64,000 nt of DNA, taken from positions 7,168,001 to 7,232,000 of the forward strand of contig OZ244999.1 of the NCBI GenBank assembly GCA_965223265.1, given 5' to 3'. This stretch comes from Planctomycetota bacterium (GTDB taxonomy: Bacteria; Planctomycetota; UBA8108; SXIK01). Below, piece after piece: positions 1-64,000 of this stretch; the stretch's first letter is position 1, and each line of letters begins with the position of its first letter. The translations under genes were made by a program, and so were the position numbers. A model generated the notes under the pieces. It saw nothing but the letters and a program-made list of their open reading frames with translations. It ran no database searches and was not told where the DNA came from.

Positions 1-163
1 TTCTGGCGCCGCAACTTTGTGACCTGTCGCAGACGGCCTCGCATGCCGCGCAACGCGTTCGTCACGTCTAGGAGATAGCTCATTCGAGTGGAGACTGCAC
101 GACACGCGCCGAGCGCAGCGATTCGTTGCCCTCGCTTGTGGCCGCGTTGACCCAACCGCTCAT

Positions 164-2122
164 ATGAAGACCAACGCTGAAAGTATCTTCAACGTCGTCG
201 TCGGCACTGCAGGCCACATCGATCACGGCAAGTCCGCACTCGTCGCCCAGCTCACTGGCGTGCATCCGGATCGGTTGCCGGAGGAAAAAGAGCGCGGGCT
301 CACGATCGATCTGGGCTTCGCGCCTCTCACCCTAGCCTCGGGTCTGCGCGTCGGCGTGATCGACGTTCCGGGTCACGAGCGCCTCGTGAAGAACATGGTC
401 GCTGGTGCTACAGGGATTGATCTTGTGATCCTGGTCGTCGCCGCCGACGACGGCGTCATGCCTCAAACCGAAGAACACGTCGCGATCATGGAGTTGCTGG
501 GGCTCAAACATGGCATCGTGGCCATCACGAAAATCGATACCGTCGAGACCGACCTCCGCGAACTTGTCCGCGAGGACATCCAAACCTCGCTCAGCGGCAG
601 TTTCCTTCGCGATGCGCCGATCGTGGAAGTCTCATCCGTGACGGGAGAGGGCATCGAAGAGCTGCGTGCTCTGCTGAACGATGAGCTATCCCGGGTCAAG
701 CCGCGTGACACTTCTGGTGTCTTTCGCATGCCAGTGCAGCGAGTCTTCTCGGCACGCGGATTCGGCACAATTGTTACTGGCGTGCCGGTCCAAGGCGAGA
801 CAACAATTGGAGCAACGCTTGAAGTTTCTCCCCTCGGGGCTAAGGGTCGCGTCCGCGGCATCCACGCCTACAGAGAAGCCACCGACAAAGCCCGCGCTGG
901 CCACTCGGCCGCTATCAACCTCACCGACGTCGACTACAAACAAGTACGCCGCGGCATGGTCGTGGCAGAACCGGGCTACGCGCGAAGCGCAACAATGTTC
1001 GAGGCACGTCTCAGTTATTTGCTGAGCTGTTCGCGCCCGCTTCGCCATCAGGCGCCGATACGACTACACGTCGGAACCGCAGAGGCGCTCGGCCGCGTCT
1101 TTTTACTCGAGCGCAAGGAAGTACAGCCCGGGGAAGAAACCTTCGTGCAGTTTCGCCTCGACGAGCCGGTCGTCGCTGCCGGAGGAGACCGGTTTGTCCT
1201 ACGTTCCTACTCGCCCGCCGCGACGATCGGCGGTGGTGAGATCGTCTCGCATTCACGGTGGCGACTCAAGACCGGCAAGCAATACGTCTTAACGCAGCTT
1301 GAAGAGAAGGCAAGCTCGGTCGGCGATCCACGAAGGAGTCTTCTCAACTTGCTCAAAAACTCAGGCCTGAACTGTTTGACGCCTAAAGAGATCTCGCTGA
1401 GCCTCGGGTTGCTGCCGGGCGACGTCGCAGAGCTGATCAAGGCGCTGATCGACTCTGGTGAAGTGCGACGGTCTGGGCGCGGGGACGGTCACTATTCAGT
1501 GGAGCAAATGCGTCTCGCAGCAAAGAAGGTTACGGATCACGCCGCGTCGTTTTTCCGCGAGCATCCCAGACGACTGCTGCTGGACAAGTTGCATCTGCGG
1601 CAAGCACTCGGAGCCAGCGACGCTTTTTTGCTGGACCTGCTCGGGTTCATGACCAGCGCGGAGACGCTCGAGGAGCCGACACCGGGAAAACTGCGTTTTC
1701 GTGGCCTGGAGCCGCAACTCTCCGACGAAGAAGCCGAGATCAAGGCAGAACTGGCTGAAGCGATCGCAGCGGGAAAGTTCTCGCCCCCGGACACGCAAGA
1801 AATCGCCACTGCACGGCGGTGGAACGTACGCGTTGCTGAGGAACTCGCTCAACTGCTCGAGGACGAGGGTGAACTCGTCCGCGTCGGCGGCGGACTGCTC
1901 TTCCACCGCCGCGCGATCGAGGCAGCGAAGACAGCACTGGCAGAACATCTGAACGAGCACGGACCGATGACGGCTGCCGAAGCGAAGGCAGTGCTACAGT
2001 CAACGCGAAAGTACTGCATCCCGCTCCTCGAGTATCTCGACGACGTTGGATTCACGGCGCGCAGTGGGGACACGCGCCATCTACGCGCGCCAGCCGACAC
2101 CAACAATGGGGCGGAATCGTAG
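164..2122 (+). CDS. selB: Selenocysteine-specific translation elongation factor SelB
   Basis: GTAGHIDHGKS P-loop, DRLPEEKERGLTIDLGFA, DVPGHE and TKID G-motifs; C-terminal winged-helix SECIS-binding motif STRKYCIPLLEYLD; 652 aa. Confidence 0.96.
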   Translation: MKTNAESIFNVVVGTAGHIDHGKSALVAQLTGVHPDRLPEEKERGLTIDLGFAPLTLASGLRVGVIDVPGHERLVKNMVAGATGIDLVILVVAADDGVMPQTEEHVAIMELLGLKHGIVAITKIDTVETDLRELVREDIQTSLSGSFLRDAPIVEVSSVTGEGIEELRALLNDELSRVKPRDTSGVFRMPVQRVFSARGFGTIVTGVPVQGETTIGATLEVSPLGAKGRVRGIHAYREATDKARAGHSAAINLTDVDYKQVRRGMVVAEPGYARSATMFEARLSYLLSCSRPLRHQAPIRLHVGTAEALGRVFLLERKEVQPGEETFVQFRLDEPVVAAGGDRFVLRSYSPAATIGGGEIVSHSRWRLKTGKQYVLTQLEEKASSVGDPRRSLLNLLKNSGLNCLTPKEISLSLGLLPGDVAELIKALIDSGEVRRSGRGDGHYSVEQMRLAAKKVTDHAASFFREHPRRLLLDKLHLRQALGASDAFLLDLLGFMTSAETLEEPTPGKLRFRGLEPQLSDEEAEIKAELAEAIAAGKFSPPDTQEIATARRWNVRVAEELAQLLEDEGELVRVGGGLLFHRRAIEAAKTALAEHLNEHGPMTAAEAKAVLQSTRKYCIPLLEYLDDVGFTARSGDTRHLRAPADTNNGAES

Positions 2123-2162
2123 CCGCACTCCTGATACGCCTCGCTTGCGCGTCCGAGAACTC

Positions 2163-2684
2163 TCAATCTGCGGCGATTTGTGCCATATGGTCGATGAACT
2201 CGAGGTGCAGCTCTTCTGCCTCGAGACAGGTGACGAAGTGCTCAGTGACTGCTGCTGATTCGGACTTCCAGGGCAGCAGCTGACCGCAGACCATGATCCG
2301 TTCTCCGAGCTCGAGCAAGAAGTCGAGCATCTGGCGCGTGCTCCCAAGCGACTTGATCTTGTCGGCGAGCTGCGCGAGAGGCTCAGGTCCCGGGCGGGCG
2401 TCAATCTCCTTATCCGCACCGCCCACCTGTACGACGAGAGCACGCCCCGCTTCAACCGGCTCTGCAAACCTCAGAGACCAATCGCGACTGAGGAGTTGGA
2501 GTAGGACGCGTGCCTCCCCTTCGGAGGTGGCGATGAGCTTCTCATAGAGGTGCAACTGTGCCAGCTCGCCGGCGATGATGCTCACGAGCGCGGCGTCGTC
2601 CGCAGGGAGTTCGCCGTCGTCGAATTGAACAAACCCGTTGGCACGATCAAGCGTGATCGCGTCGAGGTCGAAGTCTTCACTCAT
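2163..2684 (-). CDS. Hypothetical protein
   Basis: ORF downstream of ileS in the same orientation with typical codon usage; ATG at 2684 (MSEDFDLD) chosen as start; no recognised motif. Confidence 0.6.
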   Translation of the reverse strand: MSEDFDLDAITLDRANGFVQFDDGELPADDAALVSIIAGELAQLHLYEKLIATSEGEARVLLQLLSRDWSLRFAEPVEAGRALVVQVGGADKEIDARPGPEPLAQLADKIKSLGSTRQMLDFLLELGERIMVCGQLLPWKSESAAVTEHFVTCLEAEELHLEFIDHMAQIAAD

Positions 2685-2756
2685 GGTGCGCAAGTTCCGC
2701 CACGGCACCAGGCTCGCGGCTCTACTTCCGAAGGTATCTGGAGTCGATCGTCCACG

Positions 2757-5700
2757 TCAAGCTTCCTCAAAATCGATACGGAAGTCGTCGTCGCCGACTC
2801 GTCCGTCACGCACGCCACCTGCGGAGGAGAGAGACTGCTGCGACACAGAGAGCGACAGTGTCTCCTGCTTGACGTAGTCCACATGACGCTCGAAGGCTGC
2901 CCGCAGCCAACCATCACACCAGACGCTCAGGTGAATCCTGGCTTCATACGCCAGTGCGCGTTCTCCACGCAGCCCATTGACGGCGGCAACGAGTTCCCGT
3001 GCCGCCCACTTCTCGAGAAGCTCATCAGTAATCGCAGTCTCGAGCACCAACACGACACCGCGCCCCGCACGTGCGGCGTAGCCTTCCTTTGGAATCAGCC
3101 GCACCTCGAGCTCCTCAGCAGTCAGTGCCACGGCGTCGCCGTCAACGTCGACCTCGCAGCTGCCGGACTCGTCGAGCTCCCTGCGTAAGACGGCACCGTC
3201 GGCGTTTTCCAGAACCTGCTTGAGCCGCTGCACACGACGCCCGAGGCGCGGCCCAATGAGCTTGAAGTTCGGTTTGAAGTGATAGTCGACGAATCGGTGC
3301 GCGTCAGTGGCGAACTCGAGTGACTCGACGTTCAACTCTTTGCGAACTAGCGGCAACAACTCCTCAAGCGCAGCCTCCATGCGCGGCTCGGCGAGTACCA
3401 AGATCGCCTTCGACAGGGGCTGACGCACCCTGATCTTGGCCTCGACGCGCGCGGATCGTCCAAGCGCGACGACTTCCCGCGTGAGTGCCATCCGCTCAGC
3501 GAGCTCCGTGTCGATGAGATCGCTACGCACCTCGGGAAAAGACGTCAGATGCACACTGCGCGCCTGAGTCGCCGGCCAGACACCGCGAACGAGGTTCTGG
3601 TAGAGACTTTCCGCCAAGAAGGGAAGAAACGGTGCCGTCAATTGGCTGAGTGTCACCAGAGACTCGTAAAGGGTCCAGAAGGCATCATATTTGTCCTGGG
3701 CCAAGCCGGACGCCCAGTAGCGGCTGCGGCCGGTGCGCACGTACCAGTTCGAAAGCGCGTCCACGAAATCGTAGAGCGCTCGCGCCGCCGTCATGATGTC
3801 GTACTCTTCCAAGGAAGACGTCACGCGCGCGCACGTCGAATGGAGCTCGGAGATCATCCAACGGTCCATAAGCGACCGCTCAGCGACGGGCGCGTATCCG
3901 TCTGATTGCGACAGCACCTCCGGCGTGCTGGTCGCGGCAGAAGCATTGCCAAGCGACGGGTCGAAGCCGTCAATGTTCGCGTAGATCAGAAAGAAGCTCC
4001 ACACGTTCTGCAGCCGAATGATGAAGTCTTTTTTCGCTTCGGCGACTCGATCCATACTGAATCGCGTGTTGGTCCAAGTGTGCCCTTGGGAGAGAAAGTA
4101 CCAGCGAAGTGCGTCCGCGCCATGCGCATCCAGCACCTCGTTCGGATCGAGGTAGTTGCGCTTCGACTTCGACATCTTCTCGCCCTTGTCATCGCAAACG
4201 TGCCCCATGACGATGCAGGTGCGATAGGGGTGCGGAAGCTCAGCGTCGTCATGCAGCAAGGTACTCTCGGCAAGAAGCGTGTAAAACCAACCGCGCGTCT
4301 GGTCGATCGCCTCAGAAATGAAGTCCGCCGGAAACGCCCGGCGAAACTTCTCGTCCGATCCTTCGACGTGCGGGTAACCCCACTGCGCGAAAGGCATCGC
4401 ACCGCTGTCATACCAGCAATCGATGACCTCCGGCACACGGCGCATGCGAGCGTTCGGATCCGCTGACGACTGGTAGTGCACGGCGTCGATGTACGGCTTG
4501 TGCACGCGCAAATGATCGGAGAGGGAGGAATCCTTCGCCTTGGCGGCATCGAACACCTCAGTGCCTTGAACGTCAGGTTTGCCGAGAAGCTCGGCGAAGG
4601 AGCCGATCGCCTCCATCTCACCGGTCGATTCGCACGTCCAGATCGGTAGCGGTGTTCCCCAGTACCTCTCGCGAGAGAGTGCCCAGTCGACGTTTCCCTC
4701 AAGGAATTTGCCGAAGCGCCCGTCGCGGATGTGCTCGGGAACCCACTTAACGCGCCGACTGTTCTCGAGCATCGCATCACGAAAACGGCTCGTAGAGATG
4801 AACCACGCGGGACGCGCGTACTGAATGAGAGGCTCGTTGTCCGCTCGCCAGCAAAACGGGTAGTCGTGATTGTACACTTCCTCGCGAAAGAGCAGGCCAT
4901 CGGCGCGTAGCCTCCGGATCAAAGCGCGATCCGCTTCTTTACAGAAGACCCCAGCGACCTCAGTCACGGGCGCCGTCATGCGACCTGCATCGTCGACGAG
5001 TTGAAGGAATCCCAGCCCTTGATCTTTCGCCAGGCGGTAGTCGTCCTCGCCAAACGCCGGGGCGATGTGAACAAGGCCAGTCCCGTACCCCACCTCAGCT
5101 GACGGATCGATGGTGACGAAGTCAGCGGCAACGATTCTAAAACTATCACCGTCCTGGGGCGGGGCGTAAGGCAGGAGCTGTCGGTATCGGCAGCCAACAA
5201 GCTCGCTGCCCGGAAACGGATCCGACACGCTCAATGGTTGAATCTTGTCGGTGAGGACTTTCGCTACCAGCGCCTGCGCCATGACGAGAGTCTCGGCACC
5301 GCCGCCTTCGGTTTCGACCTCGACACGAACGTACTGACCATCGGCTTTCACGGCGAGGCCAACATTGCTCGGAAGTGTCCACGGCGTCGTCGTCCACGCG
5401 AGGTAGCTCAACTTCGAGTCATCGGCACTGCGGAATCGTACAAAAACACTTGGGTCGCTGACCGTCTTGTAGCCAAGTCCGACTTCAGCCGCAGACAGCG
5501 TGCTACCACCCTGCGGCCACCACCAGACCACCTTGCGGTCCTGATAGAGGAGTCCCTTTTCGAAGAGTGTCTTGAGTGACCACCAAACACTCTCGACGTA
5601 GCTCTTGTGAAACGTGACGTAAGCATCGAGATCGACCCAAAAACCGATCCGCTCGGTGAGTTCTTCCCACTCTTGCGTGTATCGAAACACGCTATCGATG

Positions 5701-6089
5701 CAGCGTCGCGTGAACTCTTCGACGCCATACTCCTCGATTTCCTCTTTGCCCGAGATACCAAGCTCTTTTTCAACCTCGATTTCCACCGGCAATCCGTGCG
5801 TATCCCAGCCCGCTTTGCGCGGCACGCGATAGCCTTGCATCGTCTTATAGCGCGGGAACAGATCTTTCACGACGCGGGTGAGCACGTGCCCGGGATGGGG
5901 TTTGCCGTTCGCAGTCGGTGGGCCTTCGTAGAAGACAAACGTTTCCGCGCCGTCACGCTGCGCCAGCGACTCTTCGAAGATGCGCTCCTGACGCCAAAAA
6001 CGCGCCACCTCACGCTCGACTTCAGATGACGAAACTTGTGCCGGGAGTGACTCAAAGACAGTGTCGTGGGAAGAGGATTTCATGCTCAT
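2757..6089 (-). CDS. ileS: Isoleucine--tRNA ligase, type 2 (eukaryote-like IleRS2)
   Basis: FVFYEGPPTANGKPHPGH, GWDTHGLPVE, AWTTTPWTLPSN, DWALSRERYWGTPLP, EAIDQTRGWFY, KMSKS; long type-2 C-terminus without a zinc finger. Confidence 0.97.
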   Translation of the reverse strand: MSMKSSSHDTVFESLPAQVSSSEVEREVARFWRQERIFEESLAQRDGAETFVFYEGPPTANGKPHPGHVLTRVVKDLFPRYKTMQGYRVPRKAGWDTHGLPVEIEVEKELGISGKEEIEEYGVEEFTRRCIDSVFRYTQEWEELTERIGFWVDLDAYVTFHKSYVESVWWSLKTLFEKGLLYQDRKVVWWWPQGGSTLSAAEVGLGYKTVSDPSVFVRFRSADDSKLSYLAWTTTPWTLPSNVGLAVKADGQYVRVEVETEGGGAETLVMAQALVAKVLTDKIQPLSVSDPFPGSELVGCRYRQLLPYAPPQDGDSFRIVAADFVTIDPSAEVGYGTGLVHIAPAFGEDDYRLAKDQGLGFLQLVDDAGRMTAPVTEVAGVFCKEADRALIRRLRADGLLFREEVYNHDYPFCWRADNEPLIQYARPAWFISTSRFRDAMLENSRRVKWVPEHIRDGRFGKFLEGNVDWALSRERYWGTPLPIWTCESTGEMEAIGSFAELLGKPDVQGTEVFDAAKAKDSSLSDHLRVHKPYIDAVHYQSSADPNARMRRVPEVIDCWYDSGAMPFAQWGYPHVEGSDEKFRRAFPADFISEAIDQTRGWFYTLLAESTLLHDDAELPHPYRTCIVMGHVCDDKGEKMSKSKRNYLDPNEVLDAHGADALRWYFLSQGHTWTNTRFSMDRVAEAKKDFIIRLQNVWSFFLIYANIDGFDPSLGNASAATSTPEVLSQSDGYAPVAERSLMDRWMISELHSTCARVTSSLEEYDIMTAARALYDFVDALSNWYVRTGRSRYWASGLAQDKYDAFWTLYESLVTLSQLTAPFLPFLAESLYQNLVRGVWPATQARSVHLTSFPEVRSDLIDTELAERMALTREVVALGRSARVEAKIRVRQPLSKAILVLAEPRMEAALEELLPLVRKELNVESLEFATDAHRFVDYHFKPNFKLIGPRLGRRVQRLKQVLENADGAVLRRELDESGSCEVDVDGDAVALTAEELEVRLIPKEGYAARAGRGVVLVLETAITDELLEKWAARELVAAVNGLRGERALAYEARIHLSVWCDGWLRAAFERHVDYVKQETLSLSVSQQSLSSAGGVRDGRVGDDDFRIDFEEA

Positions 6090-7282
6090 AGGCCGGGGTG
6101 CCAGACGTAATAAAGCTTGGGAGAAGTCTTGAGGGAGCGGGCGCGCAGGCTCAGCTCGACGTCTTGCCGGTCACCCGCTTGGCCGTGAAAGGCCGCTTCG
6201 AGGCGTGTGTTGCTGCTTCCAGCTCGCGTGTAGTGTATGACTGTCGGGCTCGAAATGGCAGCCATTTCCGTGGCGCTGTCAATTGCGTCGGCAAGATAAC
6301 CGGTGGCGTCTGCAAGACCAAGTCGCGCGCTCTCAATCCCTGAAAAAACTCGACCATCGGCGAGCTCTCGAACCTGATCGGCGCTCAGGTTGACACGCCC
6401 ACGCTCGACGACGCCGAGGAACTGTTCGTACATGTCATCGACCAGATCTTGAAGCACTTGGCGCTCGTCAGCGCTCATCGGTCGGAAGAGCGAGTTGATG
6501 TCCTTTTTGTCCGACGACTTGATCGGTACGGCGCGCACCCCAACCGAGGCGAGAAGGTCGGAGGCATCGAAGCTGTGCAAAATCACACCAATGCTGCCGA
6601 CGATCGCCGTCGGGTGAGTGAACACACGGTCGGCAGCCATCGCAATGTAATAGGCGCCGGATGCACCTTGTTCGACGATGGAGGCAACGATCGGAATGCC
6701 CGTCTCTTCTTTAAACTTGAGGAGCTGACGATGAATCAAATCGCAAGCAGTGACTTCACCACCAGGGCTGGAGATGCGCAGTACGATCGCCTTCACTTGT
6801 CGATCGCTACGAATCTTTAGAAGTCTCGACCTCATCTCCGCCACCGCATTGTGACTCGTAGAAATCAGGCCGAATCCCTTGTCGCTACTGATCATGCCGT
6901 TGATTTCAATGACAGCGACCTTCTCCTTGCTCAGGAATCCACGTCCACGAACGAGGACGTGCTCTTCGAGTGACTGCGGCTTGAGAAGATCGCCGATGGG
7001 GATCACGATGCAGCCCGGAGAAAGAGCGAGCAGCGCGCCGACGAGAACCGCGGGAAACACCCGAGATCGTCGTCCGATCGACGCAGCGAGCGTCGTTACG
7101 AAACTGGCTCGCACATCGGGAAGTCCACTCACCGCGAGCTTTGAACGTCGTGGACAGTCCACGGGAGGGAGGGCAGGGCACACGACCTCCGCCGACGATC
7201 CTGGTAGCTCGCGGCCATGGGACTGCGCTCGCGCCGTCTCGCTCGTGACTCTTCTGAAAACTTCGGGTCGAACTCGTTTCAT
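6086..7282 (-). CDS. sppA: Signal peptide peptidase SppA (S49 family, 36K type); true start may be further downstream
   Basis: LRISSPGGEV, GASGAYYIAMAAD, IVGSIGV and ADGRVFSG motifs; lipobox-like LSPGC; stop overlaps the ileS start (ATGA). Confidence 0.9.
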   Translation of the reverse strand: MKRVRPEVFRRVTSETARAQSHGRELPGSSAEVVCPALPPVDCPRRSKLAVSGLPDVRASFVTTLAASIGRRSRVFPAVLVGALLALSPGCIVIPIGDLLKPQSLEEHVLVRGRGFLSKEKVAVIEINGMISSDKGFGLISTSHNAVAEMRSRLLKIRSDRQVKAIVLRISSPGGEVTACDLIHRQLLKFKEETGIPIVASIVEQGASGAYYIAMAADRVFTHPTAIVGSIGVILHSFDASDLLASVGVRAVPIKSSDKKDINSLFRPMSADERQVLQDLVDDMYEQFLGVVERGRVNLSADQVRELADGRVFSGIESARLGLADATGYLADAIDSATEMAAISSPTVIHYTRAGSSNTRLEAAFHGQAGDRQDVELSLRARSLKTSPKLYYVWHPGL

Positions 7283-7297
7283 CGTGGTCCTCTCTCA

Positions 7298-8080
7298 TCA
7301 CTCATCGCCCGCCTCGACTTCCTCAGGGTCCCCAGATCGACGGCCCGTCCGTTTATCGGCATTTGCCTGCGGAAACTTGCGCCGCGCCTCAATCCAAGCC
7401 TCAAAGTCCGCCGGACGATTGATGTTCGTCAAGACGCGCTCGAAGAACCTCAACCGCTCGCTGCTGTCACCAGGCACCACCTTCTCTAGCTGCTCGCACT
7501 CCATGACGTCGAGGACTCGCATGCCCGAAATCTCTGCCAGTTCGGTCATCTGCAGCCGGCCGGCACTGAGGCGCTCGCGCACGCGCCGGCGTAAGGCACG
7601 CGAGTACACGGCGAACGTCGGGTAGAGTTGCCGGGCGCAGATCGGCATGCACCCAAGCGCGCCGTCTGAGGAGCGCCAGAGGGCATGAATCAAAGGTGCA
7701 AAGACCTCCGGCATGTCGACGCCGACGACGAAGACGGAGGGACGTTCGCAGACCTCGAGAACACTCCAAAGCGCCGCCAGCGGCGACGACGGCTCCGCAC
7801 GATCAGCAATAACACGCACCGTCGCCGTTGGCGTGGTATCGCGAAAGCGGTCGATCTCTGCGCTCAAAGCTGACGATGGCCCATCCGCGCCGACGCTCAC
7901 CGCCAGCTCGTCAAAGTGTGGGGCTAGTGCGCGAAGCGACCTGTCCAGGAGAGTCACCCCGTCGAGGCGTAGAAGCGCTTTGTCGACGCCCATCCGCCGA
8001 CTGCGACCACCGGCGAGAACGACACCGACACCGTCGAGGACGCGGCGATCGGCATTCACGACGGGCAGCCACCGATCCAC
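7298..8080 (-). CDS. mobA: Molybdenum cofactor guanylyltransferase
   Basis: GVVLAGGRSRRMGVDKALL N-terminal motif, VDMP, NINRPADF; adjacent to moeA. Confidence 0.9.
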   Translation of the reverse strand: MDRWLPVVNADRRVLDGVGVVLAGGRSRRMGVDKALLRLDGVTLLDRSLRALAPHFDELAVSVGADGPSSALSAEIDRFRDTTPTATVRVIADRAEPSSPLAALWSVLEVCERPSVFVVGVDMPEVFAPLIHALWRSSDGALGCMPICARQLYPTFAVYSRALRRRVRERLSAGRLQMTELAEISGMRVLDVMECEQLEKVVPGDSSERLRFFERVLTNINRPADFEAWIEARRKFPQANADKRTGRRSGDPEEVEAGDE

Positions 8081-9315
8081 TGCGCGGGGAACGCTTCGCC
8101 GCTCGCAACGCCGTCACGATCCGCGGGCAGAACGATGATCGCATTGGCATCGGCGAGTGACGACAGGAGCCCCGAGCCTTGCTTCCCAGGCGACTCAACG
8201 ACAAAACCCCCGGCAGTCGATTCGAGATCGGGAACGATCCGTGCGCGGAGAAGGAAAACCCGCCCACTCGGATAGCGAAAGTCGAACGGGAAACGTACGC
8301 GGAAGCGCGGCTCGTAGACCTCCGCCTCTCCACGCATGCGACGCAAGGCGGGTCGCACAAGAATTTCGAACGATATGATTGAAGCTGCAGGATTGCCCGG
8401 CATGCCGAAGAGCGGCACTCCATCGAAAAGTCCGAACACCTGCGGTTTCCCCGGACGCATGGCGACTTTGAAACGAAACCCTGGTCGAGCCTCTTCGCGG
8501 ACGATTTCTTGCACGAAATCGAAATCTCCGGCGCTGACGCCGCCCGTCGACAGAAGGGCATCGGCGCCGCGGTCGATGGCAGCCGAAATGGCGTTTCTGA
8601 TGGCCCGTTTGTCATCTGCAATGATCTCGCTGTAGACGACTGTGGCGCCGAGCTCTTCAACCGCACCCCGCAGCGAGTAGGAGTTGGAGTTGCGGATCTT
8701 CCCTGGTCCACAAGGCTGATCGACTTCGACCAGCTCGTCTCCGGGCGACAGAATCGCCACGCGCAGCGGCCGGGAGACTTGAAGCTTCGACCAACCGAGA
8801 GTCGCGGCGATCGCCATGTGCGGCGCACGCAAGAGACGCCCCGAGTGGAGACCGACGTCGCCCGGACGAAAATCTTCGCCGGCGCGACGGATATTCTGTC
8901 CGTCGCGGACAGCGCGGTTGAACGTCACGCGGTCGTCATCAAACACGGTCAGCTCGTGCGGGACGACCGCGTCGACTCCGGGAGGCACGGGAGCTCCAGT
9001 CATGATACGGACAGCCGTACCGGCGGCGAGTGGGCGCTCGCCAGCATCGCCGGCGGCGACAACCCCCGCAATCGATAGCGATATCGGGCGGTCGGTGCTG
9101 GCATCGCCGATGTCGGCTGACCGCACCCCAAACCCGTCCATCGCCGAGTTGTCGAACCTGGGCAAGAGCTCGCGCGAAAGCACCGACTCGCGAAGGACAC
9201 AGCCGATCGCCTCGGCGAGTGACCGCGACTCCGTTTCGACCGGTTGCACCTGCTCCAGGATCTTCTCTTGAACCGTCTCAATCGCGATCAGGGGTTGGCC
9301 CAGCTCCTGCGGCAT
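8056..9315 (-). CDS. moeA: Molybdopterin molybdenumtransferase MoeA
   Basis: PRFDNSAMDGF, RIMTGAPVP, GQNIRRAGED, STGGVSAGDFD, MRPGKP, GMPGNPAA. Confidence 0.96.
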   Translation of the reverse strand: MPQELGQPLIAIETVQEKILEQVQPVETESRSLAEAIGCVLRESVLSRELLPRFDNSAMDGFGVRSADIGDASTDRPISLSIAGVVAAGDAGERPLAAGTAVRIMTGAPVPPGVDAVVPHELTVFDDDRVTFNRAVRDGQNIRRAGEDFRPGDVGLHSGRLLRAPHMAIAATLGWSKLQVSRPLRVAILSPGDELVEVDQPCGPGKIRNSNSYSLRGAVEELGATVVYSEIIADDKRAIRNAISAAIDRGADALLSTGGVSAGDFDFVQEIVREEARPGFRFKVAMRPGKPQVFGLFDGVPLFGMPGNPAASIISFEILVRPALRRMRGEAEVYEPRFRVRFPFDFRYPSGRVFLLRARIVPDLESTAGGFVVESPGKQGSGLLSSLADANAIIVLPADRDGVASGEAFPAQWIGGCPS

Positions 9316-9319
9316 AAGG

Positions 9320-9658
9320 TCAAACGCGCTCCGTACTGTCGTGAACCCACTGAAAGTAGTCAGCGTTGCCCGCGCCGACTGGCACTGCTGCGATGGCGGG
9401 AACTTCGTAGGGATGCTCGGCTCGAAGTCGCTCGGTCAGCGTCCCCACATCCGCAGCTCGGCACTTCAGGATCAGCAGGCTTTCACCATCCTCTTGGATT
9501 TCTCCCTGCCACCAGTAGTAGCTTCTGACTCTCTCGACGACGTTGACGCAGGCGGCCAGCTTCGACTCGACGACGACGCGAGCAAGGCGCGAAGCGTGGT
9601 TGGGAGGACAGGTCGAGAAAACGACATGGACTTCTGCCATCTTGCTTGGGTTCGACAT
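9320..9658 (-). CDS. cutA: Divalent-cation tolerance protein CutA
   Basis: LAACVNV, SYYWWQG..E.E, HPYEVP and YFQWV motifs; start at 9658 or 9640. Confidence 0.92.
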   Translation of the reverse strand: MSNPSKMAEVHVVFSTCPPNHASRLARVVVESKLAACVNVVERVRSYYWWQGEIQEDGESLLILKCRAADVGTLTERLRAEHPYEVPAIAAVPVGAGNADYFQWVHDSTERV

Positions 9659-9829
9659 TGACGGTCTCGCTCGACGGGGTTGCGGCAGGGAAAACGCTGA
9701 AATAGCCCCCAGCCGCGGCGGCCGCGGTGAGCGCTTCGGGCACTTGAGTATTATCATCAGTACGAATACATATAAAATGGCCGGCTGCAAAACGCGCCGC
9801 GCCAAGCCAGCCCGGAGCCGTCCGGTGAG

Positions 9830-9862
9830 TCGAATTCCCAGAGGTCATCGAATTCCCAGAGG
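9830..9862. repeat. 15-bp direct repeat TCGAATTCCCAGAGG x2 in a divergent intergenic region
   Basis: Exact copies at 9830-9844 and 9848-9862. Confidence 0.7.
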
Positions 9863-9991
9863 CAACCGCACCCGGGTCGACCGATACCGGATATCAAGCG
9901 ACGGCTTCACCCGGTGTCGGACCGAAGCGCCGGAGCGGCGCGCTGGGCAAGCGTTACCTGTCACGGCGAGATTTCTGGTGAGCGATCAAAG

Positions 9992-11410
9992 ATGACTTGG
10001 CTACGTCGAGTTCGAATCCTGGTGGGGGCCCTCGTTTGGATCGCTGTCGGAGCGGCAACAGCTCGGCTTCTGACAGAGACTCGAGACAGCGGCAAATCGA
10101 ACACCCTCGCTCTGATTTCGGACTACGTGGCCGCCGAGCCGATCGAGCTTGAGATCGAGATCACCGCCCCGAGGTTTCTTGAGCTTGGCGACACCGTGTC
10201 CATCGCCCCGGGCGGTGACATCGAAACCGGTGACAACGAAACCGGTGACAACGAAACCGGTGACAAACAAACGAATGGCGGTCAACCCGGCGCGGTGGCG
10301 GCCATAGGCGCCGAGAACGGCAACGGATCGGTCGCCGACGCGGGGCAACCGATCGGCGTCGTCGTCGCCCTCGTCGACGAGAGCGGCAATGCGATTCCAC
10401 GTTTCTACCATCAGAGCGTCCGTGTCGCGCGGATCCGCATCTTTGACCGCGCCGCTGCCGATCTGCGTGCCGACGCCAGCGCGAGGCTCCTTCTCGTGCC
10501 CGATGCCCTCGACTGGGTCGTCGACACCCTGATCACCTCCGACAACATTCCTCAACTCGCCTTCGAGTGGAACAAGATGATGCTGCGGCACCGCGAAGAG
10601 ATCTTCCGTCTCCTCACGCCCATCGTCCGCGACGTCGTGCGCGACATCGAAGCCACCGTAGAGGAGTCGTTCGGCGCGTTCGTGGCACGACATCGCGACA
10701 AAACAGCGAAGATCGGCGCGGCCATGCGCTCTGAGTTCGACACCGAGGCTCTCCGCGAAGTCGTCGCTGCTGAGGTCTTTCCGATTGCCGAGGCGAAGCT
10801 GAGACCTGTCTTCGACAGTATCAGTGCAAGAATCTGGGACAAAGCCCCGCTATGGAGCTTCACCTGGCGCGTCGCGGTCCAGTCGCTCCCGCTTACCGAC
10901 GACGACTACGTCGAGACAGCGTGGAATCGCTTCGCGCGCGAGGAGGTCAGACCCATCTTGCAGGATCACCTCGACGAAATCGTCGGTGCGTCGAAGGAGA
11001 TCGCTGCTGCCGCCCTCGCCAGCGACGGCGTGCGCGATCAACTCCGCGGCATGTTCGCAAAGCTGCTCGACAATTCCGACTTTCATGCGCTGGCGCAGAT
11101 TTTTATCAAAGAGACGTTTCTAGACAACCGCGACTTCCACGAGCGCATGCTGACGCGCCTGCGCTCGCCAGAGGTGCAGCGAGCGCTCGATGCCGCCTCA
11201 CGTCACGTCGAACCGATGCTGAGGCGTATGGGCGATATCATCTTTGGGACACGCCAGGCCGGCATCACTACCGAGTTCGCGCGTGTGCTGCGGGCACAAA
11301 TCCTCCGCAAGGATCGACGACGCTTCGTCCTCACACGAGGCAGCGATCCGCGGCGACTGCAGGAAGGCACGCGACTCCGCGCGTCGGTCGAATGGGACAA
11401 CCCGAAGTGA
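9992..11410 (+). CDS. N-terminally membrane-anchored protein with long helical region; possible MlaD/MCE-like partner of the downstream ABC gene
   Basis: N-terminal TM helix, short beta region (LELGDTV...IGVV) with a triple ETGD insert, long amphipathic helical C-terminus; stop overlaps the next GTG. Confidence 0.6.
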   Translation: MTWLRRVRILVGALVWIAVGAATARLLTETRDSGKSNTLALISDYVAAEPIELEIEITAPRFLELGDTVSIAPGGDIETGDNETGDNETGDKQTNGGQPGAVAAIGAENGNGSVADAGQPIGVVVALVDESGNAIPRFYHQSVRVARIRIFDRAAADLRADASARLLLVPDALDWVVDTLITSDNIPQLAFEWNKMMLRHREEIFRLLTPIVRDVVRDIEATVEESFGAFVARHRDKTAKIGAAMRSEFDTEALREVVAAEVFPIAEAKLRPVFDSISARIWDKAPLWSFTWRVAVQSLPLTDDDYVETAWNRFAREEVRPILQDHLDEIVGASKEIAAAALASDGVRDQLRGMFAKLLDNSDFHALAQIFIKETFLDNRDFHERMLTRLRSPEVQRALDAASRHVEPMLRRMGDIIFGTRQAGITTEFARVLRAQILRKDRRRFVLTRGSDPRRLQEGTRLRASVEWDNPK

Positions 11411-13098
11411 ACGAGACGACTCACGAAAGCGCCGAACAGAGCGGAGACGGGAGCGAAAGCGAACACAGCGCAGCCGGCGACCGCGTCAACGGAGCCGGCA
11501 TCGCAATCGAGAACCTGACCGTGCGCGTCGCCGGGCGGACGCTACTGGAAGGAACCGACGCCGAATTCCCGGGCGGGCGGGTGACGCTCGTCGTGGGCGC
11601 GAGCGGGGCTGGCAAGACAGTCCTTATGCGCATCCTCGCCGGCCTCCTCAGAGCCAGCGATCCCGCCGTGGAGATCACAGGCACAGTGCGGGTCGGCTCG
11701 CACGCCGTGGCGCTCACTGGCGGTCCTCGAGAAGCTTCTCCGGTGGGCATCGTCTTTCAGAACTTCGCGCTTTTCGACGAGCTCTCAGCCGAAGAGAACG
11801 TCCGCTTCGCGCTCGATCACGTCGAACATCACCAACAAGGAAATCCGGACAGAGCGGCGCAGGCAGTGCAAAACGAATCCGTCCGCACAGCGACCACGAC
11901 GGCGCGCGCACTCGTCGACGAATTCTCTGTTCCGACCGAAGTTCCCGTGAGCGCTCTCAGTGGCGGCCAGAAGCAGCGCCTGGCGATCGCACGCACTTTG
12001 GCCTACGACCCGCCGATTCTCCTCTATGACGAGCCGACCTCTGGTCTCGACCCGGCGAACGCACGTCGAGTTGCCGAGCGTATCCGCAGCACGGGCGAAG
12101 TTCACGGCAAGACGACCATCGTCGTGACGCACGACTACGCCCACCTGGCGCCGATCGCGGATGCGGTCTTTCTCCTCGATCCGCAGGCGCAGAAACTCGT
12201 TGAACTCGAGCCAAGTCAGCGCGAACGCCTCGCCGAGCTGACGGCCGCACCGGCGGCGCCGGAAAGAAACCGCCCAGCGGCGTCGTTTCTCGGAGGCATC
12301 GCGCGACAAGGCCAGCAGCTCCTCGAGCGGACTGGCGGCGCGGCCGAGAAGGTTCTCACGACCCCGCTGGCCCTCCTTCCCATCTGGCGCAGCTGGCGCT
12401 GGGGCCTGCGGTACCTCCGCCACTATCTGTCGCTCATCGCCTCACCCAGCGCGTGTCTCTATTTCGCCGCGGCAGGATTGATCGCGGGGTTCGTGTCGAC
12501 GCACTTCGTATTCAAATTCTTGCCGCACAAACAGTACACCGAGCCTCTCCTGGTGGATGAGCTTCTGCAAGGATTGGGCTTCGCGCTCTACCGGATTCTA
12601 GTTCCGGTGCTGCTGACGGTCCTCCTGGCGGCCCGTTGCGCCGCCGCTGTCGCCGCCGACATCGGGCATCGCATCTACGCGCATCAATTCGACGCGATGC
12701 GCTCACTCGGAGCTCGCCCCGAGCGCTACCTGCTCACCAACATTCTGCTCGCTTTCGTCATCGGCACGCCGGTCCTGGTGGGCCTCGGTTTTCTCGCAGC
12801 GAAATACACCAGTCTTGTCGTGTTTCTCTACAACTACCCCAATCGAGGTGCCCATTTTTGGGACGCCAACTTCCACCTGGACCTGCGGGTTCCGGGCAAG
12901 ATTTTTTACTGGGGAAGCTCTTGGCTTTTGGCTAAATTGCTGATCGCCGGATTGGGTGTAGGAAGCATCGCGTATCACATAGGCCGACTCCCCAAGCCGT
13001 CGGGAGTCGCTGTGGCGAAAGGCATTACAGCGACGATTATCGGAGCGACGCTCTACGTCCTGTTGGTCCACTTCGGGTTCGCATTTCTGGAATTCTAG
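11407..13098 (+). CDS. ABC transporter ATPase fused to an MlaE-like permease
   Basis: GTG 11407 overlaps the upstream TGA; Walker A GASGAGKT, Q-loop VFQNFALF, LSGGQKQR, LLYDEPTSGLD, VTHD; C-terminal TM domain with P.LT.VLLAAR.AAA.AADIG...Q.DAMRSLG..P.RYL typical of MlaE. Confidence 0.85.
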   Translation: MNETTHESAEQSGDGSESEHSAAGDRVNGAGIAIENLTVRVAGRTLLEGTDAEFPGGRVTLVVGASGAGKTVLMRILAGLLRASDPAVEITGTVRVGSHAVALTGGPREASPVGIVFQNFALFDELSAEENVRFALDHVEHHQQGNPDRAAQAVQNESVRTATTTARALVDEFSVPTEVPVSALSGGQKQRLAIARTLAYDPPILLYDEPTSGLDPANARRVAERIRSTGEVHGKTTIVVTHDYAHLAPIADAVFLLDPQAQKLVELEPSQRERLAELTAAPAAPERNRPAASFLGGIARQGQQLLERTGGAAEKVLTTPLALLPIWRSWRWGLRYLRHYLSLIASPSACLYFAAAGLIAGFVSTHFVFKFLPHKQYTEPLLVDELLQGLGFALYRILVPVLLTVLLAARCAAAVAADIGHRIYAHQFDAMRSLGARPERYLLTNILLAFVIGTPVLVGLGFLAAKYTSLVVFLYNYPNRGAHFWDANFHLDLRVPGKIFYWGSSWLLAKLLIAGLGVGSIAYHIGRLPKPSGVAVAKGITATIIGATLYVLLVHFGFAFLEF

Positions 13099-13300
13099 GC
13101 GAAGCCACGACCAGTTGAAATCCGAAGAAACAAACTACCGGCCCGTCGGGAGAGGGTCATCTCCGTCGGCCGGAGAACGCGCACCCAAGTTTCGCGCCAG
13201 GCTCGCTGACGGAGGCGCCGCGCGACCCAGCGTGGGTGGAAGTCTACAACTAGCATAATCCGACGACTCTTCTCGAAAAGAACTGGAGAGAGGCCCTTCG

Positions 13301-15400
13301 ATGGACGCAATTCTTTACGGCAGTCTGGCTGTCGCGATCGTTTCGCTCGGGTTCGCCTTCTTTCGCCGTGCCACCATCTTCAAGCACGACCGCGGCACGG
13401 CGGAAATGATCGAGATCGCGCAGGCAACGCAGCAGGGCGCCATGGCCTTTCTGCGCCGCGAGTACAGTGTCTTAGTTGTGTTCGCAATCATCGTCTTCGT
13501 CTGCATCGGTTTCGGCCTGAGCGATTCGGGAGGTTGGTGGACGGGCGTCTGTTTCTTGTACGGTGCGTTTTCAAGCGCATTGGCAGGATTCGTCGGTATG
13601 CGAGTGGCAACGAGCAGCGCCGTACGGACCACTGAAGCAGCAAAGACTGGGCTCGCCAGAGCATTGAACGTCGCATTCTCGAGTGGTGCGGTCATGGGCT
13701 TCACGGTCGTCGGCCTTGGTCTTCTCGGTGTCTGCGTCCTGACATTGGCCTTCAAGACCGTCGGTGCTGAGGAACTCGGACTCGGGCGGTGGATTGACCC
13801 GATCTTCGGGTTCTCCTTCGGCGCCTCGTCTATCGCACTGTTTGCGAGGGTGGGGGGTGGTATTTTCACCAAAGCGGCAGATGTCGGTGCTGACCTTGTG
13901 GGCAAAGTGGAAAGCGGCATCCCGGAAGACGACCCTCGCAACCCAGCAACGATCGCTGACAATGTCGGTGACAATGTCGGCGACGTGGCCGGAATGGGTG
14001 CGGATCTCTTCGAGTCCTACGTCGGCGCCATCATCGCCTCGATGGCGATCGGCTATGCGCTTCTGAACGCCGAGGGCACGAATGAAGCGCTGATCTTCTT
14101 TCCCGTGATGCTGGCAGGCATTGGCATCCTGGCGGCCATCGTTGGCACCTTCGCGGTGCGCGCCAACGACGAAGCCAAGGTCAACTCTGCCCTCTTCAAC
14201 GGTCTTCTCGTCGCCTCCGTCGTACTGGTCGGCGGTTCCGCGATTCTGACGCATTTACTTGGCGAGCGACTCTCCTTCACCACGTCGTCTGAAACGGTCG
14301 TCAGCAACTGGGCGATCGCTGGCACCGTGTGGCTCGGGCTCTTCCTCGGGCTCGCCATCGGCAAGATCACGGAATACTACACCTCAGAGAAGATGCGTCA
14401 CGCGCAGGCGATTGCGGAGCAATCGCTCACCGGTACGGCGACGAACATCATTCACGGGCTCGCTGTGGGCATGCAGTCGACGGCACTGCCGATGATCTGT
14501 ATCGCAGTAGCGATCTACCTTTCGCATCACTTCGCGGGTCTCTATGGGATCGCGATCTCCGCGGTCGGAATGCTCTCAACGCTCGGGATTTCGCTGGCTG
14601 TGGATGCCTACGGCCCCGTCGCCGACAATGCGGGCGGTATCGCCGAAATGTCCCACTGCGATCCAGAAGTCCGCAACCGCACCGACTCCCTCGACGCGGT
14701 CGGCAACACGACCGCAGCGATCGGCAAGGGATTCGCGATCGGCTCCGCCGCCCTCACCGCCTTGGCCCTCTTCGTCACCTTCAAGCAGGAGGTCATGGCG
14801 CGCGCCGCAACCATGGAGGGGCACCCCTTAGCCGGAGGCTTTCAGATCGACGTACTCTCACCGAAGGTGATGATCGGCCTCTTGATCGGCGGTATGATGA
14901 CTTTTCTCTTCACAGCGCTGACGATGAAAGCCGTCGGACGCGCCGCGAGGAAGATGATCGAAGAGGTACGAGATCAATTCAGGACGCGAAAGGGAATCCT
15001 CGACGGTACGGAAAAGCCCGACTACGCGCGCTGCGTTGATATCTCGACAACTGCGGCGCTCAAGGAAATGGTGCTCCCCGGAGTCCTTGCGGTTGTCGTG
15101 CCGATCATTTTCGGTAAGTTCATCGGCGTGGAAGCGCTCGGCGGCCTGCTGGCGGGAGCACTGGTCAGTGGTGTTCTCCTGGCGATCTTCATGGCGAACT
15201 CCGGCGGCGCCTGGGACAACGCCAAGAAATACATCGAAAGCGGCCACCACGGCGGCAAGGGTTCAGACGCTCACAAAGCGAGCGTCGTCGGCGATACCGT
15301 CGGCGATCCGTTCAAAGACACGTCGGGACCATCGATCAACATTCTCATCAAACTGATGTCGATCGTGTCTCTCGTGTTCGTACCGTTCTTCCTGAGCTGA
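13301..15400 (+). CDS. hppA: Membrane-bound ion-translocating pyrophosphatase, K+-dependent type (probably Na+-pumping)
   Basis: [66 protein letters not shown]; GNTTAA (Ala rather than Lys) marks K+ dependence. Confidence 0.96.
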
Positions 15401-15574
15401 ACACCAGCGAGGCTCGGAAAGAATCACAGCGTCGGCCGACTCGAGGCGAGGACCTTTGAGGGCTATCTAGCGCCCGGGGTTTGGGGCTTGAATATGGTGC
15501 GCACTGCGAGCTCCGAATTGCGCGGCGATCGAACTTTTCCCTTGAATCACCCTGACTTCATCAGCCTAATGTAG

Positions 15575-15605
15575 GAAAGATTTTTCTCATATCATAGAAT
15601 CTTTC
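15575..15605. promoter_or_regulatory. AT-rich inverted repeat, candidate operator upstream of the 15736 gene
   Basis: GAAAGATT (15575-15582) and AATCTTTC (15598-15605) within an AT-rich patch of a GC-rich genome. Confidence 0.35.
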
Positions 15606-15735
15606 TTAAACTACAAAACGGGAAGTCTGGCAAAGGATCCATGGGTTGTGATCCTCTCGCGTAGTCAAAGGCGAGACCAGGCAACTTCTTGCACAGGCAT
15701 TAGGTCGAAGTGCCTCTCAGGCAGGAGGGTGTGTC

Positions 15736-16461
15736 ATGACGTCGACAGGACGCCGTGCCGTAGCAACCATCGCGGCCGCCGCGAGCGTGATGATCGTCGC
15801 GCAGTGGACACTCTCGGATCACACCGGCAGCGGGCAAGGGGGCATTGACGACGTCGAATTGATCGGCATCAAGGACCCGGAGGAACTCCAGGTCTTTCGC
15901 TCCGTGCTCAACGACGCGTCGGTTCAAGAACTCGTACTTACCACCGCCCACCCGCTTCCACTCTGGTCGATCACATCGCGTCTCGTCCCGACCGAGGCTG
16001 GAGAGTCCTGCCTCGCTCCCGACGTCGGCGATAGCGGGCAAAAGTACCTGCTGTCGCTAGATTTCGCGGCGCGAAGTCGGACCACTCGACGCGTCTATCG
16101 AGTCGAATACTCAGCGTGCAAGATCGACACAACATCCTACGACGTGCGTTTGCACTCGGCTCGATTTGCCAGCGGTGGAGAGCCCACGGTGTCGGCATTG
16201 CCCGTGGTCTCCGGCAGGTCGAGCTACACAATTCTACGGAACGCGTTTTCAGACCCAGTGGTCACCGACGAACTAGAGCTCTATCTGGGCGGCGTCGAAC
16301 TCTCCTTCACCCTGCGATATGACGCCGAGCGCAGCACTGTCGAAGGCCTCGACTGGTTTCACCTCCTGGTGAAGGAGGGTGGCAACGAATCGGTGGTCGC
16401 AACGTTTGAAGTGCTCTACGACGATGCGGCCGACACGGTCGAGTTCACGCACCTGGATTGA
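15736..16461 (+). CDS. Hypothetical exported protein
   Basis: GGAGG RBS upstream; signal/anchor-like N-terminus; beta-rich acidic body. Confidence 0.65.
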   Translation: MTSTGRRAVATIAAAASVMIVAQWTLSDHTGSGQGGIDDVELIGIKDPEELQVFRSVLNDASVQELVLTTAHPLPLWSITSRLVPTEAGESCLAPDVGDSGQKYLLSLDFAARSRTTRRVYRVEYSACKIDTTSYDVRLHSARFASGGEPTVSALPVVSGRSSYTILRNAFSDPVVTDELELYLGGVELSFTLRYDAERSTVEGLDWFHLLVKEGGNESVVATFEVLYDDAADTVEFTHLD

Positions 16462-16513
16462 TCGTCCGGGAGCAGCGACGAGGGGGCCCGCAGCGAGAGT
16501 TGCAGTCAAACCT

Positions 16514-18070
16514 ATGAAATCAGCATGGCAGGAGCTGTCGAGATGTTTGAACGCGTACTGCTGCGAGGGAGACGCCGGAAGCTGGCCTCGCGCTGAACGG
16601 CTACTGATTCAACTGCCGTTAGATGGCTCGTCACCGCTCGAACGAGTTCACCGCAGCGCACAGTTCCTTGCCTCGTTTGGGCACACCGACGAGGCTCATC
16701 GAGTCACCGAGCTGCACCGAAAGCATCATCAAAGGATTCGATTCGCCGCGCCGGGAAGTGCTGGGTGCGAAGTGCAGCGGACGACAATCTACGATGCGAT
16801 CCACCTGGGGATCCGTATGCAGCAGCAGCGCGGCAATCCAGGCCCCTCCGTCTCCTGGAGTCGCCTTGGCGGTATCGGTTGGGTGGAAAACCTTCGCCTC
16901 GCCCTGGCTCTTCGCACTCACGAGCACAGCCGCGTGCTCGAGTGTCTACGGTCGAAAGCCCATCTCACCAACTACGACATGGCCTGCAGGCTCTGCTTGT
17001 TGGCAAGGCACTACTTCCTCCGCGGACATCTGTCGCGTGGGCTCGGCCTCATACGGTCCGCGTACCGTCGATTAGCGAAGGATGAGTCATGCGACGCTGA
17101 GCTCCGCCGCACCGAATGCTGTGGACTGCAGGGCATGATCGCGCTTCAGGAGGGCAAGCTCGATCTCGCTGAGGACTTGTTCCGCACGACGATCCGCATG
17201 GCGACCGAGCTCAAGCACGAACAACAGATCGCCTACTATCGCCAAGAGTTGGCCGTGTCCTATTCGCGTCGTGGAGACTTCGACGAGGCTCGGGCACTCA
17301 TGTGCGACCTACTCGATCACTTGAACGCCACGGAGCCAAGGAGCGACGCGCAAAGGGTTCGACGTGCCGCGATCGAAATTTCAGCAGCGCAAATGGCGCT
17401 CGACCGTGGTGACGTCGAAGCTGCGCGACAGCACTATCGCGTCGCCCACGAAGCGTTCGCCGCGACGACCGAACCAGTGATCCAAGGTCACCTGGCTCTC
17501 CTTCGCGCGCGACTCCTCAAGGAGGAGGGTGCTGCGAGGCTCCCCCACGCGCTCGCAGAATTCCAGGCCGCTGAACATCTCTTCGGCGGTTTCGGCGACG
17601 GCCTGATCCTCGGACTCTTCCGCGTCTCTCTGCACCGGGCACACGCGCTGCTGAGGTTCGGAGAATTAGACGCGGCGATGACTGACGTGCTCCGCTGTCT
17701 CGAATACGCGCGCGAGCGCCGCTACTTTCCAGCGCGAGCCGCCGGATTGCTGCTGAAGACTCAACTGCTGCTGCAAAAACAAGGCGGTGCGAAAGTCGAC
17801 AGCATGTACGAGGAAGTGCTGAGGGGTCTCGGCGCCATCGCAAATCCACGCATCCTCTTTCGAGTCGTCGCCAACCTTTACCTGCACACCTGGGATCGTC
17901 AGGACGACCTCGAGCTAACCCAATACCACCTCGACCAGCTCCACGAGCTCAAGCGTTTTTTCGACGCGCGATCCTACGAACGCCTCTACACCCGCTACGT
18001 CACCATGCCGGTGCTGCATCGCGCGCTGGCGGAGGGATTCGGCGAGACGCCGATCGAGGTGGCGGAGTGA
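16514..18070 (+). CDS. Tetratricopeptide-repeat-like helical protein
   Basis: Repeated TPR-like helices (GMIALQEGKLDLAEDLF, LAVSYSRRGDFDEARAL, AQMALDRGDVEAARQHY, LLRFGELDAAM). Confidence 0.7.
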   Translation: MKSAWQELSRCLNAYCCEGDAGSWPRAERLLIQLPLDGSSPLERVHRSAQFLASFGHTDEAHRVTELHRKHHQRIRFAAPGSAGCEVQRTTIYDAIHLGIRMQQQRGNPGPSVSWSRLGGIGWVENLRLALALRTHEHSRVLECLRSKAHLTNYDMACRLCLLARHYFLRGHLSRGLGLIRSAYRRLAKDESCDAELRRTECCGLQGMIALQEGKLDLAEDLFRTTIRMATELKHEQQIAYYRQELAVSYSRRGDFDEARALMCDLLDHLNATEPRSDAQRVRRAAIEISAAQMALDRGDVEAARQHYRVAHEAFAATTEPVIQGHLALLRARLLKEEGAARLPHALAEFQAAEHLFGGFGDGLILGLFRVSLHRAHALLRFGELDAAMTDVLRCLEYARERRYFPARAAGLLLKTQLLLQKQGGAKVDSMYEEVLRGLGAIANPRILFRVVANLYLHTWDRQDDLELTQYHLDQLHELKRFFDARSYERLYTRYVTMPVLHRALAEGFGETPIEVAE

Positions 18071-18113
18071 CCGGGAACGACGCGTAGCGGGGCGACTGTC
18101 GCCGGGGGCGGTT

Positions 18114-18420
18114 TTGCGTTTGCGTTTGCGTGGGAGTGCACGCTTCTTCAGCGTAGCAGGCACACGGCGTGTGCCGTCCGGCCTTGTCGGCGTGCGCGTC
18201 GGCCGTTCCCGTGGGTGTGGGAGTCCGTGTGGGAGGGGGAGTGGGAGGGGGAGTGGGAGGGGGAGTGGGAGGGGGAGTCCGTGTGGGAGTGGGTGCGCGC
18301 CTCTTCAACGTGGCAGGCACACGCCGTGTGCCGTCCGGCCTTGTCGGCGTGCGCGTCGGCCGTTCCCGTGGGTGTGGGAGGCCGTGTGGGAGGCCGTGTG
18401 GGAGGCCGTGTGGGTTGGGG
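18114..18420 (+). repeat. Composite repeat: two ~157-bp-period units, each a GTAG-type REP palindrome plus G-rich hexamer tracts
   Basis: GT(A/G)GCAGGCACACG(G/C)CGTGTGCCGTCCGGCCTTGTCGGCGTGCGCGTCGGCCGTTCCCGTGGGTGTGGGA starts at 18153 and 18310; (GGGAGG GGGAGT)n and (GGGAGG CCGTGT)n tracts follow. Confidence 0.85.
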
Positions 18421-18574
18421 TCACCGTACGGCGGCGGTCTTGTCGAGCGTACGCGGTGCTCGCGGGTGTGAAGTCGAGCACACAATGCACCTCCAACCTT
18501 CCGCTGTCGTAAGTCCTTTCGGTGTAAGCCGACGTAATCTGACGAATCTTTGATACAACCCGGTCGATTTACCT

Positions 18575-20665
18575 TCATAGGTCGTCGAAGAGCGTCATCT
18601 GGTTCTTCGCGCAGCCCTCCTTAGGCGGGAATCGACCCGTCGCCTTGAGCGTCGCCACGAGGCTCCGGACTCCTGGGGAGTCCAGCTCGTGGCGAGAGAC
18701 GCGCCAGGGGGCGAACTCGGCGACTTGGTTTTTCCTGATCAATCCTCGTTCGACAAGCGTACGTAATGCTATCGAGGAAACTCCTAGGTACTTGCTGGCG
18801 CCGTTCATCGACAACGCATCATCGGAGGACTGCGCTGAATTGATACCGTTGTGTTTGCGAAATTCGGTCACCTTGTCTTTGGTCCACCGTGTGGTCGTGA
18901 GCCTTCGTCTGTTAAGCACTAAGGCAATCTCGCTGTCACTATGCGCCGCGGCGCTGAGCCGCTTGATCAGCTCGAGCACCGAAACTTCCCTTGATGCCTT
19001 CGGAGAGGGGAATCGCAACAGCTCGGAGGTAGAGTGTACGCCGCCCTTCCAGTGAATCGTCAATTCCAGGCGGCGACTTTGCCGATTGGATCCAACGAGC
19101 TCGCCGCTCTCCTTGATCATGATCTCGTGAATCGCTGCTCGCAGCAGAGTCTTCTTCAGCCTGACATCAATCGTCGATCGCCAGACCAACTGGAAGTTCC
19201 GTGCGAGAGTCTCGAGACGTTTTCGCTCTGCGACAGTCAACGTCAATCTCGACGACTGCTGCTTGTGGAGTGTCTCCTTTGCCTCGGCAAGCCGCTGAAG
19301 CTTGTCGTTGAGACGTTTCTCGAGGTTGTCCGCAACAAGGCGATTCCTCGGATCGCACGCGTCGAACTGTTCGAATGCATGACTGGCGGCGTACTGCGCA
19401 GCCTCGATCTGCTGCTTCGCGTAGTTCAACTCGTCGGCTCGGCTCTTCTCGATCTGCTCGAACGCCCTGGTCGCAGCCTCGATCCCCGAGGAGTCAAGCG
19501 CTCGACACAACTGCTGCGCGACGATCGGGTCAACGCGACATGCCCCAACAGAGAGACAAATGCGTGAGTTCCCCTTTCGTGTGCCGTCGCAGTAATAGAA
19601 GGCCTTCTCGTATCGGTACCGGACCTTCAGCTGATCGCCACAGTGACCACAACGCAACATCCCCGCCAGGAGAGCCTGGCCTTCCCGCGCGGCTCCTCGG
19701 TTGCCGTCGAGCCCTCTTCGCGGTCGATTCTGCGATAGCTTCTTCAAGTTCGCTTCGTACTCTGACCAATCGATGTAGGCTGGGTGATGGTCACGGATCA
19801 TCACCCGAGCTTCACCAGGATCTTGCCGACGTTCACGCTGTTTGACCAGCCTCCCATCGGCGATCTTGCTTGTCGTCCTTGAACGACCCCAAGCGTAGGC
19901 TCCAGCATAGGTCGGATTGACCAGGAGGTTGTGTAGCGACTTGGCCGACGGCACCGCCCACCTGACCGTCTTGTTGCCCAAGCCCCGACTCGGAAACTCG
20001 ATCCCCGCGTCTCGGTAATGCAATGCGAGCTGTCGGGCACTACTGGAGCCACGGAAGTCCTGAAAGACACGGCGGATCGCGGTACGGATTCTCTCGTCGG
20101 GATCGAAGACAATCTCAGTGTCGTCGTAGACGTAGCCGATCGGTAACTGAATCCACAGCTCACCTCGCTTCGCTTTCGCCTGCTGACCTAGGCGCAACCG
20201 CAAGCGAATCGTCGCAAGCTCGGCTTCTGAGATCGAGCCACGGATGCCGATCAACAGTCTGTCGTTAGAGAGCGACAGATCGTAGACCTGCTCGGTGTCC
20301 GCGATCAGCGTATTGAAGTGCTGACAAAGCTCCATCAGTCGCGCCCAGTCCACCGAATTCCTCGACAGTCGGGAAATCTCGAGACAGAAGATAATCCCGA
20401 CTTCCCCGGCAATGACCCAGCTCTTCAGTTTCTCGAAGCCGGGGCGATCGACGAATCCAGAAGCCGACTCGCCGAGATCGTCCTCGATGAGAATCGGCTC
20501 GCGCCAGCCAAGATCGACCGCCTTGTGCCTCAGTTCGCGTTGCAGGCGCGTGCTCTCTTCGTTGTTCTTCACCTGTGTTGGCGACGATTGACGAATGTAT
20601 ACTACTGCCGCGCGCCTGAGGTGCTCGGTAGTGACGCCACCTGGATGATTGCTATCGATCCTCAT
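18575..20665 (-). CDS. Large serine recombinase (resolvase catalytic domain, recombinase domain, zinc ribbon, C-terminal HTH)
   Basis: AVVYIRQSS (catalytic Ser), DDLGESASG..DRPGF, EISRLSRN, CGHCG...YYC...C zinc ribbon, coiled coil, HTH LSMNGASKYLGVS; GGAGG RBS before ATG 20665. Confidence 0.93.
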   Translation of the reverse strand: MRIDSNHPGGVTTEHLRRAAVVYIRQSSPTQVKNNEESTRLQRELRHKAVDLGWREPILIEDDLGESASGFVDRPGFEKLKSWVIAGEVGIIFCLEISRLSRNSVDWARLMELCQHFNTLIADTEQVYDLSLSNDRLLIGIRGSISEAELATIRLRLRLGQQAKAKRGELWIQLPIGYVYDDTEIVFDPDERIRTAIRRVFQDFRGSSSARQLALHYRDAGIEFPSRGLGNKTVRWAVPSAKSLHNLLVNPTYAGAYAWGRSRTTSKIADGRLVKQRERRQDPGEARVMIRDHHPAYIDWSEYEANLKKLSQNRPRRGLDGNRGAAREGQALLAGMLRCGHCGDQLKVRYRYEKAFYYCDGTRKGNSRICLSVGACRVDPIVAQQLCRALDSSGIEAATRAFEQIEKSRADELNYAKQQIEAAQYAASHAFEQFDACDPRNRLVADNLEKRLNDKLQRLAEAKETLHKQQSSRLTLTVAERKRLETLARNFQLVWRSTIDVRLKKTLLRAAIHEIMIKESGELVGSNRQSRRLELTIHWKGGVHSTSELLRFPSPKASREVSVLELIKRLSAAAHSDSEIALVLNRRRLTTTRWTKDKVTEFRKHNGINSAQSSDDALSMNGASKYLGVSSIALRTLVERGLIRKNQVAEFAPWRVSRHELDSPGVRSLVATLKATGRFPPKEGCAKNQMTLFDDL

Positions 20666-20819
20666 CGTTCTCGCCCTCCACACCGTGGTTCTCGATGATC
20701 GCCTGCAGGAGAATCGCCACTGCCCGAGCGATTTCCTCCCGCTCCTTCGCGCTCAGCACTGCGAGCACGCTTTGATCTTCCGGCGGCAAGAACGGTAGAG
20801 TAAGCTGCGTCCACACCAT
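20652..20819 (-). CDS. Small accessory protein of the recombinase element (55 aa)
   Basis: AAGGAGGAGG RBS before ATG 20819; MVWTQLTLPFL...LSAKEREEIARAVAILLQAII; overlaps the recombinase start. Confidence 0.6.
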   Translation of the reverse strand: MVWTQLTLPFLPPEDQSVLAVLSAKEREEIARAVAILLQAIIENHGVEGENDEDR

Positions 20820-21111
20820 CGTCCTCCTCCTTGGTTCGAGTTGGTTCTGAGTCAAGGATGGACGATGGTGCTTCTTGGAGTCGAGACTCTACGATCGCCG
20901 CAATGACGAGGAGCTCCTCCACGTCGATGTGGGGCGATCTACACAGCTCCACCCACATAGCGCTCTCCTCGGTCATCCAGCACGGCACCAAGAGCTGGCG
21001 CTTCTCGATTTGAACCAAGTAGCAGGGCGGTTCTCTCGAGGTCCGCCGAACGACCGGCAGAGAGCGTCCCGCAAGGGGGTGGTAGGGATAGAAGACCGTT
21101 ACGGTCGTCAA
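20662..21111 (-). CDS. Y4bD/Y4pK (DUF5372)-like accessory protein; 5' end apparently completed only on the excised circle
   Basis: VTVFYPYHPLAGRSL...LVPCWMT motif, recalled as typical of ORFs beside this recombinase class; only a TTG without RBS here, and the frame is open up to the element end at 21138; stop overlaps the recombinase ATG. Confidence 0.7.
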   Translation of the reverse strand: MTTVTVFYPYHPLAGRSLPVVRRTSREPPCYLVQIEKRQLLVPCWMTEESAMWVELCRSPHIDVEELLVIAAIVESRLQEAPSSILDSEPTRTKEEDDGVDAAYSTVLAAGRSKRARSAEREGAGGNRSGSGDSPAGDHREPRCGGRER

Positions 21112-21139
21112 ACCAACATCAGTGTGGGCTACCCGTGGT

Positions 21140-21220
21140 CAAGGGTGCCCTCGCTGCGCTCGGCGCTGCGCGCCCTTGACACCCACTCCGCTCCGCGTTG
21201 GGGGGTGGAGTACCGCCGCC
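21140..21220 (+). promoter_or_regulatory. Right half of the structured leader hairpin of four-helix-bundle gene 1 (left half at 18430-18469)
   Basis: CAAGGGTGCCCTCGCTGCGCTCGGCGCT is identical to the copy-2 leader; arms CCCTTGACACCC (21173-21184) and ACCGCCGCC (21212-21220) pair with partners in, or reaching into, 18430-18469. Confidence 0.7.
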
Positions 21221-21265
21221 CGGACGCGGCGGAGCTGTTCACTCTACGCTCTGCGGAGGTCTCCC

Positions 21266-21589
21266 ATGCGCTTCATCGCTCTTGATGTCAGTCTCGGTTT
21301 GATTCGCGACTTGCGGGCTCCATTGCTGCGACTTCGGAGGCTTGATCCAGATCTCCATCGGCAGATTCGGCGGGCTGCTTCTTCCGTCGCGCTCAATCTC
21401 TCGGAGGGTGCCGAGCGCGCTGGAAAGGATCGGCTGCACCTCTATCGCGTGGCGCGCGGCAGTGCCCGGGAAGTCGAGACTGCCCTGCAGCTCTCGGTGG
21501 CCTGGGGCGATCTCAAGACCGAAGACGTCTCAGTGCCTCTGCAGACCCTCGATCGACTCCTGGCTCTTCTCAGCGGACTCACGCGCTGA
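21266..21589 (+). CDS. Four-helix-bundle protein (TIGR02436 / 23S-IVS / Avd-like family), 107 aa
   Basis: GGAGG RBS, ATG 21266; QIRRAASSVALNLSEG...ARGSAREVETAL family signature. Confidence 0.9.
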   Translation: MRFIALDVSLGLIRDLRAPLLRLRRLDPDLHRQIRRAASSVALNLSEGAERAGKDRLHLYRVARGSAREVETALQLSVAWGDLKTEDVSVPLQTLDRLLALLSGLTR

Positions 21590-21601
21590 GCGAGGCGCCC
21601 A

Positions 21602-21629
21602 AGCGCCCGCTACTTTCGTAGCGGGCGCT
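21602..21629 (+). terminator. 12-bp perfect hairpin after four-helix-bundle gene 1 (no U-tract)
   Basis: AGCGCCCGCTAC-TTTC-GTAGCGGGCGCT. Confidence 0.5.
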
Positions 21630-21647
21630 GCTCACGGCGCTTCCGAC

Positions 21648-21870
21648 TTCTGTATCTGGCCCTGTCTCCGTCATCCGAGTCCGTCTCTGGCTCTGCATCT
21701 GTATCTGTGTCTGTCGCTGACTCTGTCATCTGCTTCTGTATCTCTATCCGTCATCCGTCTCTGATTCCGTCTCTGTCCCCAACGTTGCAAAAGAGACGCG
21801 CCTTAAGACCGTGCGCGATTGCGATTGAGTGAGAGTTTGCGTGTACGTCTGCGTGTGGGTGTGCGTGGGC
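21648..21870 (+). repeat. Degenerate hexamer-phased arrays (TCTGNN/TCCGNN, then NNGYGT-like)
   Basis: tctgta tctggc cctgtc tccgtc... over 21648-21780 and tgcgtg tacgtc tgcgtg tgggtg tgcgtg over ~21820-21870. Confidence 0.7.
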
Positions 21871-22067
21871 GAGGGGAACACGGCACACCGTCAACCTCAC
21901 CAAACGTGAGGTCCGCCACGACGTCCCTCAACTGCCGATCGAACCTCAGGGAAAGGGTTTCTGAGCCCTTCCTGCGAAAACTTATGCAACTGTCGGGTCT
22001 GTCTCTGCCTCCGGTTCCGCCTCAAACCCGCCGCGCGAAAAAGCACGGCGGGCCCAAGACCGCAACC

Positions 22068-22391
22068 TCAGCGCGTCAGCTTCCAAAGCATCGCCTGCAG
22101 CTCGTCGATGTCCGCAAGCACCGAAGCTGTCTCCTGCGCATCGACGTAGCCCCAAGCCTCAGCAACACAAAGCGCCGTACGCACCTCTTCGGCACTGCCT
22201 GAGGCAACACGCCAGAGATGCCCGCGGTCACGACCAGAGCGCCGATTGCCCTCGCCCAAATTCAGCGCCACGGAGGACCCCGCGTCGCGCAGCTGAGCGG
22301 CAAGCTTCGAGTCGTGACGACGCACACGCGAGACAAGCGGACGCAACTGACGAACGATACCAACAGAGTGATCCAAAGCGAGAAAGCCCAT
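22068..22391 (-). CDS. Four-helix-bundle protein (TIGR02436 / Avd-like family), 107 aa, paralog of 21266-21589
   Basis: ATG 22391 (MGFLALD); QLRDAGSSVALNLGEG...ASGSAEEVRTAL; same length as copy 1 and colinear with it. Confidence 0.9.
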   Translation of the reverse strand: MGFLALDHSVGIVRQLRPLVSRVRRHDSKLAAQLRDAGSSVALNLGEGNRRSGRDRGHLWRVASGSAEEVRTALCVAEAWGYVDAQETASVLADIDELQAMLWKLTR

Positions 22392-22441
22392 GAGAAGACT
22401 CCGGTCAACCGGTTGAGTGAAACTCTCGCCGCACGCCCGAC

Positions 22442-22576
22442 GCGGCGGCGTTTCACCCCCGCCAACGGAAGCAGAGCCGGGTGCGGTCACTCTCAGAAGG
22501 CGCGAAGCGCCGAGCGCAGCGAGGGCACCCTTGAGGCCGGCTCTGCTTCCGTTACGCTCGACAATACCGCCGCCGC
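22442..22576 (-). promoter_or_regulatory. Intact nested hairpin leader of four-helix-bundle gene 2; candidate ssDNA (Frpo-like) promoter or structured RNA
   Basis: Outer stem 22442-22450/22568-22576 (9 bp); inner perfect 17-bp stem 22464-22480/22537-22553; TTGAGG (22531) -16 nt- TACGCT (22553) on the + strand. Confidence 0.65.
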
Positions 22577-22599
22577 AAACGCCCCTTGGCGGCACACCT

Positions 22600-22923
22600 C
22601 TTCTCTGCTTCTGTCTCTGCTTCTGTCTCTGCTTCTGTCTCTGCTTCTGTCTCTGCTTCTGTCTCTGCTTCTGTCTCTGCTTCTGTCTCTGCTTCTGTCT
22701 CTGCTTCTGTCTCTGCTTCTGTCTCTGCTTCTGTCTCTGATTCTGTCTCTGATTCTGTCTCTGATTCTGTCTCTGATTCTGTCTCTGCTTCTGTCTCTGC
22801 TTCTGTCTCTGCTTCTGTCTCTGCTTCTGTCTCTGCTTCTGTCTCTGATTCTGTCTCTGATTCTGTCTCTGATTCTGTCTCTGATTCTGTCTCTGATTCT
22901 GTCTCTGATTCTGTCTCTGATTC
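22600..22923 (+). repeat. 12-bp tandem repeat, ~27 units, TCTCTG(C/A)TTCTG
   Basis: Near-perfect array in blocks of about 11 C-type, 4 A-type, 5 C-type and 7 A-type units. Confidence 0.95.
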
Positions 22924-23099
22924 GCCACCGCTCGCCGTTTCGCTGCGGTCGCAGGGTGGAAGGCCTCTTCGCACGTGTTAGCATGGGCGCGTCCCCGAAT
23001 GTTCGGGAGCGGGCGCGGCTTTCCAAGCCAAAACGCATCGCTGTGACTCGTAGCCGCTGAACGCAAGTTCGACGTTCGTCTTCCAGCAAGCGACTTTTT

Positions 23100-25493
23100 A
23101 TGCGTCTCAAGTTTCCCCCAAGCCTTCTCGCCGCCGCGGTGCTGCTTCTCATGGGAGCGCTGGCTGCGGCGGAGTCTGCACCCCCTTCCCAGGCGCCTCG
23201 ACCGCTCCTGACACCGTTCGTGGAGACCTACTGCCAGCAGTGCCACGACGCAACCGGCCGGACCGCAGGGCTCGCCCTTGACGAGCTGCTTTCCGCCCCA
23301 ATGGAGGAGCATGTCGCGGAGTGGGAGTCGGTCGTCCGCAAACTCACAACGCGTCAGATGCCACCGCAGGATATGCCTCGGCCGGACGAAACGAGCTACG
23401 AGGCGATCTTGCTCCTGCTCACCTCTGAACTCGACGCAGCCGCCGAGCGTCAGCCGCGGACGGGACGTACGGAGTCACTGCGCCGTTTGAGCCGCACGGA
23501 ATACCACAACGCGATTCGCGATCTGCTGGGTTTGGAGGTGGACGTCAGCACGCTTGTTCCCGGCGACGAGTCGAGCCACGGGTTCGATCACATCACGGTG
23601 ACCGGTCTCAGCCCGATGCTGTTAAGTCGCTACATTTCCGCAGCGCAGAGAATCAGCCGCTTGGCAGTAGGCAACCCAGGGTGGGGAACTGGAGGCGACA
23701 CATTTCGAATTCGACCCGATATCACGCAAGACAACCACCGTGTGGAAGGGCTGCCTCTCGGAACACGAGGCGGCACGTTGATCCGCTACAACTTCCCGCA
23801 AGACGGCGAATACGACGTCCAGGTTTGGTTGATGCGAGATCGGAACGATGAAATCGAAGGCCTTCGAGACAAACACGAATTGGAAGTGCTGCTCGACCGT
23901 GAGCGCAAGGCGACATTCACCGTCGCGCCTGCGCCGCGCGGCCAAAGCGACCGCATGGTCGATGCGCATCTCAAAGCTCGACTCACGGTTCAGGCCGGGC
24001 CACACGACTTAGGCGTCACGTTCGTCAAGAAGCCCTCCTCGCTGCTGGAAAGCGAACGGCAGCCATTGAATGTGCACTACAACTACTACCGACACCCGCG
24101 TCTCGGACCCGCCGTCTACCAAGTCTCGGTCATCGGTCCTTTTCAGGCGAGCGGCCCGGGTGACACGCCGAGTCGCAGGCGCATCTTCGCGTGTCGGCCG
24201 GTCGGTTCCGAGGACGAAGACGCCTGCGCTCGTCGCATCCTGACGCGGCTGTTGCGTCGTGCCTATCGCCGGCCGGTAACTGAAGACGACCTCGAGACGC
24301 CGATGAAGTTCTTCTCGGCTGGCCGCGCGGGCGGATTCGACGTGGGAATCGAGCGTGCGCTAGCCGCGATCCTGGTGAATCCCAATTTTCTGTTCCGCAC
24401 AGAACGGCAGCCGGCGAACGCACGAGCGAACCGCCCCTACCGGATCAGTGATCTGGAAATGGCGTCTCGGTTGTCTTTCTTCTTATGGAGCAGCATTCCA
24501 GACGACGAGCTGCTACAGGTGGCGACACGTCAAGAGTTGAGCCGCGGCGAAGTGCTCGAGCAGCAGGTGCGAAGGATGCTCGTGGATGAACGGTCCCGGT
24601 CACTCGTGACGAACTTCGCCGACCAGTGGCTCTATCTGCGAAATCTCGCCTCGTTTGTGCCGGACGCGCGCCTTTATCCGGACTTCGGTCATAACCTACG
24701 TGACGCCTTTCGGCGGGAAACGGAGTCACTGTTCGAGCAAATGATGCGCGAGGACCAAAGCGTCCTGGTTTTGCTCGATTCACCTGCGACCTATTTGAAT
24801 GAACGACTCGCTCGGCACTATGGAATTCCGCATGTCTATGGCAGCCGGTTCCGGCGCGTGTTGTTGGATGAACGAAGCCGGCGCGGCGGAATCCTGCGGC
24901 ACGGCAGCATTTTGTCGGTCACGTCCTACGCAACGCGCACCTCCCCAGTGATTCGAGGTCAATGGATCCTTGAAAACCTGCTGGGCACACCGCCACCCCC
25001 GCCGCCAGCGAACGTTCCAGATCTGGAGGATCATACGGTCGCGGCTCACCTCACGGTACGCGAGCGTCTGGCTCGACATCGCGCCGACGCCGCATGCGCG
25101 CCTTGTCACGACGTGATCGATCCGGTCGGCTTCGGGCTCGAGAACTTCGATGCCGTCGGGCGCTGGCGGGAATCGGAATTGGGCCAACCAGTCGACGCTT
25201 CAGGCGGGTTGCCGGATGGAAGTGAATTCGACGGGATCAGCGGGCTGGAACGCGCGCTGCTCGAACGTCCTGAGTTGTTCGTCCAGACCATGACGGAGAA
25301 ACTGATGACTTTCGCGCTCGGACGCGGCGTCGAGTACTACGACGCGCCAGCGGTTCGCCGCATCCTTCGCCGTGCCAGGCGAGCGAACTATCGTTTCTCT
25401 TCTCTGATTCTAGGAATCGTCAACAGCACACCTTTTCAGATGAGGATGGCGGCTGACCAGGATGCCGAGAGCCCTGAAGACGCCGAGGGCTGA
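23100..25493 (+). CDS. DUF1592/DUF1588/DUF1587/DUF1595/DUF1585 planctomycete cytochrome-c-type protein
   Basis: Signal peptide, CQQCH and CAPCH heme motifs, LRRLSRTEYHNAIRDL, ASRLSFFLWSSIPD, TSPVIRGQWIL, ENFDAVGRWR. Confidence 0.92.
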   Translation: MRLKFPPSLLAAAVLLLMGALAAAESAPPSQAPRPLLTPFVETYCQQCHDATGRTAGLALDELLSAPMEEHVAEWESVVRKLTTRQMPPQDMPRPDETSYEAILLLLTSELDAAAERQPRTGRTESLRRLSRTEYHNAIRDLLGLEVDVSTLVPGDESSHGFDHITVTGLSPMLLSRYISAAQRISRLAVGNPGWGTGGDTFRIRPDITQDNHRVEGLPLGTRGGTLIRYNFPQDGEYDVQVWLMRDRNDEIEGLRDKHELEVLLDRERKATFTVAPAPRGQSDRMVDAHLKARLTVQAGPHDLGVTFVKKPSSLLESERQPLNVHYNYYRHPRLGPAVYQVSVIGPFQASGPGDTPSRRRIFACRPVGSEDEDACARRILTRLLRRAYRRPVTEDDLETPMKFFSAGRAGGFDVGIERALAAILVNPNFLFRTERQPANARANRPYRISDLEMASRLSFFLWSSIPDDELLQVATRQELSRGEVLEQQVRRMLVDERSRSLVTNFADQWLYLRNLASFVPDARLYPDFGHNLRDAFRRETESLFEQMMREDQSVLVLLDSPATYLNERLARHYGIPHVYGSRFRRVLLDERSRRGGILRHGSILSVTSYATRTSPVIRGQWILENLLGTPPPPPPANVPDLEDHTVAAHLTVRERLARHRADAACAPCHDVIDPVGFGLENFDAVGRWRESELGQPVDASGGLPDGSEFDGISGLERALLERPELFVQTMTEKLMTFALGRGVEYYDAPAVRRILRRARRANYRFSSLILGIVNSTPFQMRMAADQDAESPEDAEG

Positions 25494-25512
25494 CGTTTGG
25501 AAGTCGCGCTAA

Positions 25513-25672
25513 CAGCCCGTTGAAAAAGTCATTCGGCCGAAGAAACTGGCCTCTTCACGCCCAGCTCGACCGCGTCAATACTCGAAAATCCCGAAGATTG
25601 CCTCCGTTTGCCGCAGCCGATCTGGACGCGAAGAGACCAGTTTTCGGCTCGAAGCACTTTTTCAACAGGCTG
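25513..25672. mobile_element. ~160-bp MITE with terminal inverted repeats and a CTAA target duplication
   Basis: CTAA|CAGCCCGTTGAAAAAGT ... ACTTTTTCAACAGGCTG|CTAA; internal inverted repeat; second copy at 51765. Confidence 0.85.
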
Positions 25673-25757
25673 CTAAGCTCGATCGTCAAGCGAAGCGCCG
25701 CACGGAGACAAACGAAACATTCACGCAGGCTCTCGTAAGAGCGTCGATCGCAGGAGA

Positions 25758-27104
25758 ATGATCATGTTCATCACGAAGAAGCACCTTCCCAGGCGAACCT
25801 TGCTGAAGGGAGTGGCAGCATCTATAGCGCTCCCGCTGCTGGATGCGATGATCCCCTCCATGACAGCGTTAGCGAACACTCCCGCGAGCCCGGCGCGGCT
25901 TCGCCGGCTTGGTTTCGTCTACATGCCGATGGGCTGCGATATCACGCGCTGGAAACCTCCACAGGCGGAAGCGCTCAGCTCACTATCGCCCTCTTTGAGT
26001 CCGCTTGAGCGCGTCAAAAAGAACGTCGTGATCATCAGCAACATGGAGCTGCGCAATGCCTATCCCGGCACGCATGCGACGTCGAATGCCGCCTTCTTGA
26101 GCGCTGCTAAGGCCAAGCGGACCGAAAGTACGGACTACCATCTCGGCACGACGGTCGACCAAATCGCCGCAGCGGAGCTCGGACGCGACACGCAGCTCGC
26201 TTCGCTTGAGCTGGCGATGGACCTAGCCGCCATGGTGGGTCAATGCGACAACGGCTATGCGTGTGTCTATCAGAACTGTCTGTCGTGGTCGTCGCCAACT
26301 ACGCCTTTGCCGGCCGAGGCACATCCGCGCATCGTCTTCGAACAGCTTTTCGGGGACGGCGGAACTCCCGCGCAGCGCCGTGCTGCGTTGCAGGAGCGCG
26401 CCAGCTTGCTCGATTCGGTCACCGGGGAGCTTCAGCGTCTTGGCGAAACTCTCGGCCGACGCGATCGTAGCCGAATCGGCGAATACTTGGATGCAGTTCG
26501 AGACGTTGAGCGACGCATCCAGAGAGCCGAGTCCACCGTGACGGAAAACGAACTGCCCGATCTGGAACGCCCTCTCGGTGTGCCATCCTCATACAGCGAT
26601 CACGCTCGTTTGATGTTTGATCTGCAGAGATTGGCACTGCAAGGCGACATCACCCGCGTGATCACGTTTCAGCTGGCGCGTGAAACCAGCAAACGGACCT
26701 ATCCAGAGATCGGTGTCAACGATCCTCATCATCCGTTGACGCATCATGGCAACGATCCAGAAAAGATCGCCAAAATGGCGCGCATCAACCGGTTTCATGT
26801 CTCGTTGTTTGCCGAGTTTCTGGAGAAGCTTCAGGAAACGCCCGAGAGTGACGGCTCGCTCCTCGACCACGTGCTGTATCTGTATGGCAGTGGGATGGGC
26901 AATCCCAACCTCCACGACCATACCAACCTGCCAATCATCGTTGCCGGCGGCGCTGCAGGAAAGGTGCGCGGCGGCCGTCACTTGAGTTTCGAACAAGCGA
27001 CGCCACTGTCGAATCTTCACCTCACACTACTCGACAAAGTCGGTGTACGGCTGAAATCGTTCGCGGACAGTAGTGGAACGGTAGACGAGTTGTTGGCGGT
27101 ATAA
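25758..27104 (+). CDS. DUF1552 domain-containing protein (Tat-exported)
   Basis: RRTLLKG Tat motif, LELAMD...CDNGYAC.Y, HHPLTHH, GSGMGNPNLHDH; usual partner of DUF1592 proteins. Confidence 0.92.
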   Translation: MIMFITKKHLPRRTLLKGVAASIALPLLDAMIPSMTALANTPASPARLRRLGFVYMPMGCDITRWKPPQAEALSSLSPSLSPLERVKKNVVIISNMELRNAYPGTHATSNAAFLSAAKAKRTESTDYHLGTTVDQIAAAELGRDTQLASLELAMDLAAMVGQCDNGYACVYQNCLSWSSPTTPLPAEAHPRIVFEQLFGDGGTPAQRRAALQERASLLDSVTGELQRLGETLGRRDRSRIGEYLDAVRDVERRIQRAESTVTENELPDLERPLGVPSSYSDHARLMFDLQRLALQGDITRVITFQLARETSKRTYPEIGVNDPHHPLTHHGNDPEKIAKMARINRFHVSLFAEFLEKLQETPESDGSLLDHVLYLYGSGMGNPNLHDHTNLPIIVAGGAAGKVRGGRHLSFEQATPLSNLHLTLLDKVGVRLKSFADSSGTVDELLAV

Positions 27105-27214
27105 CAAGCCCGATTGGTCCAGAGACGTCGAACAAAGGCACAAGCTACCCTGAAGAACAGGGATTTCGGTCGCAACAGACGAGGATCGCCCGCGCTTTAG
27201 CGAAATTCTTTCCG

Positions 27215-30200
27215 ATGAACATCAAGCTAATTGCCGTGTTTGGTTTGGCGGCGGTTGTTCTCTTGTCGACGAACGCAGTGCGGGCCGACGAGGTCGCGGC
27301 AACTCTGGCCGATGCGGCTGAGAAAAACGACTCGGCCACCGTGGCCACTCTACTGGCGCAGGGCTGCGTCGTGAACCAGCCTCAGGTCGATGGCATGACG
27401 GCCCTTCATTGGGCCGTTTATCACGGCAACGAACATTTGACCCGGCGGTTAGTGGCTGCCGGTGCCAAAGCAGCAGCTAAAAACCGTTACGGTGTGCGGC
27501 CGTTATCCATCGCATGCCTCAACGGTGACAGAAACATCGTCAAGATTCTCCTACAGGCCGGGGCCGATCCAGAAACGGAGCTTCCAGGCGGCGAAACCGC
27601 ACTGATGACCGCGTCGCGGACAGGTCGCTTAGGTCCGGTAGAAGAGCTTCTTGCTCGAGGCGTCGACGTCGATGCGAAAGCAGACGGCGGTCAAACAGCG
27701 CTGATGTGGGCTTCGGCCGATGGGAATCTGCAAGTTGTAGACGCCCTGCTCAAGGCAGGAGCTGACTTTCGCACGCCGCTTCCTTCTGGTTTCACGCCGC
27801 TCTTCTTCGCCGTTCGAGAGGGGCGCACAGACGTTGCGCTCCGCCTCCTCGAGGAGGAAATCGATATCGATGCCCCTATGCGCAGCAGCAAGGAGCGAAG
27901 TCGTCCCAACGCGCTGCTACTGGCAGTCGAAAACGGTCATTACGCCACAGCTCTGGCGCTGCTGAAGGCTGGTGCCGATCCGGATGCGCAGCCGAAGGGG
28001 TACGCTGCGCTCCATGCTATCAGCTGGGTCCGTAAGCCGATCCGGGGGGACGGCGACCCACCTCCGATTGGTTCAGGCGATCTGAGCGACCTGGAGTTCG
28101 TGCGCGCGATGATCAAGCGCGGAGCCGACGTGAACGTGCAACTGGCAGACGGAGACTCCGGTTTCGCCGATTTCACCATGACAGGCTCAACTCCGTTCGT
28201 ACTGGCCGCGCGCACGGGGGATATGCCGCTGATGAAAACCCTACTCGAGTTGGAAGCCAATCCTTCGATCACGAATGCCGACAGATCAACCGCACTACTC
28301 GCTGCGGCTGGTATCGGCGACCTCGGCAGTGGTCAGCAGTCCGCGGGCAGCGAGGAAGAAGCCATCGAAGCCGCCAAACTGCTCTTAGAGCTTGGAGCCG
28401 ATGTCAACGCCGTAGACGAAAACGGCGAGACGGCGATGCATGGCGCCGCCTACCAAAACTGGCCAAAGATGGTTGCGTTTCTCGCCGGGAGCGGCGCCGA
28501 GATAAGTGTCTGGAACCGAAAGAACGATTGGGGGTGGACACCGCTGCTGATTGCCCAGGGCTACCGGGAGGGAAACTTTCGCCCGGATGTAGCTACAATC
28601 GAGGCCATCGAGCGGGTGATGCGTTCTGCCGGCGTGACACCTCCTGAGCCAGGTTCGGATGTCGTGGCGAACCAACAGAGCTGGGACAAGATCAAGCCGC
28701 AGCGTGAGCGGGCCAAAGAATCCCCAACGAACGAGACGACCGACGCCCGCTCTTCACTGGGTGCATTCCATATACGACCAGGGTTCACCGTCGAACTCAT
28801 CGCCGCCGAACCCCTGGTCGTTGACCCTGTCGCCTTCGACTGGGGGACCGACGGCACGCTGTGGGTAGTGGAAATGCGTGACTACCCTCTCGGACGTGAC
28901 GTTGAGACGGGCCTAGGCGGCTGCATTCGCCGGCTCGAGGACACCGATAGCGATGGGCGCTACGACCGCTCAACCCTTTTTCTCCAGGGACTGACGTTTC
29001 CGAACGGTGTCATGACCTGGCGTGATGGCGTTCTCGTCACCTCCGCACCGGAGATCTTCTACGCTGAAGATTCAGACGGAGACGGTCAAGCGGATCGGCG
29101 CGAAGTGCTCTTCGCAGGATTCGGTGAAGTCAATCCTCAGCACCGAGTCAACGGACTGCGCTGGGGACTCGACAACTGGATCTACTGCGCCAGCGGCGAC
29201 TTCGCGCCACGGCGTGATCGTCCGTCCGATGTCGCCGCGCTTCGCGCCGCCAGCGCCGGGCCATCCCTTGGGGCCACGAGAGACGTCCAAGGACTGATTC
29301 TCGGCGGCGCCGGCATCCGCTGCGTCAAGACCGGCGCCACTGTCGACATCCGCAACCGCGACCTTCGCTTTCGACCCGCGAGCGGCGTGCTCGATCCGCA
29401 GTCTGGCCAGTCGCAGTACGGTCGCGAGCGCGACGACTGGGGTAACTGGTTTGGCTGCAATCACGCCACGCCCATTTGGCACTACACGCTTGCCGATCAC
29501 TACCTGCGCCGTAACCCTCACGTCGCCGGACCGTCGCCGCGAACAGAGCCGCGCCGAACCGCACCACCGCGGACGTTCGCCATAGGTACCGACAGTCGAA
29601 GCAGCGGCACGCGCCGCAGCTCGAGTGGCAATGCCTTCACTTCCGCCTGCAGCGTCGTCCCTTATCGCGATGAGCTCTTCGGCGCCGACTTTTCCACTAG
29701 CTGGTTCGTCTGCGAGCCGGTCCACAACCTTGTCCACCGCGAAATCCTGACGCCGAGCGGCGTCACGTTCGCGAGTCGACGAGCCATTGACGAAACAGAC
29801 TCGGAGTTCCTCGCCTCACGCGACAAAATGTTCACGCCGGTGATGGCGCGAACCGGACCCGACGGGGCCCTGTGGATCGCTGACATGTACCGGGACGTCC
29901 TCGAACACCCACATTGGCTCCCGCGCGGGTGGGAGAAGACAACCGACGTGCGCGCTGGCGACGACAAAGGAAGAATCTACCGCATCTTCCCAACCGCAGA
30001 ACCGCCGCGCGCCGTGCCACGGCTCGATCAGCTTGACACCGACGCACTCGTCGGCGCGCTCGACAGCCCCAGCGGCTGGCAACGTGACAAGGTCCAGCAG
30101 CTCCTCATAGAACGTGACGACGCCTCGGCAGTGCCCCTGCTGCGAGCGCTCGCACACGAGAGTTCTCGCGCCGTTTGCCGCCTGCAGGCACTCTGCAGTC

Positions 30201-31741
30201 TTGATGGGATGGGAAGTCTCGACCCTGACCTCATACAGGGCGCAATGAATGACGTGCATCCCGAGGTCCGCCGCCATGGCGTTCGGCTCAGCGAGACACT
30301 GCTCGAAGACTTCCCGGAGCTTCAGGTCGGGCTCGCCGAGTTGGCACGTGATCGGAGCGCAGTCGTGCGGCTGCAGGTTGCCTGTAGCCTCGGTGCAGCG
30401 ACAACGCAGCGTGCTGCGCAAGCCCTGGGGGAGCTGCTCGCTGACTCGCGCGACGATCCTTATCTCAGAAGTGCGGCGATGAGCTCGGTGACAGCGCAAA
30501 ACGTTGCGTCGGTGACGCAGGCCACGCTCGAAGCAGTTCGACAACCGTCGCTGCCGATCATCAGGGATCTACTCAGCTCGGCGATCGGCTTCGACTCACA
30601 GCAGGCGACACGAAAGCTCCTCGGCGCGGTTGTCAGACCTGATCTGACGCAGCGTCGCGGCGACGCTGAGATGACCCACCACTGGCTCCTCCTCAGCGCG
30701 GTTCTCGACGTGATCGCACAGCACGAAACGTCTCTTCAAGAACTCACCGAGAAGGTGGCGCCGGAGAGCGCCGCTATGTCGCTTCATAAAGTGTTCGAAG
30801 CAGCGCGCAAGACGGCGACAGACTCGACGGCGTCGCTCGCGGCGCGACAAGCAGCGATCCCCCTCCTCGGCCGCTGCTTCAATAGGGAAAGCGAGGACAT
30901 CGGACGACTCTCAGCGCTACTGAGCCCCCGCAACGCCGACGCCATCCAGAGTGCCGCCACGCGAGCGCTGGGAGCGTTCAGCAGCCCCGACATCGCAGCG
31001 CTCTTCCTCGATCGCTGGAAGAGTTACTCGCCGTCCATCAGGTCCGAAGTGCTCGACATTCTTCTGCGCCGCGAGACGTGGCTGTCAACTCTTTTTGCAG
31101 CGCTCGAAAGAGGCGATGTCCTCGCAGTTGACATCGATCCAGCCACACGACAGCGCCTCGCTGCGTATCCAGTGGCCGAGGTGCGACGGCGCGCAGCACG
31201 GCTATTGAGCGACTCTTCGCAAGTCCGTGACACCCCCGATCGCGGCACGGTGGTCGCAAACGCCCGGCCGACGCTTCAGCTCGTCGGTGACATTGAGCGC
31301 GGGCGCACGCTCTTCACGCAGAAGTGCGCGCCTTGCCACAAGGTAGACACGGTGGGCGGCACGATCGGCCCCGACCTGACGCCCTACCGAAGCAAAGAAC
31401 CGGAGTGGTTCCTCACGGCGCTGCTGGACCCCAACCGTGCCGTGGAGGCACGCTTCGTCGGCTACAGCGCAGTGCTGACAAACGGAACAGTTCTCTTCGG
31501 CGCGATCACCGAAGAGACAGGAAATACGATCACGCTTGTCAGCGCTAGCGGCAGCCTCGACGTAGTTCTGCGCTCACAACTCGCTGAGCTCCGGAGCTCC
31601 GGGAAGTCGATCATGCCCGAAGGTCTCGAGAAGGATCTGAACCATCAGGCACTTGCCGATCTGATCGCATTTCTGCGCGCCAGCCATGGGGACCGCAATG
31701 ACTCGAGAGAGGGAGAATCGAACGGCAATGCAGAACGATGA
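27215..31741 (+). CDS. Ankyrin-repeat domain fused to a PVC-type heme-binding CxxCH protein (dehydrogenase-like beta-propeller, HEAT repeats, cytochrome c)
   Basis: N-terminal ankyrin repeats (GMTALHWA, GETALMTA, GFTPLFFA); GFTVELIAAEPLVVDPVAFDW, WGLDNWIY, GPDGALWIADM; CAPCH...IGPDLT, SIMPEGLE. Confidence 0.88.
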   Translation: MNIKLIAVFGLAAVVLLSTNAVRADEVAATLADAAEKNDSATVATLLAQGCVVNQPQVDGMTALHWAVYHGNEHLTRRLVAAGAKAAAKNRYGVRPLSIACLNGDRNIVKILLQAGADPETELPGGETALMTASRTGRLGPVEELLARGVDVDAKADGGQTALMWASADGNLQVVDALLKAGADFRTPLPSGFTPLFFAVREGRTDVALRLLEEEIDIDAPMRSSKERSRPNALLLAVENGHYATALALLKAGADPDAQPKGYAALHAISWVRKPIRGDGDPPPIGSGDLSDLEFVRAMIKRGADVNVQLADGDSGFADFTMTGSTPFVLAARTGDMPLMKTLLELEANPSITNADRSTALLAAAGIGDLGSGQQSAGSEEEAIEAAKLLLELGADVNAVDENGETAMHGAAYQNWPKMVAFLAGSGAEISVWNRKNDWGWTPLLIAQGYREGNFRPDVATIEAIERVMRSAGVTPPEPGSDVVANQQSWDKIKPQRERAKESPTNETTDARSSLGAFHIRPGFTVELIAAEPLVVDPVAFDWGTDGTLWVVEMRDYPLGRDVETGLGGCIRRLEDTDSDGRYDRSTLFLQGLTFPNGVMTWRDGVLVTSAPEIFYAEDSDGDGQADRREVLFAGFGEVNPQHRVNGLRWGLDNWIYCASGDFAPRRDRPSDVAALRAASAGPSLGATRDVQGLILGGAGIRCVKTGATVDIRNRDLRFRPASGVLDPQSGQSQYGRERDDWGNWFGCNHATPIWHYTLADHYLRRNPHVAGPSPRTEPRRTAPPRTFAIGTDSRSSGTRRSSSGNAFTSACSVVPYRDELFGADFSTSWFVCEPVHNLVHREILTPSGVTFASRRAIDETDSEFLASRDKMFTPVMARTGPDGALWIADMYRDVLEHPHWLPRGWEKTTDVRAGDDKGRIYRIFPTAEPPRAVPRLDQLDTDALVGALDSPSGWQRDKVQQLLIERDDASAVPLLRALAHESSRAVCRLQALCSLDGMGSLDPDLIQGAMNDVHPEVRRHGVRLSETLLEDFPELQVGLAELARDRSAVVRLQVACSLGAATTQRAAQALGELLADSRDDPYLRSAAMSSVTAQNVASVTQATLEAVRQPSLPIIRDLLSSAIGFDSQQATRKLLGAVVRPDLTQRRGDAEMTHHWLLLSAVLDVIAQHETSLQELTEKVAPESAAMSLHKVFEAARKTATDSTASLAARQAAIPLLGRCFNRESEDIGRLSALLSPRNADAIQSAATRALGAFSSPDIAALFLDRWKSYSPSIRSEVLDILLRRETWLSTLFAALERGDVLAVDIDPATRQRLAAYPVAEVRRRAARLLSDSSQVRDTPDRGTVVANARPTLQLVGDIERGRTLFTQKCAPCHKVDTVGGTIGPDLTPYRSKEPEWFLTALLDPNRAVEARFVGYSAVLTNGTVLFGAITEETGNTITLVSASGSLDVVLRSQLAELRSSGKSIMPEGLEKDLNHQALADLIAFLRASHGDRNDSREGESNGNAER

Positions 31742-33266
31742 AACCAAAGTGAATCAGAACACCCAATCGTGCGCCCAGGTCGATCGGCGCACCATGCTGA
31801 AAGCCGCCGCCGGCGCGGCTTCTGGGATGCTCGTGCCGTCGGCCATGACGCCTGCTGAAGCGACTCCAGAATCCGATGACCTCACCATCGACGGTTACAC
31901 CGGCAGGCTGAGTTACGCGGCAGGCGAGCCCATCCATCTTCACGTCTCGACCAATGCGCCGTCGTATTCACTCGAAATTGCGCGTGTCGGCGCAGAGCGA
32001 CAGGTCGTCCTGCGGCAACAAAAACTCCCCGGCGCGCTGCACACTGTACCGCCGAACGCCTCCACTCACGGCTGCAAGTGGCCCGTCTCGCACACGATCA
32101 ACGTACCGGACGACTGGCGTTCCGGCTATTACAGCATCGTTTTGCGAGCAGACGGACGTCACGGCGCGGCGGCTGCCGGCGAGGCATTTTTCGTCGTGCG
32201 CGCAGCTAGACCCGGGAGCAAAACCAAGATCCTCCTGCAGCTAGCCACCAACACCTACAACGCTTACAACGACTTCGGCGGTAGCAGCCTTTACGCCGGT
32301 GGTGCGCTGCCGCTGCAAGGGAAACGCGTCTCGTTCGAGAGGCCCATGTCGCCTGGATTTCTCTCACGGCCCGACCGCGAGCTCAGCCGCTGGCACCCGT
32401 ACGCCGGCTGGCATCAGTGGGAGAGGTCGTTCGTGGCGTGGGCGGAACGCAGCGGCTACGCGTTCGACTATGCGGTGAACTCGGACCTCGAGTCCCGGCC
32501 GGACCTGCTTCAGCACTACCGACTTGTCCTCAGCGTCGGTCACGATGAATACTGGTCCGCGCCGATGCGCGACAACCTCGAGAAGTTCATCGCAGCCGGC
32601 GGCAACGTGGCGTTCTTCAGTGGTAACGTCAGCTACTGGCAGGTGCGTTCGGAGGACGACGGCCGCGCCCTCGTTTGCTACAAGGCGAGCTACGAAGAGG
32701 ACCCCAACTTCAAGAGCGGCAAGCACAAGACGCTCGCGACGCTGTGGAGCCATCGTCTCGTCGAGCGTCCGGAGAACGAGCTCACCGGCGTCAGCTTCTG
32801 CTACGGCGGCTATCACCGCTTCCGCTCGGCGCCGAAGGGAGCCGGCGCCTACACGATCTACCGCCCGGACCACTGGGTTTTCGCCGGGAGCGGTCTGAAG
32901 TGGGGAGACGAGCTCGGCGCCGAGGCTGGCGTCGTCGGCTATGAGTGCGACGGCTGCGACTACGGTTTCAAGGACGGTTTACCCGTTCCGACGCACGCGG
33001 ACGGCACGCCGGAGGACTTTGAGATCCTCGCCCTTTGTCCCGCATCGCTCTGGGACACCGACGTTGAGTTTCACTCGAAGGCGCTCTATGGCGAAGGCTC
33101 GGGGCGACGGCGCCATCTCGGCGCAGCGGTGATGGGCGCGTACTCGCGCGGCGGTACGGTGTTCACCACGGGATGCACGGAGTGGACGCGCGGCCTGGAA
33201 AAGGCAGACCCCGAAGTCGAACGAATCACTCGCAACGTGCTGGATCGTCTGTCAGTGACAGCGTGA
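31728..33266 (+). CDS. N,N-dimethylformamidase beta-subunit family protein with a Tat signal
   Basis: DRRTMLK Tat motif; TNTYNAYNDFGGSSLY, SVGHDEYWS, GGNVAFFSGN, VGYECDG. Confidence 0.85.
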   Translation: MQNDETKVNQNTQSCAQVDRRTMLKAAAGAASGMLVPSAMTPAEATPESDDLTIDGYTGRLSYAAGEPIHLHVSTNAPSYSLEIARVGAERQVVLRQQKLPGALHTVPPNASTHGCKWPVSHTINVPDDWRSGYYSIVLRADGRHGAAAAGEAFFVVRAARPGSKTKILLQLATNTYNAYNDFGGSSLYAGGALPLQGKRVSFERPMSPGFLSRPDRELSRWHPYAGWHQWERSFVAWAERSGYAFDYAVNSDLESRPDLLQHYRLVLSVGHDEYWSAPMRDNLEKFIAAGGNVAFFSGNVSYWQVRSEDDGRALVCYKASYEEDPNFKSGKHKTLATLWSHRLVERPENELTGVSFCYGGYHRFRSAPKGAGAYTIYRPDHWVFAGSGLKWGDELGAEAGVVGYECDGCDYGFKDGLPVPTHADGTPEDFEILALCPASLWDTDVEFHSKALYGEGSGRRRHLGAAVMGAYSRGGTVFTTGCTEWTRGLEKADPEVERITRNVLDRLSVTA

Positions 33267-33324
33267 GCGTGTGCGGCGCGCGGCGAAGGGAAGATCACTC
33301 GATCGCCGGCCGTCTGGACTAGCT

Positions 33325-36300
33325 CTAGCTCCGGTCGCCGCTGAGATCCTCCGCGAGCGGGAGGATGGCGGGAATCCCGATCAGCACGAAGACTGCGGAC
33401 ACCAGCGTTCCGATGCCGAGTGAGATCGCCATGGGGACGAGGAACAGCGCCTGCACGGAAGTCTCGAAGATCATCGGGCCGAGCCCCAAGAACGTCGTGA
33501 TCGCCGTCAGCAGAATCGGACGAAAACGGCGCTGCGCCGCGGTCACGATGGCCTCACCTTGCGGCACTCCGCTCGTGATATACCGATTCCTCGTGTTCAC
33601 CAGAACAAAGGCGCCGTTGACGACCATGCCGCAAAGCGCAATCATTCCGAAGACGCTGAAAATGCTCAGGTCGAACCCCATGGCCAAATGTCCAAGCACC
33701 GCCCCACAGAGACCCCATGGGATGGTCAAAAGGACGATGATCGCATGTACGTAGCTGCGCAGGAGCGACGCCATGATGGCGTAGATGGCAAAGAGAGCAG
33801 CCATCAATCCCCACGAGAGACGATCCACCGCCTCGCGCTGTTCTCGCTGCTCGCCTTCGAACGCGTAGCGCAGGCCCGGATACCTGGCAACGATTCTTGG
33901 CATGTCGCCTTTGGCAAATGCCGACAGGATGCGGTTGCCGTTGTTCACTCCCGGAATCACGTTAGCAGTCACGTTGAGCACGCGCCCGCCGTCGACGCGC
34001 TCGATTCTCACGGGCGCTTTTGTCGGGATGACGAACGCTGCCTGACTGAGAGGAATCTCACCTCCCTCGGGAGCGCGGAGGAGGAGATCCTCCAGCCCGC
34101 TCATCGAACGACGATCTGCTTCCGGCAGCTTCACCATGACCCGGAGCTCGTCGCGGTCGCGAGGCTGCCTCAGGGCTTCCGCGCCGTAGAACGCGTGCCG
34201 GATCTGCTGGCCAAGCTCGCGCGCGGTGATGCCGAGGCTCCGCCCCTCCGGTTTGATCTCAAAGTTGACCTGCGGCATCGCACGGCCGAAACCGCGCCGT
34301 ACATCTTCCACGCCCGGGAAGCGCTCGATGGCAGCGGCGACATCGGCGGCGGCTTCACGCAGCGTGTCGACATCAGCGTGCGCGATCTGGATGTCGATTT
34401 CTGCCGACCCTCCCGGTCCGTACATGTAGTCGAAGAAGAGAGACTCGACATCGGGTAGCTCACCAATCTCGTCACGCCAGATGGTGGCGAATCCCTCGCT
34501 CGAGATCTCTCGTCGGCTTTGCGGCACCAGGATGACCGACACTTCTGCTCCATGTGCCGTGCGCTCGGCAATGGTCGTAAAGACGCCGACGAGAATGTCG
34601 TCTTCGCCGTTGGCAGCAAGCGCGCGGCGCGCGGCCGCTTCGACTTCGAAAGCGACGGTGCGGGTGCGAGCGACCGGCGTACCGGACGGCATCTCGATCT
34701 CAGCTTGCACGAAATTGGTCTGAATCGCTGGTCGAAATGTGAAGTCGAGGCGTCCGCTTGCAACGTAAGCGACCACGCTCGCGAACACCGCCGCGAAGAG
34801 CGCTATGGTCAAGTACCGGTGGCGGATCGCACTGCAGACGATCGGCCGGTAGATCCTCTCCATGCGCGAGTCCAACGATTCCCTCAAGAGCATCTGCCGG
34901 TGCTGGAATGCGCTCCACCATGCGTAACCGATTCTGTCGCGTCCGTGGGCAAGATGCGCCGGCAGAATGAACAAGCACTCGATGAGCGACACGGCAAAGA
35001 CCGCGATGACCACGGCCGGAAGAACCCTGAAGAATTGACCCGTCTCGCCGGGGACGAAGAGGAGAGGCAAGAATGCGATGATGTTCGTCGAAACAGCGAA
35101 CGTCACGGGAACCGCCATCTCGCGAACTCCGAGAATGGCGGCTTCGATGCGGGGTGTTCCCGAGGACATCTTGTGAAAGATCTCCTCGCCGACCACGACC
35201 GCGTCGTCGACGACGATGCCGAGCGTGACGATGAAACCGAAGAGGGAGATCATGTTGATGCTCGCATCCATCGCTGGCAAGAGAATCAGCGAGCCGAGAA
35301 TCGACACCGGGATTCCGACCGCAGTCCAGAAGGCCACCCGAATCTCGAGAAAGAGACCGAGTGCCAAAAGCACGAGCACAAGACCCAGGCTTCCGTTTCT
35401 GATCAGCAAGGTGAGGCGCTCGCGGTAGGACTCTGAACGATCCATCACCAGCGCCATGCCCATACCAGTGGGGAGACTTTTACGCTCCTTTTCGATGAAC
35501 GTCCGCACCGCGCCGGCCACCTCCATCGGCGACTGACTCTCCGAGCTATAGATCGCCATGACAACCGCCCGCCTGCCGTTGAAGTAAGCCTCGCGGTCGA
35601 GCTCCTCGAAGCTGTCTCGAACCTCCGCGATGTCAGCGAGCCGCACTTTAGCACCGTCAGCGGTACTGAGGATCGGAACATCAGAAAACTCGCTCGCGAA
35701 CTCCCTGCGTTCCGTCGTCCGCAAGAGGACATCTCCCCCTGGCGTTCGGATCGTCCCGGCAGGAACGTCGAGAGCCGCGGCGTCGATCGCTTCAGCAACC
35801 TCGTCAAGCGTCAGGTTGAGGGCACGGAGCTTCGCCTGGGGCACCTCGATGTGAATCTCGGGACGCCGGAGTCCCTTGAAGTCGATCAGCGATATGTTGG
35901 GATCCGAAAGCAGTCCGGCCTCGATCTGCCGGGCGAAATCGACCAGCGAACGTTCGTCGACGTCACCATGGATCGCGACCCGGATCACCTCGCGGCGCCT
36001 TCCGGTCCCCAGCCCAATCACCGGCGGCTCCGCCTCGTCGGGAAAAAGACTCACGCGCTGCACAGCGGCAGTAATCTCCTGCAGTGAGCGGTTGCGATCA
36101 GAGCCGGGGACGAGCTCGACGGTAACGCTGGCGCGGCCCTCGCGGGCGATCGCCAACACCCGGCGGATGACCTCCATACCTCGCAGCTCCGTCTCGATCG
36201 GGAGGATGATCGTTCTCTCGACCTCCTCCGGGCTGGCGCCTCGGTACTCCATTTCGATCTCGACCACATCGAGAGCGAAGACGGGCACGACCTCCTGGCG

Positions 36301-36435
36301 AATCGACCGCGCGACGAGAACACCGGCAACGGCGATGAAGACCATGACCAAGTTGGCGGCGACCGGGTTGCGTGCGAACCAGGCGAGGGCGCCGCGGTGG
36401 ACCCTTCCGCTCGTCCGACGGCCGCCAGCGCTCAT
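33325..36435 (-). CDS. RND efflux permease (AcrB/AcrD/AcrF family)
   Basis: WFARNPVAANL, GASPEEVE, LGIVVDDAVVVGE, RFRPILLTAITT; 1036 aa. Confidence 0.95.
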   Translation of the reverse strand: MSAGGRRTSGRVHRGALAWFARNPVAANLVMVFIAVAGVLVARSIRQEVVPVFALDVVEIEMEYRGASPEEVERTIILPIETELRGMEVIRRVLAIAREGRASVTVELVPGSDRNRSLQEITAAVQRVSLFPDEAEPPVIGLGTGRRREVIRVAIHGDVDERSLVDFARQIEAGLLSDPNISLIDFKGLRRPEIHIEVPQAKLRALNLTLDEVAEAIDAAALDVPAGTIRTPGGDVLLRTTERREFASEFSDVPILSTADGAKVRLADIAEVRDSFEELDREAYFNGRRAVVMAIYSSESQSPMEVAGAVRTFIEKERKSLPTGMGMALVMDRSESYRERLTLLIRNGSLGLVLVLLALGLFLEIRVAFWTAVGIPVSILGSLILLPAMDASINMISLFGFIVTLGIVVDDAVVVGEEIFHKMSSGTPRIEAAILGVREMAVPVTFAVSTNIIAFLPLLFVPGETGQFFRVLPAVVIAVFAVSLIECLFILPAHLAHGRDRIGYAWWSAFQHRQMLLRESLDSRMERIYRPIVCSAIRHRYLTIALFAAVFASVVAYVASGRLDFTFRPAIQTNFVQAEIEMPSGTPVARTRTVAFEVEAAARRALAANGEDDILVGVFTTIAERTAHGAEVSVILVPQSRREISSEGFATIWRDEIGELPDVESLFFDYMYGPGGSAEIDIQIAHADVDTLREAAADVAAAIERFPGVEDVRRGFGRAMPQVNFEIKPEGRSLGITARELGQQIRHAFYGAEALRQPRDRDELRVMVKLPEADRRSMSGLEDLLLRAPEGGEIPLSQAAFVIPTKAPVRIERVDGGRVLNVTANVIPGVNNGNRILSAFAKGDMPRIVARYPGLRYAFEGEQREQREAVDRLSWGLMAALFAIYAIMASLLRSYVHAIIVLLTIPWGLCGAVLGHLAMGFDLSIFSVFGMIALCGMVVNGAFVLVNTRNRYITSGVPQGEAIVTAAQRRFRPILLTAITTFLGLGPMIFETSVQALFLVPMAISLGIGTLVSAVFVLIGIPAILPLAEDLSGDRS

Positions 36436-37700
36436 GGCGACATCCTTGACTCAGTGGGCGCTGGAGCAGAAACCTTGGCGGCGGAAGCGGAGCTCGAAGT
36501 CGCGATGGCGTCGGCAGGTTTTGGATTCACCTCCATTCCTGGTAGAGCGACCCGTAGACCGCTGACGACCAGATCCTGCCCTTGCGGGAGCTTGTTCTCG
36601 ATGATCACGGAGTCTCTCGTCGACCAGAGAACAGTCACTGGTCGAATCTGAAGACGCCGGTTTTCATCGACGAGCCAGACGCGGTCGCCCTCCCGCAAAG
36701 CCTCCCTCCGAATAGTGACGACGTCCCGGAGAACGCCGGCGCTGATTTCGACGCGAACATAGCTCCCTAGGAGCATCGGGACTTCGTCGCTCCCGCCGCT
36801 GCCGAGAGGATTCGGCACACTGATCAAGACGCGAGCCATCCGGCCTGTCGGCTCGAGGTCTCCTAAAAGGCGAACCACGTGGCCGCTGCGCCGCACGGTC
36901 TCACCGTCGCCGGACTCGAGGAGTACCTCCACGCTCGCCCCTGCACGCTCGGCGGTGGGAAATTCAATCCAGCGCAGCATGTCGATCGGCAGGGAAGCTC
37001 GCACCCAGAATTCGTCAGCGCCGACGAGAGTTGCGACTGCACTTCCAGGCTCGACGAGCTGCCCTATCTCAACCGACTCTTCCAGTACGATCACGTTGAA
37101 CGGGGCATTGACGACGGTGCGCGACAGGTCGAGTTGCGCTTTGTCGATTTCGTTCTGCGCCTTCGCGATCAGCGCTTCCGTACGGCGAAGATGGGGCTCA
37201 CGCAGCACGAGCGAGCGATTCGCTTCACTCTCAGGAACGTCACCCTTGAGAAGATTCCACTCCCGAGACGCAACGACTTGACGCCCCCTTTCGACTTCGA
37301 GCTCGAAGCGCGCCTCCTCGAGAGTCGTCTGTGCTTCGGTGAGCGCCAGCTGATAATCGGAGGGATCGATGAGGATGAGCTCGGCGCCAGCCGCGATGAA
37401 GCCGCCCGGAACGAGCGCCGGATCATGTCGCAGAACGCGACCGCGAACTTCCGGTCGGATGACGATGCTGCGCGACGGGATGACCGTACCGTAGCCGGTT
37501 ACCGTGATGTTCTGATCCTTAGAGCGCATCTCTACAGTTTTGACAATCTTCGGTGCACGCTTCTCGTCCCTGGGCTGCTCGCGTGGCGAAGTCCATAAGA
37601 GAACTGCGCTGGCCAGAATGCCGAGAGCAAGAACGCCAACCGCCAGCATGACGGAAGCGCCGCGCGAAATGCCGCGCCGAGTGTCGTTCATCGATTCCAA
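36432..37700 (-). CDS. RND periplasmic adaptor (membrane fusion protein)
   Basis: N-terminal TM, IRPEVRGRV, coiled coil, RTVVNAPFN, VEIGQLV; translationally coupled to the RND permease. Confidence 0.93.
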   Translation of the reverse strand: MESMNDTRRGISRGASVMLAVGVLALGILASAVLLWTSPREQPRDEKRAPKIVKTVEMRSKDQNITVTGYGTVIPSRSIVIRPEVRGRVLRHDPALVPGGFIAAGAELILIDPSDYQLALTEAQTTLEEARFELEVERGRQVVASREWNLLKGDVPESEANRSLVLREPHLRRTEALIAKAQNEIDKAQLDLSRTVVNAPFNVIVLEESVEIGQLVEPGSAVATLVGADEFWVRASLPIDMLRWIEFPTAERAGASVEVLLESGDGETVRRSGHVVRLLGDLEPTGRMARVLISVPNPLGSGGSDEVPMLLGSYVRVEISAGVLRDVVTIRREALREGDRVWLVDENRRLQIRPVTVLWSTRDSVIIENKLPQGQDLVVSGLRVALPGMEVNPKPADAIATSSSASAAKVSAPAPTESRMSP

Positions 37701-39193
37701 ATGACCACTCCAGAAGCCACGGCGGCGTCTCTCCCGGTGGGGTCGATCCCGGCAGCGCGAGAGGCTTGCGATTCCATAAGTTCACGGGGTGTGAGAGGTC
37801 CACCAAGCGCGAGGTGGAGAGCAACACGAGATGTCAGTTCCAATCGGCGACTCGTGATCAACGCGCGCTCAAGATCCTGCTCGGTCGCCACGGCTGCAAG
37901 GACCGGCAAGTAGTCGGTCAGACCTTGGCTGTAACGATTTCTGGTTTCGCTGAGGAGCTGGCGCGCGGTGTCGAGCTGATCCTCCTGCAGTCTGACGCGC
38001 CGCGCCTGCTGGCGCTCCCGGAGGATGGCAGTCTCAACCTCCTTGACTGCCGTCAGAAAGAGCTCCGCGTAACCAGCGACGGCCTCCTCCCATTGCGCGC
38101 GACGGAAGTCGATAGCGGCACGTCGCTCGCCACCGTCGAACAGCGGCGCGAGAGCACCGGCGAAGACGCTGGAGACCAGAGTGTCCGGCCGCAGAGAGCC
38201 GGTCGCAGCGACCGCACCGCCGATGTTGAAGCGCGGAAAACGATCCGCGATCGCTTCGCCGATGCGAAGGTCGATCGCGTCCATGCGATGCCGCGAAGCG
38301 ACGAGATCGGGTCTTGTCTCCAGCAGTGCCGCAGGGACGCCGACATCCGGCAACGCCGCGAGCGCCGGAAGCTCGGTCGCCTTGAGGCGCTCACGATTGC
38401 CAGGGGCGCGACCGAGGAGGACATCGAGTGCGTACTCAAGCTCAGCCAGTCTCGCCTCCACGAGCGGAACGAGCGCTCGCGTCGAGGCCAGTTGCTCACG
38501 CTGCTGCAAGACATCGACGATCGACGACTGCCCCTGCCCGAATCTGAGTCGCGTCAGTTCAAGAAGCGTGTTGTTGGTGACGATCTGCTCGGCCAGCAGC
38601 TGAAGCTGTAGGCGCTGCTCGAGAGCCTCGAAGTAGGTATCAGCGACGTTCGCAGCCAGAATGAGCTGCGCGGCGAGAAAGTCTTGATGAGCTGATTTGG
38701 CATCGAGCTCCGCAGCATCTTCCGCTGCACGCAATCTTCCCCAGACATCGAGCTCCCAATTGAGGAGCAGACCACCTGAAAGGAGTTCGTCGTGGCTGTG
38801 CCCGTCCCCGCTGGGATCGGTCCAAGTCGACTCATAGTCGACGCCGGCGTCGATGGTCGGAAGCCGCCGGGCACCTTGCTGACGCGTGAACGCACGTGCC
38901 TGCTGTACACGTGCTGCGAGTTGGCTCAGATCGAGGTTCGACCGCAGAGCAGTGTCGATCAACTTCATAAGAACCGGGTCGTTGAAGGCTTCCCACCAGC
39001 GCTCCGTGGGCGGCTGCGGTGCGGTGATCTCGCGCGTAGCTTCGTGATAGGTCTGCGTCGCGGCGACGCGCGGTGGACGCTCGAGCGTGGGTCGGTGGAC
39101 CGCGCAGCCGGTGAACGCGATGCAAGCGATCGTCGAACCGAGAAGAAAAACGTAATTGGAACGACTGAATCGATGGCGGCAGAATCGTATCAT
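37688..39193 (-). CDS. Outer-membrane efflux lipoprotein (TolC/NodT family)
   Basis: Lipobox FTGC, WWEAFNDP, WELDVWGRLR, PAALLETRPDL, PLFDGG, LHLALGG. Confidence 0.93.
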   Translation of the reverse strand: MIRFCRHRFSRSNYVFLLGSTIACIAFTGCAVHRPTLERPPRVAATQTYHEATREITAPQPPTERWWEAFNDPVLMKLIDTALRSNLDLSQLAARVQQARAFTRQQGARRLPTIDAGVDYESTWTDPSGDGHSHDELLSGGLLLNWELDVWGRLRAAEDAAELDAKSAHQDFLAAQLILAANVADTYFEALEQRLQLQLLAEQIVTNNTLLELTRLRFGQGQSSIVDVLQQREQLASTRALVPLVEARLAELEYALDVLLGRAPGNRERLKATELPALAALPDVGVPAALLETRPDLVASRHRMDAIDLRIGEAIADRFPRFNIGGAVAATGSLRPDTLVSSVFAGALAPLFDGGERRAAIDFRRAQWEEAVAGYAELFLTAVKEVETAILRERQQARRVRLQEDQLDTARQLLSETRNRYSQGLTDYLPVLAAVATEQDLERALITSRRLELTSRVALHLALGGPLTPRELMESQASRAAGIDPTGRDAAVASGVVIWNR

Positions 39194-39717
39194 GCGACGT
39201 GTTGAAGGGCGCCTGAGAGAGTGCGTCCGCAGAAGGATCTCGGACGTGATCGCGTCGACAGAGACATCTTATCATTCTAAGCCAAGAGGCGGGTGCGATT
39301 CACGTAGCAGGTGCTGCCGATGCGAGCTTCCGTCCGAGCTCTTTCGATCGTTGCCTTCGACGACACGCTCTGCAGGTCCGAAGTCGCGGCAACGAAGATC
39401 CACCGCCTGAAAGACAACAGCAAGAACGCCTTCGGCGACGAGCAATTGAAGCTCCTACCGCCCCACTCTTGGCGCTTCGCGCCCGCCTTCTTTTGCAGGC
39501 GTGAGAATTATCGGCCGCAGGGCGTCGTACCATGAGGTTCGGCGGTGGCAAGGTGCCGCCACGAACACCCTGAACATCCCGTTGACATGGCGTATGCCGT
39601 AGCACCGGCTGCTGTGTCTCGTACACGCTGCCGTGTCGCAGCGTCTTGACCTGATGCACGGCCGCGGCTTACGGTGCCGCCGCGACGCTCCTTTTCGTCA
39701 CGGATCAGCAAGCAGGC

Positions 39718-40560
39718 ATGGTCGACATTTACTCCGAGTCCAAGCACCCTGGTGTCAACGAGATCTACCGGGACGACGTCCTCTGGGTACTCGACAAGGC
39801 TGCCGGGGTCCTCTCACACCCGAACCCTCCGTCCAAGGCGGCGCCGAACTCCCTTCTGCGCTGCACGTATGACCATGACCGCGAGCTGTATCGCGTCGCG
39901 ACCGAAGGCAGAGCCCAGGCGCAGGTGCACCTGGTTCATCGCCTCGACCAGGAGACGAGCGGGCTGATCCTGTGCACGTTTGATCTCGACGCTGCCGGGA
40001 GAATGCGCGAACAGCTGTATCACGGCGAGATCAAAAAGGAGTACCGAGCTCTTGTCGTTGGTATTCCGCACCGCCCGCGCGGCGAGTGGCACGATCGCCT
40101 CGAGAAGTCGGCGCAGCAAGGTCGAGTCAGCGTCAAGGTGCTCCCAGGGCGGGAGAACGCGCTCACCGAATTCGCCGTCGTCGAATCTCTGCAGCTCAGC
40201 GGCACGTCATTGCTGGCGCTCTTTCCGCACACTGGGCGAACACATCAACTGCGCGTGCAGTCGGCGGCACGCAAGCTGCCGATCGCCGGAGACGAGCGCT
40301 ACGGAGATTTCACTGCGAACCGATTCCTTCGCGATGAGGTCGGCCTGAAACACATGTTCCTGCACGCCTACCGAATCGAACTGCGCCACCCGAGCAGCGG
40401 ACACCTCATGCGCTTCGAAGCGCCTCTGAGTTCGCGGCTCACGCAGCCCCTCGAGCGCCTCCGCACCCTTCGCCGAAGACCACCTCGCGATCTAGGCAGA
40501 GACGAAGGTCAGAGCAAAGACAAAAAACGCGCACGAGGTCGGCGCGGCCGCCGCAGATAG
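39718..40560 (+). CDS. RluA-family RNA pseudouridine synthase
   Basis: LDKAAG, VHRLDQETSGL (catalytic Asp), KEYRALV, TGRTHQLRV, PIAGDERYG, FLHA. Confidence 0.94.
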   Translation: MVDIYSESKHPGVNEIYRDDVLWVLDKAAGVLSHPNPPSKAAPNSLLRCTYDHDRELYRVATEGRAQAQVHLVHRLDQETSGLILCTFDLDAAGRMREQLYHGEIKKEYRALVVGIPHRPRGEWHDRLEKSAQQGRVSVKVLPGRENALTEFAVVESLQLSGTSLLALFPHTGRTHQLRVQSAARKLPIAGDERYGDFTANRFLRDEVGLKHMFLHAYRIELRHPSSGHLMRFEAPLSSRLTQPLERLRTLRRRPPRDLGRDEGQSKDKKRARGRRGRRR

Positions 40561-40611
40561 CCAGCCGGAGCCGGAGGCCGGTCGGACGCGCTTGTAGGAA
40601 TCGGAGACGGC

Positions 40612-40860
40612 TTGCGTTTGCGTTTGCGTTTGCGTTTGCGTTTGCGTTTGCGTTTGCGTTTGCGTGGGCGTTTGCGTGGGCGTGGGCGTGGGCGTGGGCG
40701 TGGGCGTGGGCGTGGGCGTGGGCGTTTGCGTGGGAGTGGGCGTGGGCGTGGGAGTGCCGGTACTCTGCGTCTGACTCCGTATCTGGATCTGACTCTGTAT
40801 CCGACTCTGCGCCTGTATCTGTATCTGACTCGGCGTCTGACTCTGTATCTGTATCCGCCT
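40612..40860 (+). repeat. Intergenic hexamer arrays: (TTGCGT)9, (GGGCGT)n, then degenerate TCTGNN units
   Basis: Directly visible between the convergent RluA and 40970 genes. Confidence 0.9.
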
Positions 40861-40969
40861 CCACCTCCCCCACCGCGCCGAATGCTGCCGTGCGCACCGC
40901 GTCGGCGCTTCCCGAGTCGAACGCTGTTTCCACGCGCGGAGGCACGCCCTCATGCGCCCGCCAATAAAC

Positions 40970-41800
40970 TCACGCGAACAGCGACGTCGCGCCTGAGACG
41001 ATGACCGCCAGTGCGAGCAGTCGCAACCGCCAGGTGTAGTATCCCTGCGTCGCCGACTCGAGGAAGAAGTAGAGGGCCAGAACAATGCATGCCAGAAGCG
41101 CGGCCGCGCCGACTTTCCAGTGAAAGGCGTGCCTCTGGACGCGAGCAGCCCGCAGCTCGAGATGCGCCTTCTTCTTGAGTTTCTCGGTCATTGCCTCCAG
41201 CGATCGATCGTCGCAGCGCACCAAAAGAGCAACCCTATAGACCGTTCCGTACGGGCGCTGGATTGCCTGCTCGAATGAGTCTTTCGCGAGGTCGTCGACG
41301 TGAGGTTGAGCGACGTCGAAGGCGAGACGACGCAAGTCAATGTGCGGCAGACGCTGAGCCAGGTCGCGCTGCCGCCACCAAATGAGTGCTTGAATCTGCG
41401 CCGCGGCTGAGCGTTTCGCGCCCCTCCGGGCGGCCTCGATGTCGCCCTCAAGCTCCGAGTAGCCGACGAGCTCGGCGCGCACTCCTGGGTGTCGAGCCTT
41501 CACTGCAGCGCGTCCGTCCTGCGCGCTCCATGGCCGAGAGCCCGCGGCATCGTGGACCCATGACTTCGGCGGTGTAGTGATCGTGCCGCTACCGCGCTCC
41601 TCACGATCCTCCGCGCTGCCAAGGAGGACACTCTGCGCGAGCCACTCTGCGTGTGCGTCCGGAATCGTCAGCTCGAGCGTCTCCGGTCGTACGTCGTCAC
41701 CAGTCCCATGGAGGTCCGGTGACAACGGCGACGCAACAAGGAGCGGTGTTGTCAACACCAGACAGAGTGAACTTAAGAATCCGAAGAGTGTTACCTGCAT
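40970..41800 (-). CDS. Hypothetical membrane protein
   Basis: Signal peptide; two C-terminal TM helices around ATQGYYTWRLR; GGAG RBS. Confidence 0.7.
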   Translation of the reverse strand: MQVTLFGFLSSLCLVLTTPLLVASPLSPDLHGTGDDVRPETLELTIPDAHAEWLAQSVLLGSAEDREERGSGTITTPPKSWVHDAAGSRPWSAQDGRAAVKARHPGVRAELVGYSELEGDIEAARRGAKRSAAAQIQALIWWRQRDLAQRLPHIDLRRLAFDVAQPHVDDLAKDSFEQAIQRPYGTVYRVALLVRCDDRSLEAMTEKLKKKAHLELRAARVQRHAFHWKVGAAALLACIVLALYFFLESATQGYYTWRLRLLALAVIVSGATSLFA

Positions 41801-41957
41801 GGGACTCCGGCCTCTTCAAGTCGTACGGCAGCAGCTCGAGTCAAATCGACAATGCTGGGTGTGGAATCGACCTTGGTCCATTCCTCTGTTCGGGAACGGA
41901 CCAAGGTCGAGCCTTGCGCATTGCCAAGAGGAGTCACCGCGCCTCGCTCGATCGGCG

Positions 41958-42776
41958 TTAGCGTAGATCGCCGTCAACAACGCTCGTCGCTTCCACGCCC
42001 GCCCTCAGATAGGCGTCGACACGATCAACGACATCGTCTTCGCTCGCCTCTGGAGCCTCGATTGGAATTGTCTCTAGGAACTTGGCTTCACGCGCCAAGT
42101 AGCGCTGCGAGACGTCCAGTTTCTTGCGCAGTTCACGGATGACTTTCTGCGTCTCCGCGAGTTTCGAGTCATCGAATTTGAACTCGCCCTCTCCCGCCTG
42201 CGCGTCGAGAAGACGGAACTGGGCTTCAAGATCTTCGATTTCAGCCGCCAGCTGGACCCGCGTGACGTGGGTTTGCTCCAGCTTACGAATGGCAGCTTCC
42301 AATGACCGCTGCCGATTCTTGAGCAGGTCCTTCTTACCCGAGACGAGCTTCTCAGCCATCTTCAGGTGATCAAATCGACGTGCTAGTTCGCCCACGAGCT
42401 CCTCGCGCTCGTAGTCGATGGCGCCGAATCTGTAGTTCGCCTTCTGTTCGCGCAGCGACGCTCGAAGCAACTGAACCTTCTCGCGCTCGGCGGCGATCGA
42501 TTCCTGCTGCCGTGCGATTTCCTGCTCGAGGCTTGCCACTTCAACCTCCTCGCTCGCTACGAGCTTGGTGTTGGCTTTCAGCTCGGGGACGAGGTCGTCG
42601 AGCAGGTCGCGGGCGCGCTGGATCTCGAACTCGATCGGGATGGAGTCCTTGACGGCGGACTTGATCGCCTTGCTCGAGGTTCTCAGGTAACTGGTCATTC
42701 CAGTGGTGACGCCGACGGTGCCCAGGACACCGAGGACAACAGCGACAACAGTGAGTCGTTTCATCCACTTCAGCAT
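41958..42776 (-). CDS. Membrane-anchored coiled-coil protein (PspA-like, planctomycete type)
   Basis: AAGGAG RBS; N-terminal TM, IPIEFEIQRAR motif, long coiled coil. Confidence 0.75.
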   Translation of the reverse strand: MLKWMKRLTVVAVVLGVLGTVGVTTGMTSYLRTSSKAIKSAVKDSIPIEFEIQRARDLLDDLVPELKANTKLVASEEVEVASLEQEIARQQESIAAEREKVQLLRASLREQKANYRFGAIDYEREELVGELARRFDHLKMAEKLVSGKKDLLKNRQRSLEAAIRKLEQTHVTRVQLAAEIEDLEAQFRLLDAQAGEGEFKFDDSKLAETQKVIRELRKKLDVSQRYLAREAKFLETIPIEAPEASEDDVVDRVDAYLRAGVEATSVVDGDLR

Positions 42777-43172
42777 GGCAAAACTCCTTTCCTTGGCGAA
42801 TGCGCGTAGAGGATGTGATTCCTACCTCTGAAGTCAGCCTTCGAGAGCGCCGATTTCACGGTTTTCACGATTTCTTTGGCACGACACGCAACCCAGCGAA
42901 TCATCATAAGAGACTTAAAAACGGACACTTACGGAAAATCCATCGGTAGATAAAAGGTGTCATGGTCGGCCGCGAGCCACCAAACGCTCGAGATACACGC
43001 ACTTCGGGGCGGCCCTCGATCTCCCCGCCAGCAGCTGATAAGCTCAGGGATTTCCCGTTCGGCACTACCGCTCTCTCGGCGACGGGCGACGCGTCTCAGA
43101 CGGCGCCTTCCCGAGCTGAAGAGTACGGTCGCCACCACGCTCTATCTCCAACGGCCGCTTCGAACGAACACC

Positions 43173-43805
43173 ATGGGTGCTTCCAGCGTCGCAATTCTGG
43201 ACTACAAAGCAGGCAACTTGACGAGTGTTCTTTTGGCGCTGCGTCATGTCGGCGCCGAGGCTCAAGTCACGTCCGACCCAGAAGAATTCCTCCGTGCCGA
43301 CCGCGCGGTATTCCCTGGCGTCGGTGCCGCAGGCGCCGCCATGGCAGAGCTTCGTGCGCGCGGCTTCGACGACGCTATCCAAGAATTCCTCCGCCGCGGC
43401 CGTCCCCTCCTTGGCATCTGCATCGGCTGCCAGGTGGCTCTCGATGCGAGCGAGGAAGACGGCGGGACGACTTGTCTCGGTGTGATTCCCGGTGAGGTGC
43501 GGCGCTTCCAGTTCCCCGCTGGCGTCGACCGCAAGGTGCCCCACATGGGATGGAACGAAGTCACGTTCGTCAAAGATCACGTTCTGTTCGACGGCATCCC
43601 CAACTCGAGCCAGTTCTACTTCGTCCACAGCTACTACCCCGCACCCGAAAGCGACGCGGTGGTTTACGGGCGCGCCGAGTACGGCACGATTCAGTTCGCT
43701 GCGGCCCTTGTCCGCGATCAGCTTCTCGCCGTTCAGTTTCACGCAGAAAAGAGTGGCAAGCCGGGGCTGCGCCTGCTGAAGAACTTCCTCGCGTGGTGCC
43801 CATAG
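43173..43805 (+). CDS. hisH: Imidazole glycerol phosphate synthase glutaminase subunit
   Basis: [49 protein letters not shown]. Confidence 0.96.
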
Positions 43806-43839
43806 CGCTACTTCGACTGGAGAAAAGGAGCTCGCCCCG

Positions 43840-44619
43840 ATGCTGTCGAAACGCGTGATCGTCTGTCTTGACGTGCGCAACCGCAAGACGACCAAGGGCA
43901 TCAAGTTCAAAGGCAACGTCGACGTCGGCGACCCCGTGGAAATGGGCCGGCAGTACTACGAAGAAGGTGTCGACGAACTCGTCTTCTACGACATCACCGC
44001 GTCCGCTGAGGGACGTCCGATCGACATTGATATGGTGCGAGACGTCGCGGAGAACGTGTTCATCCCGTTTTCGGTCGGCGGGGGTATCCGTAGCCTCGAC
44101 GACATGCATGACGTCCTCCTTGCAGGGGCGGAAAAAGTCAGTGTCAATTCGCTCGCCGTGAAGAATCCCGAGATCATCGCCGCGGGCGCCAAGGCTTTCG
44201 GCAGCCAGTGCATCGTGCTCGGCATGGATGCACGACGCGTCGGCTGTTCTAGGTCGATCCCGAGCGGCTACGAAATCGTCGTCAAAGGCGGACGGGAACC
44301 GACCGGAATCGACGCCCTGGATTGGGCACGAAGAGCGGAGGAACTGGGAGCGGGCGAAGTCTGCCTCAACTCAATCGATGCCGACGGCACGAAAGAAGGA
44401 TATGAACTCACCGTCACCGCCATGATCTCCGAGGCACTCGGAATTCCCGTGATCGCCTCGGGTGGAGCCGGGACGCCGCAGCACCTCTTCGAGGTCCTCA
44501 CCACCGGCAAGGCTGACGCGGCGCTCATCGCCAGCATGGTTCACTTCGGAGAATACACGCTCGCGGAGATCAAAGCGTATCTACAGGAGAGGGAACTCCG
44601 TGTCCGGCCCATTCACTAG
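43840..44619 (+). CDS. hisF: Imidazole glycerol phosphate synthase cyclase subunit
   Basis: [54 protein letters not shown]. Confidence 0.97.
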
Positions 44620-44962
44620 CGAAGAGGGAAGGCCACGTCGCGTCACCTGCGTCCTTTCTGATCTCCCAGATGCCGCCGAGGACGAGGTGTTCGAGACGTT
44701 GGCCGCGAGCAAGGTGGCACGCATCGAGCGCATCGTCAGTCGCGGTCAGCGCACCCCGGACGGAGTGTGGCTGAAAGAGGATGTGCACGAATGGGTCGTC
44801 GTCCTGCGCGGGTGCGCGCAGCTCAGATTTCGACAGCCCGAAGAGACGCTGGACCTTGAGACCGGCGACGCCCTGACGATTCCGGCTGGCTGCGAGCACC
44901 GAGTGGAAATGACCGCCGCAGACTCGCCCACGATCTGGCTCGCCGTCCACTTCGCGCCGTAG
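44600..44962 (+). CDS. Cupin domain protein
   Basis: GTG 44600 with RBS; EVFETL...[12 protein letters not shown]...W....[25 protein letters not shown]. Confidence 0.85.
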
Positions 44963-45059
44963 CGCGTCGACGAAGTCAGGGCTCGCCCCTCTGACTCGTA
45001 ACGCGTTCCCCGGCGCTGCGACCACGGCTCCGGGCGGGTGCTCGTCCGCGTGCCGTCCG

Positions 45060-45432
45060 TTTGCGTGGGCGTGGGCGTGGGCGTGGGCGTTTGCGTGGGC
45101 GTGGGCGTGGGCGTGGGCGTCTCTTTAAAGTGGCAGGCACGCGCCGAGGGCCGTGACCGTGAGGTCACGACGGCGCGTTCTAAAGAACTCACAGCGTCGC
45201 CGCTCCCCCTCGTCGGCGTCCGCCGTTCCCGCTCCCGTTTGCGTGGGCGTGGGAGTGCCTGCAAGCCCGCCTCTGCGTCTGACTCCGTACCCAACTACCT
45301 GCATCTGTCTCTGGATCTGGATCTGGATCTGACGCTGTCTCTGCGTCTGTCTCTGGATCTGGCATCTGGGATCTGACACTGTCTCTGCATCTGGGATCTG
45401 TCTCTGGATCTGGGATCTGACGCTGTCTCCAA
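45060..45432 (+). repeat. Composite intergenic repeat: (GGGCGT/TTGCGT)n, degenerate REP at 45130, TCTGNN arrays
   Basis: Shares GTGGGCGTGGGAGTGCC and CTCTGCGTCTGACTCCGTA with the 40.6-kb locus. Confidence 0.85.
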
Positions 45433-45879
45433 GATCTCATTCCCTCTTCATCCTCCAGGCGAGAGCGCAGAGCAAAGCGGGTTCGTTTCGAGGAGCTCGT
45501 GGCGCGAAACAGCCAAACTCGAGCCTAGCTTCTGGCAAAAGTGTCGACGGCACCACCAGGCGGCGACGACGGCAAAGGCCCGCAGCGAAATCATTTGGAG
45601 GCGTCCCCTCGCAATTCGCCAAAAAGCGGGGTTAGGCGTATATGCCCCAGCCGTATAATTAGCCTATCGATGCCACCGCGCACGCTCTGCGGCAATGCGG
45701 TTCGGCCGATTTCGTCCCGCCTTCCGATCCGCACTCTCGTCACCCGTCATCCTGCTCCGTGCGCGCGATGCTGCGCAATGGAATTCGATGGCAGCCCCGC
45801 AGCGAGACGTTACGGGTCAACACCACAAGATACTGGCACCCCAGTACCCCACCGTCCCTCAAAAAAGGAGCTTCACATC

Positions 45880-47202
45880 ATGAGGACGAGCCAAATCTTC
45901 CTCTCCGCCCTTCTTTGCACCCTCGCCACGTTGGCCACGTTGCCTGTGGACGCACACACCATCGTGCTAAAGAACGGTAATTCCATCGAAGGCACCGTCG
46001 TCGAAGGCACCGATAGCGACGCCGACCATGTCGTCGTGCGCGTGGGCGACTTCGGCACGATGACATTTCGCAAGTCCGAGATCGCTGAGATCCGCGGCAC
46101 CCCATCTGACAGTGACTCGCTGGACGACCTCCTGACCACACCCGCCACAGCCAGGGAGTACGTCGAGGTCCAGCTCAAGGAAACGACCTACGGTGACGGC
46201 GTTTTCTACGGTGTCGTCGGCAAGGGGAGCAACGAGCGCGAGCTCGTTCTCGAGGTCCCCGAGGCTGGCGGTTCTGGTCACATCACGATCCCGCGGAACG
46301 CGATCGCGCGGACGACCCCAGTGTCGTCCGACAGCGCCGGACTCGCGCCAGCCGCGGCGAGGTCGGACAGCGACGTCGACACACAGCCGACCGAGATCAG
46401 CACCACGCACGTTGTGCATCTCAAAAACGGCCGCCAAATCAAAGGCAACCTGATCCAAACGGCGGACGATGAACCGCTCAAGCTGGCGGTCGGATCGATG
46501 GGCGTCCTGCTGTTTGCGCGCGACAAGGTCGCCAACGTCGAGGCCAAAGACGGCACCTATTCGTTGCCAAAGCGGACGCACGTTCTCGACGAGATGATCG
46601 ACGAGCCCCTGCCTGAAACCGACGCCTCCGCCGGCGGGGACGTCGAGGCGCTCAAGGACGCCATCAAAGCCGAGCTCCTCGAGGAACTCCTCGACGACCT
46701 GATCGAGAAGAAACTGGAAACGGCGACGCGCGGTGTCCGCCGCGCAGCGACAAGGCTCGCCGACGTGGAGCGGATCTCGGGTGACGAGTTGCTTGAGCTC
46801 CAAGAAGCCGTTCGCGAACTCGGCCGCCACCGCACGCGCAACCGAGTCCGTGCCGAACGCAAGCTAAAGACGTTCGGCCCCGCAGCCATTCCATATCTGC
46901 GCCCGATCGTGCACCACCCGTTCAACTTGACGCGGCGCGCCGTCCAGCGCATCGTCCGCGACCTCGGTGCCGTCGAAGGTGCCCCGTTGGCGATGGACGC
47001 ACTGAACGACGAGGATGACGACGTCCGCCTTCTCGCGGGCGAGGCTCTCTCAGCTCTGCTGCCGGACGTTCGGGTCGGATATCGTTCCACCGACCCCGAA
47101 GCTCATCGGCTGCGGGCGCAGACCGAGTACTGGGCCGCGTGGGACCTCCTCACCCTGGAAGCAGCGAAAGCGCAGGTCCTCGAAAGTCTCGCCACACGCT
47201 AA
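45880..47202 (+). CDS. Exported protein with repeated beta domains and C-terminal HEAT repeats
   Basis: AAGGAG RBS, signal peptide, repeated (I/V).LKNG..I.G motifs, HEAT-like ALNDEDDDVRLLAGEAL. Confidence 0.8.
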   Translation: MRTSQIFLSALLCTLATLATLPVDAHTIVLKNGNSIEGTVVEGTDSDADHVVVRVGDFGTMTFRKSEIAEIRGTPSDSDSLDDLLTTPATAREYVEVQLKETTYGDGVFYGVVGKGSNERELVLEVPEAGGSGHITIPRNAIARTTPVSSDSAGLAPAAARSDSDVDTQPTEISTTHVVHLKNGRQIKGNLIQTADDEPLKLAVGSMGVLLFARDKVANVEAKDGTYSLPKRTHVLDEMIDEPLPETDASAGGDVEALKDAIKAELLEELLDDLIEKKLETATRGVRRAATRLADVERISGDELLELQEAVRELGRHRTRNRVRAERKLKTFGPAAIPYLRPIVHHPFNLTRRAVQRIVRDLGAVEGAPLAMDALNDEDDDVRLLAGEALSALLPDVRVGYRSTDPEAHRLRAQTEYWAAWDLLTLEAAKAQVLESLATR

Positions 47203-47227
47203 CTCACACAACCGCCTCTGTAGTCTC

Positions 47228-47257
47228 AACCCCAGCTTCCCACGGCTGGGGTTTTTT
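47228..47257 (+). terminator. Rho-independent terminator
   Basis: AACCCCAGC-ttcccacg-GCTGGGGTT followed by a T run, 25 nt after the stop codon. Confidence 0.8.
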
Positions 47258-47538
47258 GATGTGTATGTATCGATACCTGTCGATCCACGCGTGCGCCGTT
47301 ACAATTCTCTTGTGTTCCTCGACAGCGTGGATGAAAACGTGCTTGATCGCTTCCTCCGTCAGTCGTCGCGAAACGCAAGTATTCTACGAGCCCTCTCCTG
47401 ACGATCAGAATGGTACCGGATGGTACGCGCGCCGCGGCGAGCTGGGCGTAAAGAGGCAGTTTCTCAGCCGAATGACTTTTCAACGGGGCTATTGGACGCT
47501 CCTCTTTCTCCGAACTTTCTCCGAACTTTCATCGCAAC

Positions 47539-48768
47539 ATGGCATCCGGATTTCGCAACTCAACCGGAATTCTCTTTCGGTGTCGATGGCTCGCTGCTGG
47601 CGGCCGAGCGACGTCGATCGCGTCGAGCCTTGTGATCGTTGTGTCGCTCGCTGGCGACCTCACCGCGGATCAAGAACTCGCACGCGACACCGAGCGCGAC
47701 AAGGTAGCCGCGCCGACGGCGTTCGCTGTCGGCGATGTCCACGGCGACTACGACGCCTTTCGCCTCTTGCTCGAACGCCTGGAACTCGTGGACGCGGACG
47801 ACAACTGGATCGGTGGCACAACTCGGCTCATTCAAACCGGCGATCTCCTCGATCGCGGCTCAGATTCTCGCCGCGTCATGGACCTCCTGATACACCTCGA
47901 AGAGGAAGCACCGCGCGCTGGCGGCTCCGTAGTCGTTCTTCTCGGCAATCATGAGATCTTCAACTTGCTCGGCGACTTGCGCTACGTCTCACGCGGTGAG
48001 TTCGATGCGTTTGCAGACGAAGAAACTGCAGCCTCTTGGCGGCAGCGCGCGAGTGACGCTCTCGCCATCGTCAGCACCCCCTCGCCGCTACTTCGTTCGT
48101 CGTACTATCGAAGACTGTCACGTACAGTCAACACGCGGTCGGCCCGCAAACTCTTTCCGAGCGGATACTTCGCTCACCGCGACGCCTTCGCGCCGACCGG
48201 GCGCTACGGACGCTGGCTACTCAAAAAACCGGCGCTACACCGTGACAACCGCATCCTCTTCGTCCACGGTGGCATCAGCCGCACCTACGCGGGCGTACCC
48301 TACGAGGAACTAAATCGCGCCACGAAGGAATTGCTCGCCAAGTACTTCGCGGCCGTTAAGGCGCTGGAGGAAGCCAAGGTCTACGACCGAGCGCTTGGCC
48401 ATGAAGTGTTGGTCGAGCTCGCTGGTCGAGAGCTGCGCGCCGGTGCCGATGAAAGGCTGCAGCCTCACTTCGCTGCAGTCCAAGACGTTGCGCGAAGTCT
48501 TCTGCTAGCAGAGGACGGCCCGTTCATGTATCGCGGCCTCGCGGTGGCACCCGAGCGAGCGCTCAGCAGCGTGGTGAAGACCGTTCTCAGGACAAACGAC
48601 GTCGAAAGAATCATGATCGGCCACACGCGACCACCCGATTTGCGGGTGACGACTCGCTTTAAAAACCGAGTGCTTCTCATCGACACCGGAATGAATCAGG
48701 AATTCTACGGGGGCCGCCCGAGCGCGGTGGGAACGTTTCCCAGCGGCACCGTCGAAATCTGGGAGTGA
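47539..48768 (+). CDS. Calcineurin-like metallophosphoesterase (Shewanella-like phosphatase type)
   Basis: GDVHG, GDLLDRG, LGNHE, FVHGG, IGHT, IDTG motifs; start uncertain. Confidence 0.9.
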   Translation: MASGFRNSTGILFRCRWLAAGGRATSIASSLVIVVSLAGDLTADQELARDTERDKVAAPTAFAVGDVHGDYDAFRLLLERLELVDADDNWIGGTTRLIQTGDLLDRGSDSRRVMDLLIHLEEEAPRAGGSVVVLLGNHEIFNLLGDLRYVSRGEFDAFADEETAASWRQRASDALAIVSTPSPLLRSSYYRRLSRTVNTRSARKLFPSGYFAHRDAFAPTGRYGRWLLKKPALHRDNRILFVHGGISRTYAGVPYEELNRATKELLAKYFAAVKALEEAKVYDRALGHEVLVELAGRELRAGADERLQPHFAAVQDVARSLLLAEDGPFMYRGLAVAPERALSSVVKTVLRTNDVERIMIGHTRPPDLRVTTRFKNRVLLIDTGMNQEFYGGRPSAVGTFPSGTVEIWE

Positions 48769-48816
48769 GGTCGGCGTCGGTCCGGCTTGTCCTTCGCACG
48801 GCCCGCCAGAAACGAC

Positions 48817-48860
48817 CCTGGTATCCGTGAAGAGGCTTCCTGGTATCCGTGAAAAGGCTT
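48817..48860. repeat. 22-bp tandem direct repeat x2 between convergent genes
   Basis: CCTGGTATCCGTGAA(G/A)AGGCTT at 48817 and 48839. Confidence 0.7.
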
Positions 48861-48864
48861 GTCG

Positions 48865-49962
48865 TCACGTGACCCGGCAGCCGGGAGTCGACGCTCGACT
48901 CGACACCCCTGTCGGCGACGCGGCACCGCTTCCCTGGACCGCCTCGTAGAGCTGGCGATACTGCTGCACGAAACGTTCAGCGTCGAACGCGTCTTCCGCT
49001 AGACGTCTGGCCGCGTCACCGAACGCTCGACCGGAGGCCGCAACGCGATCGATCCCAGCGGCAAGTCCGGCAGCCGTGGGCTCGACGACGACGCCTCCCC
49101 CGTGCGTCTCGATGAGCGGAGCTAAACCGCACACGCGCGTCAACAGAACAGGACGACCGCACGCGAGCGACTCAACGAGCGAGTTCGGCACCGGCTTACA
49201 GCGCCTTGGATCGGTGGCGCAAAACACCGTCGCGTGGACTTCGCGATAGAGCGCCGCCATGTCCCGAAAGACGCCTGTCCGCACTTCAACGTTGCCCAGT
49301 CTGTTCGCGGCGATGGTGCGTTCCACGACCGCCCGCGCGTTTCCCCAAGGCCGCCAGCAGAGAATGAATCGCACCTGGGGACGCAGTTTGGCCGCTTCGA
49401 GCAGAATCGGCACGCCGCGGGCGTCAAGCCAGTCGGCGCGGTCCGGACTCGATGCGAACAAAACCGTGAAAGGCGACTCCGGCAGTGGCTGGACGCTGTA
49501 GTCTCTAAGGTTCACAGGCGGGTAGATGACTTCGATCCGCTCCGCAGGAATGCCGAGCGCCTCAAGCCGTGCTTTCGCTTGCGGCCACTCGACAGCAAAG
49601 CGGTCAACCTTGGCGAGCATCTCCGCAGCGCACGGCTCCGCGTCGAGCGCAACCGTCAAGACGATCGGGCGTTTCCGCGCTGCGCGCAGATGAAACCAGT
49701 CGCCAGCGCCGCCGAAGAGGTGGTTGATGTCAAAGCGTCGCTGCAGTACGGAAGTCAGAGCGCGGAACGCCCAGTGCAGTCTTGGGTGCATCGCCAGGCC
49801 ACTCGACCGCTCGTAACGGAGGATCCTGTGCGCCGTGACACCCCATGCGCTACTACCCGGGAAGGCGGAGCGCAGGAGCGCCACCTCCTTAGCGACCGCT
49901 TCCATCTGCGGCTCGAACGAGCTGAGCCAGTACGCTACGCGCGGCGTGCCGTGACGATCCAT
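48865..49962 (-). CDS. Glycosyltransferase family 4 (GT-B)
   Basis: IEVIYPPVNL, PNSLVESLACGRPV, C-terminal FDAERFVQQYRQLY. Confidence 0.85.
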   Translation of the reverse strand: MDRHGTPRVAYWLSSFEPQMEAVAKEVALLRSAFPGSSAWGVTAHRILRYERSSGLAMHPRLHWAFRALTSVLQRRFDINHLFGGAGDWFHLRAARKRPIVLTVALDAEPCAAEMLAKVDRFAVEWPQAKARLEALGIPAERIEVIYPPVNLRDYSVQPLPESPFTVLFASSPDRADWLDARGVPILLEAAKLRPQVRFILCWRPWGNARAVVERTIAANRLGNVEVRTGVFRDMAALYREVHATVFCATDPRRCKPVPNSLVESLACGRPVLLTRVCGLAPLIETHGGGVVVEPTAAGLAAGIDRVAASGRAFGDAARRLAEDAFDAERFVQQYRQLYEAVQGSGAASPTGVSSRASTPGCRVT

Positions 49963-50681
49963 TCCAGCGGAGGCCCCGAGCGAAGCCTCTCCAGAGCACG
50001 AATCACCCAGCGGTTCAGCCAGCCGCAGCGCGGTCCAATCAGCACCTGAGAGCGGTACTGCAGCCCCATCCAGCGCTGCACGCCAACACTCTCGGTGAGC
50101 TCGAACCCGTTCTCCTCCAACTCGCTGCGAAGGACATCGATCGACGTGTACAGCTCGTCATAGATCGGATAGCTTTCCGGCTCGGCTTCGCGTAGCGGCC
50201 TCGAGACCGGTTCGTTGACCGCATCGAAAATGACGCAGCCGCCCGGACGCAGCACACGCTGGACCTGCTCGTAGAGGCGTTTTCGATCGTCGAGCTTGAA
50301 GTGGCGGATGAACCGAAACGTGTAGACGAGATCAAATTCGTCGCCAGCGTCGAACGGCAGCTCGAACGCGTTGCCTTGAATCCACTTGACGGCGTCGGGA
50401 CACTCACGCCTACCGACTTCGATCATGCCAGCGTTGAATTCGAGTGCGACGTGCTCTCCCGGGGCACGAATTTCTCGCGTGATCCGCCCGGGACCAGGCG
50501 CGATTTCGAGGACCCGCCGCGGCTTGTGCGCCTCAATGAAGCGCTGCACCGCCTGCACCTGGCGATCGTGAAGGAGTCGCGTCAGCTCGCTCTCGAAGCG
50601 GCGGGCGACATAGTTCTCGGCCTTGTCGAGACCGCTGTAGGCGGCCTGGATTTCGGATTCAGTAACCTGTTGGGATGCCAT
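49935..50681 (-). CDS. Class I SAM-dependent methyltransferase
   Basis: VLEIAPGPGR, GNAFELPF...FDLV, RVLRPGG; start at ATG 50681. Confidence 0.88.
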   Translation of the reverse strand: MASQQVTESEIQAAYSGLDKAENYVARRFESELTRLLHDRQVQAVQRFIEAHKPRRVLEIAPGPGRITREIRAPGEHVALEFNAGMIEVGRRECPDAVKWIQGNAFELPFDAGDEFDLVYTFRFIRHFKLDDRKRLYEQVQRVLRPGGCVIFDAVNEPVSRPLREAEPESYPIYDELYTSIDVLRSELEENGFELTESVGVQRWMGLQYRSQVLIGPRCGWLNRWVIRALERLRSGPPLEWIVTARRA

Positions 50682-50866
50682 GTGGTCGGTGGACCTCGAG
50701 AAGTTGATGACGAGCAGACCCTCCCCGACGTTTTTCGGCGTCGCTGAGGCTGGGGCTGAACCTGGAAAACGACTGTCGTGCCATTCTCGCGGCGCGACAC
50801 GGTCCGCGGATCCCACCCTAACCACATACCAGAGAGCCGGTTACAAACGTCTCGGTAGAATTCTAG

Positions 50867-51447
50867 AAAAAGTCGTCCAAACCAAAGCCACAAGCGACAT
50901 CTCTATCATAGAGCGCAGGGGGGGTTCGAGGGCAGTTCAGACGGGGGGCGGCAGCCCGGTGAATGGACGACGGCGGCCTAACTGCAGAAAAAATAGACAG
51001 TTAGGAACAGTTGCCGCCCAATCCTCCAAAATCCCCGGAAAAGTCGTCCAAACCAAAGCCACAAGCGACATCTCTATCATAGAGCGCAGGGGGGTTCGAG
51101 GGCAGTTCAGACGGGGGGCGGCAGCCCGGTGAATGGACGACGGCGGCCTAACTGCAGAAAAAATAGACAGTTAGGAACAGTTGCCGCCCAATCCTCCAAA
51201 ATCCCCGGAAAAGTCGTCCAAACCAAAGCCACAAGCGACATCTCTATCATAGAGCGCAGGGGGTTCGAGGGCAGCTCAGACGGGGGCGGCAGCCCGGTGA
51301 ATGGGCGACGGAGGCCTAACTGCAGAAAACATAGACAGTTAGGAACAGTTGCCGCCCAATCCTCCAAGATCCCCGGAAAAGTCGTCCAAACCAAAGCCAC
51401 AAGCGACATCTCTATCATAGAGCGCAGGGGGTTCGAGGGCAGTTCAG
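50867..51447 (+). repeat. ~170-bp tandem repeat, 3.4 copies, intergenic
   Basis: GTCGTCCAAACCAAAGCCACAAGCGACATCTCTATCATAGAGCGCAG recurs at 50872, 51043, 51213 and 51381. Confidence 0.95.
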
Positions 51448-51764
51448 CGGTGGCGCACGAGACGCCTGGAGCGTCGACAGCGCGAATTTGAAAAAATCTC
51501 CAAAAACTCTCTAGCACATCGCGTTTTTCTTACCTCTAGAAGGTAGAGGCCGTGAGTTGAGGTGGCTGGTGACAGGCAGTTGGTTCAGGAGGAGCGGCTA
51601 CGGCGGCCGGTCCGGAAGGACGCTTCCCGACGAACGTCGGGGGTTCGTTCTCTCACAAGCACGTCCGGAGCCCGCGAGCGGGGAGACGGCTCGCAATTGG
51701 ACGCTACGGCACGCAAGATGGAGCCGCGCTTGAAGAAAAGCGCACTGCCGCCGTCTTATGCTAA

Positions 51765-51920
51765 CAGCCCGTTGAAAAAATCATTCGGCTGAGAAACCGG
51801 CCTCTTCACGCCCAGATCAGCCGCGGCGAGCCTCGCCGTTAGAGATTACCTGCGTCGCCGCGGCTGATCTGAAAGCGAAGCGACCAGTTTTCAGCTCGAA
51901 GCACTTTTTCAGGCAGGCTG
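51765..51920. mobile_element. Second copy of the MITE (156 bp)
   Basis: CTAA|CAGCCCGTTGAAAAAA ... CTTTTTCAGGCAGGCTG|CTAC; interior homologous to 25513-25672. Confidence 0.8.
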
Positions 51921-52012
51921 CTACGAGCTGGGTGCTGTCGAAGCCGCGACGTGCGGAGGGCTTCCCGGCCGACAACCACGAGGCGGGCGAATCACCTGGA
52001 GGAGAAGCTGCG

Positions 52013-52696
52013 ATGTCCACAACCCGATCGCGCCATGCCAAGACTACCCTGACCGCGCTTGCTGCCGCCGCCTTCCTTGCCGGTCTCGGGATCGCGAACG
52101 CGCAGGACTACTATCAGACCGCCTACTACCCGCACGAGCACTACTTCAGCGTCGGCATTCGCGCGGGCGGCATGGTTCTGACTGACGAAGACGCGCGCGA
52201 CATCTACGACGACGGAGTCGGCACGTTCGGCCTCGATTTTCACTTTCACTTCTTTGATTGGCCGCTGGCGACCCGAGGCAGCTTCGACTTCTCTGCCGGT
52301 GACGGCGATCCGAACGAGTCTCTTCCAGGTGTTCTCGACACCGACGCCGACCTTTTCCTCTTCAACAGCCGCTTGTCGCTCGTGCTGGAACCACCACCGG
52401 GATTCTGGGGCAGCCCGAACGGTGACTTCTACGTCACCCCGTACATCGGAGCTGGAGTCGGCCTACACTACGTTGAGGAAGATGTGGATCGTCTGACAAC
52501 GTTCGGCATCACCCACGACGACGACTCCGACGCCAACATCGGTTTTCACCTCGTTGGGGGTATCGATTTCACGTTCGCCGAGCACTACGCGGCCGGCCTC
52601 GAAGTGCTCTACGTGCACTCTAATCTCGACAGCACCTTTAGCAGCGTCGAATTCGATGGCATCGGCATCATGGCAACGTTCAAGCTCAAGTTTTAG
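52013..52696 (+). CDS. Outer-membrane beta-barrel protein
   Basis: GGAGG RBS, signal peptide, TPYIGAGVG, GFHLVGGIDF, C-terminal Phe (FKLKF). Confidence 0.85.
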   Translation: MSTTRSRHAKTTLTALAAAAFLAGLGIANAQDYYQTAYYPHEHYFSVGIRAGGMVLTDEDARDIYDDGVGTFGLDFHFHFFDWPLATRGSFDFSAGDGDPNESLPGVLDTDADLFLFNSRLSLVLEPPPGFWGSPNGDFYVTPYIGAGVGLHYVEEDVDRLTTFGITHDDDSDANIGFHLVGGIDFTFAEHYAAGLEVLYVHSNLDSTFSSVEFDGIGIMATFKLKF

Positions 52697-52703
52697 CCCA
52701 GCG

Positions 52704-54020
52704 CTAGCTCAAGAGGCTCCGCAGCCGCGAAAGCTCTCCCAACGTGATGCCCCAGCCGACGACGATGCTGACGACGACCGCAAAGGCATCGAGCGCAAGG
52801 AGCACCAGACCGTGAAGCGAACGCGGCGAGGAGCGGAAGTAGCCCATATCGCGGCGGCTGACGCGCCAAAAGAGGGCGATCGCAACGACGGGAAACACGA
52901 ACGCCAAGAACGCTGAGAAGATGCGAATGCCGTAGAATGGGTTAACCCGAAGCAGCAGGATCGCAACCGAACTCGCCGCGAAGATCAGCAGCGCGGCGCG
53001 AAACGGCGGCGAGCGCATCTCGAGGCGCAGGTTACCGAAGTCCAAGACGGCGTAGGCACCGCAAACAAGCCAACCGATTCCGGCTGTCCAGGCGGCGAGA
53101 AAGAGTCCAATCGGGAAACAGAGCGCAGCGGTCGAACCAGCGACGGGCTCAAGCAAAGCGGCGAACTCCATGTAGTTCTCGGGGACGATGCCGAACGGCC
53201 GGGCGACCGCAGCGGCAGCGGCCATGAGCGGCAGAGCGACGATGCCGGCCGCGGCGATGCCGACGGCGTAGTCAAGCCGTGAGCGCTTGAGGATCGCCAA
53301 CTTGCCGTCGAGGCGCTTCGAGAACCAGCCCTTTTCGAGCATGGTGTAAGGATAGATGAGAATCAACCATGCGTTGATGAGGCTGCCGGCGTTCTGCTGC
53401 AGCAGACGTTTTGCCGCGTCAGTCGGCGCCGGAATGCCGGGGATCAGCCCCGCAAAAGCCTGACGCCAAGGCGTCTCACCGAGCGACTGGCTAGCTGCCG
53501 CGGCAGCGGCGGCGAATAGGACGACCAGCAGCAGAAGCGCGACCGCGAAGAAAAGCTCGAGACGCGCATACACGCCGCATATCAGAACGACGATGGCGCC
53601 GACGCACGCCAGGGCACCCCCGAGTTCGATTGGAACGCTCGGAAAGAGCCCACCGAAGACGCGCGCGCACGCGTTCCACTGCGAGTAGGCACCGAGAGTC
53701 GTCGTCACGATCACGGTGAGCCACAGGTACGCAGCCAGCGTCGGGTGCAGCTCCTTGAAGAGCGAAACCGGCGTCCGTCCGAAACGCAGGTAGTAGCGCA
53801 CACTCATGTCCATGAGCGACCAGCCGGCAAGCCCAAGGACGAAGTAGGACCACCATAGGTCGAAGCCGAAAACGGCTCCCATGCGCGTCGCGATCGTGAT
53901 GTCGGCCGTACCGATGTAGAAGGATGCGACGAGCGCGCCGGCGCCGACGCCGAAGACTGCGCGCCATGGAAGGCTCGGCGCACGTCGGCTCCACGGGACT
54001 ACTTCGTTTGACTCCACCAC
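52704..54020 (-). CDS. NRAMP-like divalent metal transporter
   Basis: GAGALVASFYIGTADITIATRMGAVFGFDLWW matches the NRAMP-like TM1 pattern; about 11 TM helices. Confidence 0.75.
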   Translation of the reverse strand: MVESNEVVPWSRRAPSLPWRAVFGVGAGALVASFYIGTADITIATRMGAVFGFDLWWSYFVLGLAGWSLMDMSVRYYLRFGRTPVSLFKELHPTLAAYLWLTVIVTTTLGAYSQWNACARVFGGLFPSVPIELGGALACVGAIVVLICGVYARLELFFAVALLLLVVLFAAAAAAASQSLGETPWRQAFAGLIPGIPAPTDAAKRLLQQNAGSLINAWLILIYPYTMLEKGWFSKRLDGKLAILKRSRLDYAVGIAAAGIVALPLMAAAAAVARPFGIVPENYMEFAALLEPVAGSTAALCFPIGLFLAAWTAGIGWLVCGAYAVLDFGNLRLEMRSPPFRAALLIFAASSVAILLLRVNPFYGIRIFSAFLAFVFPVVAIALFWRVSRRDMGYFRSSPRSLHGLVLLALDAFAVVVSIVVGWGITLGELSRLRSLLS

Positions 54021-54700
54021 GATTCCTCTGCGCTAGGCAACTGGGGGTCGTGCGGCCGACGCCACGATCCCACCGCGGCGTAGCGTTTGAGAAAGAGTGC
54101 GAACGCTGGTAACGCTAAAAGGGCCATCGCCGCAGGCACCAAGATGGACCAGATTCCGCGCGCAACGGCAGCTCCTCGAATCGTCGTCACCGGAATCGTC
54201 AAGATCGAGCTCTCGCCGCCGCTCGCCAGGTGCAAGCTGAACTCATAACTGGCCGGGGCCAGCTCGGCGTCGGCGCGCAGCGACGCGAACGCAAGCCGTG
54301 TGGCCTCGCCGTTGGCAACGCGCACTTGTTGACGCCGTTTCAACGTCAACGCTTCGCCCTTGAACTCCGACGGCGTCGTGAGCTCAGCACTCACGGTGGC
54401 GTCCTCGGTACCATCAGCGGTCAAGACGATGAGAATGCTCACCACCTCACCCTGTGGCGCCCAATCAGGCGTCATAACCCGGTAGCCGACGCCGCCAACG
54501 ACGCCCGTCTCAATGGTCGCAGCCAGAGGTGTAGTCGCAAGAGCAGCTGCAAGAAGAACAACGACGAGATGCGTCAAACGATGACAAGGGCGTCTTTGCC
54601 GCCACGAGCGTCCGCAGGGGAAGAAGGAAGTCGTGAGAAACGAACACCGAGTCGAGGAAGCAGCGACCTCGTTCGCGATTTGTCGGTTCACGCCAGACAC
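53999..54700 (-). CDS. Hypothetical exported protein with a C-terminal TM helix (true start probably downstream)
   Basis: Signal-like LVVVLLAAALA, Ig-like beta body, C-terminal TM; overlaps the NRAMP start. Confidence 0.6.
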   Translation of the reverse strand: MSGVNRQIANEVAASSTRCSFLTTSFFPCGRSWRQRRPCHRLTHLVVVLLAAALATTPLAATIETGVVGGVGYRVMTPDWAPQGEVVSILIVLTADGTEDATVSAELTTPSEFKGEALTLKRRQQVRVANGEATRLAFASLRADAELAPASYEFSLHLASGGESSILTIPVTTIRGAAVARGIWSILVPAAMALLALPAFALFLKRYAAVGSWRRPHDPQLPSAEESWWSQTK

Positions 54701-54779
54701 CTCGAATCAACTTGCATCGCCGTTTGGGGATCGCGAGAATTGCACATGTTTGTATGCTGCCATCTCCAAGGAAGGGTCC

Positions 54780-57581
54780 ATGACACGCCGAACGCAGCCG
54801 ACTCGCCGGTCGTTATGCTACAGGCTTTTGTTCATTCTCAACATAACGTTCGGCCTGGGAATCTCGGCCGTCGGAGTTGACGCGAGCGACGTCGCGACGC
54901 CGGCGAGTGTGAACGTTGAGGCTGCTCTCAACGAGGCACGCGGTGATGCGAGCGGAAGAGCCCTCAAAGACTCAGATCAGAACGCAAAGCAGCGTTCAGA
55001 ACCAGGTTCTGTGGTAGAGGCAACCGATGCCGACGAATCCCTCGCCCCGAACGCTGTCAAAGGTGGACGCGGCTTCTGGGCGTTCCGCCCACCGCTCGAT
55101 CCAGAACCACCGACTGTACGCGAATCCTCGTGGGCGCGAAATGGGCTCGATCTTTTCATCCTCCGTCACCTCGAACGCGCGCAACTCTCTCCGGCACCTC
55201 CGGCAACACGTCGAGACTTCCTCCGCCGAGCCACGTTCGATCTGACCGGCTTGCCGCCGACGCCAAGTGAAGTCGAGAGCTTTCTGGCGGACGACGACCC
55301 AGGCGCAAGCGAACGCCTCGTCGACCGACTTCTCGCCTCGCCGCGTTACGGGGAACGTTGGGGGCGCCACTGGCTGGACACCGTACGCTACGCTGACTCC
55401 AACGGCCTCGATGAAAACATCGCGCACGGAAACATCTGGCGCTACCGCGACTACGTCATCGACGCGCTCAACGTCGACAAGCCGTACGACACGTTCGTTA
55501 TGGAGCAGCTCGCCGGCGATCTGCTCGCTGACGACCACGGCGACATGGCGCGGCGGCGGGAACAGCTCATAGCGACGGGCTTCCTTGCGATGGGTCCGAA
55601 GGTGCTCGCCGAAAGTGACAAGAAAAAAATGGAGATGGACATCATCGATGAGCAGATCGATTCGCTGGGTCGCACCTTCATGGCATTAACACTCGGCTGC
55701 GCGCGCTGTCACGATCACAAGTTCGACCCGATCGCCACGGAGGACTACTACGCGCTGGCGGGAATCTTCAAAAGCACGAAGACCATGGAGAGCTTGAAGA
55801 CGATCGCCCGCTGGCACGAAAACTCTCTCGCAACCCCTGAGGAGGAGCAGCAGCACAGAAAACTCGCGGCAGACATCACGCAGCGCCAATCGGTTGTTGA
55901 CGAGGTCGTCAAGGAGTCCAACAGTGAGCTGCAGGAGAGCATCGTTTCGCGCCTGGACGAGTACCTCTTGGCGGCGGCTGAGATCGACACCGATGACGTT
56001 GACGGCAGCATCGACCGACTCGCAAAAGAGCGAGGGCTGGTGCCGTTTATCCTAGCGAACTGGCGCAAGTATCTCGCCAGTGTTCGCAACGACGACACGT
56101 CGATCTTCGTCGTTTGGCAAGCTGTCGCGTCGGGCATTGACTCGGCATCGATCGACACCGCTGCAGTATTCGCAGAGGCCGGCGGCGAGCTCTTCTCATC
56201 GACCGACCTGGCGACACTGCAGTCGATCGCGGCGCGCTACCAATCGCTTTTCGCCGCCGCACGAGCTCAGAACGCGGAAGCAACCGCTGAAAAACAGTCC
56301 AGCGCACCGGCAACGACAACCGCAGAGACCACAAACGATCGCACCGAAGCACAGAGCTCCGACCCGCTCACACCTTTTCGGACTCTGCTGGTCGACGGGG
56401 GCGGTCCATTCTCAATCCCTTCGTCAGTGACGGCGCAAGAGATCGAGCGCCACTACCCGCAAAGTGTCCGCGACTCCCTCAAAGCGAAACGCGAGACGAT
56501 CCAGAAACTGAGCGAGGCTCTCCCTGTGCTGCCGTCAGCCATGGGCGTCGCCGCCGGCGAGGTCACGGATCTTCCGGTTCATATTCGCGGCAGCCATCTC
56601 GCTCTCGGCAAGGTCGTACCACGGCGGTTTCCCGCGGTGCTCGACGAGCGCCAGCAGCAACTTCCGAAGACGACGAGCGGCCGACTTGAGCTAGCCGCGT
56701 GGCTCGCGAATCGTCGTCACCCTCTGACCGCGCGGGTCCTCGTCAATCGCCTCTGGCGCTGGCACTTCGGACGCGGATTGGTCGCCACACCTGACAACTT
56801 CGGTACGCGAGGCCAGACGCCGACCAACCAGGACCTTCTCGATTGGCTGACCCATCGCTTGATCGAAGCTGACTGGTCGATCAAGGCGATGCACAAGATC
56901 ATCATGCTCTCGAGTACTTATGCGATGAGCAGTCAGTACGACGCAAACGCCGCGGAGACAGATCCCGACAACACGCTGCTGTGGCGTGCGCCCGTTCGGC
57001 GCCTCGAAGCCGAAGCGATACGCGACTCGCTGCTCGCGGTGAGTGGCCGCCTCGATCTGCAAATGGGCGGCTCTCTGCTCCACGTAGATAACAGGAAGTT
57101 TCTCTTCGATCACACGTCGAAGGACAAGACGACGTATACGGCGGTGCGACGTTCGCTCTATCTTCCGGTCATTCGCAATCACCTCTACGATTTCTTCTCT
57201 CTCTACGATTTTCCCGACCCTGCAGTGCCGAGCGGCGATCGCTCGACCACGACCGTAGCGCCGCAGGCCTTGTTTCTGATGAACAGCCCGTTGGTGCGCG
57301 AAAGCGCCGAGGCGCTCGCGAGGTCAATGATCGACAGCCATTCGAGCGACCGGGAGCGCATCGCACAACTCTATGTGACACTCTTCGGCCGCGAGCCTAA
57401 GGCCCCGGAACTCAAGTCGGCGCTCGCATTCCTCGGTGCGAACACACCGACCGACGTAGCTTCAGGGCGTGCCAAAGCAAACACAGCACCTCGGACGTCG
57501 AAACAAAGCGGCCGGCTCAAAGCATGGACAGCCCTAGTGCAAGCTCTTCTCTGCACGAATGAGTTCGTCTACCTGAAATGA
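54780..57581 (+). CDS. DUF1549/DUF1553 (PSD1) planctomycete cytochrome-c-type protein
   Basis: FWAFRP, RRATFDLTGLPPT, YGERWGRHWLD, CARCHDHKFDPI, SGRLELA, NRLWRWHFGRGLV, RRLEAEAIRD, QALFLMN, NEFVYLK. Confidence 0.93.
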   Translation: MTRRTQPTRRSLCYRLLFILNITFGLGISAVGVDASDVATPASVNVEAALNEARGDASGRALKDSDQNAKQRSEPGSVVEATDADESLAPNAVKGGRGFWAFRPPLDPEPPTVRESSWARNGLDLFILRHLERAQLSPAPPATRRDFLRRATFDLTGLPPTPSEVESFLADDDPGASERLVDRLLASPRYGERWGRHWLDTVRYADSNGLDENIAHGNIWRYRDYVIDALNVDKPYDTFVMEQLAGDLLADDHGDMARRREQLIATGFLAMGPKVLAESDKKKMEMDIIDEQIDSLGRTFMALTLGCARCHDHKFDPIATEDYYALAGIFKSTKTMESLKTIARWHENSLATPEEEQQHRKLAADITQRQSVVDEVVKESNSELQESIVSRLDEYLLAAAEIDTDDVDGSIDRLAKERGLVPFILANWRKYLASVRNDDTSIFVVWQAVASGIDSASIDTAAVFAEAGGELFSSTDLATLQSIAARYQSLFAAARAQNAEATAEKQSSAPATTTAETTNDRTEAQSSDPLTPFRTLLVDGGGPFSIPSSVTAQEIERHYPQSVRDSLKAKRETIQKLSEALPVLPSAMGVAAGEVTDLPVHIRGSHLALGKVVPRRFPAVLDERQQQLPKTTSGRLELAAWLANRRHPLTARVLVNRLWRWHFGRGLVATPDNFGTRGQTPTNQDLLDWLTHRLIEADWSIKAMHKIIMLSSTYAMSSQYDANAAETDPDNTLLWRAPVRRLEAEAIRDSLLAVSGRLDLQMGGSLLHVDNRKFLFDHTSKDKTTYTAVRRSLYLPVIRNHLYDFFSLYDFPDPAVPSGDRSTTTVAPQALFLMNSPLVRESAEALARSMIDSHSSDRERIAQLYVTLFGREPKAPELKSALAFLGANTPTDVASGRAKANTAPRTSKQSGRLKAWTALVQALLCTNEFVYLK

Positions 57582-59095
57582 AAAACACCAAGACAGAGCT
57601 GCGCCGATCGGATGGCGACCCAGGACTTCACAGCGGTCTGACACGTCACGCCGTCTCCCGCCGCTCCCTCCTGCGCCAGTCGGCTCTCGGGTTCGGCCAC
57701 TTGGCCTTTCTCTCGCTGCTGGCTGACGAAGCTGTGGCGACGAACCCGCCAGGCGGCTCCCGCAAAGCGAAAGCTACCAAGGATACGGTAGAAGCGGATG
57801 GACCGCTAGCGCCGCGTCCGCCGCACGTGCCGGCACGCGCGAAGCGAGTCATCTTTCTCTTCATGAAGGGTGGCCCATCGCACATCGACACGTTCGACCA
57901 GAAGCCTCGCCTTGATCGCGACCATGGTAAGGAGCTGCCATTCGCGAAGCCGCGGGTTCAGTTCGCAACCACTGGAAAGCTTCTGAAATCGCCGTGGGAG
58001 TTTCGTCGCTACGGCGACAGTGGCATTCCCGTCAGCGAGCTTTTTCCAAATGTTGCGCGCCACGTCGATGACATCTGTTTTTTGAACTCACTTCACGGCT
58101 CCAACGCCGCCCACGGGGGCGCTTGCCTCAAAATTCACACCGGCAGCGATAACTTCGTGCGGCCAAGCATGGGAGCGTGGGTAACGTACGGTCTTGGCTC
58201 GGAGAACCAGGACCTGCCTGGGTTCGTTACCATTTGCCCAACGCTTGCTCACGGTGGCGTCAACAACTGGGGAGCCGCGTTCTTGCCAGCACAGTTTCAA
58301 GGCACACCGCTCGGTGTCGCGAGCCAGCCATCGACCGCGGCGAAGCTTCGCTACTCCGAGAACGACAGCATCGAGCCTGCGCTCCAGCGACGTCAACTCG
58401 ACCTTGTCGCAGCGCTCAACCGCGGCCACCTCTCTGAGACCGGCCCGCACCGAGAGCTCGAAGCTCGCATCAGCTCGTTCGAGCTCGCCTTTCGCATGCA
58501 GGGTGCTCTCCCGAAAGTGCTGGACATTACCGGCGAGACGGCTGCAACGCGGCGCCTTTACGGGCTGGATGATCCACTCTCGGCTGACTTTGGACGCCAG
58601 TGTTTGCTTGCCCGCCGCTTCGCCGAAAGCGGCGTTCGCTTCATTCAAGTCACCCATAGCGACGCCTTCGTGCAGTGGGACCAGCACGCCGACCTCGTCA
58701 AGGGCCACACGAAAAACTCGCGCGAGGTCGACCTCCCGATCGCCGGACTTCTCACCGACCTCAAGACGCGAGGCCTGCTCGAAGACACGCTTGTCCTATG
58801 GGGTGGAGAGTTTGGTCGCACCCCGACCGTGCAGGGAACCAACGGTCGCGATCACAATCCCGAAGGATTCACAATGTGGATGGCAGGCGGGGGCGTCCGC
58901 GGCGGCATGCGCTACGGCGCAACGGACGAGTTCGGCTACTATGCTGTCGAGAACAAGATGCACGTCAACGACCTGCACGCGACGATTCTCCACCTGCTCG
59001 GACTCGATCATGAACGGCTGACCTATCACCACGGCGGCCGTGACTTCCGTCTCACTGACGTCGCCGGCGACGTAGCACACGACATCATGGTCTGA
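57578..59095 (+). CDS. DUF1501 domain-containing protein (sulfatase-like, Tat-exported)
   Basis: SRRSLL, AKRVIFLFMKGGPSHIDTFD, FGRQCLLARR, WDQH, GEFGRTP, GRDHNP, DFRLTDV. Confidence 0.95.
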   Translation: MKNTKTELRRSDGDPGLHSGLTRHAVSRRSLLRQSALGFGHLAFLSLLADEAVATNPPGGSRKAKATKDTVEADGPLAPRPPHVPARAKRVIFLFMKGGPSHIDTFDQKPRLDRDHGKELPFAKPRVQFATTGKLLKSPWEFRRYGDSGIPVSELFPNVARHVDDICFLNSLHGSNAAHGGACLKIHTGSDNFVRPSMGAWVTYGLGSENQDLPGFVTICPTLAHGGVNNWGAAFLPAQFQGTPLGVASQPSTAAKLRYSENDSIEPALQRRQLDLVAALNRGHLSETGPHRELEARISSFELAFRMQGALPKVLDITGETAATRRLYGLDDPLSADFGRQCLLARRFAESGVRFIQVTHSDAFVQWDQHADLVKGHTKNSREVDLPIAGLLTDLKTRGLLEDTLVLWGGEFGRTPTVQGTNGRDHNPEGFTMWMAGGGVRGGMRYGATDEFGYYAVENKMHVNDLHATILHLLGLDHERLTYHHGGRDFRLTDVAGDVAHDIMV

Positions 59096-59132
59096 GAACG
59101 GCCGCGTCGGCGACTCGCGCTCCGCGGCAAGT

Positions 59133-59456
59133 CTACGTACCGTACGCTTCGCCGCCGCAGATCGGACAGACCATTCGCTTCGACCAGCAGCGAACCGGGT
59201 GGGAACAACCTGGACACCGACCGCTCTGGCAAATCGGCACGTCGTCCGCCCAGTCTGGCTGGGTTGCGTCAGGCGTTGCAATGAAGTCTACGACCCAACC
59301 GCCCGCCTCAAGCTGGACGTCGGACAGGACAAAATGGCCCTGCCCGTCAGCGAAATCAGACGTCCGTCTGTCCCTGATAGCCTCGTAAAAAACTTCAGCG
59401 AATTGCCTATCGGTCAGGCCTGAAAGCCACTCAAGAAGCCGTTGACGTTCGCTCAT
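59133..59456 (-). CDS. Small hypothetical protein with a C-terminal zinc-ribbon-like Cys cluster
   Basis: RBS-like GGAAAACG upstream; CQSGRCPGC...CWSKRMVCPICG. Confidence 0.6.
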   Translation of the reverse strand: MSERQRLLEWLSGLTDRQFAEVFYEAIRDRRTSDFADGQGHFVLSDVQLEAGGWVVDFIATPDATQPDWADDVPICQSGRCPGCSHPVRCWSKRMVCPICGGEAYGT

Positions 59457-59510
59457 GTTCGTTTTCCACTCCTCGAACTAGGCACCAGTCGACGACACAT
59501 TGTGTTCCCG

Positions 59511-60857
59511 CTACCCCAGCAGTCCGAGTCGCGCAGCAAGCACTGTGGCGACCGCCACGGGAATCACGACCACGATCAGAAACCACCACACCTGCGTCAC
59601 TCGCACCACGCCGCTGCCGACATTCGTTTCGTCGCGAAATCGCTCGAAGCCCCACGAGTACGCCGTGTAGAGCGCCAGTAGAAGCCCACCCACTGTGAGC
59701 AGGTAGCGTCCAGAGACAACATCCGCGAGTTCAAAGAAGTTCATTTCAAACAAACGAACGTCATTCCACGCGCCACTCGCCAAAACGACGGGAACGCCAC
59801 ACACGAAGAGCACGGCTGCGAGTGCCCATGTCGCGCGCTCGCGCCGCATGCCCAGGGAGTCGACCACAACAGACACCAGCACCTCGAAGAGCGCGATGGC
59901 CGACGTTAGGCCGGCGACGATCATGAGGAAGAAGAACAGGCAGCCAAAAACCTGACCAGCCGGCATGCGCTCGAAGAGGCTCGGCATGGTGACAAACAAG
60001 AGGCTGCTTCCTTGGTTCGGCTGGAGCCCGAGCGCAAAGATCGCGGGAAAAATCATCAGACCCGCGACGATTGCCACGACCGTGTCGAGCGCTGTGACCA
60101 ACAGGGCGTCGCCGGGGATGTCGCTTCGTTTCGCGTCGAGGTAGCTTCCGAAACCGAAAGCGGCGGCCATGCCGACCCCAATGGAGTAGAACGCCTGGCT
60201 CAGCGCGTCGAGCAGCATGCCCCAGCTCAACTCGGAGACGTCGGGTTGCAGATACCACCTAAGTCCGACCGCCGCCCCCGGCAGAGTGACCGCTCGGACG
60301 GCAATGATGCAAATGAGAACGAGCAGAAGCGGCATAGCGACCCCCGCCACACGCTCAAGCCCCTTCTGTAAGCCACGAGATACGATCGCCGCAAGAGCCG
60401 CGATCGTCAGAGCAAGATACGCTAGCACCGGTAGCGCCGATGACGTGAACGCCTCGTGGATCTCTTTGGCTGTCTCTGGCGTCACCCCAGCGTAGCCGCC
60501 GCTCACCATGCGCACGAACGAAGCGATGATCCAGGCGATCAGCATGGGGTAGTAGCTCATGATTAAGACCGCGGCGGCCGTACCACACCAGGCGATAAGG
60601 TTCCACGGGTGCAGCGCCCTGCCGGTCAAGTGCCGCATGCCGCTGAGTGGCGAGCGCTGCGATTTACGCCCCAGACTCATCTCTGCGACCAGCAGCGGCA
60701 TCGCGATCAGGAGTGCCATCGCGAGATAGGTGACAACAAAGATGGCGCCGCCGTTCTGGCCTGCGATGTAAGGAAAGCGCCAAATGTTACCGAGGCCCAC
60801 GGCGAACCCGGCGGTCGCCATGATGAACCCGAAGCGACTCTTCCAGCGCTCTCTCAT
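59511..60857 (-). CDS. Sodium-dependent transporter, NSS/SNF family
   Basis: RERWKSRFGFIMATAGFAVGLGNIWRFPY..GQNGG, QAFYSIGVG, GLMIFPA, GLTSAIALFE. Confidence 0.95.
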   Translation of the reverse strand: MRERWKSRFGFIMATAGFAVGLGNIWRFPYIAGQNGGAIFVVTYLAMALLIAMPLLVAEMSLGRKSQRSPLSGMRHLTGRALHPWNLIAWCGTAAAVLIMSYYPMLIAWIIASFVRMVSGGYAGVTPETAKEIHEAFTSSALPVLAYLALTIAALAAIVSRGLQKGLERVAGVAMPLLLVLICIIAVRAVTLPGAAVGLRWYLQPDVSELSWGMLLDALSQAFYSIGVGMAAAFGFGSYLDAKRSDIPGDALLVTALDTVVAIVAGLMIFPAIFALGLQPNQGSSLLFVTMPSLFERMPAGQVFGCLFFFLMIVAGLTSAIALFEVLVSVVVDSLGMRRERATWALAAVLFVCGVPVVLASGAWNDVRLFEMNFFELADVVSGRYLLTVGGLLLALYTAYSWGFERFRDETNVGSGVVRVTQVWWFLIVVVIPVAVATVLAARLGLLG

Positions 60858-60904
60858 CTTGCGAAGTCCTGCGTAAGCTCGAGTTTGACCATTCGGTGCA
60901 CCTA

Positions 60905-61232
60905 AGTGGCAGGCGCACTCCCCGGAGTGTGCCTGCTACTATAGACGCGAACCGTCGCCAACTCGATCTTCAAAGTAGCGGGCACACGCCAAGGCTGTGA
61001 AGTTTTGAAACTTGCCGTCGCAACTCACGGAAACCTCCGGAACGGCACACGGAGTGTGCCTGCTACTATAGACAACGGATCGACGCCAACACGATCTTCA
61101 GAGTAGCAGGCACACGCCGTGTGCCGTTCCGGACGTGAACTGACCGTGGACCGTGGTCGTGAGTTACGACGGCACGCTTAAAAATTTACAACCTCGGCGT
61201 GTGCCGTCGTAGGTGGACCGTGAGTCACGACG
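60905..61232. repeat. Cluster of GTAG-type REP palindromes including an inverted doublet (REPIN-like)
   Basis: Copies at ~60906-60939, 60975, 61044-61066 (reverse) and 61103-61125 (forward); 61037-61067 pairs with 61102-61132. Confidence 0.85.
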
Positions 61233-61252
61233 CCACGGGATCGAAAGCGCCC

Positions 61253-64000
61253 TCACTCCGTCGCCATTCGCAAACGAATGTCCTCTCTCCTACCCTCACC
61301 GAGAACCACAGTGCGACGTGCGCGCCAGGTCTCGTAGCCCTCGACCTCCACGGTGATGTCGTAGTCGCCTGGCGGCAGGTTGTGGAAGGTGAAACTGGCG
61401 CCGCCTATCCGGTCACTGTAGTCTCCAGTCGACAAAAATCGTGCATTCTCGATAGGTCGGTCGGGCTCGAGGATCCGCGTTCCGCCTTCGCCGGCGAGCG
61501 CCGGCCCCGCGAGGGTGACTTGGTTGAAGGGCACGGTGCCAAGGCCGATCTGGACGACGAAGTGCAGCAATCCCTCTGGTTGCAAATCCACCTGCAAAGG
61601 CGTCGAGCCTCCGGCGCGCACGTTCACCGTCGACCAAACTGGGGCACATTGAAACCCCCACACGTTGGCAGCCCAAACGTACGATCCTGCCTGAATTGGC
61701 CCGATGGACGCTGTCGGTTTGGGCGGTCTCAAGTTCAAGTACGTGGCGCTCTCGGCATTGCGTTCCCGGCCCTCTGGCACAAGCACCAGCCAGGAATGTT
61801 CAGGCAGCGTTCCAACGCCAGATGTGTTCACGAGTGACAAATCGATCCAGCCCACATCGGGAAGCACGAGATCACCCAAATCCTGATCGCCTTCGAGGTT
61901 GTCTAGGAGCGCGCGTTCGGGCAGGGTCACGGTCGCCTCGCCCACATCGCGCTGGTAAAACTCCACGTCCACACGGTAGGCCCCTTTGAACCGCCCTTCG
62001 AACCTCACGCTGCCATCGTCGACGCGCGCCGACGCCTGACGATCGATCGCGCCCAATTCCTGCGCTCCGGAGTCGCCAGCCGCGTCGATGGCCGTCAGAC
62101 GAACCGTCCGCACTCGAGCGACCATCCCATCGGAACTCCCGCTCGGAAACGCCAGCTGGGCGAAGACCTGACGGTCGCCGTGAAGAACGAAGTCCTCCAC
62201 CGCGTCGCCGCGAAGATCAACGCTTCGCCGCAGGTGCCGAGAGCCGCCACCCTTGACGGCGGACCAGGCGCGGATCCAATACCGGCCAGGGATCAACCCC
62301 CTGACTCGGTAGCGTCCTTCCTCGTCTGTTCCTACTTCAAATTCGGTGTAGTCCCATTCGAACTGGGGCTCGACCGTGATTCCAGCTCGTTCAGCCGGGG
62401 CCAAATCTCCATGCAGCACCTGTCCGGAGACGGACAGCAAACCGAGATCATCCCCGATGTTGACGACCTTTTCCTGGCGATCCGGGAGGTTGACTTTGCG
62501 TGTGACGCTGTAACGGGGCTCATTCACGAAAGCTTCGAACTTGTGCTGGCCGGCGGGGAGACCACCGAGTCGGAAGCGCCCCTGAGAATCTGTAACGATC
62601 GGTCCGAAGTCAACCCAACCGTCCCAGGCGCTAACTGTCGCATCCGCTCTCGGAGCGCCGTCGATGAAAAAGGTACCCGCGATCGACCCACCGGGCTCAA
62701 GTCGGGCGACGATCTCTCCGTTTTCGCGGGCGTACTTCTGCCGCTCGTTGGGTTCGACTCGAGCCGGGACGAATCCTGGCGCCTTGATGTACACGGTTCC
62801 GCGACGTTCGCCCTCAACGAATTGAAACTCGCCGTCGCGCCCGGTGACTGTCCGCTCTACGTCGTCAAGCATTTCGTAGACGCCAGAGCTGTCGAGATCT
62901 CCCCAGCGGAGGGCTGCGTTCTTGAAACCATAGACGACGGTGGCGCCGCTGATTGGCACTGCGGTCTCGGCTGCGACGACCGTTCCCGAGAGCGCGTCCC
63001 CGGTGGTGAGAGCGATCACGATCTCTTCAGCCTTGCCTTCAGGGTGAGCTACAATAGCATCCGTCACGGCGGCGAGATAGTGCGCGGTCTCCACCCTGAC
63101 GACGTACTCCCTCCCGACTTTTAGATCGTCATCGATAATGAAGCGACCATCGCCCGCGTGGACGGCTCGTCCTGACCTCCTGTTGAGTCCGTGACTATTG
63201 CGAAGCTCCGCGTGCTTGACGGTGAAGTCTGAAACCGGTTTGCCCGTTGCCCCATCGACGACACGTCCACGGATGATGGCGGGGTGCGGCATCACGATGC
63301 GTACGTCTTGGTCGACGTCCAAGCTTTTCCAGAGAGAGGCGCGGCCTTGCACCTTGAGGTTGAGCCTGACGCCTGAGCTTGGGGCTCCTTCGATTCGGAA
63401 ACGACCATCTCGATTCGTCCGGACAAAGCCATTCTTGCCAAAGAGAATGAACGCGTTCTCTTCGTCGTCGACTCCGTTCGCTTGGATCTCGACCTCGGTC
63501 AAAGGCGTCTCGTTCTCATCGACAACAACTCCCTCGAGCCAGTGTCCCGGCTCCAGAGCGAAATCGATCTCGGTAGGTTCATCTAGCGACCCTGGGCGGA
63601 TTCCGGTGCGGCTCTGAGGCGCGTAGCCGCCTCCACCGGCGACGATCAAGAACCCCGACTTGGGGTTTTCCAGGGCGACGCGATAGTACCCATCGGCGTC
63701 TGTCTCAACCGGGGCGCAGCGTCGAAGGAGATTGGTCTTGTCTGCGTACTGCACGCGGACTTCCATGTCGACAAGCGGCTCATCGTCGGAGTTCGTGATG
63801 CGGCCTGCGTAGTACCCCACCTCTGGTTCGTACCGCCGAAGAACGAGCGTCACTTCCGCCACCGAATGCTCGTCGTCGAACCGCGGTCGAACATCCCTCC
63901 CGCCGGTGTATCCGTCCTTCTTAGCGAACAGCTCCTGAGGATTCGTGCGGCTGATACCGCCGACCGTCGCTTGCCCCGCTGCGTCCGTTGTCACCTCGGT
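61253..64000 (-). CDS. Large protein with tandem carboxypeptidase-regulatory-like domains (5' end outside the window)
   Basis: Repeated G.V.D..G.P....V...TD..G.Y/F motifs and PGDYDITVEVEGYE; frame open to the window edge. Confidence 0.85.
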   Translation of the reverse strand, partial: TEVTTDAAGQATVGGISRTNPQELFAKKDGYTGGRDVRPRFDDEHSVAEVTLVLRRYEPEVGYYAGRITNSDDEPLVDMEVRVQYADKTNLLRRCAPVETDADGYYRVALENPKSGFLIVAGGGGYAPQSRTGIRPGSLDEPTEIDFALEPGHWLEGVVVDENETPLTEVEIQANGVDDEENAFILFGKNGFVRTNRDGRFRIEGAPSSGVRLNLKVQGRASLWKSLDVDQDVRIVMPHPAIIRGRVVDGATGKPVSDFTVKHAELRNSHGLNRRSGRAVHAGDGRFIIDDDLKVGREYVVRVETAHYLAAVTDAIVAHPEGKAEEIVIALTTGDALSGTVVAAETAVPISGATVVYGFKNAALRWGDLDSSGVYEMLDDVERTVTGRDGEFQFVEGERRGTVYIKAPGFVPARVEPNERQKYARENGEIVARLEPGGSIAGTFFIDGAPRADATVSAWDGWVDFGPIVTDSQGRFRLGGLPAGQHKFEAFVNEPRYSVTRKVNLPDRQEKVVNIGDDLGLLSVSGQVLHGDLAPAERAGITVEPQFEWDYTEFEVGTDEEGRYRVRGLIPGRYWIRAWSAVKGGGSRHLRRSVDLRGDAVEDFVLHGDRQVFAQLAFPSGSSDGMVARVRTVRLTAIDAAGDSGAQELGAIDRQASARVDDGSVRFEGRFKGAYRVDVEFYQRDVGEATVTLPERALLDNLEGDQDLGDLVLPDVGWIDLSLVNTSGVGTLPEHSWLVLVPEGRERNAESATYLNLRPPKPTASIGPIQAGSYVWAANVWGFQCAPVWSTVNVRAGGSTPLQVDLQPEGLLHFVVQIGLGTVPFNQVTLAGPALAGEGGTRILEPDRPIENARFLSTGDYSDRIGGASFTFHNLPPGDYDITVEVEGYETWRARRTVVLGEGRREDIRLRMATE

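What the first reader, a model, noticed from the sequence alone, without database searches (positions are those of the whole stretch)
18430..21220. Serine-recombinase element inserted at a 2-bp GT core inside a hairpin -35 box: excision rebuilds the host leader
Seen: the junctions are cgcgggtGT|gaagtcgagcacacaatg (GT 18468-69) and catcagtgtgggctacccgtgGT|caagggtgccc (GT 21138-39), with identity limited to GT. Deleting 18470-21139 gives GGGTGTCAAGGG, the exact complement of CCCTTGACACCC (21173-21184). It also re-pairs ACGCGG/CCGCGT and GGCGGCGGT/ACCGCCGCC, and makes the leader colinear with the intact copy at 22442-22576. On the minus strand the rejoined site reads TTGACA. The joined element ends form an imperfect attP-like inverted repeat (CAT..GTGTG / CACAC..ATG). 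Established: serine recombinases exchange strands at a 2-bp core with no longer target duplication. Inference: attB is this conserved hairpin, so the element both targets and switches off four-helix-bundle cassettes.
Basis: partly seen in the sequence, partly recalled or inferred. Interest (0 to 1): 0.88.

Follow-up and report, generated by a model that had tools for sequence, protein, structure and literature searches.

The report
Serine-recombinase mini-element in a conserved hairpin
A 2.7-kb selfish DNA element that carries little more than a large serine recombinase sits, in six near-identical copies, at one GT dinucleotide of a conserved hairpin in this planctomycete-like genome, and its relatives elsewhere insert into conserved parts of other mobile elements.

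Summary
Window 18470-21139 is a discrete 2670-bp element. The genome holds six copies, all exactly 2670 bp and differing by 3 bases or fewer. All six sit at the same position and in the same orientation in the 5' arm of a long hairpin upstream of four-helix-bundle genes. The flanks differ right up to the junctions. 37 uninterrupted paralogous sites show what the empty site looks like, and contiguous identity between site and element ends is limited to GT.

The element encodes a 696-aa large serine recombinase, a small helical protein and a DUF5372-like protein. A structure model places the DUF5372-like protein at the base of the recombinase's coiled coil.

The recombinase belongs to a very large, apparently unnamed family of about 2.7-kb multicopy elements. 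Relatives split IS91, IS21 and IS66 transposase genes at conserved motifs, again with 2-bp cores.

Not supported: the "-35 box" reading (no promoter-like site in the interrupted or an uninterrupted locus) and a need for a hairpin or ssDNA substrate. Untested: switching-off of the cassette gene. No excision product or circle was seen; only assembled contigs were available.

Verdict: a real site-specific serine-recombinase insertion element, a new variant of a known kind.

The parts
18430..18469 (+). Left flank: 5' arm of the target hairpin up to and including the core GT (18468-69). This is the host side of attL.
18470..21139 (-). The mobile element: 2670 bp, 58% GC against 60.8% for the genome. 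All its genes are on the minus strand.
   Evidence: 6 full-length copies >=99.89% identical; GC values
18470..18574 (.). Element end downstream of the recombinase gene. GAAGTCGAG (18470-78) is followed by CACACA (18479-84), one arm of the attP-like dyad.
   Evidence: a homologous end is seen in relatives
18575..20665 (-). Large serine recombinase, 696 aa. Domains: Resolvase 26-175, Recombinase 202-319, zinc ribbon 338-376, modelled coiled coil 392-471, and a C-terminal helical / weak HTH_17-like region.
20652..20819 (-). Small ORF of 55 aa (P0003). It is preceded by AAGGAGG and its end overlaps the recombinase start. Similar ORFs are found in 38 of 90 related loci.
20836..21111 (-). DUF5372-like protein (P0002; the open frame runs on to 20662). 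SH3-like barrel plus helix. It is modelled as binding the recombinase at the base of its coiled coil.
21112..21139 (.). Element end upstream of the genes: TGTGGG (21123-28), CTACCCGTG (21129-37) and core GT (21138-39).
21140..21220 (+). Right flank: conserved apex (CAAGGGTGCCCTCGC...) and 3' arm of the target hairpin.
21266..21589 (+). Four-helix-bundle (23S rRNA IVS protein family) gene downstream of the interrupted hairpin.
22068..22576 (-). Convergent partner cassette: four-helix-bundle gene (22068-22391) with its intact B-type hairpin (22442-22576). It has CT where the target has GT.

Best explanation
Window 18470-21139 is an insertion-sequence-like mobile element whose transposase is a large serine recombinase (LSR).

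Inferred mechanism, from the established chemistry of serine recombinases: the LSR synapses the joined element ends (attP: TGTGGG-N9-GT-N9-CACACA) with a double-stranded target (attB). It then exchanges strands at the 2-bp GT core. The target is the 5' arm and apex of a conserved hairpin upstream of four-helix-bundle genes. The non-palindromic core fixes the orientation. No duplication beyond GT arises, and the reverse reaction would restore the hairpin exactly.

The element multiplied to six copies because its target is itself a multicopy, sequence-constrained repeat. The upstream DUF5372-like protein is proposed to be an accessory or directionality factor that binds the zinc-ribbon domain at the base of the coiled coil.

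The element belongs to a large family of about 2.7-kb elements with the same gene trio. These elements home to conserved sequences of other repeated or mobile DNA.

Shown: the anatomy, the copies, the junctions, the empty sites and the family pattern. Inferred: catalysis by the LSR, the GT crossover, reversibility and the role of the partner protein.
For: (1) Six of six genomic copies are exactly 2670 bp, differ by <=3 SNPs, and share identical ends and orientation. The flanks differ immediately next to the junction: GCGGGTGT, GAGCTTGT, GGAACTGT and CACGGGTGT on the left; CAAGGGTGCC, CAAGAGTCCC and CAGGGGTGCC on the right.

(2) The unique genes either side of the window's cassette have no other match in the genome, so the copies are not part of a larger duplication.

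(3) 37 uninterrupted paralogous sites exist. By my reading of its rows there are 14 A-type sites with GT, 3 A-type with GG, 17 B-type with CT, 2 B-like with GT and 1 degenerate. All six insertions are in A-type GT sites: 6 of 20 occupied against 0 of 22 others, Fisher p=0.007. The groups were read post hoc and paralogues are not independent.

(4) The protein has Resolvase (E 1.5e-19), Recombinase (E 1.8e-13) and zinc-ribbon (26.4 bits against a 25.3 cut-off) domains. R25-Q26-S27 is invariant in 22 homologues. The model shows a coiled coil at 392-436/442-471. All six copies have open frames.

(5) The attP-like dyad has 12 of 24 symmetric positions against a null of 6.2 +/- 2.2.

(6) Family. 3569 homologues at E<=1e-20 were found among 8000 scored. 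Most of the 120 listed lie on contigs of only 2.3-3.5 kb. A P0002-like ORF lies upstream of the LSR in 83 of 90 loci.

(7) Targets of relatives. 57 of 80 metagenome loci have IS91-family ORF pieces beside the element, 41 of them on both sides. A second element in this genome (3382 bp, 2 copies) splits IS21 istA genes, with AA at both junctions. An istB gene is split in L014 and IS66 flanks the element in L010.

(8) The complex model of LSR + P0002 scores 0.69; the best of 3 controls scores 0.00. That mark was reached by 58 of 80 solved complexes and 2 of 110 mismatched pairs. The runs agree in >=82% of contacts and the partner's pLDDT is >=74. My own alignments were used, so these counts hold only roughly. 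The interface covers LSR 338-345, 385-402, 476-516 and 536-546.
Against: No excision product, circle junction or transcript was observed, so activity is inferred from near-identity of the copies only.

Flanks are mosaic. In five of five copies with an intact right flank, right-flank positions +13 to +92 are identical, although the left flanks differ. Longer flanks are only 80-96% alike. Homologous recombination or gene conversion between cassettes or between element copies has therefore also shaped these loci, and could have spread some copies.

The LSR is only distantly related to any characterised enzyme: the best solved relative, SPbeta SprA/YokA, has E 1.8e-8. attB shows no dyad symmetry (6 of 24).

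The window's P0002 is below Pfam's DUF5372 cut-off (15.1 against 25 bits). The complex pass is a model's confidence, not a measurement. LSR-RDF complexes have been solved (9dxd), so part of the score could reflect likeness to them.

No close relative of the element was found in the 40 related genomes searched, and none of the 88 fetched foreign loci has this target. The hairpin target therefore rests on one genome.
Confidence: 0.85

Rival explanations
1. The element entered one cassette once. It then spread to the other five loci by homologous recombination or gene conversion between the paralogous cassettes, not by repeated recombinase-catalysed insertion.
For: The cassettes are 80-99% identical repeats. 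Right-flank positions +13 to +92 are identical in five copies despite different left flanks. Left and right flank types occur in shuffled combinations. An uninterrupted site at genome 8372076 carries the same mismatched arm combination as the flanks of one occupied copy.
Against: Flanks differ within 1-10 nt of both junctions between copies, which a conversion tract running outward from the insert would homogenise. Relatives in unrelated hosts show the same precise 2-bp junction behaviour in quite different targets.
Confidence: 0.1
2. The recombinase is a domesticated switch of the XisF/SpoIVCA kind. Its regulated excision turns the four-helix-bundle gene on.
For: The best NCBIfam match is XisF (E 4.4e-30). 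Excision would restore a -82 kcal/mol leader hairpin.
Against: The XisF score is 105 bits against a cut-off of 375. Six near-identical copies and thousands of multicopy relatives inside transposase genes point to a selfish element. No promoter-like site is created or destroyed. 14 similar GT sites are unoccupied.
Confidence: 0.04
3. It is a remnant integration module of a degraded prophage or integrative element, no longer mobile.
For: Large serine recombinases are best known as phage and ICE integrases (established knowledge). Nothing mobile was observed directly.
Against: The element has sharp identical ends in six copies, no cargo, intact ORFs in all copies and <=3 SNPs between copies. The same about 2.7-kb unit recurs as whole contigs in many metagenomes.
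Confidence: 0.02

Closest known systems
Clostridial transposons moved by large serine recombinases (Tn4451/TnpX, Tn5397/TndX). Recalled from the literature, not read here.
   Same: A large serine recombinase acts as the transposase. There is a 2-bp crossover dinucleotide at both junctions, no longer target duplication and a fixed orientation. Excision is expected to restore the target.
   Different: Those elements carry cargo (resistance or conjugation genes), use a GA core and have loosely defined targets. This one is 2.67 kb with no cargo and a GT core. It has one highly specific repeated target and a conserved DUF5372-like plus small-ORF module. Sequence relatedness to them was not tested here.
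Phage serine integrases with a recombination directionality factor, such as SPbeta SprA/SprB. SPbeta SprA is the nearest solved structure.
   Same: Resolvase + recombinase + zinc-ribbon + coiled-coil architecture. A small partner is modelled at the base of the coiled coil, where directionality factors are known to act (recalled).
   Different: Similarity is very distant (E 1.8e-8, residues 25-362 only). There is an extra C-terminal region of about 220 aa. The element is not a phage. The partner has an SH3-like fold with no significant PDB match.
IS607 family (serine-recombinase insertion sequences; recalled)
   Same: A small IS-like element whose transposase is a serine recombinase, with no target duplication.
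   Different: IS607 uses a small serine recombinase and usually carries tnpB, with low target specificity. Here the enzyme is a 696-aa large serine recombinase with recombinase and zinc-ribbon domains, and there is no TnpB.
IS110/IS1111-type and other elements that home to repeated hairpin sequences such as REP or attC (recalled)
   Same: An ecological strategy of inserting into a conserved, multicopy, hairpin-forming host repeat.
   Different: Those use DEDD transposases (with guide RNAs in some). This one uses a serine recombinase. Its relatives target protein-coding motifs, so hairpin formation is probably incidental.

Membership tests
Large serine recombinases | N-terminal resolvase catalytic domain with a serine nucleophile | tested here: met
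   PF00239 E 1.5e-19, residues 26-175. R25-Q26-S27 is invariant in a 22-sequence alignment. That S27 is the nucleophile is inferred from the motif.
Large serine recombinases | Recombinase domain plus zinc-ribbon domain with an embedded coiled coil | tested here: met
   PF07508 E 1.8e-13; PF13408 26.4 bits against a 25.3 cut-off. The AlphaFold2 model shows antiparallel helices 392-436/442-471 after the zinc ribbon; mean pLDDT is 76.8.
Large serine recombinases | Exchange at a 2-bp core shared by attP and attB, with no longer duplication | tested here: met
   Six occupied sites compared with 37 empty sites: only GT can be the exchange point, because of mismatches at -1 and +1. This is sequence logic; the chemistry was not assayed.
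Large serine recombinases | Catalysis of attP x attB recombination, and excision with a directionality factor | not testable with these tools
   Only assembled contigs of public runs were available. No assay was possible.
Pfam DUF5372 (for P0002) | Score above Pfam's gathering threshold | tested here: not met
   The window's protein scores 15.1 bits against a 25 cut-off, E 0.024. 15 of 27 aligned relatives match at E<=0.01, best 7.4e-5. It is best called DUF5372-like.
XisF-type developmental excision recombinases | NCBIfam NF041201 equivalog score | tested here: not met
   105 bits against a cut-off of 375.
IS607 family | Small serine recombinase transposase, usually with tnpB | tested here: not met
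   The enzyme is 696 aa with Recombinase and zinc-ribbon domains. No further ORF of tnpB size fits in the 2670-bp element.
Integron cassette / attC site (considered for the hairpin) | Imperfect hairpin with GTTRRRY core sites, recombined by a tyrosine integrase IntI | tested here: not met
   The stem reads GTCAAGG, not GTTRRRY. The recombinase here is a serine enzyme. Presence of IntI in the genome was not searched.
Four-helix-bundle / 23S rRNA IVS protein family (the target's gene) | Pfam PF05635 and TIGR02436 above cut-off | tested here: met
   PF05635 49.7 bits against 33.8. TIGR02436 52.2 bits against 24.

The most novel reading that the evidence does not exclude
The element represents a very widespread but unnamed class of minimal 'serine insertion sequences' with the gene trio DUF5372-like protein, small helical protein and a ~700-aa large serine recombinase. 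These elements live as hyperparasites of other repeated DNA. Each lineage has evolved an attB inside the most conserved, least mutable stretch of another multicopy element: the IS91 HUH region, the IS21 istA and istB motifs, IS66, and here the hairpin apex of four-helix-bundle cassettes. The DUF5372-like protein would be a new kind of built-in directionality factor that lets one enzyme both excise and insert. By implication, the hairpin/four-helix-bundle modules flanked by perfect 12-bp arrays are themselves a selfish or mobile repeat.
Probability: 0.45. Interest if true: 0.75.

Novelty: new variant of a known kind. Interest (0 to 1): 0.62.

Why it matters
First, it gives a clean natural data set for the target rules of a large serine recombinase: six occupied sites, 14 similar GT sites left empty, and 22 related sites that differ in the left half-site and/or core and are never used. 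The core dinucleotide and the tolerated flank variation can be read straight off it. Such enzymes are wanted for genome engineering.

Second, the family context suggests a so far unnamed, very abundant class of cargo-free serine-recombinase elements. They are common on rhizobial plasmids: 474 plasmid records hold a homologue. They home into conserved motifs of other transposons, so they act as parasites of parasites. They carry a candidate new directionality factor.

Third, the element flags the hairpin/four-helix-bundle module as a constrained, multicopy unit of unknown function that deserves its own study.

Tried and rejected
Public reads. Four runs hold the stretch, but only as assembled contigs. 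The two 'skip' joints (18461/18462 to 21138) carry extra letters between the sides. Those letters match paralogous empty sites listed, so they are not excision products of this locus. No 'goes back' (circle) joint was listed. Contigs drop rare variants, so this says nothing either way. No RNA holder was listed.

Rfam. No family matched an uninterrupted cassette pair at E<=1.

Foldseek of the P0002 model against the PDB. There were 0 matches at E<=0.001, only weak SH3-like hits.

Related genomes. No LSR homologue at E<=1e-20 was found in 39 of 40 relatives. The one hit is 33% identical and partial.

Foreign loci. None of the 88 fetched loci has a four-helix-bundle ORF, and none has the hairpin motif at the element's ends, so the hairpin target could not be confirmed outside this genome.

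Boundary of the L024/L025 pair. Identity extends about 40 nt beyond the expected end. This was left unresolved.

Core dinucleotides in the soil IS91-targeting clade. Most junctions fit TG on both sides and one fits AA, but several loci (L056, L064, L083) have unequal dinucleotides. This was not resolved.

Literature. Seven full-text searches listed no paper describing this element family, DUF5372, or hairpin cassettes of four-helix-bundle genes. I saw only search listings and the beginnings of abstracts; no paper was read. Subscription journals and supplements are not covered, so 'undescribed' is provisional. Statements about TnpX/TndX, IS607, IS110 and where directionality factors bind are recalled.

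Integron attC and retroelement (Avd-like) readings of the hairpin were considered. They were dropped for lack of the defining features.
Full report
**Observation**

GT stands at 18468-69 and again at 21138-39. The stretch 18470-21139 (2670 bp) separates the two parts of a long inverted repeat.

Removing that stretch in a script gives a 121-nt sequence that folds into a single hairpin of -82.0 kcal/mol. The left part alone folds at -11.3 and the right part alone at -41.2. The rejoined sequence aligns colinearly with the intact neighbouring copy at 22442-22576, with 102 identical of 138 columns.

**The element is discrete and multicopy**

The window lies in a 9.18-Mb single-contig genome of 60.8% GC. 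Its neighbouring proteins carry planctomycete-type PSD/PSCyt domains.

BLAST of the 2670 bp against this genome gives six hits. All are full length, exactly 2670 bp and at least 99.89% identical. The copies differ at only four positions, all inside the recombinase gene.

All six have the same junctions and the same orientation relative to the hairpin. The host sequence differs right up to the junctions. The left flanks end GCGGGTGT, GAGCTTGT, GGAACTGT or CACGGGTGT. The right flanks begin CAAGGGTGCC, CAAGAGTCCC or CAGGGGTGCC. The unique genes either side of the window's cassette have no other match in the genome, so the copies are not part of larger duplications.

**Empty sites and selectivity**

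37 BLAST matches span the uninterrupted site. By my reading of those rows:
- 14 are A-type with GT at the exchange position.
- 3 are A-type with GG.
- 17 are B-type, with a different left arm and CT.
- 2 are B-like with GT.
- 1 is degenerate.

All six insertions are in A-type GT sites: 6 of 20 against 0 of 22, Fisher p=0.007. The groups were defined after looking at the data and paralogues are not independent.

The site and the element ends differ at -1 (T in the site, G in the element) and at +1 (C in the site, G in the element). A conservative exchange can therefore only have happened within GT.

The 3' arm read backwards shares 14 nt with the target but is never used. The recombinase must therefore read sequence beyond the stem.

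**The target hairpin**

Fifteen A-type copies give a consensus of 39 base pairs. Five of those pairs are kept through changes on both sides, and they lie just left of the GT. B-type copies fold at -72 to -89 kcal/mol, with many compensated stem differences. The apex, CAAG(G/A)GTGCCCTCGC..., is nearly invariant. It recurs upstream of a four-helix-bundle gene in a genome of another family of the same order. No Rfam family matches.

The consensus scan finds no sigma-70-like promoter on either strand, neither in the interrupted locus nor in an uninterrupted pair. TTGAC is part of the palindromic stem, and its + strand copy upstream of the gene is untouched by the insertion. I therefore do not accept the '-35 box' reading. 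Whether the insertion silences the gene remains untested.

**Genes of the element**

All genes are on the minus strand.
- A 696-aa protein has Resolvase, Recombinase and zinc-ribbon domains. R25-Q26-S27 is invariant among 22 homologues. The model shows a coiled coil at 392-436/442-471 and an extra C-terminal region with a weak HTH_17 signal. The nearest solved structure is SPbeta SprA, distantly (E 1.8e-8). The XisF and Ccr models score far below their cut-offs.
- Upstream lies a 55-aa ORF with a Shine-Dalgarno sequence.
- Further upstream lies a DUF5372-like ORF.

The DUF5372-like protein models confidently (pLDDT 90.5) as an SH3-like barrel plus helix. It has no significant PDB match.

A complex model of the recombinase with this protein scores 0.69, and the best of 3 controls scores 0.00. 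That mark was reached by 58 of 80 solved complexes and 2 of 110 mismatched pairs. The runs agree in at least 82% of contacts and the partner's pLDDT is at least 74. My own alignments were used, so the counts hold only roughly. Contacts fall on the zinc ribbon and on the segments that flank the coiled coil. This supports binding but does not show it. Recombinase-directionality-factor complexes have been solved, so some of the score may reflect likeness to them.

**Ends**

The joined ends form TGTGGG-N9-GT-N9-CACACA. 12 of 24 positions are dyad-symmetric, against 6.2 +/- 2.2 for random 24-mers. The target shows 6 of 24. Relatives share a CACA(A/G)(T/A)ACC-like motif at the same distance from their junctions.

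**Family context**

3569 proteins match at E<=1e-20 among 8000 scored. Most of the 120 listed are about 700 aa and sit on contigs whose longest length is 2.3-3.5 kb. That is the signature of a multicopy repeat of about 2.7 kb. 474 plasmid records, mostly rhizobial, hold a homologue. It is annotated only as 'recombinase family protein' next to a 'hypothetical protein'.

Across the 88 fetched loci plus the two elements of this genome, a P0002-like ORF precedes the recombinase in 83 of 90. The seven without are cut upstream or are the differently arranged second element. 15 of 27 representatives match DUF5372. A P0003-like ORF is detected in 38 of 90.

**Targets of relatives**
- 57 of 80 metagenome loci have IS91-family ORF pieces beside the element, 41 of them on both sides. 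In L068, Y2_Tnp starts at profile position 19 on one side and the zinc domain lies on the other. The gene is split next to the motif HHPHVH.
- A second element in this genome (3382 bp, two copies, recombinase 37% identical) splits two different IS21 istA genes at the K(G/A)(K/R)VE motif, with AA at both junctions.
- In L014 an istB gene is split at profile positions 101/98. In L010 an IS66 transposase fragment flanks the element.
- None of the foreign loci has the four-helix-bundle target.

**Interpretation**

The simplest account is an insertion-sequence-like element whose transposase is a large serine recombinase. It integrates into duplex DNA at a GT core. It has multiplied here because its target is a multicopy, sequence-constrained repeat. 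Relatives exploit conserved motifs of other transposons in the same way. The hairpin is probably incidental to catalysis. Excision would restore the leader exactly, but this was not observed.

**What does not fit neatly**

In the five copies with an intact right flank, right-flank positions +13 to +92 are identical, although the left flanks differ. Left and right flank types occur in shuffled combinations. Longer flanks are only 80-96% alike. Recombination between cassettes or between element copies must also have acted. I give the pure gene-conversion rival 0.1.

**Limits**

Public runs were available only as contigs. Seven literature searches listed no description of this family. I saw listings only, and supplements and subscription journals are not covered.

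**Verdict**

The recombinase-element and GT-core interpretation is well supported by comparative anatomy (confidence 0.85). The promoter, switch and hairpin-substrate ideas are not supported or remain untested. The element is a new variant of a known kind, with a family-level pattern that may be new.

Noticed in passing
window 18100-23000 (without the insert); also L103 = genome 8301628-8305142: The target belongs to a module of about 2.2 kb, repeated some 17-30 times. It holds two convergent four-helix-bundle genes, each preceded by a 125-nt hairpin (A-type and B-type). The module is flanked on both sides by perfect 12-bp tandem arrays, for example GAGACAGAAGCA x26 with 100% matches and CCCACACGGCCT x11.6. 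It sits between unique genes and encodes no transposase.
   Followed up: partly
genome 6104029-6107410 and 2468207-2471588 (outside the window; L008, L009): A second serine-recombinase element of 3382 bp in two copies 99.97% identical. The gene order is LSR, HTH ORF, DUF5372-like ORF. It is inserted in two different IS21 istA genes at the K(G/A)(K/R)VE motif, with AA at both junctions.
   Followed up: partly
metagenome loci L036-L097: A soil clade of the same element family (about 2630 bp, recombinase 40% identical) splits IS91-family transposase genes next to the HHPHVH motif in 57 of 80 loci. Most junctions have TG on both sides, one has AA, and several are unequal.
   Followed up: partly
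window 21152-21231 and the right flanks of the other copies: Right-flank positions +13 to +92 are identical in five occupied sites whose left flanks differ. The stems of several occupied sites, and of the empty site at genome 8372076, are mismatched chimeras. This suggests flank exchange by recombination between copies.
   Followed up: partly
window 20662-21111 (minus strand): The DUF5372-like frame has no stop until the recombinase start. It overlaps the conserved 55-aa ORF in another frame, and relatives show the same arrangement. It is unclear whether the tail is translated, or whether a frameshift links the two frames.
   Followed up: no
L102 (G007:C38:1-1977), positions 1-480: A genome of another family in the same order has at least 10 matches to the cassette. 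It has the same hairpin apex upstream of a four-helix-bundle gene, and contigs break at it. No homologue of the recombinase was found there at E<=1e-20.
   Followed up: partly
window 21140-21154 compared with genome copy 8835400-8838069: In one occupied copy the right flank jumps from the hairpin apex straight into the middle of the four-helix-bundle gene. This is a deletion of the 3' arm and the gene's 5' part (the same loose end appears).
   Followed up: no

Follow-up and report, generated by a model that had tools for sequence, protein, structure and literature searches.

What does the conserved hairpin ahead of two small genes in a planctomycete chromosome do? Genes of the PF05635/TIGR02436 'four helix bundle' family abound, and no function is known for them. 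The window analysed here, a stretch of 64,000 nucleotides of contig OZ244999.1 from a Planctomycetota bacterium, contains two genes of this type, and a folded element of approximately 140 nt, which we refer to as the hairpin, precedes both of them. The original prediction was that this hairpin acts as a single-strand promoter of the Frpo type, driving the gene from a folded template strand, with a structured leader RNA as the alternative.

Two copies of the same hairpin in the window

The leaders of the two genes had been described as alike, and this was borne out. A 22-nt block, GGCGGCGGTMTTGTCGAGCGTA, is present twice in the window (18430-18451 on the plus strand and 22553-22574 on the minus strand), as is a 29-mer, TCAAGGGTGCCCTCGCTGCGCTCGGCGCT (21139-21167, plus; 22506-22534, minus), and neither search gave any match in its 100 shuffles. 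The hairpin comprises helix P1, an asymmetric internal loop, helices P2 and P3, and a short apical hairpin beside a near-invariant bulge of 18 nt, GUGCCCUCGCUNCGCUCG (Table 1). In copy 2, which is intact, the long stem P2 is perfect as proposed, with 16-17 pairs. Rejoining copy 1 was also correct, given that its halves are parted by an insertion, and its 5' half therefore lies 2.7 kb upstream of the span noted initially (21140..22576). From the P1 3' arm to the ATG there are 50 nt in copy 2 and 45 nt in copy 1, as had been estimated, and a Shine-Dalgarno-like GGAG is located 7-9 nt ahead of the ATG, just past the hairpin.

The insertion in copy 1 encodes a large serine recombinase of 702 aa (18575-20683, minus strand) with Resolvase, Recombinase and Zn_ribbon_recom domains, and its two small ORFs have no Pfam match. 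Six copies of this element, with identical ends, are present in the genome, and 6/6 are inserted at one hairpin position.

Table 1. Features of the two hairpin-gene units, in coordinates of the window.
Feature	Coordinates	Strand	Remarks
G-rich short tandem repeats, GGGAGT/GGGAGG; GTGTGGGAGGCC	18200..18425		Upstream of the copy-1 hairpin
Copy-1 (type B) hairpin, 5' half	18430..18468	+	Corresponds to type-B copies that are intact at other sites in the genome; P1 5' arm 18430-18437; 5' internal loop 18438-18451; P2 5' arm 18452-18468
Inserted element, 2,670 bp	18469..21138		Splits the copy-1 hairpin at the P2/P3 junction
Copy-1 hairpin, 3' part	21139..21220	+	P3 5' arm 21139-21147; apex 21148-21170; P3 3' arm 21171-21179; P2 3' arm 21180-21197; G-rich 3' internal loop 21198-21212; P1 3' arm 21213-21220
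Copy-1 four-helix-bundle gene, type B, 107 aa	21266..21589	+	PF05635, E 1.8e-13; GGAGG 21255-21259
G+C-rich inverted repeat after the copy-1 stop codon	21603..21628	+	Terminator-like by eye
Copy-2 four-helix-bundle gene, type A, 107 aa	22068..22391	-	PF05635, E 2.2e-14; GGAG 22399-22402
Copy-2 (type A) hairpin, intact	22442..22576	-	Model score 124.8 bits; P1 22567-22576 with 22442-22450; 5' loop 22553-22566; P2 22537-22552 with 22465-22480; P3 5' arm 22526-22534; apex 22503-22525; variant P3 3' arm plus 13-nt extra 22480-22502; 3' loop 22451-22464
Promoter-like string TTGAGG-16-TACGCT	22531..22558	+	Opposite strand to the copy-2 gene
Tandem array of 12-nt units, CTGCTTCTGTCT + CTGATTCTGTCT	22586..22920		Directly upstream of the copy-2 hairpin; belongs to the repeated unit

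The stems covary and the wobble pairs follow the gene-sense strand

The stems were expected to vary in sequence and keep their pairing, and they do. In an alignment of 82 copies (78 distinct), which leans towards the structure because it was fitted to the model, 96.3% of the cells are paired, compared with 78.8% in shuffles and 36-65% when the partners were slid, and 0/500 shuffles reached any of the measures. Double-sided changes are found in 21 of the 30 pairs, with all eight pairs of P1 and all eight of P2 affected. An unfitted MAFFT/RNAalifold alignment of 27 copies gave double changes in 12 of 39 pairs. The loops and the bulge are kept across families while the stems change, and the apex is the best-conserved part.

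Read on the gene-sense strand, the wobble cells are G.U or U.G in 237 cases versus A.C or C.A in 40, and the bias persists in the gene-linked subset alone (147 versus 22). One pair position switches among G.U (46), A-U (24) and G-C (5), and one U.G pair, which lies outside the search pattern, is present in 78/78 copies. These wobbles would be C.A mismatches in a folded template strand. Since G.T pairs are tolerated in folded DNA too, the wobble data also fit sense-strand ssDNA.

Known RNA families did not account for the hairpin. Rfam 15 gave no match in the window at the gathering score, only three microRNA models (E 2.7-6) in the region 22350-22650, and nothing in 18 related loci searched down to E 0.1; ARAGORN found no tRNA and no tmRNA. 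Among the papers listed in a literature search, none concerned leaders of PF05635 genes by title or abstract, and a search for the apex strings had no match.

Several other roles for the conserved parts were considered and rejected. Complementarity of the apex 21-mer to rRNA, or mimicry of it, was discarded because its duplex energies with 16S and 23S were matched by 66 and 92 of 200 shuffles; the longest words shared with rRNA are 8-10 nt. Pseudoknot pairing of the bulge with the 3' internal loop found no support either, the mean longest complementary run being 3.87 versus 3.80 in shuffles, with 154 of 500 shuffles reaching it. An alternative downstream hairpin that could form a switch is predicted by single-sequence folds in most copies of G000 and G007; its z scores are -2.3 to -3.2 in type A, -1.4 to -1.9 in type B, -0.3 to -1.1 in G007, +0.9 in L218 and -1.1 in L213, and RNAalifold on a MAFFT alignment found only 3 pairs. 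In one frame of either strand, the one variable base of the apex would fall at a synonymous site. A protein-coding apex was nevertheless rejected by argument, since variation is absent from every other synonymous site and the neighbouring loops differ in length by non-multiples of 3.

A dispersed cassette and a wider family of hairpins

The genome, a single contig of 9.18 Mb, contains 39 copies of the core (40 model hits) dispersed on both strands, and 36 of the 39 are followed after 119-143 nt by an IVP-type start codon. Conversely, the search upstream of TIGR02436-type genes suggested in the original prediction located a hairpin at less than 450 nt, on the same strand, for 36 of the 38 PF05635 matches. 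Distance to the start codon and orientation are fixed in seven groups, corresponding to six lineages with types A and B of G000 counted apart. The hairpin belongs to a dispersed cassette formed by a short tandem array, the hairpin, the PF05635 gene and a G+C-rich inverted repeat after the stop codon; the repeat that follows the copy-1 gene was not among the calls of a terminator scan. Arrays occur upstream of the hairpin (within 300 nt) in 42 of 47 gene-linked copies versus 2 of 29 gene-less ones. Seven convergent A/B units of approximately 1.8 kb were found, with different flanks.

Alone, the hairpin is a member of a wider, undescribed family, which is gene-less in other phyla: 31 distinct gene-less copies were recovered from other genomes and metagenomes, and exact copies of the apex are present in several other phyla. 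Its presence is patchy: among 21 genomes of the order it was found in 2, and among 151 sampled from the phylum likewise in 2. The hairpin had no match in 72,556 plasmid records (blastn, 'distant'), and the exact apex pattern had none in viral contigs. In Desulfoluna and some Proteobacteria, the apex 21-mer also bulges from imperfect palindromes that are flanked by small ORFs unrelated to one another; the ends of these palindromes resemble attC R''/R' boxes, as read from the sequence ends without an attC model. The hairpin is real and undescribed, and its structure, covariation, copy number, gene linkage and wobble strand are established.

Gene-less copies in many genomes would also be expected of a selfish palindromic repeat of the REP or MITE kind, with no role in gene expression, pairing kept by template switching between the arms, and nothing more than a landing site to offer. 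The serine-recombinase elements that share one hairpin position point the same way, as does an IS110-family transposase gene approximately 70 nt from one copy (L167). Like REP/BIME elements, the hairpins are high-copy intergenic palindromes into which a site-specific mobile element inserts; they differ in their far greater length (140 nt), their three helices and their conserved loops, and REPs are not known to have an apex common across phyla. A selfish repeat is hard to reconcile with the fixed distance and orientation to the start codon in seven groups, with loops and a bulge kept across families as the stems change, or with strand-specific wobble positions, and we consider this reading very improbable.

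A promoter-like motif that reads antisense to the gene

The antisense strings are as described in the original prediction, TTGAGG-16-TACGCT in copy 2 and TTGACA-15-TACGCT in the rejoined copy 1. The -10 element was said to lie beside an unpaired stretch, and a DNA fold of the template strand indeed keeps the long stem with TACGCT at the loop edge (z -4.15). The motif TTGAC-15/16-(T)AnnnT was conserved in 42/42 scorable gene-linked hairpins from six lineages, which are not 42 independent events because gene-linked copies may share descent. With A2, T6 and a spacer of 15 or 16, it was found in G000 (26/26), G007 (10/10), Co_bin.297 (3/3) and in one copy each of L213, L218 and G021, versus 8 of 31 gene-less hairpins, none of which has T1. 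Loss of the motif in a larger alignment, named in the original prediction as a ground for refuting it, was not seen among gene-linked copies. It is also the only recurrent promoter-like motif within -400..+130, a region in which sense-strand TTGNNN-16..18-TANNNT is absent from 27 of 28 copies.

These observations are those expected if, on a folded template strand (ssDNA or a cruciform extruded by supercoiling), RNA polymerase bound the hairpin as a mimic of an open complex and transcribed through P1 into the gene. TAnnnT is the usual form of the -10 element in some high-G+C bacteria, which counts for this possibility. Against it, none of the 70 scorable copies passes the standard sigma-70 rule (at least 4/6 per hexamer, at least 9/12 overall, spacer 16-18), and a promoter scan of 17900-23200 returned no sites. 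TTGAC is embedded in stem P3, the -10 is at best TAnnnT (3-4 of 6) and the spacer is short, 15-16 nt. Furthermore, the wobble pairs favour the opposite strand, the apex is left without a role, gene-less hairpins exist, and neither the plasmid blastn nor the viral scan, which gave nothing, provides a conjugative or plasmid context. On balance, we find transcription from the folded template strand doubtful.

Single-strand promoters of the Frpo/ssi type (Masai & Arai 1997, as cited in PMC11541004) belong to plasmid leading regions. According to PMC11541004, they sit beside oriT in a conjugative element's leading region, where the genes face the way that T-strand transcription requires. The stem of such a promoter includes -35 and -10 elements near TTGACA/TATAAT and an A+T-rich UP element. 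The present element shares with them a long imperfect hairpin just upstream of a gene and an arm with -35-like and -10-like hexamers aimed into the gene if the template is folded. It differs in that the copies are chromosomal, dispersed (39-40) and without a plasmid match, the hexamers appear weak, the wobble pairs favour the other strand, and the hairpin also occurs without a gene. No A+T-rich stretch was seen beyond the -35, and an UP element of this kind appears to be lacking because the apex is G+C-rich. Hence, the predicted geometry and the conservation of the motif in gene-linked copies stood, while the wobble strand, the gene-less copies and the chromosomal dispersal argue against a promoter of the Frpo type.

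The same motif could instead be an ordinary double-stranded promoter that fires away from the gene, into the tandem array or a neighbouring gene. Motif and upstream arrays both go with the gene-linked copies, and that of copy 2 points to its array and to a PSCyt/DUF1592 gene at 23100. Divergent transcription seems highly unlikely to us, though, given that only 10 of the 24 copies that could be scored have a divergent upstream neighbour, some of these neighbours being repeat-derived ORFs, that array transcripts have no known function, and that the covarying stems would be left unexplained.

Replication strand and possible mobility

Type-A hairpins are on the leading-strand sequence in 17/17 copies, so that the sense hairpin lies on the lagging-strand template. 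Type B tends the other way, with 4 leading and 17 lagging, and long ORFs gave a baseline of 888 leading versus 847 lagging. For transcription from a folded template, this means that the strand in question is the leading-strand template in 17/17 copies of type A and the lagging-strand template in 17/21 of type B; the two types oppose each other, and exposure at the fork therefore cannot be a general trigger.

The type-A bias, set against the near-even ORF baseline, would suit a cis site that moves or captures the cassette as folded ssDNA, with the bulge as a putative recombinase recognition site, in the way that folded single strands are used by integron attC sites, REP/RAYT elements and IS200/IS605 ends. 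The same can be said of the multi-copy, dispersed and patchy spread of an element whose apex recurs exactly in several other phyla, of the seven convergent units with their different flanks, and of the attC-like ends of the palindromes in which the 21-mer bulges. However, since type B is opposite to type A, no single hairpin strand is consistently exposed. Neither an empty site nor a target duplication was found; in the empty-site comparison, relatives of the flanking TPR gene in G001 and G002 were only 31-35% identical, and the PSCyt neighbour was not beside them. No candidate recombinase is linked to the hairpins: no partner enzyme was found beside them, and four identical RVT_1 genes and a single weak Y1_Tnp match (PF01797, 27.3 bits, at 4206881) are all elsewhere, the latter more than 380 kb from the nearest hairpin core (4592760). 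REPs with RAYTs, short palindromes that accompany a Y1 transposase gene, differ in this respect.

The box consensus of attC sites is RYYYAAC ... GTTRRRY. Integron attC sites resemble the present hairpins in being imperfect palindromes with strand-specific unpaired bases, whose sequence varies with pairing kept. Nevertheless, the hairpins are 5' of the gene at a fixed distance, dispersed and not in an array; R''/R' boxes were absent from those of the window as read from the sequence, and inspection by eye of types A and B and of G007 showed no conservation of AAC...GTT or of full boxes. A folded-DNA recombination site thus appears unlikely.

A broader proposal would make the hairpin the cis site of a new kind of mobile cassette (array, hairpin and four-helix-bundle gene), handled as folded ssDNA or a cruciform, with the bulge as a putative enzyme recognition site and the gene-linked fold serving also as a promoter mimic that would turn the gene on when the DNA is unwound. 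Such a cassette would explain together the replication-strand bias, the gene-linked TAnnnT and the absent ordinary promoter; even so, we hold it to be rather improbable.

The hairpin as a possible leader RNA

The reading that we favour, tentatively, is that the hairpin is a strand-specific module of the mobile array, hairpin and gene cassette and acts as a 5' leader RNA. The fold would be selected on the gene-sense strand, and the cassette mRNA would carry the hairpin at its 5' end as a leader. In this putative RNA, the long duplex may then serve as a site for processing, stability or translation control, a role modelled on the RNase III stems of the 23S rRNA intervening sequences that bear PF05635-family genes, and the bulge may bind a putative conserved factor. 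Copy number and gene linkage, structure and the wobble strand are points for this reading, together with possible read-through transcription, given that 14 of the 24 copies that could be scored have their nearest upstream ORF in the same direction, as judged by a crude GC3 heuristic. For gene-less copies, a GC3 heuristic gave 8 upstream genes as co-oriented and 3 as opposed, with 29 unscorable, and this result was set aside as too coarse.

Structured 5' leaders in Rfam likewise have covarying helices and conserved loops directly before the ribosome-binding site; approximately 40 copies per genome and gene-less copies are unusual for a cis-regulator, and the present element has no Rfam 15 match. 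The ORF-bearing intervening sequences of 23S rRNA share with it the PF05635 gene family, long stems and short tandem repeats around a small gene, and a patchy, mobile-looking distribution. They are inserted in a 23S helix and their stem is formed by the two ends of the insert, whereas the present element is outside rRNA, has both arms upstream of the gene, and has a conserved apex. The single 23S gene of this genome (2007925-2010917; 2,993 nt) matched all 2,925 positions of the model, with no PF05635 match inside.

Several observations weigh against a leader RNA. In 27 of 28 copies, the 400 nt upstream lack a sense-strand promoter-like motif, and this reading leaves unexplained the near-invariant bulge, the replication-strand bias of type A, and two loop positions (sense A...T, antisense TAnnnT) that are kept only in gene-linked copies.

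An expanded set of PF05635 genes, with 38 matches in one genome, is now tied to a defined covarying element that has no Rfam entry. The element offers tractable handles: exact copies of its apex are present in several phyla, a serine-recombinase element inserts specifically into it, one subtype is perfectly biased to replication direction, and a promoter-like motif lies on the "wrong" strand of the gene-linked copies. Should this motif work from a folded template, hairpin promoters would extend from plasmid leading regions to chromosomal cassettes; as a leader RNA, the element would instead represent a new high-copy family of structured RNAs.

Paired genes in the window and the element that splits one hairpin

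The two four-helix-bundle genes of the window form a convergent pair. Two blocks common to both leaders, as had been noted from the sequence, each occur two times and no more in the 64 kb; shuffled sequences gave no match at all. The hairpin halves of copy 1 (plus-strand gene, type-B hairpin) are 2.7 kb apart; the original prediction had rejoined them, rightly, because a 2,670-bp element carrying a serine recombinase gene lies between them. Six copies of this element with identical ends were found in the genome that carries the window (G000), each inserted at one and the same point of a type-B hairpin, where P2 meets P3 (...G/TGAAGTCGAG ... CCCGTGG/TCAAG, slashes marking the borders). It is a site-specific, IS-like element for which the type-B hairpin serves as attachment site, with the crossover presumably at a GT dinucleotide.

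Coordinates and loci of the features described
Feature	Location	Strand	Remarks
Copy-1 gene	21266-21589	+	107 aa; PF05635 (23S_rRNA_IVP), E 1.8e-13
Copy-2 gene	22391-22068	-	107 aa; PF05635 (23S_rRNA_IVP), E 2.2e-14
Copy-1 hairpin halves	5' block 18430-18451; 3' part from 21139	+	
Inserted element	18469-21138		2,670 bp; 702-aa large serine recombinase gene; Resolvase, Recombinase, Zn_ribbon_recom domains
Element copies (starts)	G000 2581250, 6779130, 7186469	+	
Element copies (starts)	G000 8600523, 8838070, 8982258	-	
Tandem arrays	22586-22920, 21640-21790, 18200-18425		
GGCACACGNCGTGTGCC palindrome	18150-18175, 18310-18340; G000 4592500-4593400		
Spacer-inverted pair units	G000 7450403-7451792, 8370685-8372075		Compared with 9141535-9142884
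attC-like palindromes with the 21-mer	L126, L133, L144, L155, L166, L172, L182, L183; L149, L150, L171, L175, L202, L203		Loci from apex scans
~35-nt stretch	L185, L188, L198, L206, L211, L212, L214, L220, L223, L121, L168		Just 3' of the hairpin

A structured element ahead of PF05635 genes

G000 is a single contig of 9.18 Mb (window at 7,168,001-7,232,000) with 38 PF05635 matches, 39 copies of the 29-mer core (up to 5 mismatches allowed, 0-2 in the majority) and 40 hairpins detected by R1, a covariance model built in this analysis. The start codon of a PF05635-type gene follows 36 of the 39 cores at 119-143 nt, and 36 of the 38 matches have a same-strand hairpin less than 450 nt upstream. In type A (e.g. 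copy 2, on the minus strand), P2 is variable and perfect, of 16-17 bp; in type B (e.g. copy 1) it contains a conserved internal loop. The convergent A/B pair recurs at seven G000 loci as a ~1.8-kb unit with unrelated flanks. Two of these seven units have the ~220-bp spacer between the convergent genes in the orientation opposite to that in the others.

The fold consists of P1 (GGCGGCGG/CCGCCGCC in the window), an asymmetric internal loop, P2, P3 (TCAAGGGTG/CGCCCTTGA) and the apex. When 82 copies (78 distinct) from G000, G007 (a genome of another family in the order), other MAGs and metagenomes were aligned to the model, pairing was observed in 96.3% of cells and both-side changes at 21 of 30 pairs (324 cells); an alignment fitted in this way leans towards structure. 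None of 500 shuffles attained any of these measures, and slid partners pair in 36-65% of cells. The apex is better viewed as a small stem-loop, GGCG(N)C-loop-G(N)CGCC, perfect in all 64 pattern-matched copies, a count that leaves out the 14 of 78 distinct copies not matched by the pattern; its fifth pair is C-G, G-C or A-T, and it leaves an 18-nt bulge, GUGCCCUCGCUNCGCUCG. The hairpin element is real and strongly structured, and a functionless palindrome seems improbable. It is absent from Rfam 15, and our literature searches found no published account of it. A 15-nt apex variant (CCTCGCTGCGCTCGG) occurs in a different setting: ahead of one G000 cassette, it is carried by a 200-nt stretch duplicated in tandem (404462 minus 600 and minus 400).

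The folded strand

Over the 30 pairs, G.U/U.G cells outnumber A.C/C.A cells (237 vs 40), also within the gene-linked subset alone (147 vs 22). At one P2 position, G.U (46), A-U (24) and G-C (5) alternate, as do U.G (14), U-A (14) and C-G (26) at one P1 position, and all 78 copies share one U.G of P3 whose G the search pattern did not cover. Since these wobbles would be mismatches in a folded template strand, the selected fold is that of the gene-sense strand, either as RNA or as sense ssDNA. A leader RNA that folds on the sense strand and belongs to a mobile cassette is the reading that we rank first, tentatively and at less than even chances.

The promoter-like motif

The hairpins had been interpreted as Frpo/ssi-like promoters, active on folded single-stranded DNA. 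TTGA is part of stem P3, and for this reason its conservation says little. Under E. coli-type sigma-70 rules, 0 of 70 scorable copies qualify, and a promoter scan of 17900-23200 gave 0 sites. Even so, every gene-linked copy carries, 15 or 16 nt away from TTGAC, a hexamer in which A2 and T6 are kept (G000, 26/26; G007, 10/10; the unclassified MAG Co_bin.297, 3/3; L213, L218 and the genome G021, one each). Among gene-less copies it is found in 8 of 31, none with T1. A relaxed sense-strand motif within -400..+130 occurs in only 1 of 28 copies. Of 47 gene-linked hairpins from six lineages, 42 are preceded by tandem arrays, mostly of 6-7-nt units, vs 2 of 29 gene-less ones; neither these nor the motif counts are independent, as gene-linked copies may share descent. 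Short arrays of this kind are seen on either side of the cassettes, with hexamers (e.g. CAAACG, CCCACG, GGAGAC) and 12-mers (e.g. CTGCTTCTGTCT). Another short palindrome (GGCACACGNCGTGTGCC; TCCAAAGTAGCA before some copies) recurs around the cassettes.

The A2/T6 motif is thus constrained where gene and array are present. This is compatible with a promoter in hairpin form, with a divergent promoter in duplex DNA, or with an RNA loop motif peculiar to the cassette lineage. We regard a hairpin or cruciform promoter as unlikely, and a divergent duplex promoter as more doubtful still. Compared with Frpo, as defined in PMC11541004, the present hairpins differ in being scattered over the chromosome; a blastn search of 72,556 plasmid records gave no match, and a viral scan for the apex found nothing. 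The Frpo interpretation survives in part as a motif, through the A2/T6 kept in gene-linked copies, and is unsupported as a mechanism.

Distribution of the hairpin

Of 21 genomes of the order, the model detected the hairpin in two, G000 and G007, and of 151 genomes of a phylum sample likewise in two, G000 and G021, the latter with one 50-bit hit. PF05635 genes are present in 5 of the 21, so the hairpin does not go with the gene family in general. The copy in G021, which only the model detected, retains P2 and P3, its bulge being shorter and diverged; tandem arrays lie upstream of it and a PF05635-type gene downstream. An exact 21-mer scan of one genome per species yielded 63 loci and a 27-nt scan of metagenomes 40; apex invariance is circular among these loci, which were fetched by exact apex match, and the non-circular evidence is the apex common to G000 and G007 while their stems differ. 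The model recognized full hairpins in MAGs labelled Acidobacteriota, Vicinamibacterales, Thermoanaerobaculia, Hydrogenedentota and beta-proteobacterium, and in Co_bin.297. Several other 21-mer hits (e.g. Streptomyces, Labedella, Achromobacter) resemble chance or coding matches. Among the loci of both scans, a PF05635-type gene lies downstream only at four Co_bin.297 loci, L213 and L218. Among the gene-less copies of soil metagenomes and Thermoanaerobaculia MAGs, many have, after P1, a second conserved stretch of ~35 nt (...CCTCCGGCGGGGGCTCCGGA...), and in these the element may extend further.

The 21-mer also forms the bulge of imperfect palindromes in Desulfoluna and some Proteobacteria, with ends like integron attC boxes according to our own reading of the sequence rather than a model result. 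These palindromes lie between small ORFs of unrelated families (e.g. DUF6155, DUF2262, DUF3024, RibD_C). That the hairpin is a folded-DNA recombination site is, in our estimate, not probable, on a par with the hairpin or cruciform promoter.

Orientation relative to replication

GC skew places the G000 origin near 7.96 Mb, with a DnaA-family gene at 7,963,028, and the terminus near 3.54 Mb. The sense strand lies on the leading-strand sequence for 17 of 17 type-A cores, and a further type-A copy that the model alone detected, 7739168-7739320 (-), follows the same rule. Type-B cores are 4 leading and 17 lagging, and long ORFs show no bias genome-wide (888 leading vs 847 lagging). It follows that the template strand of type-A genes is the leading-strand template, which argues against exposure at replication forks, one of the triggers proposed for their expression, in the case of copy 2. 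The replication bias of type A hints that the cassette spreads through a step at the DNA level.
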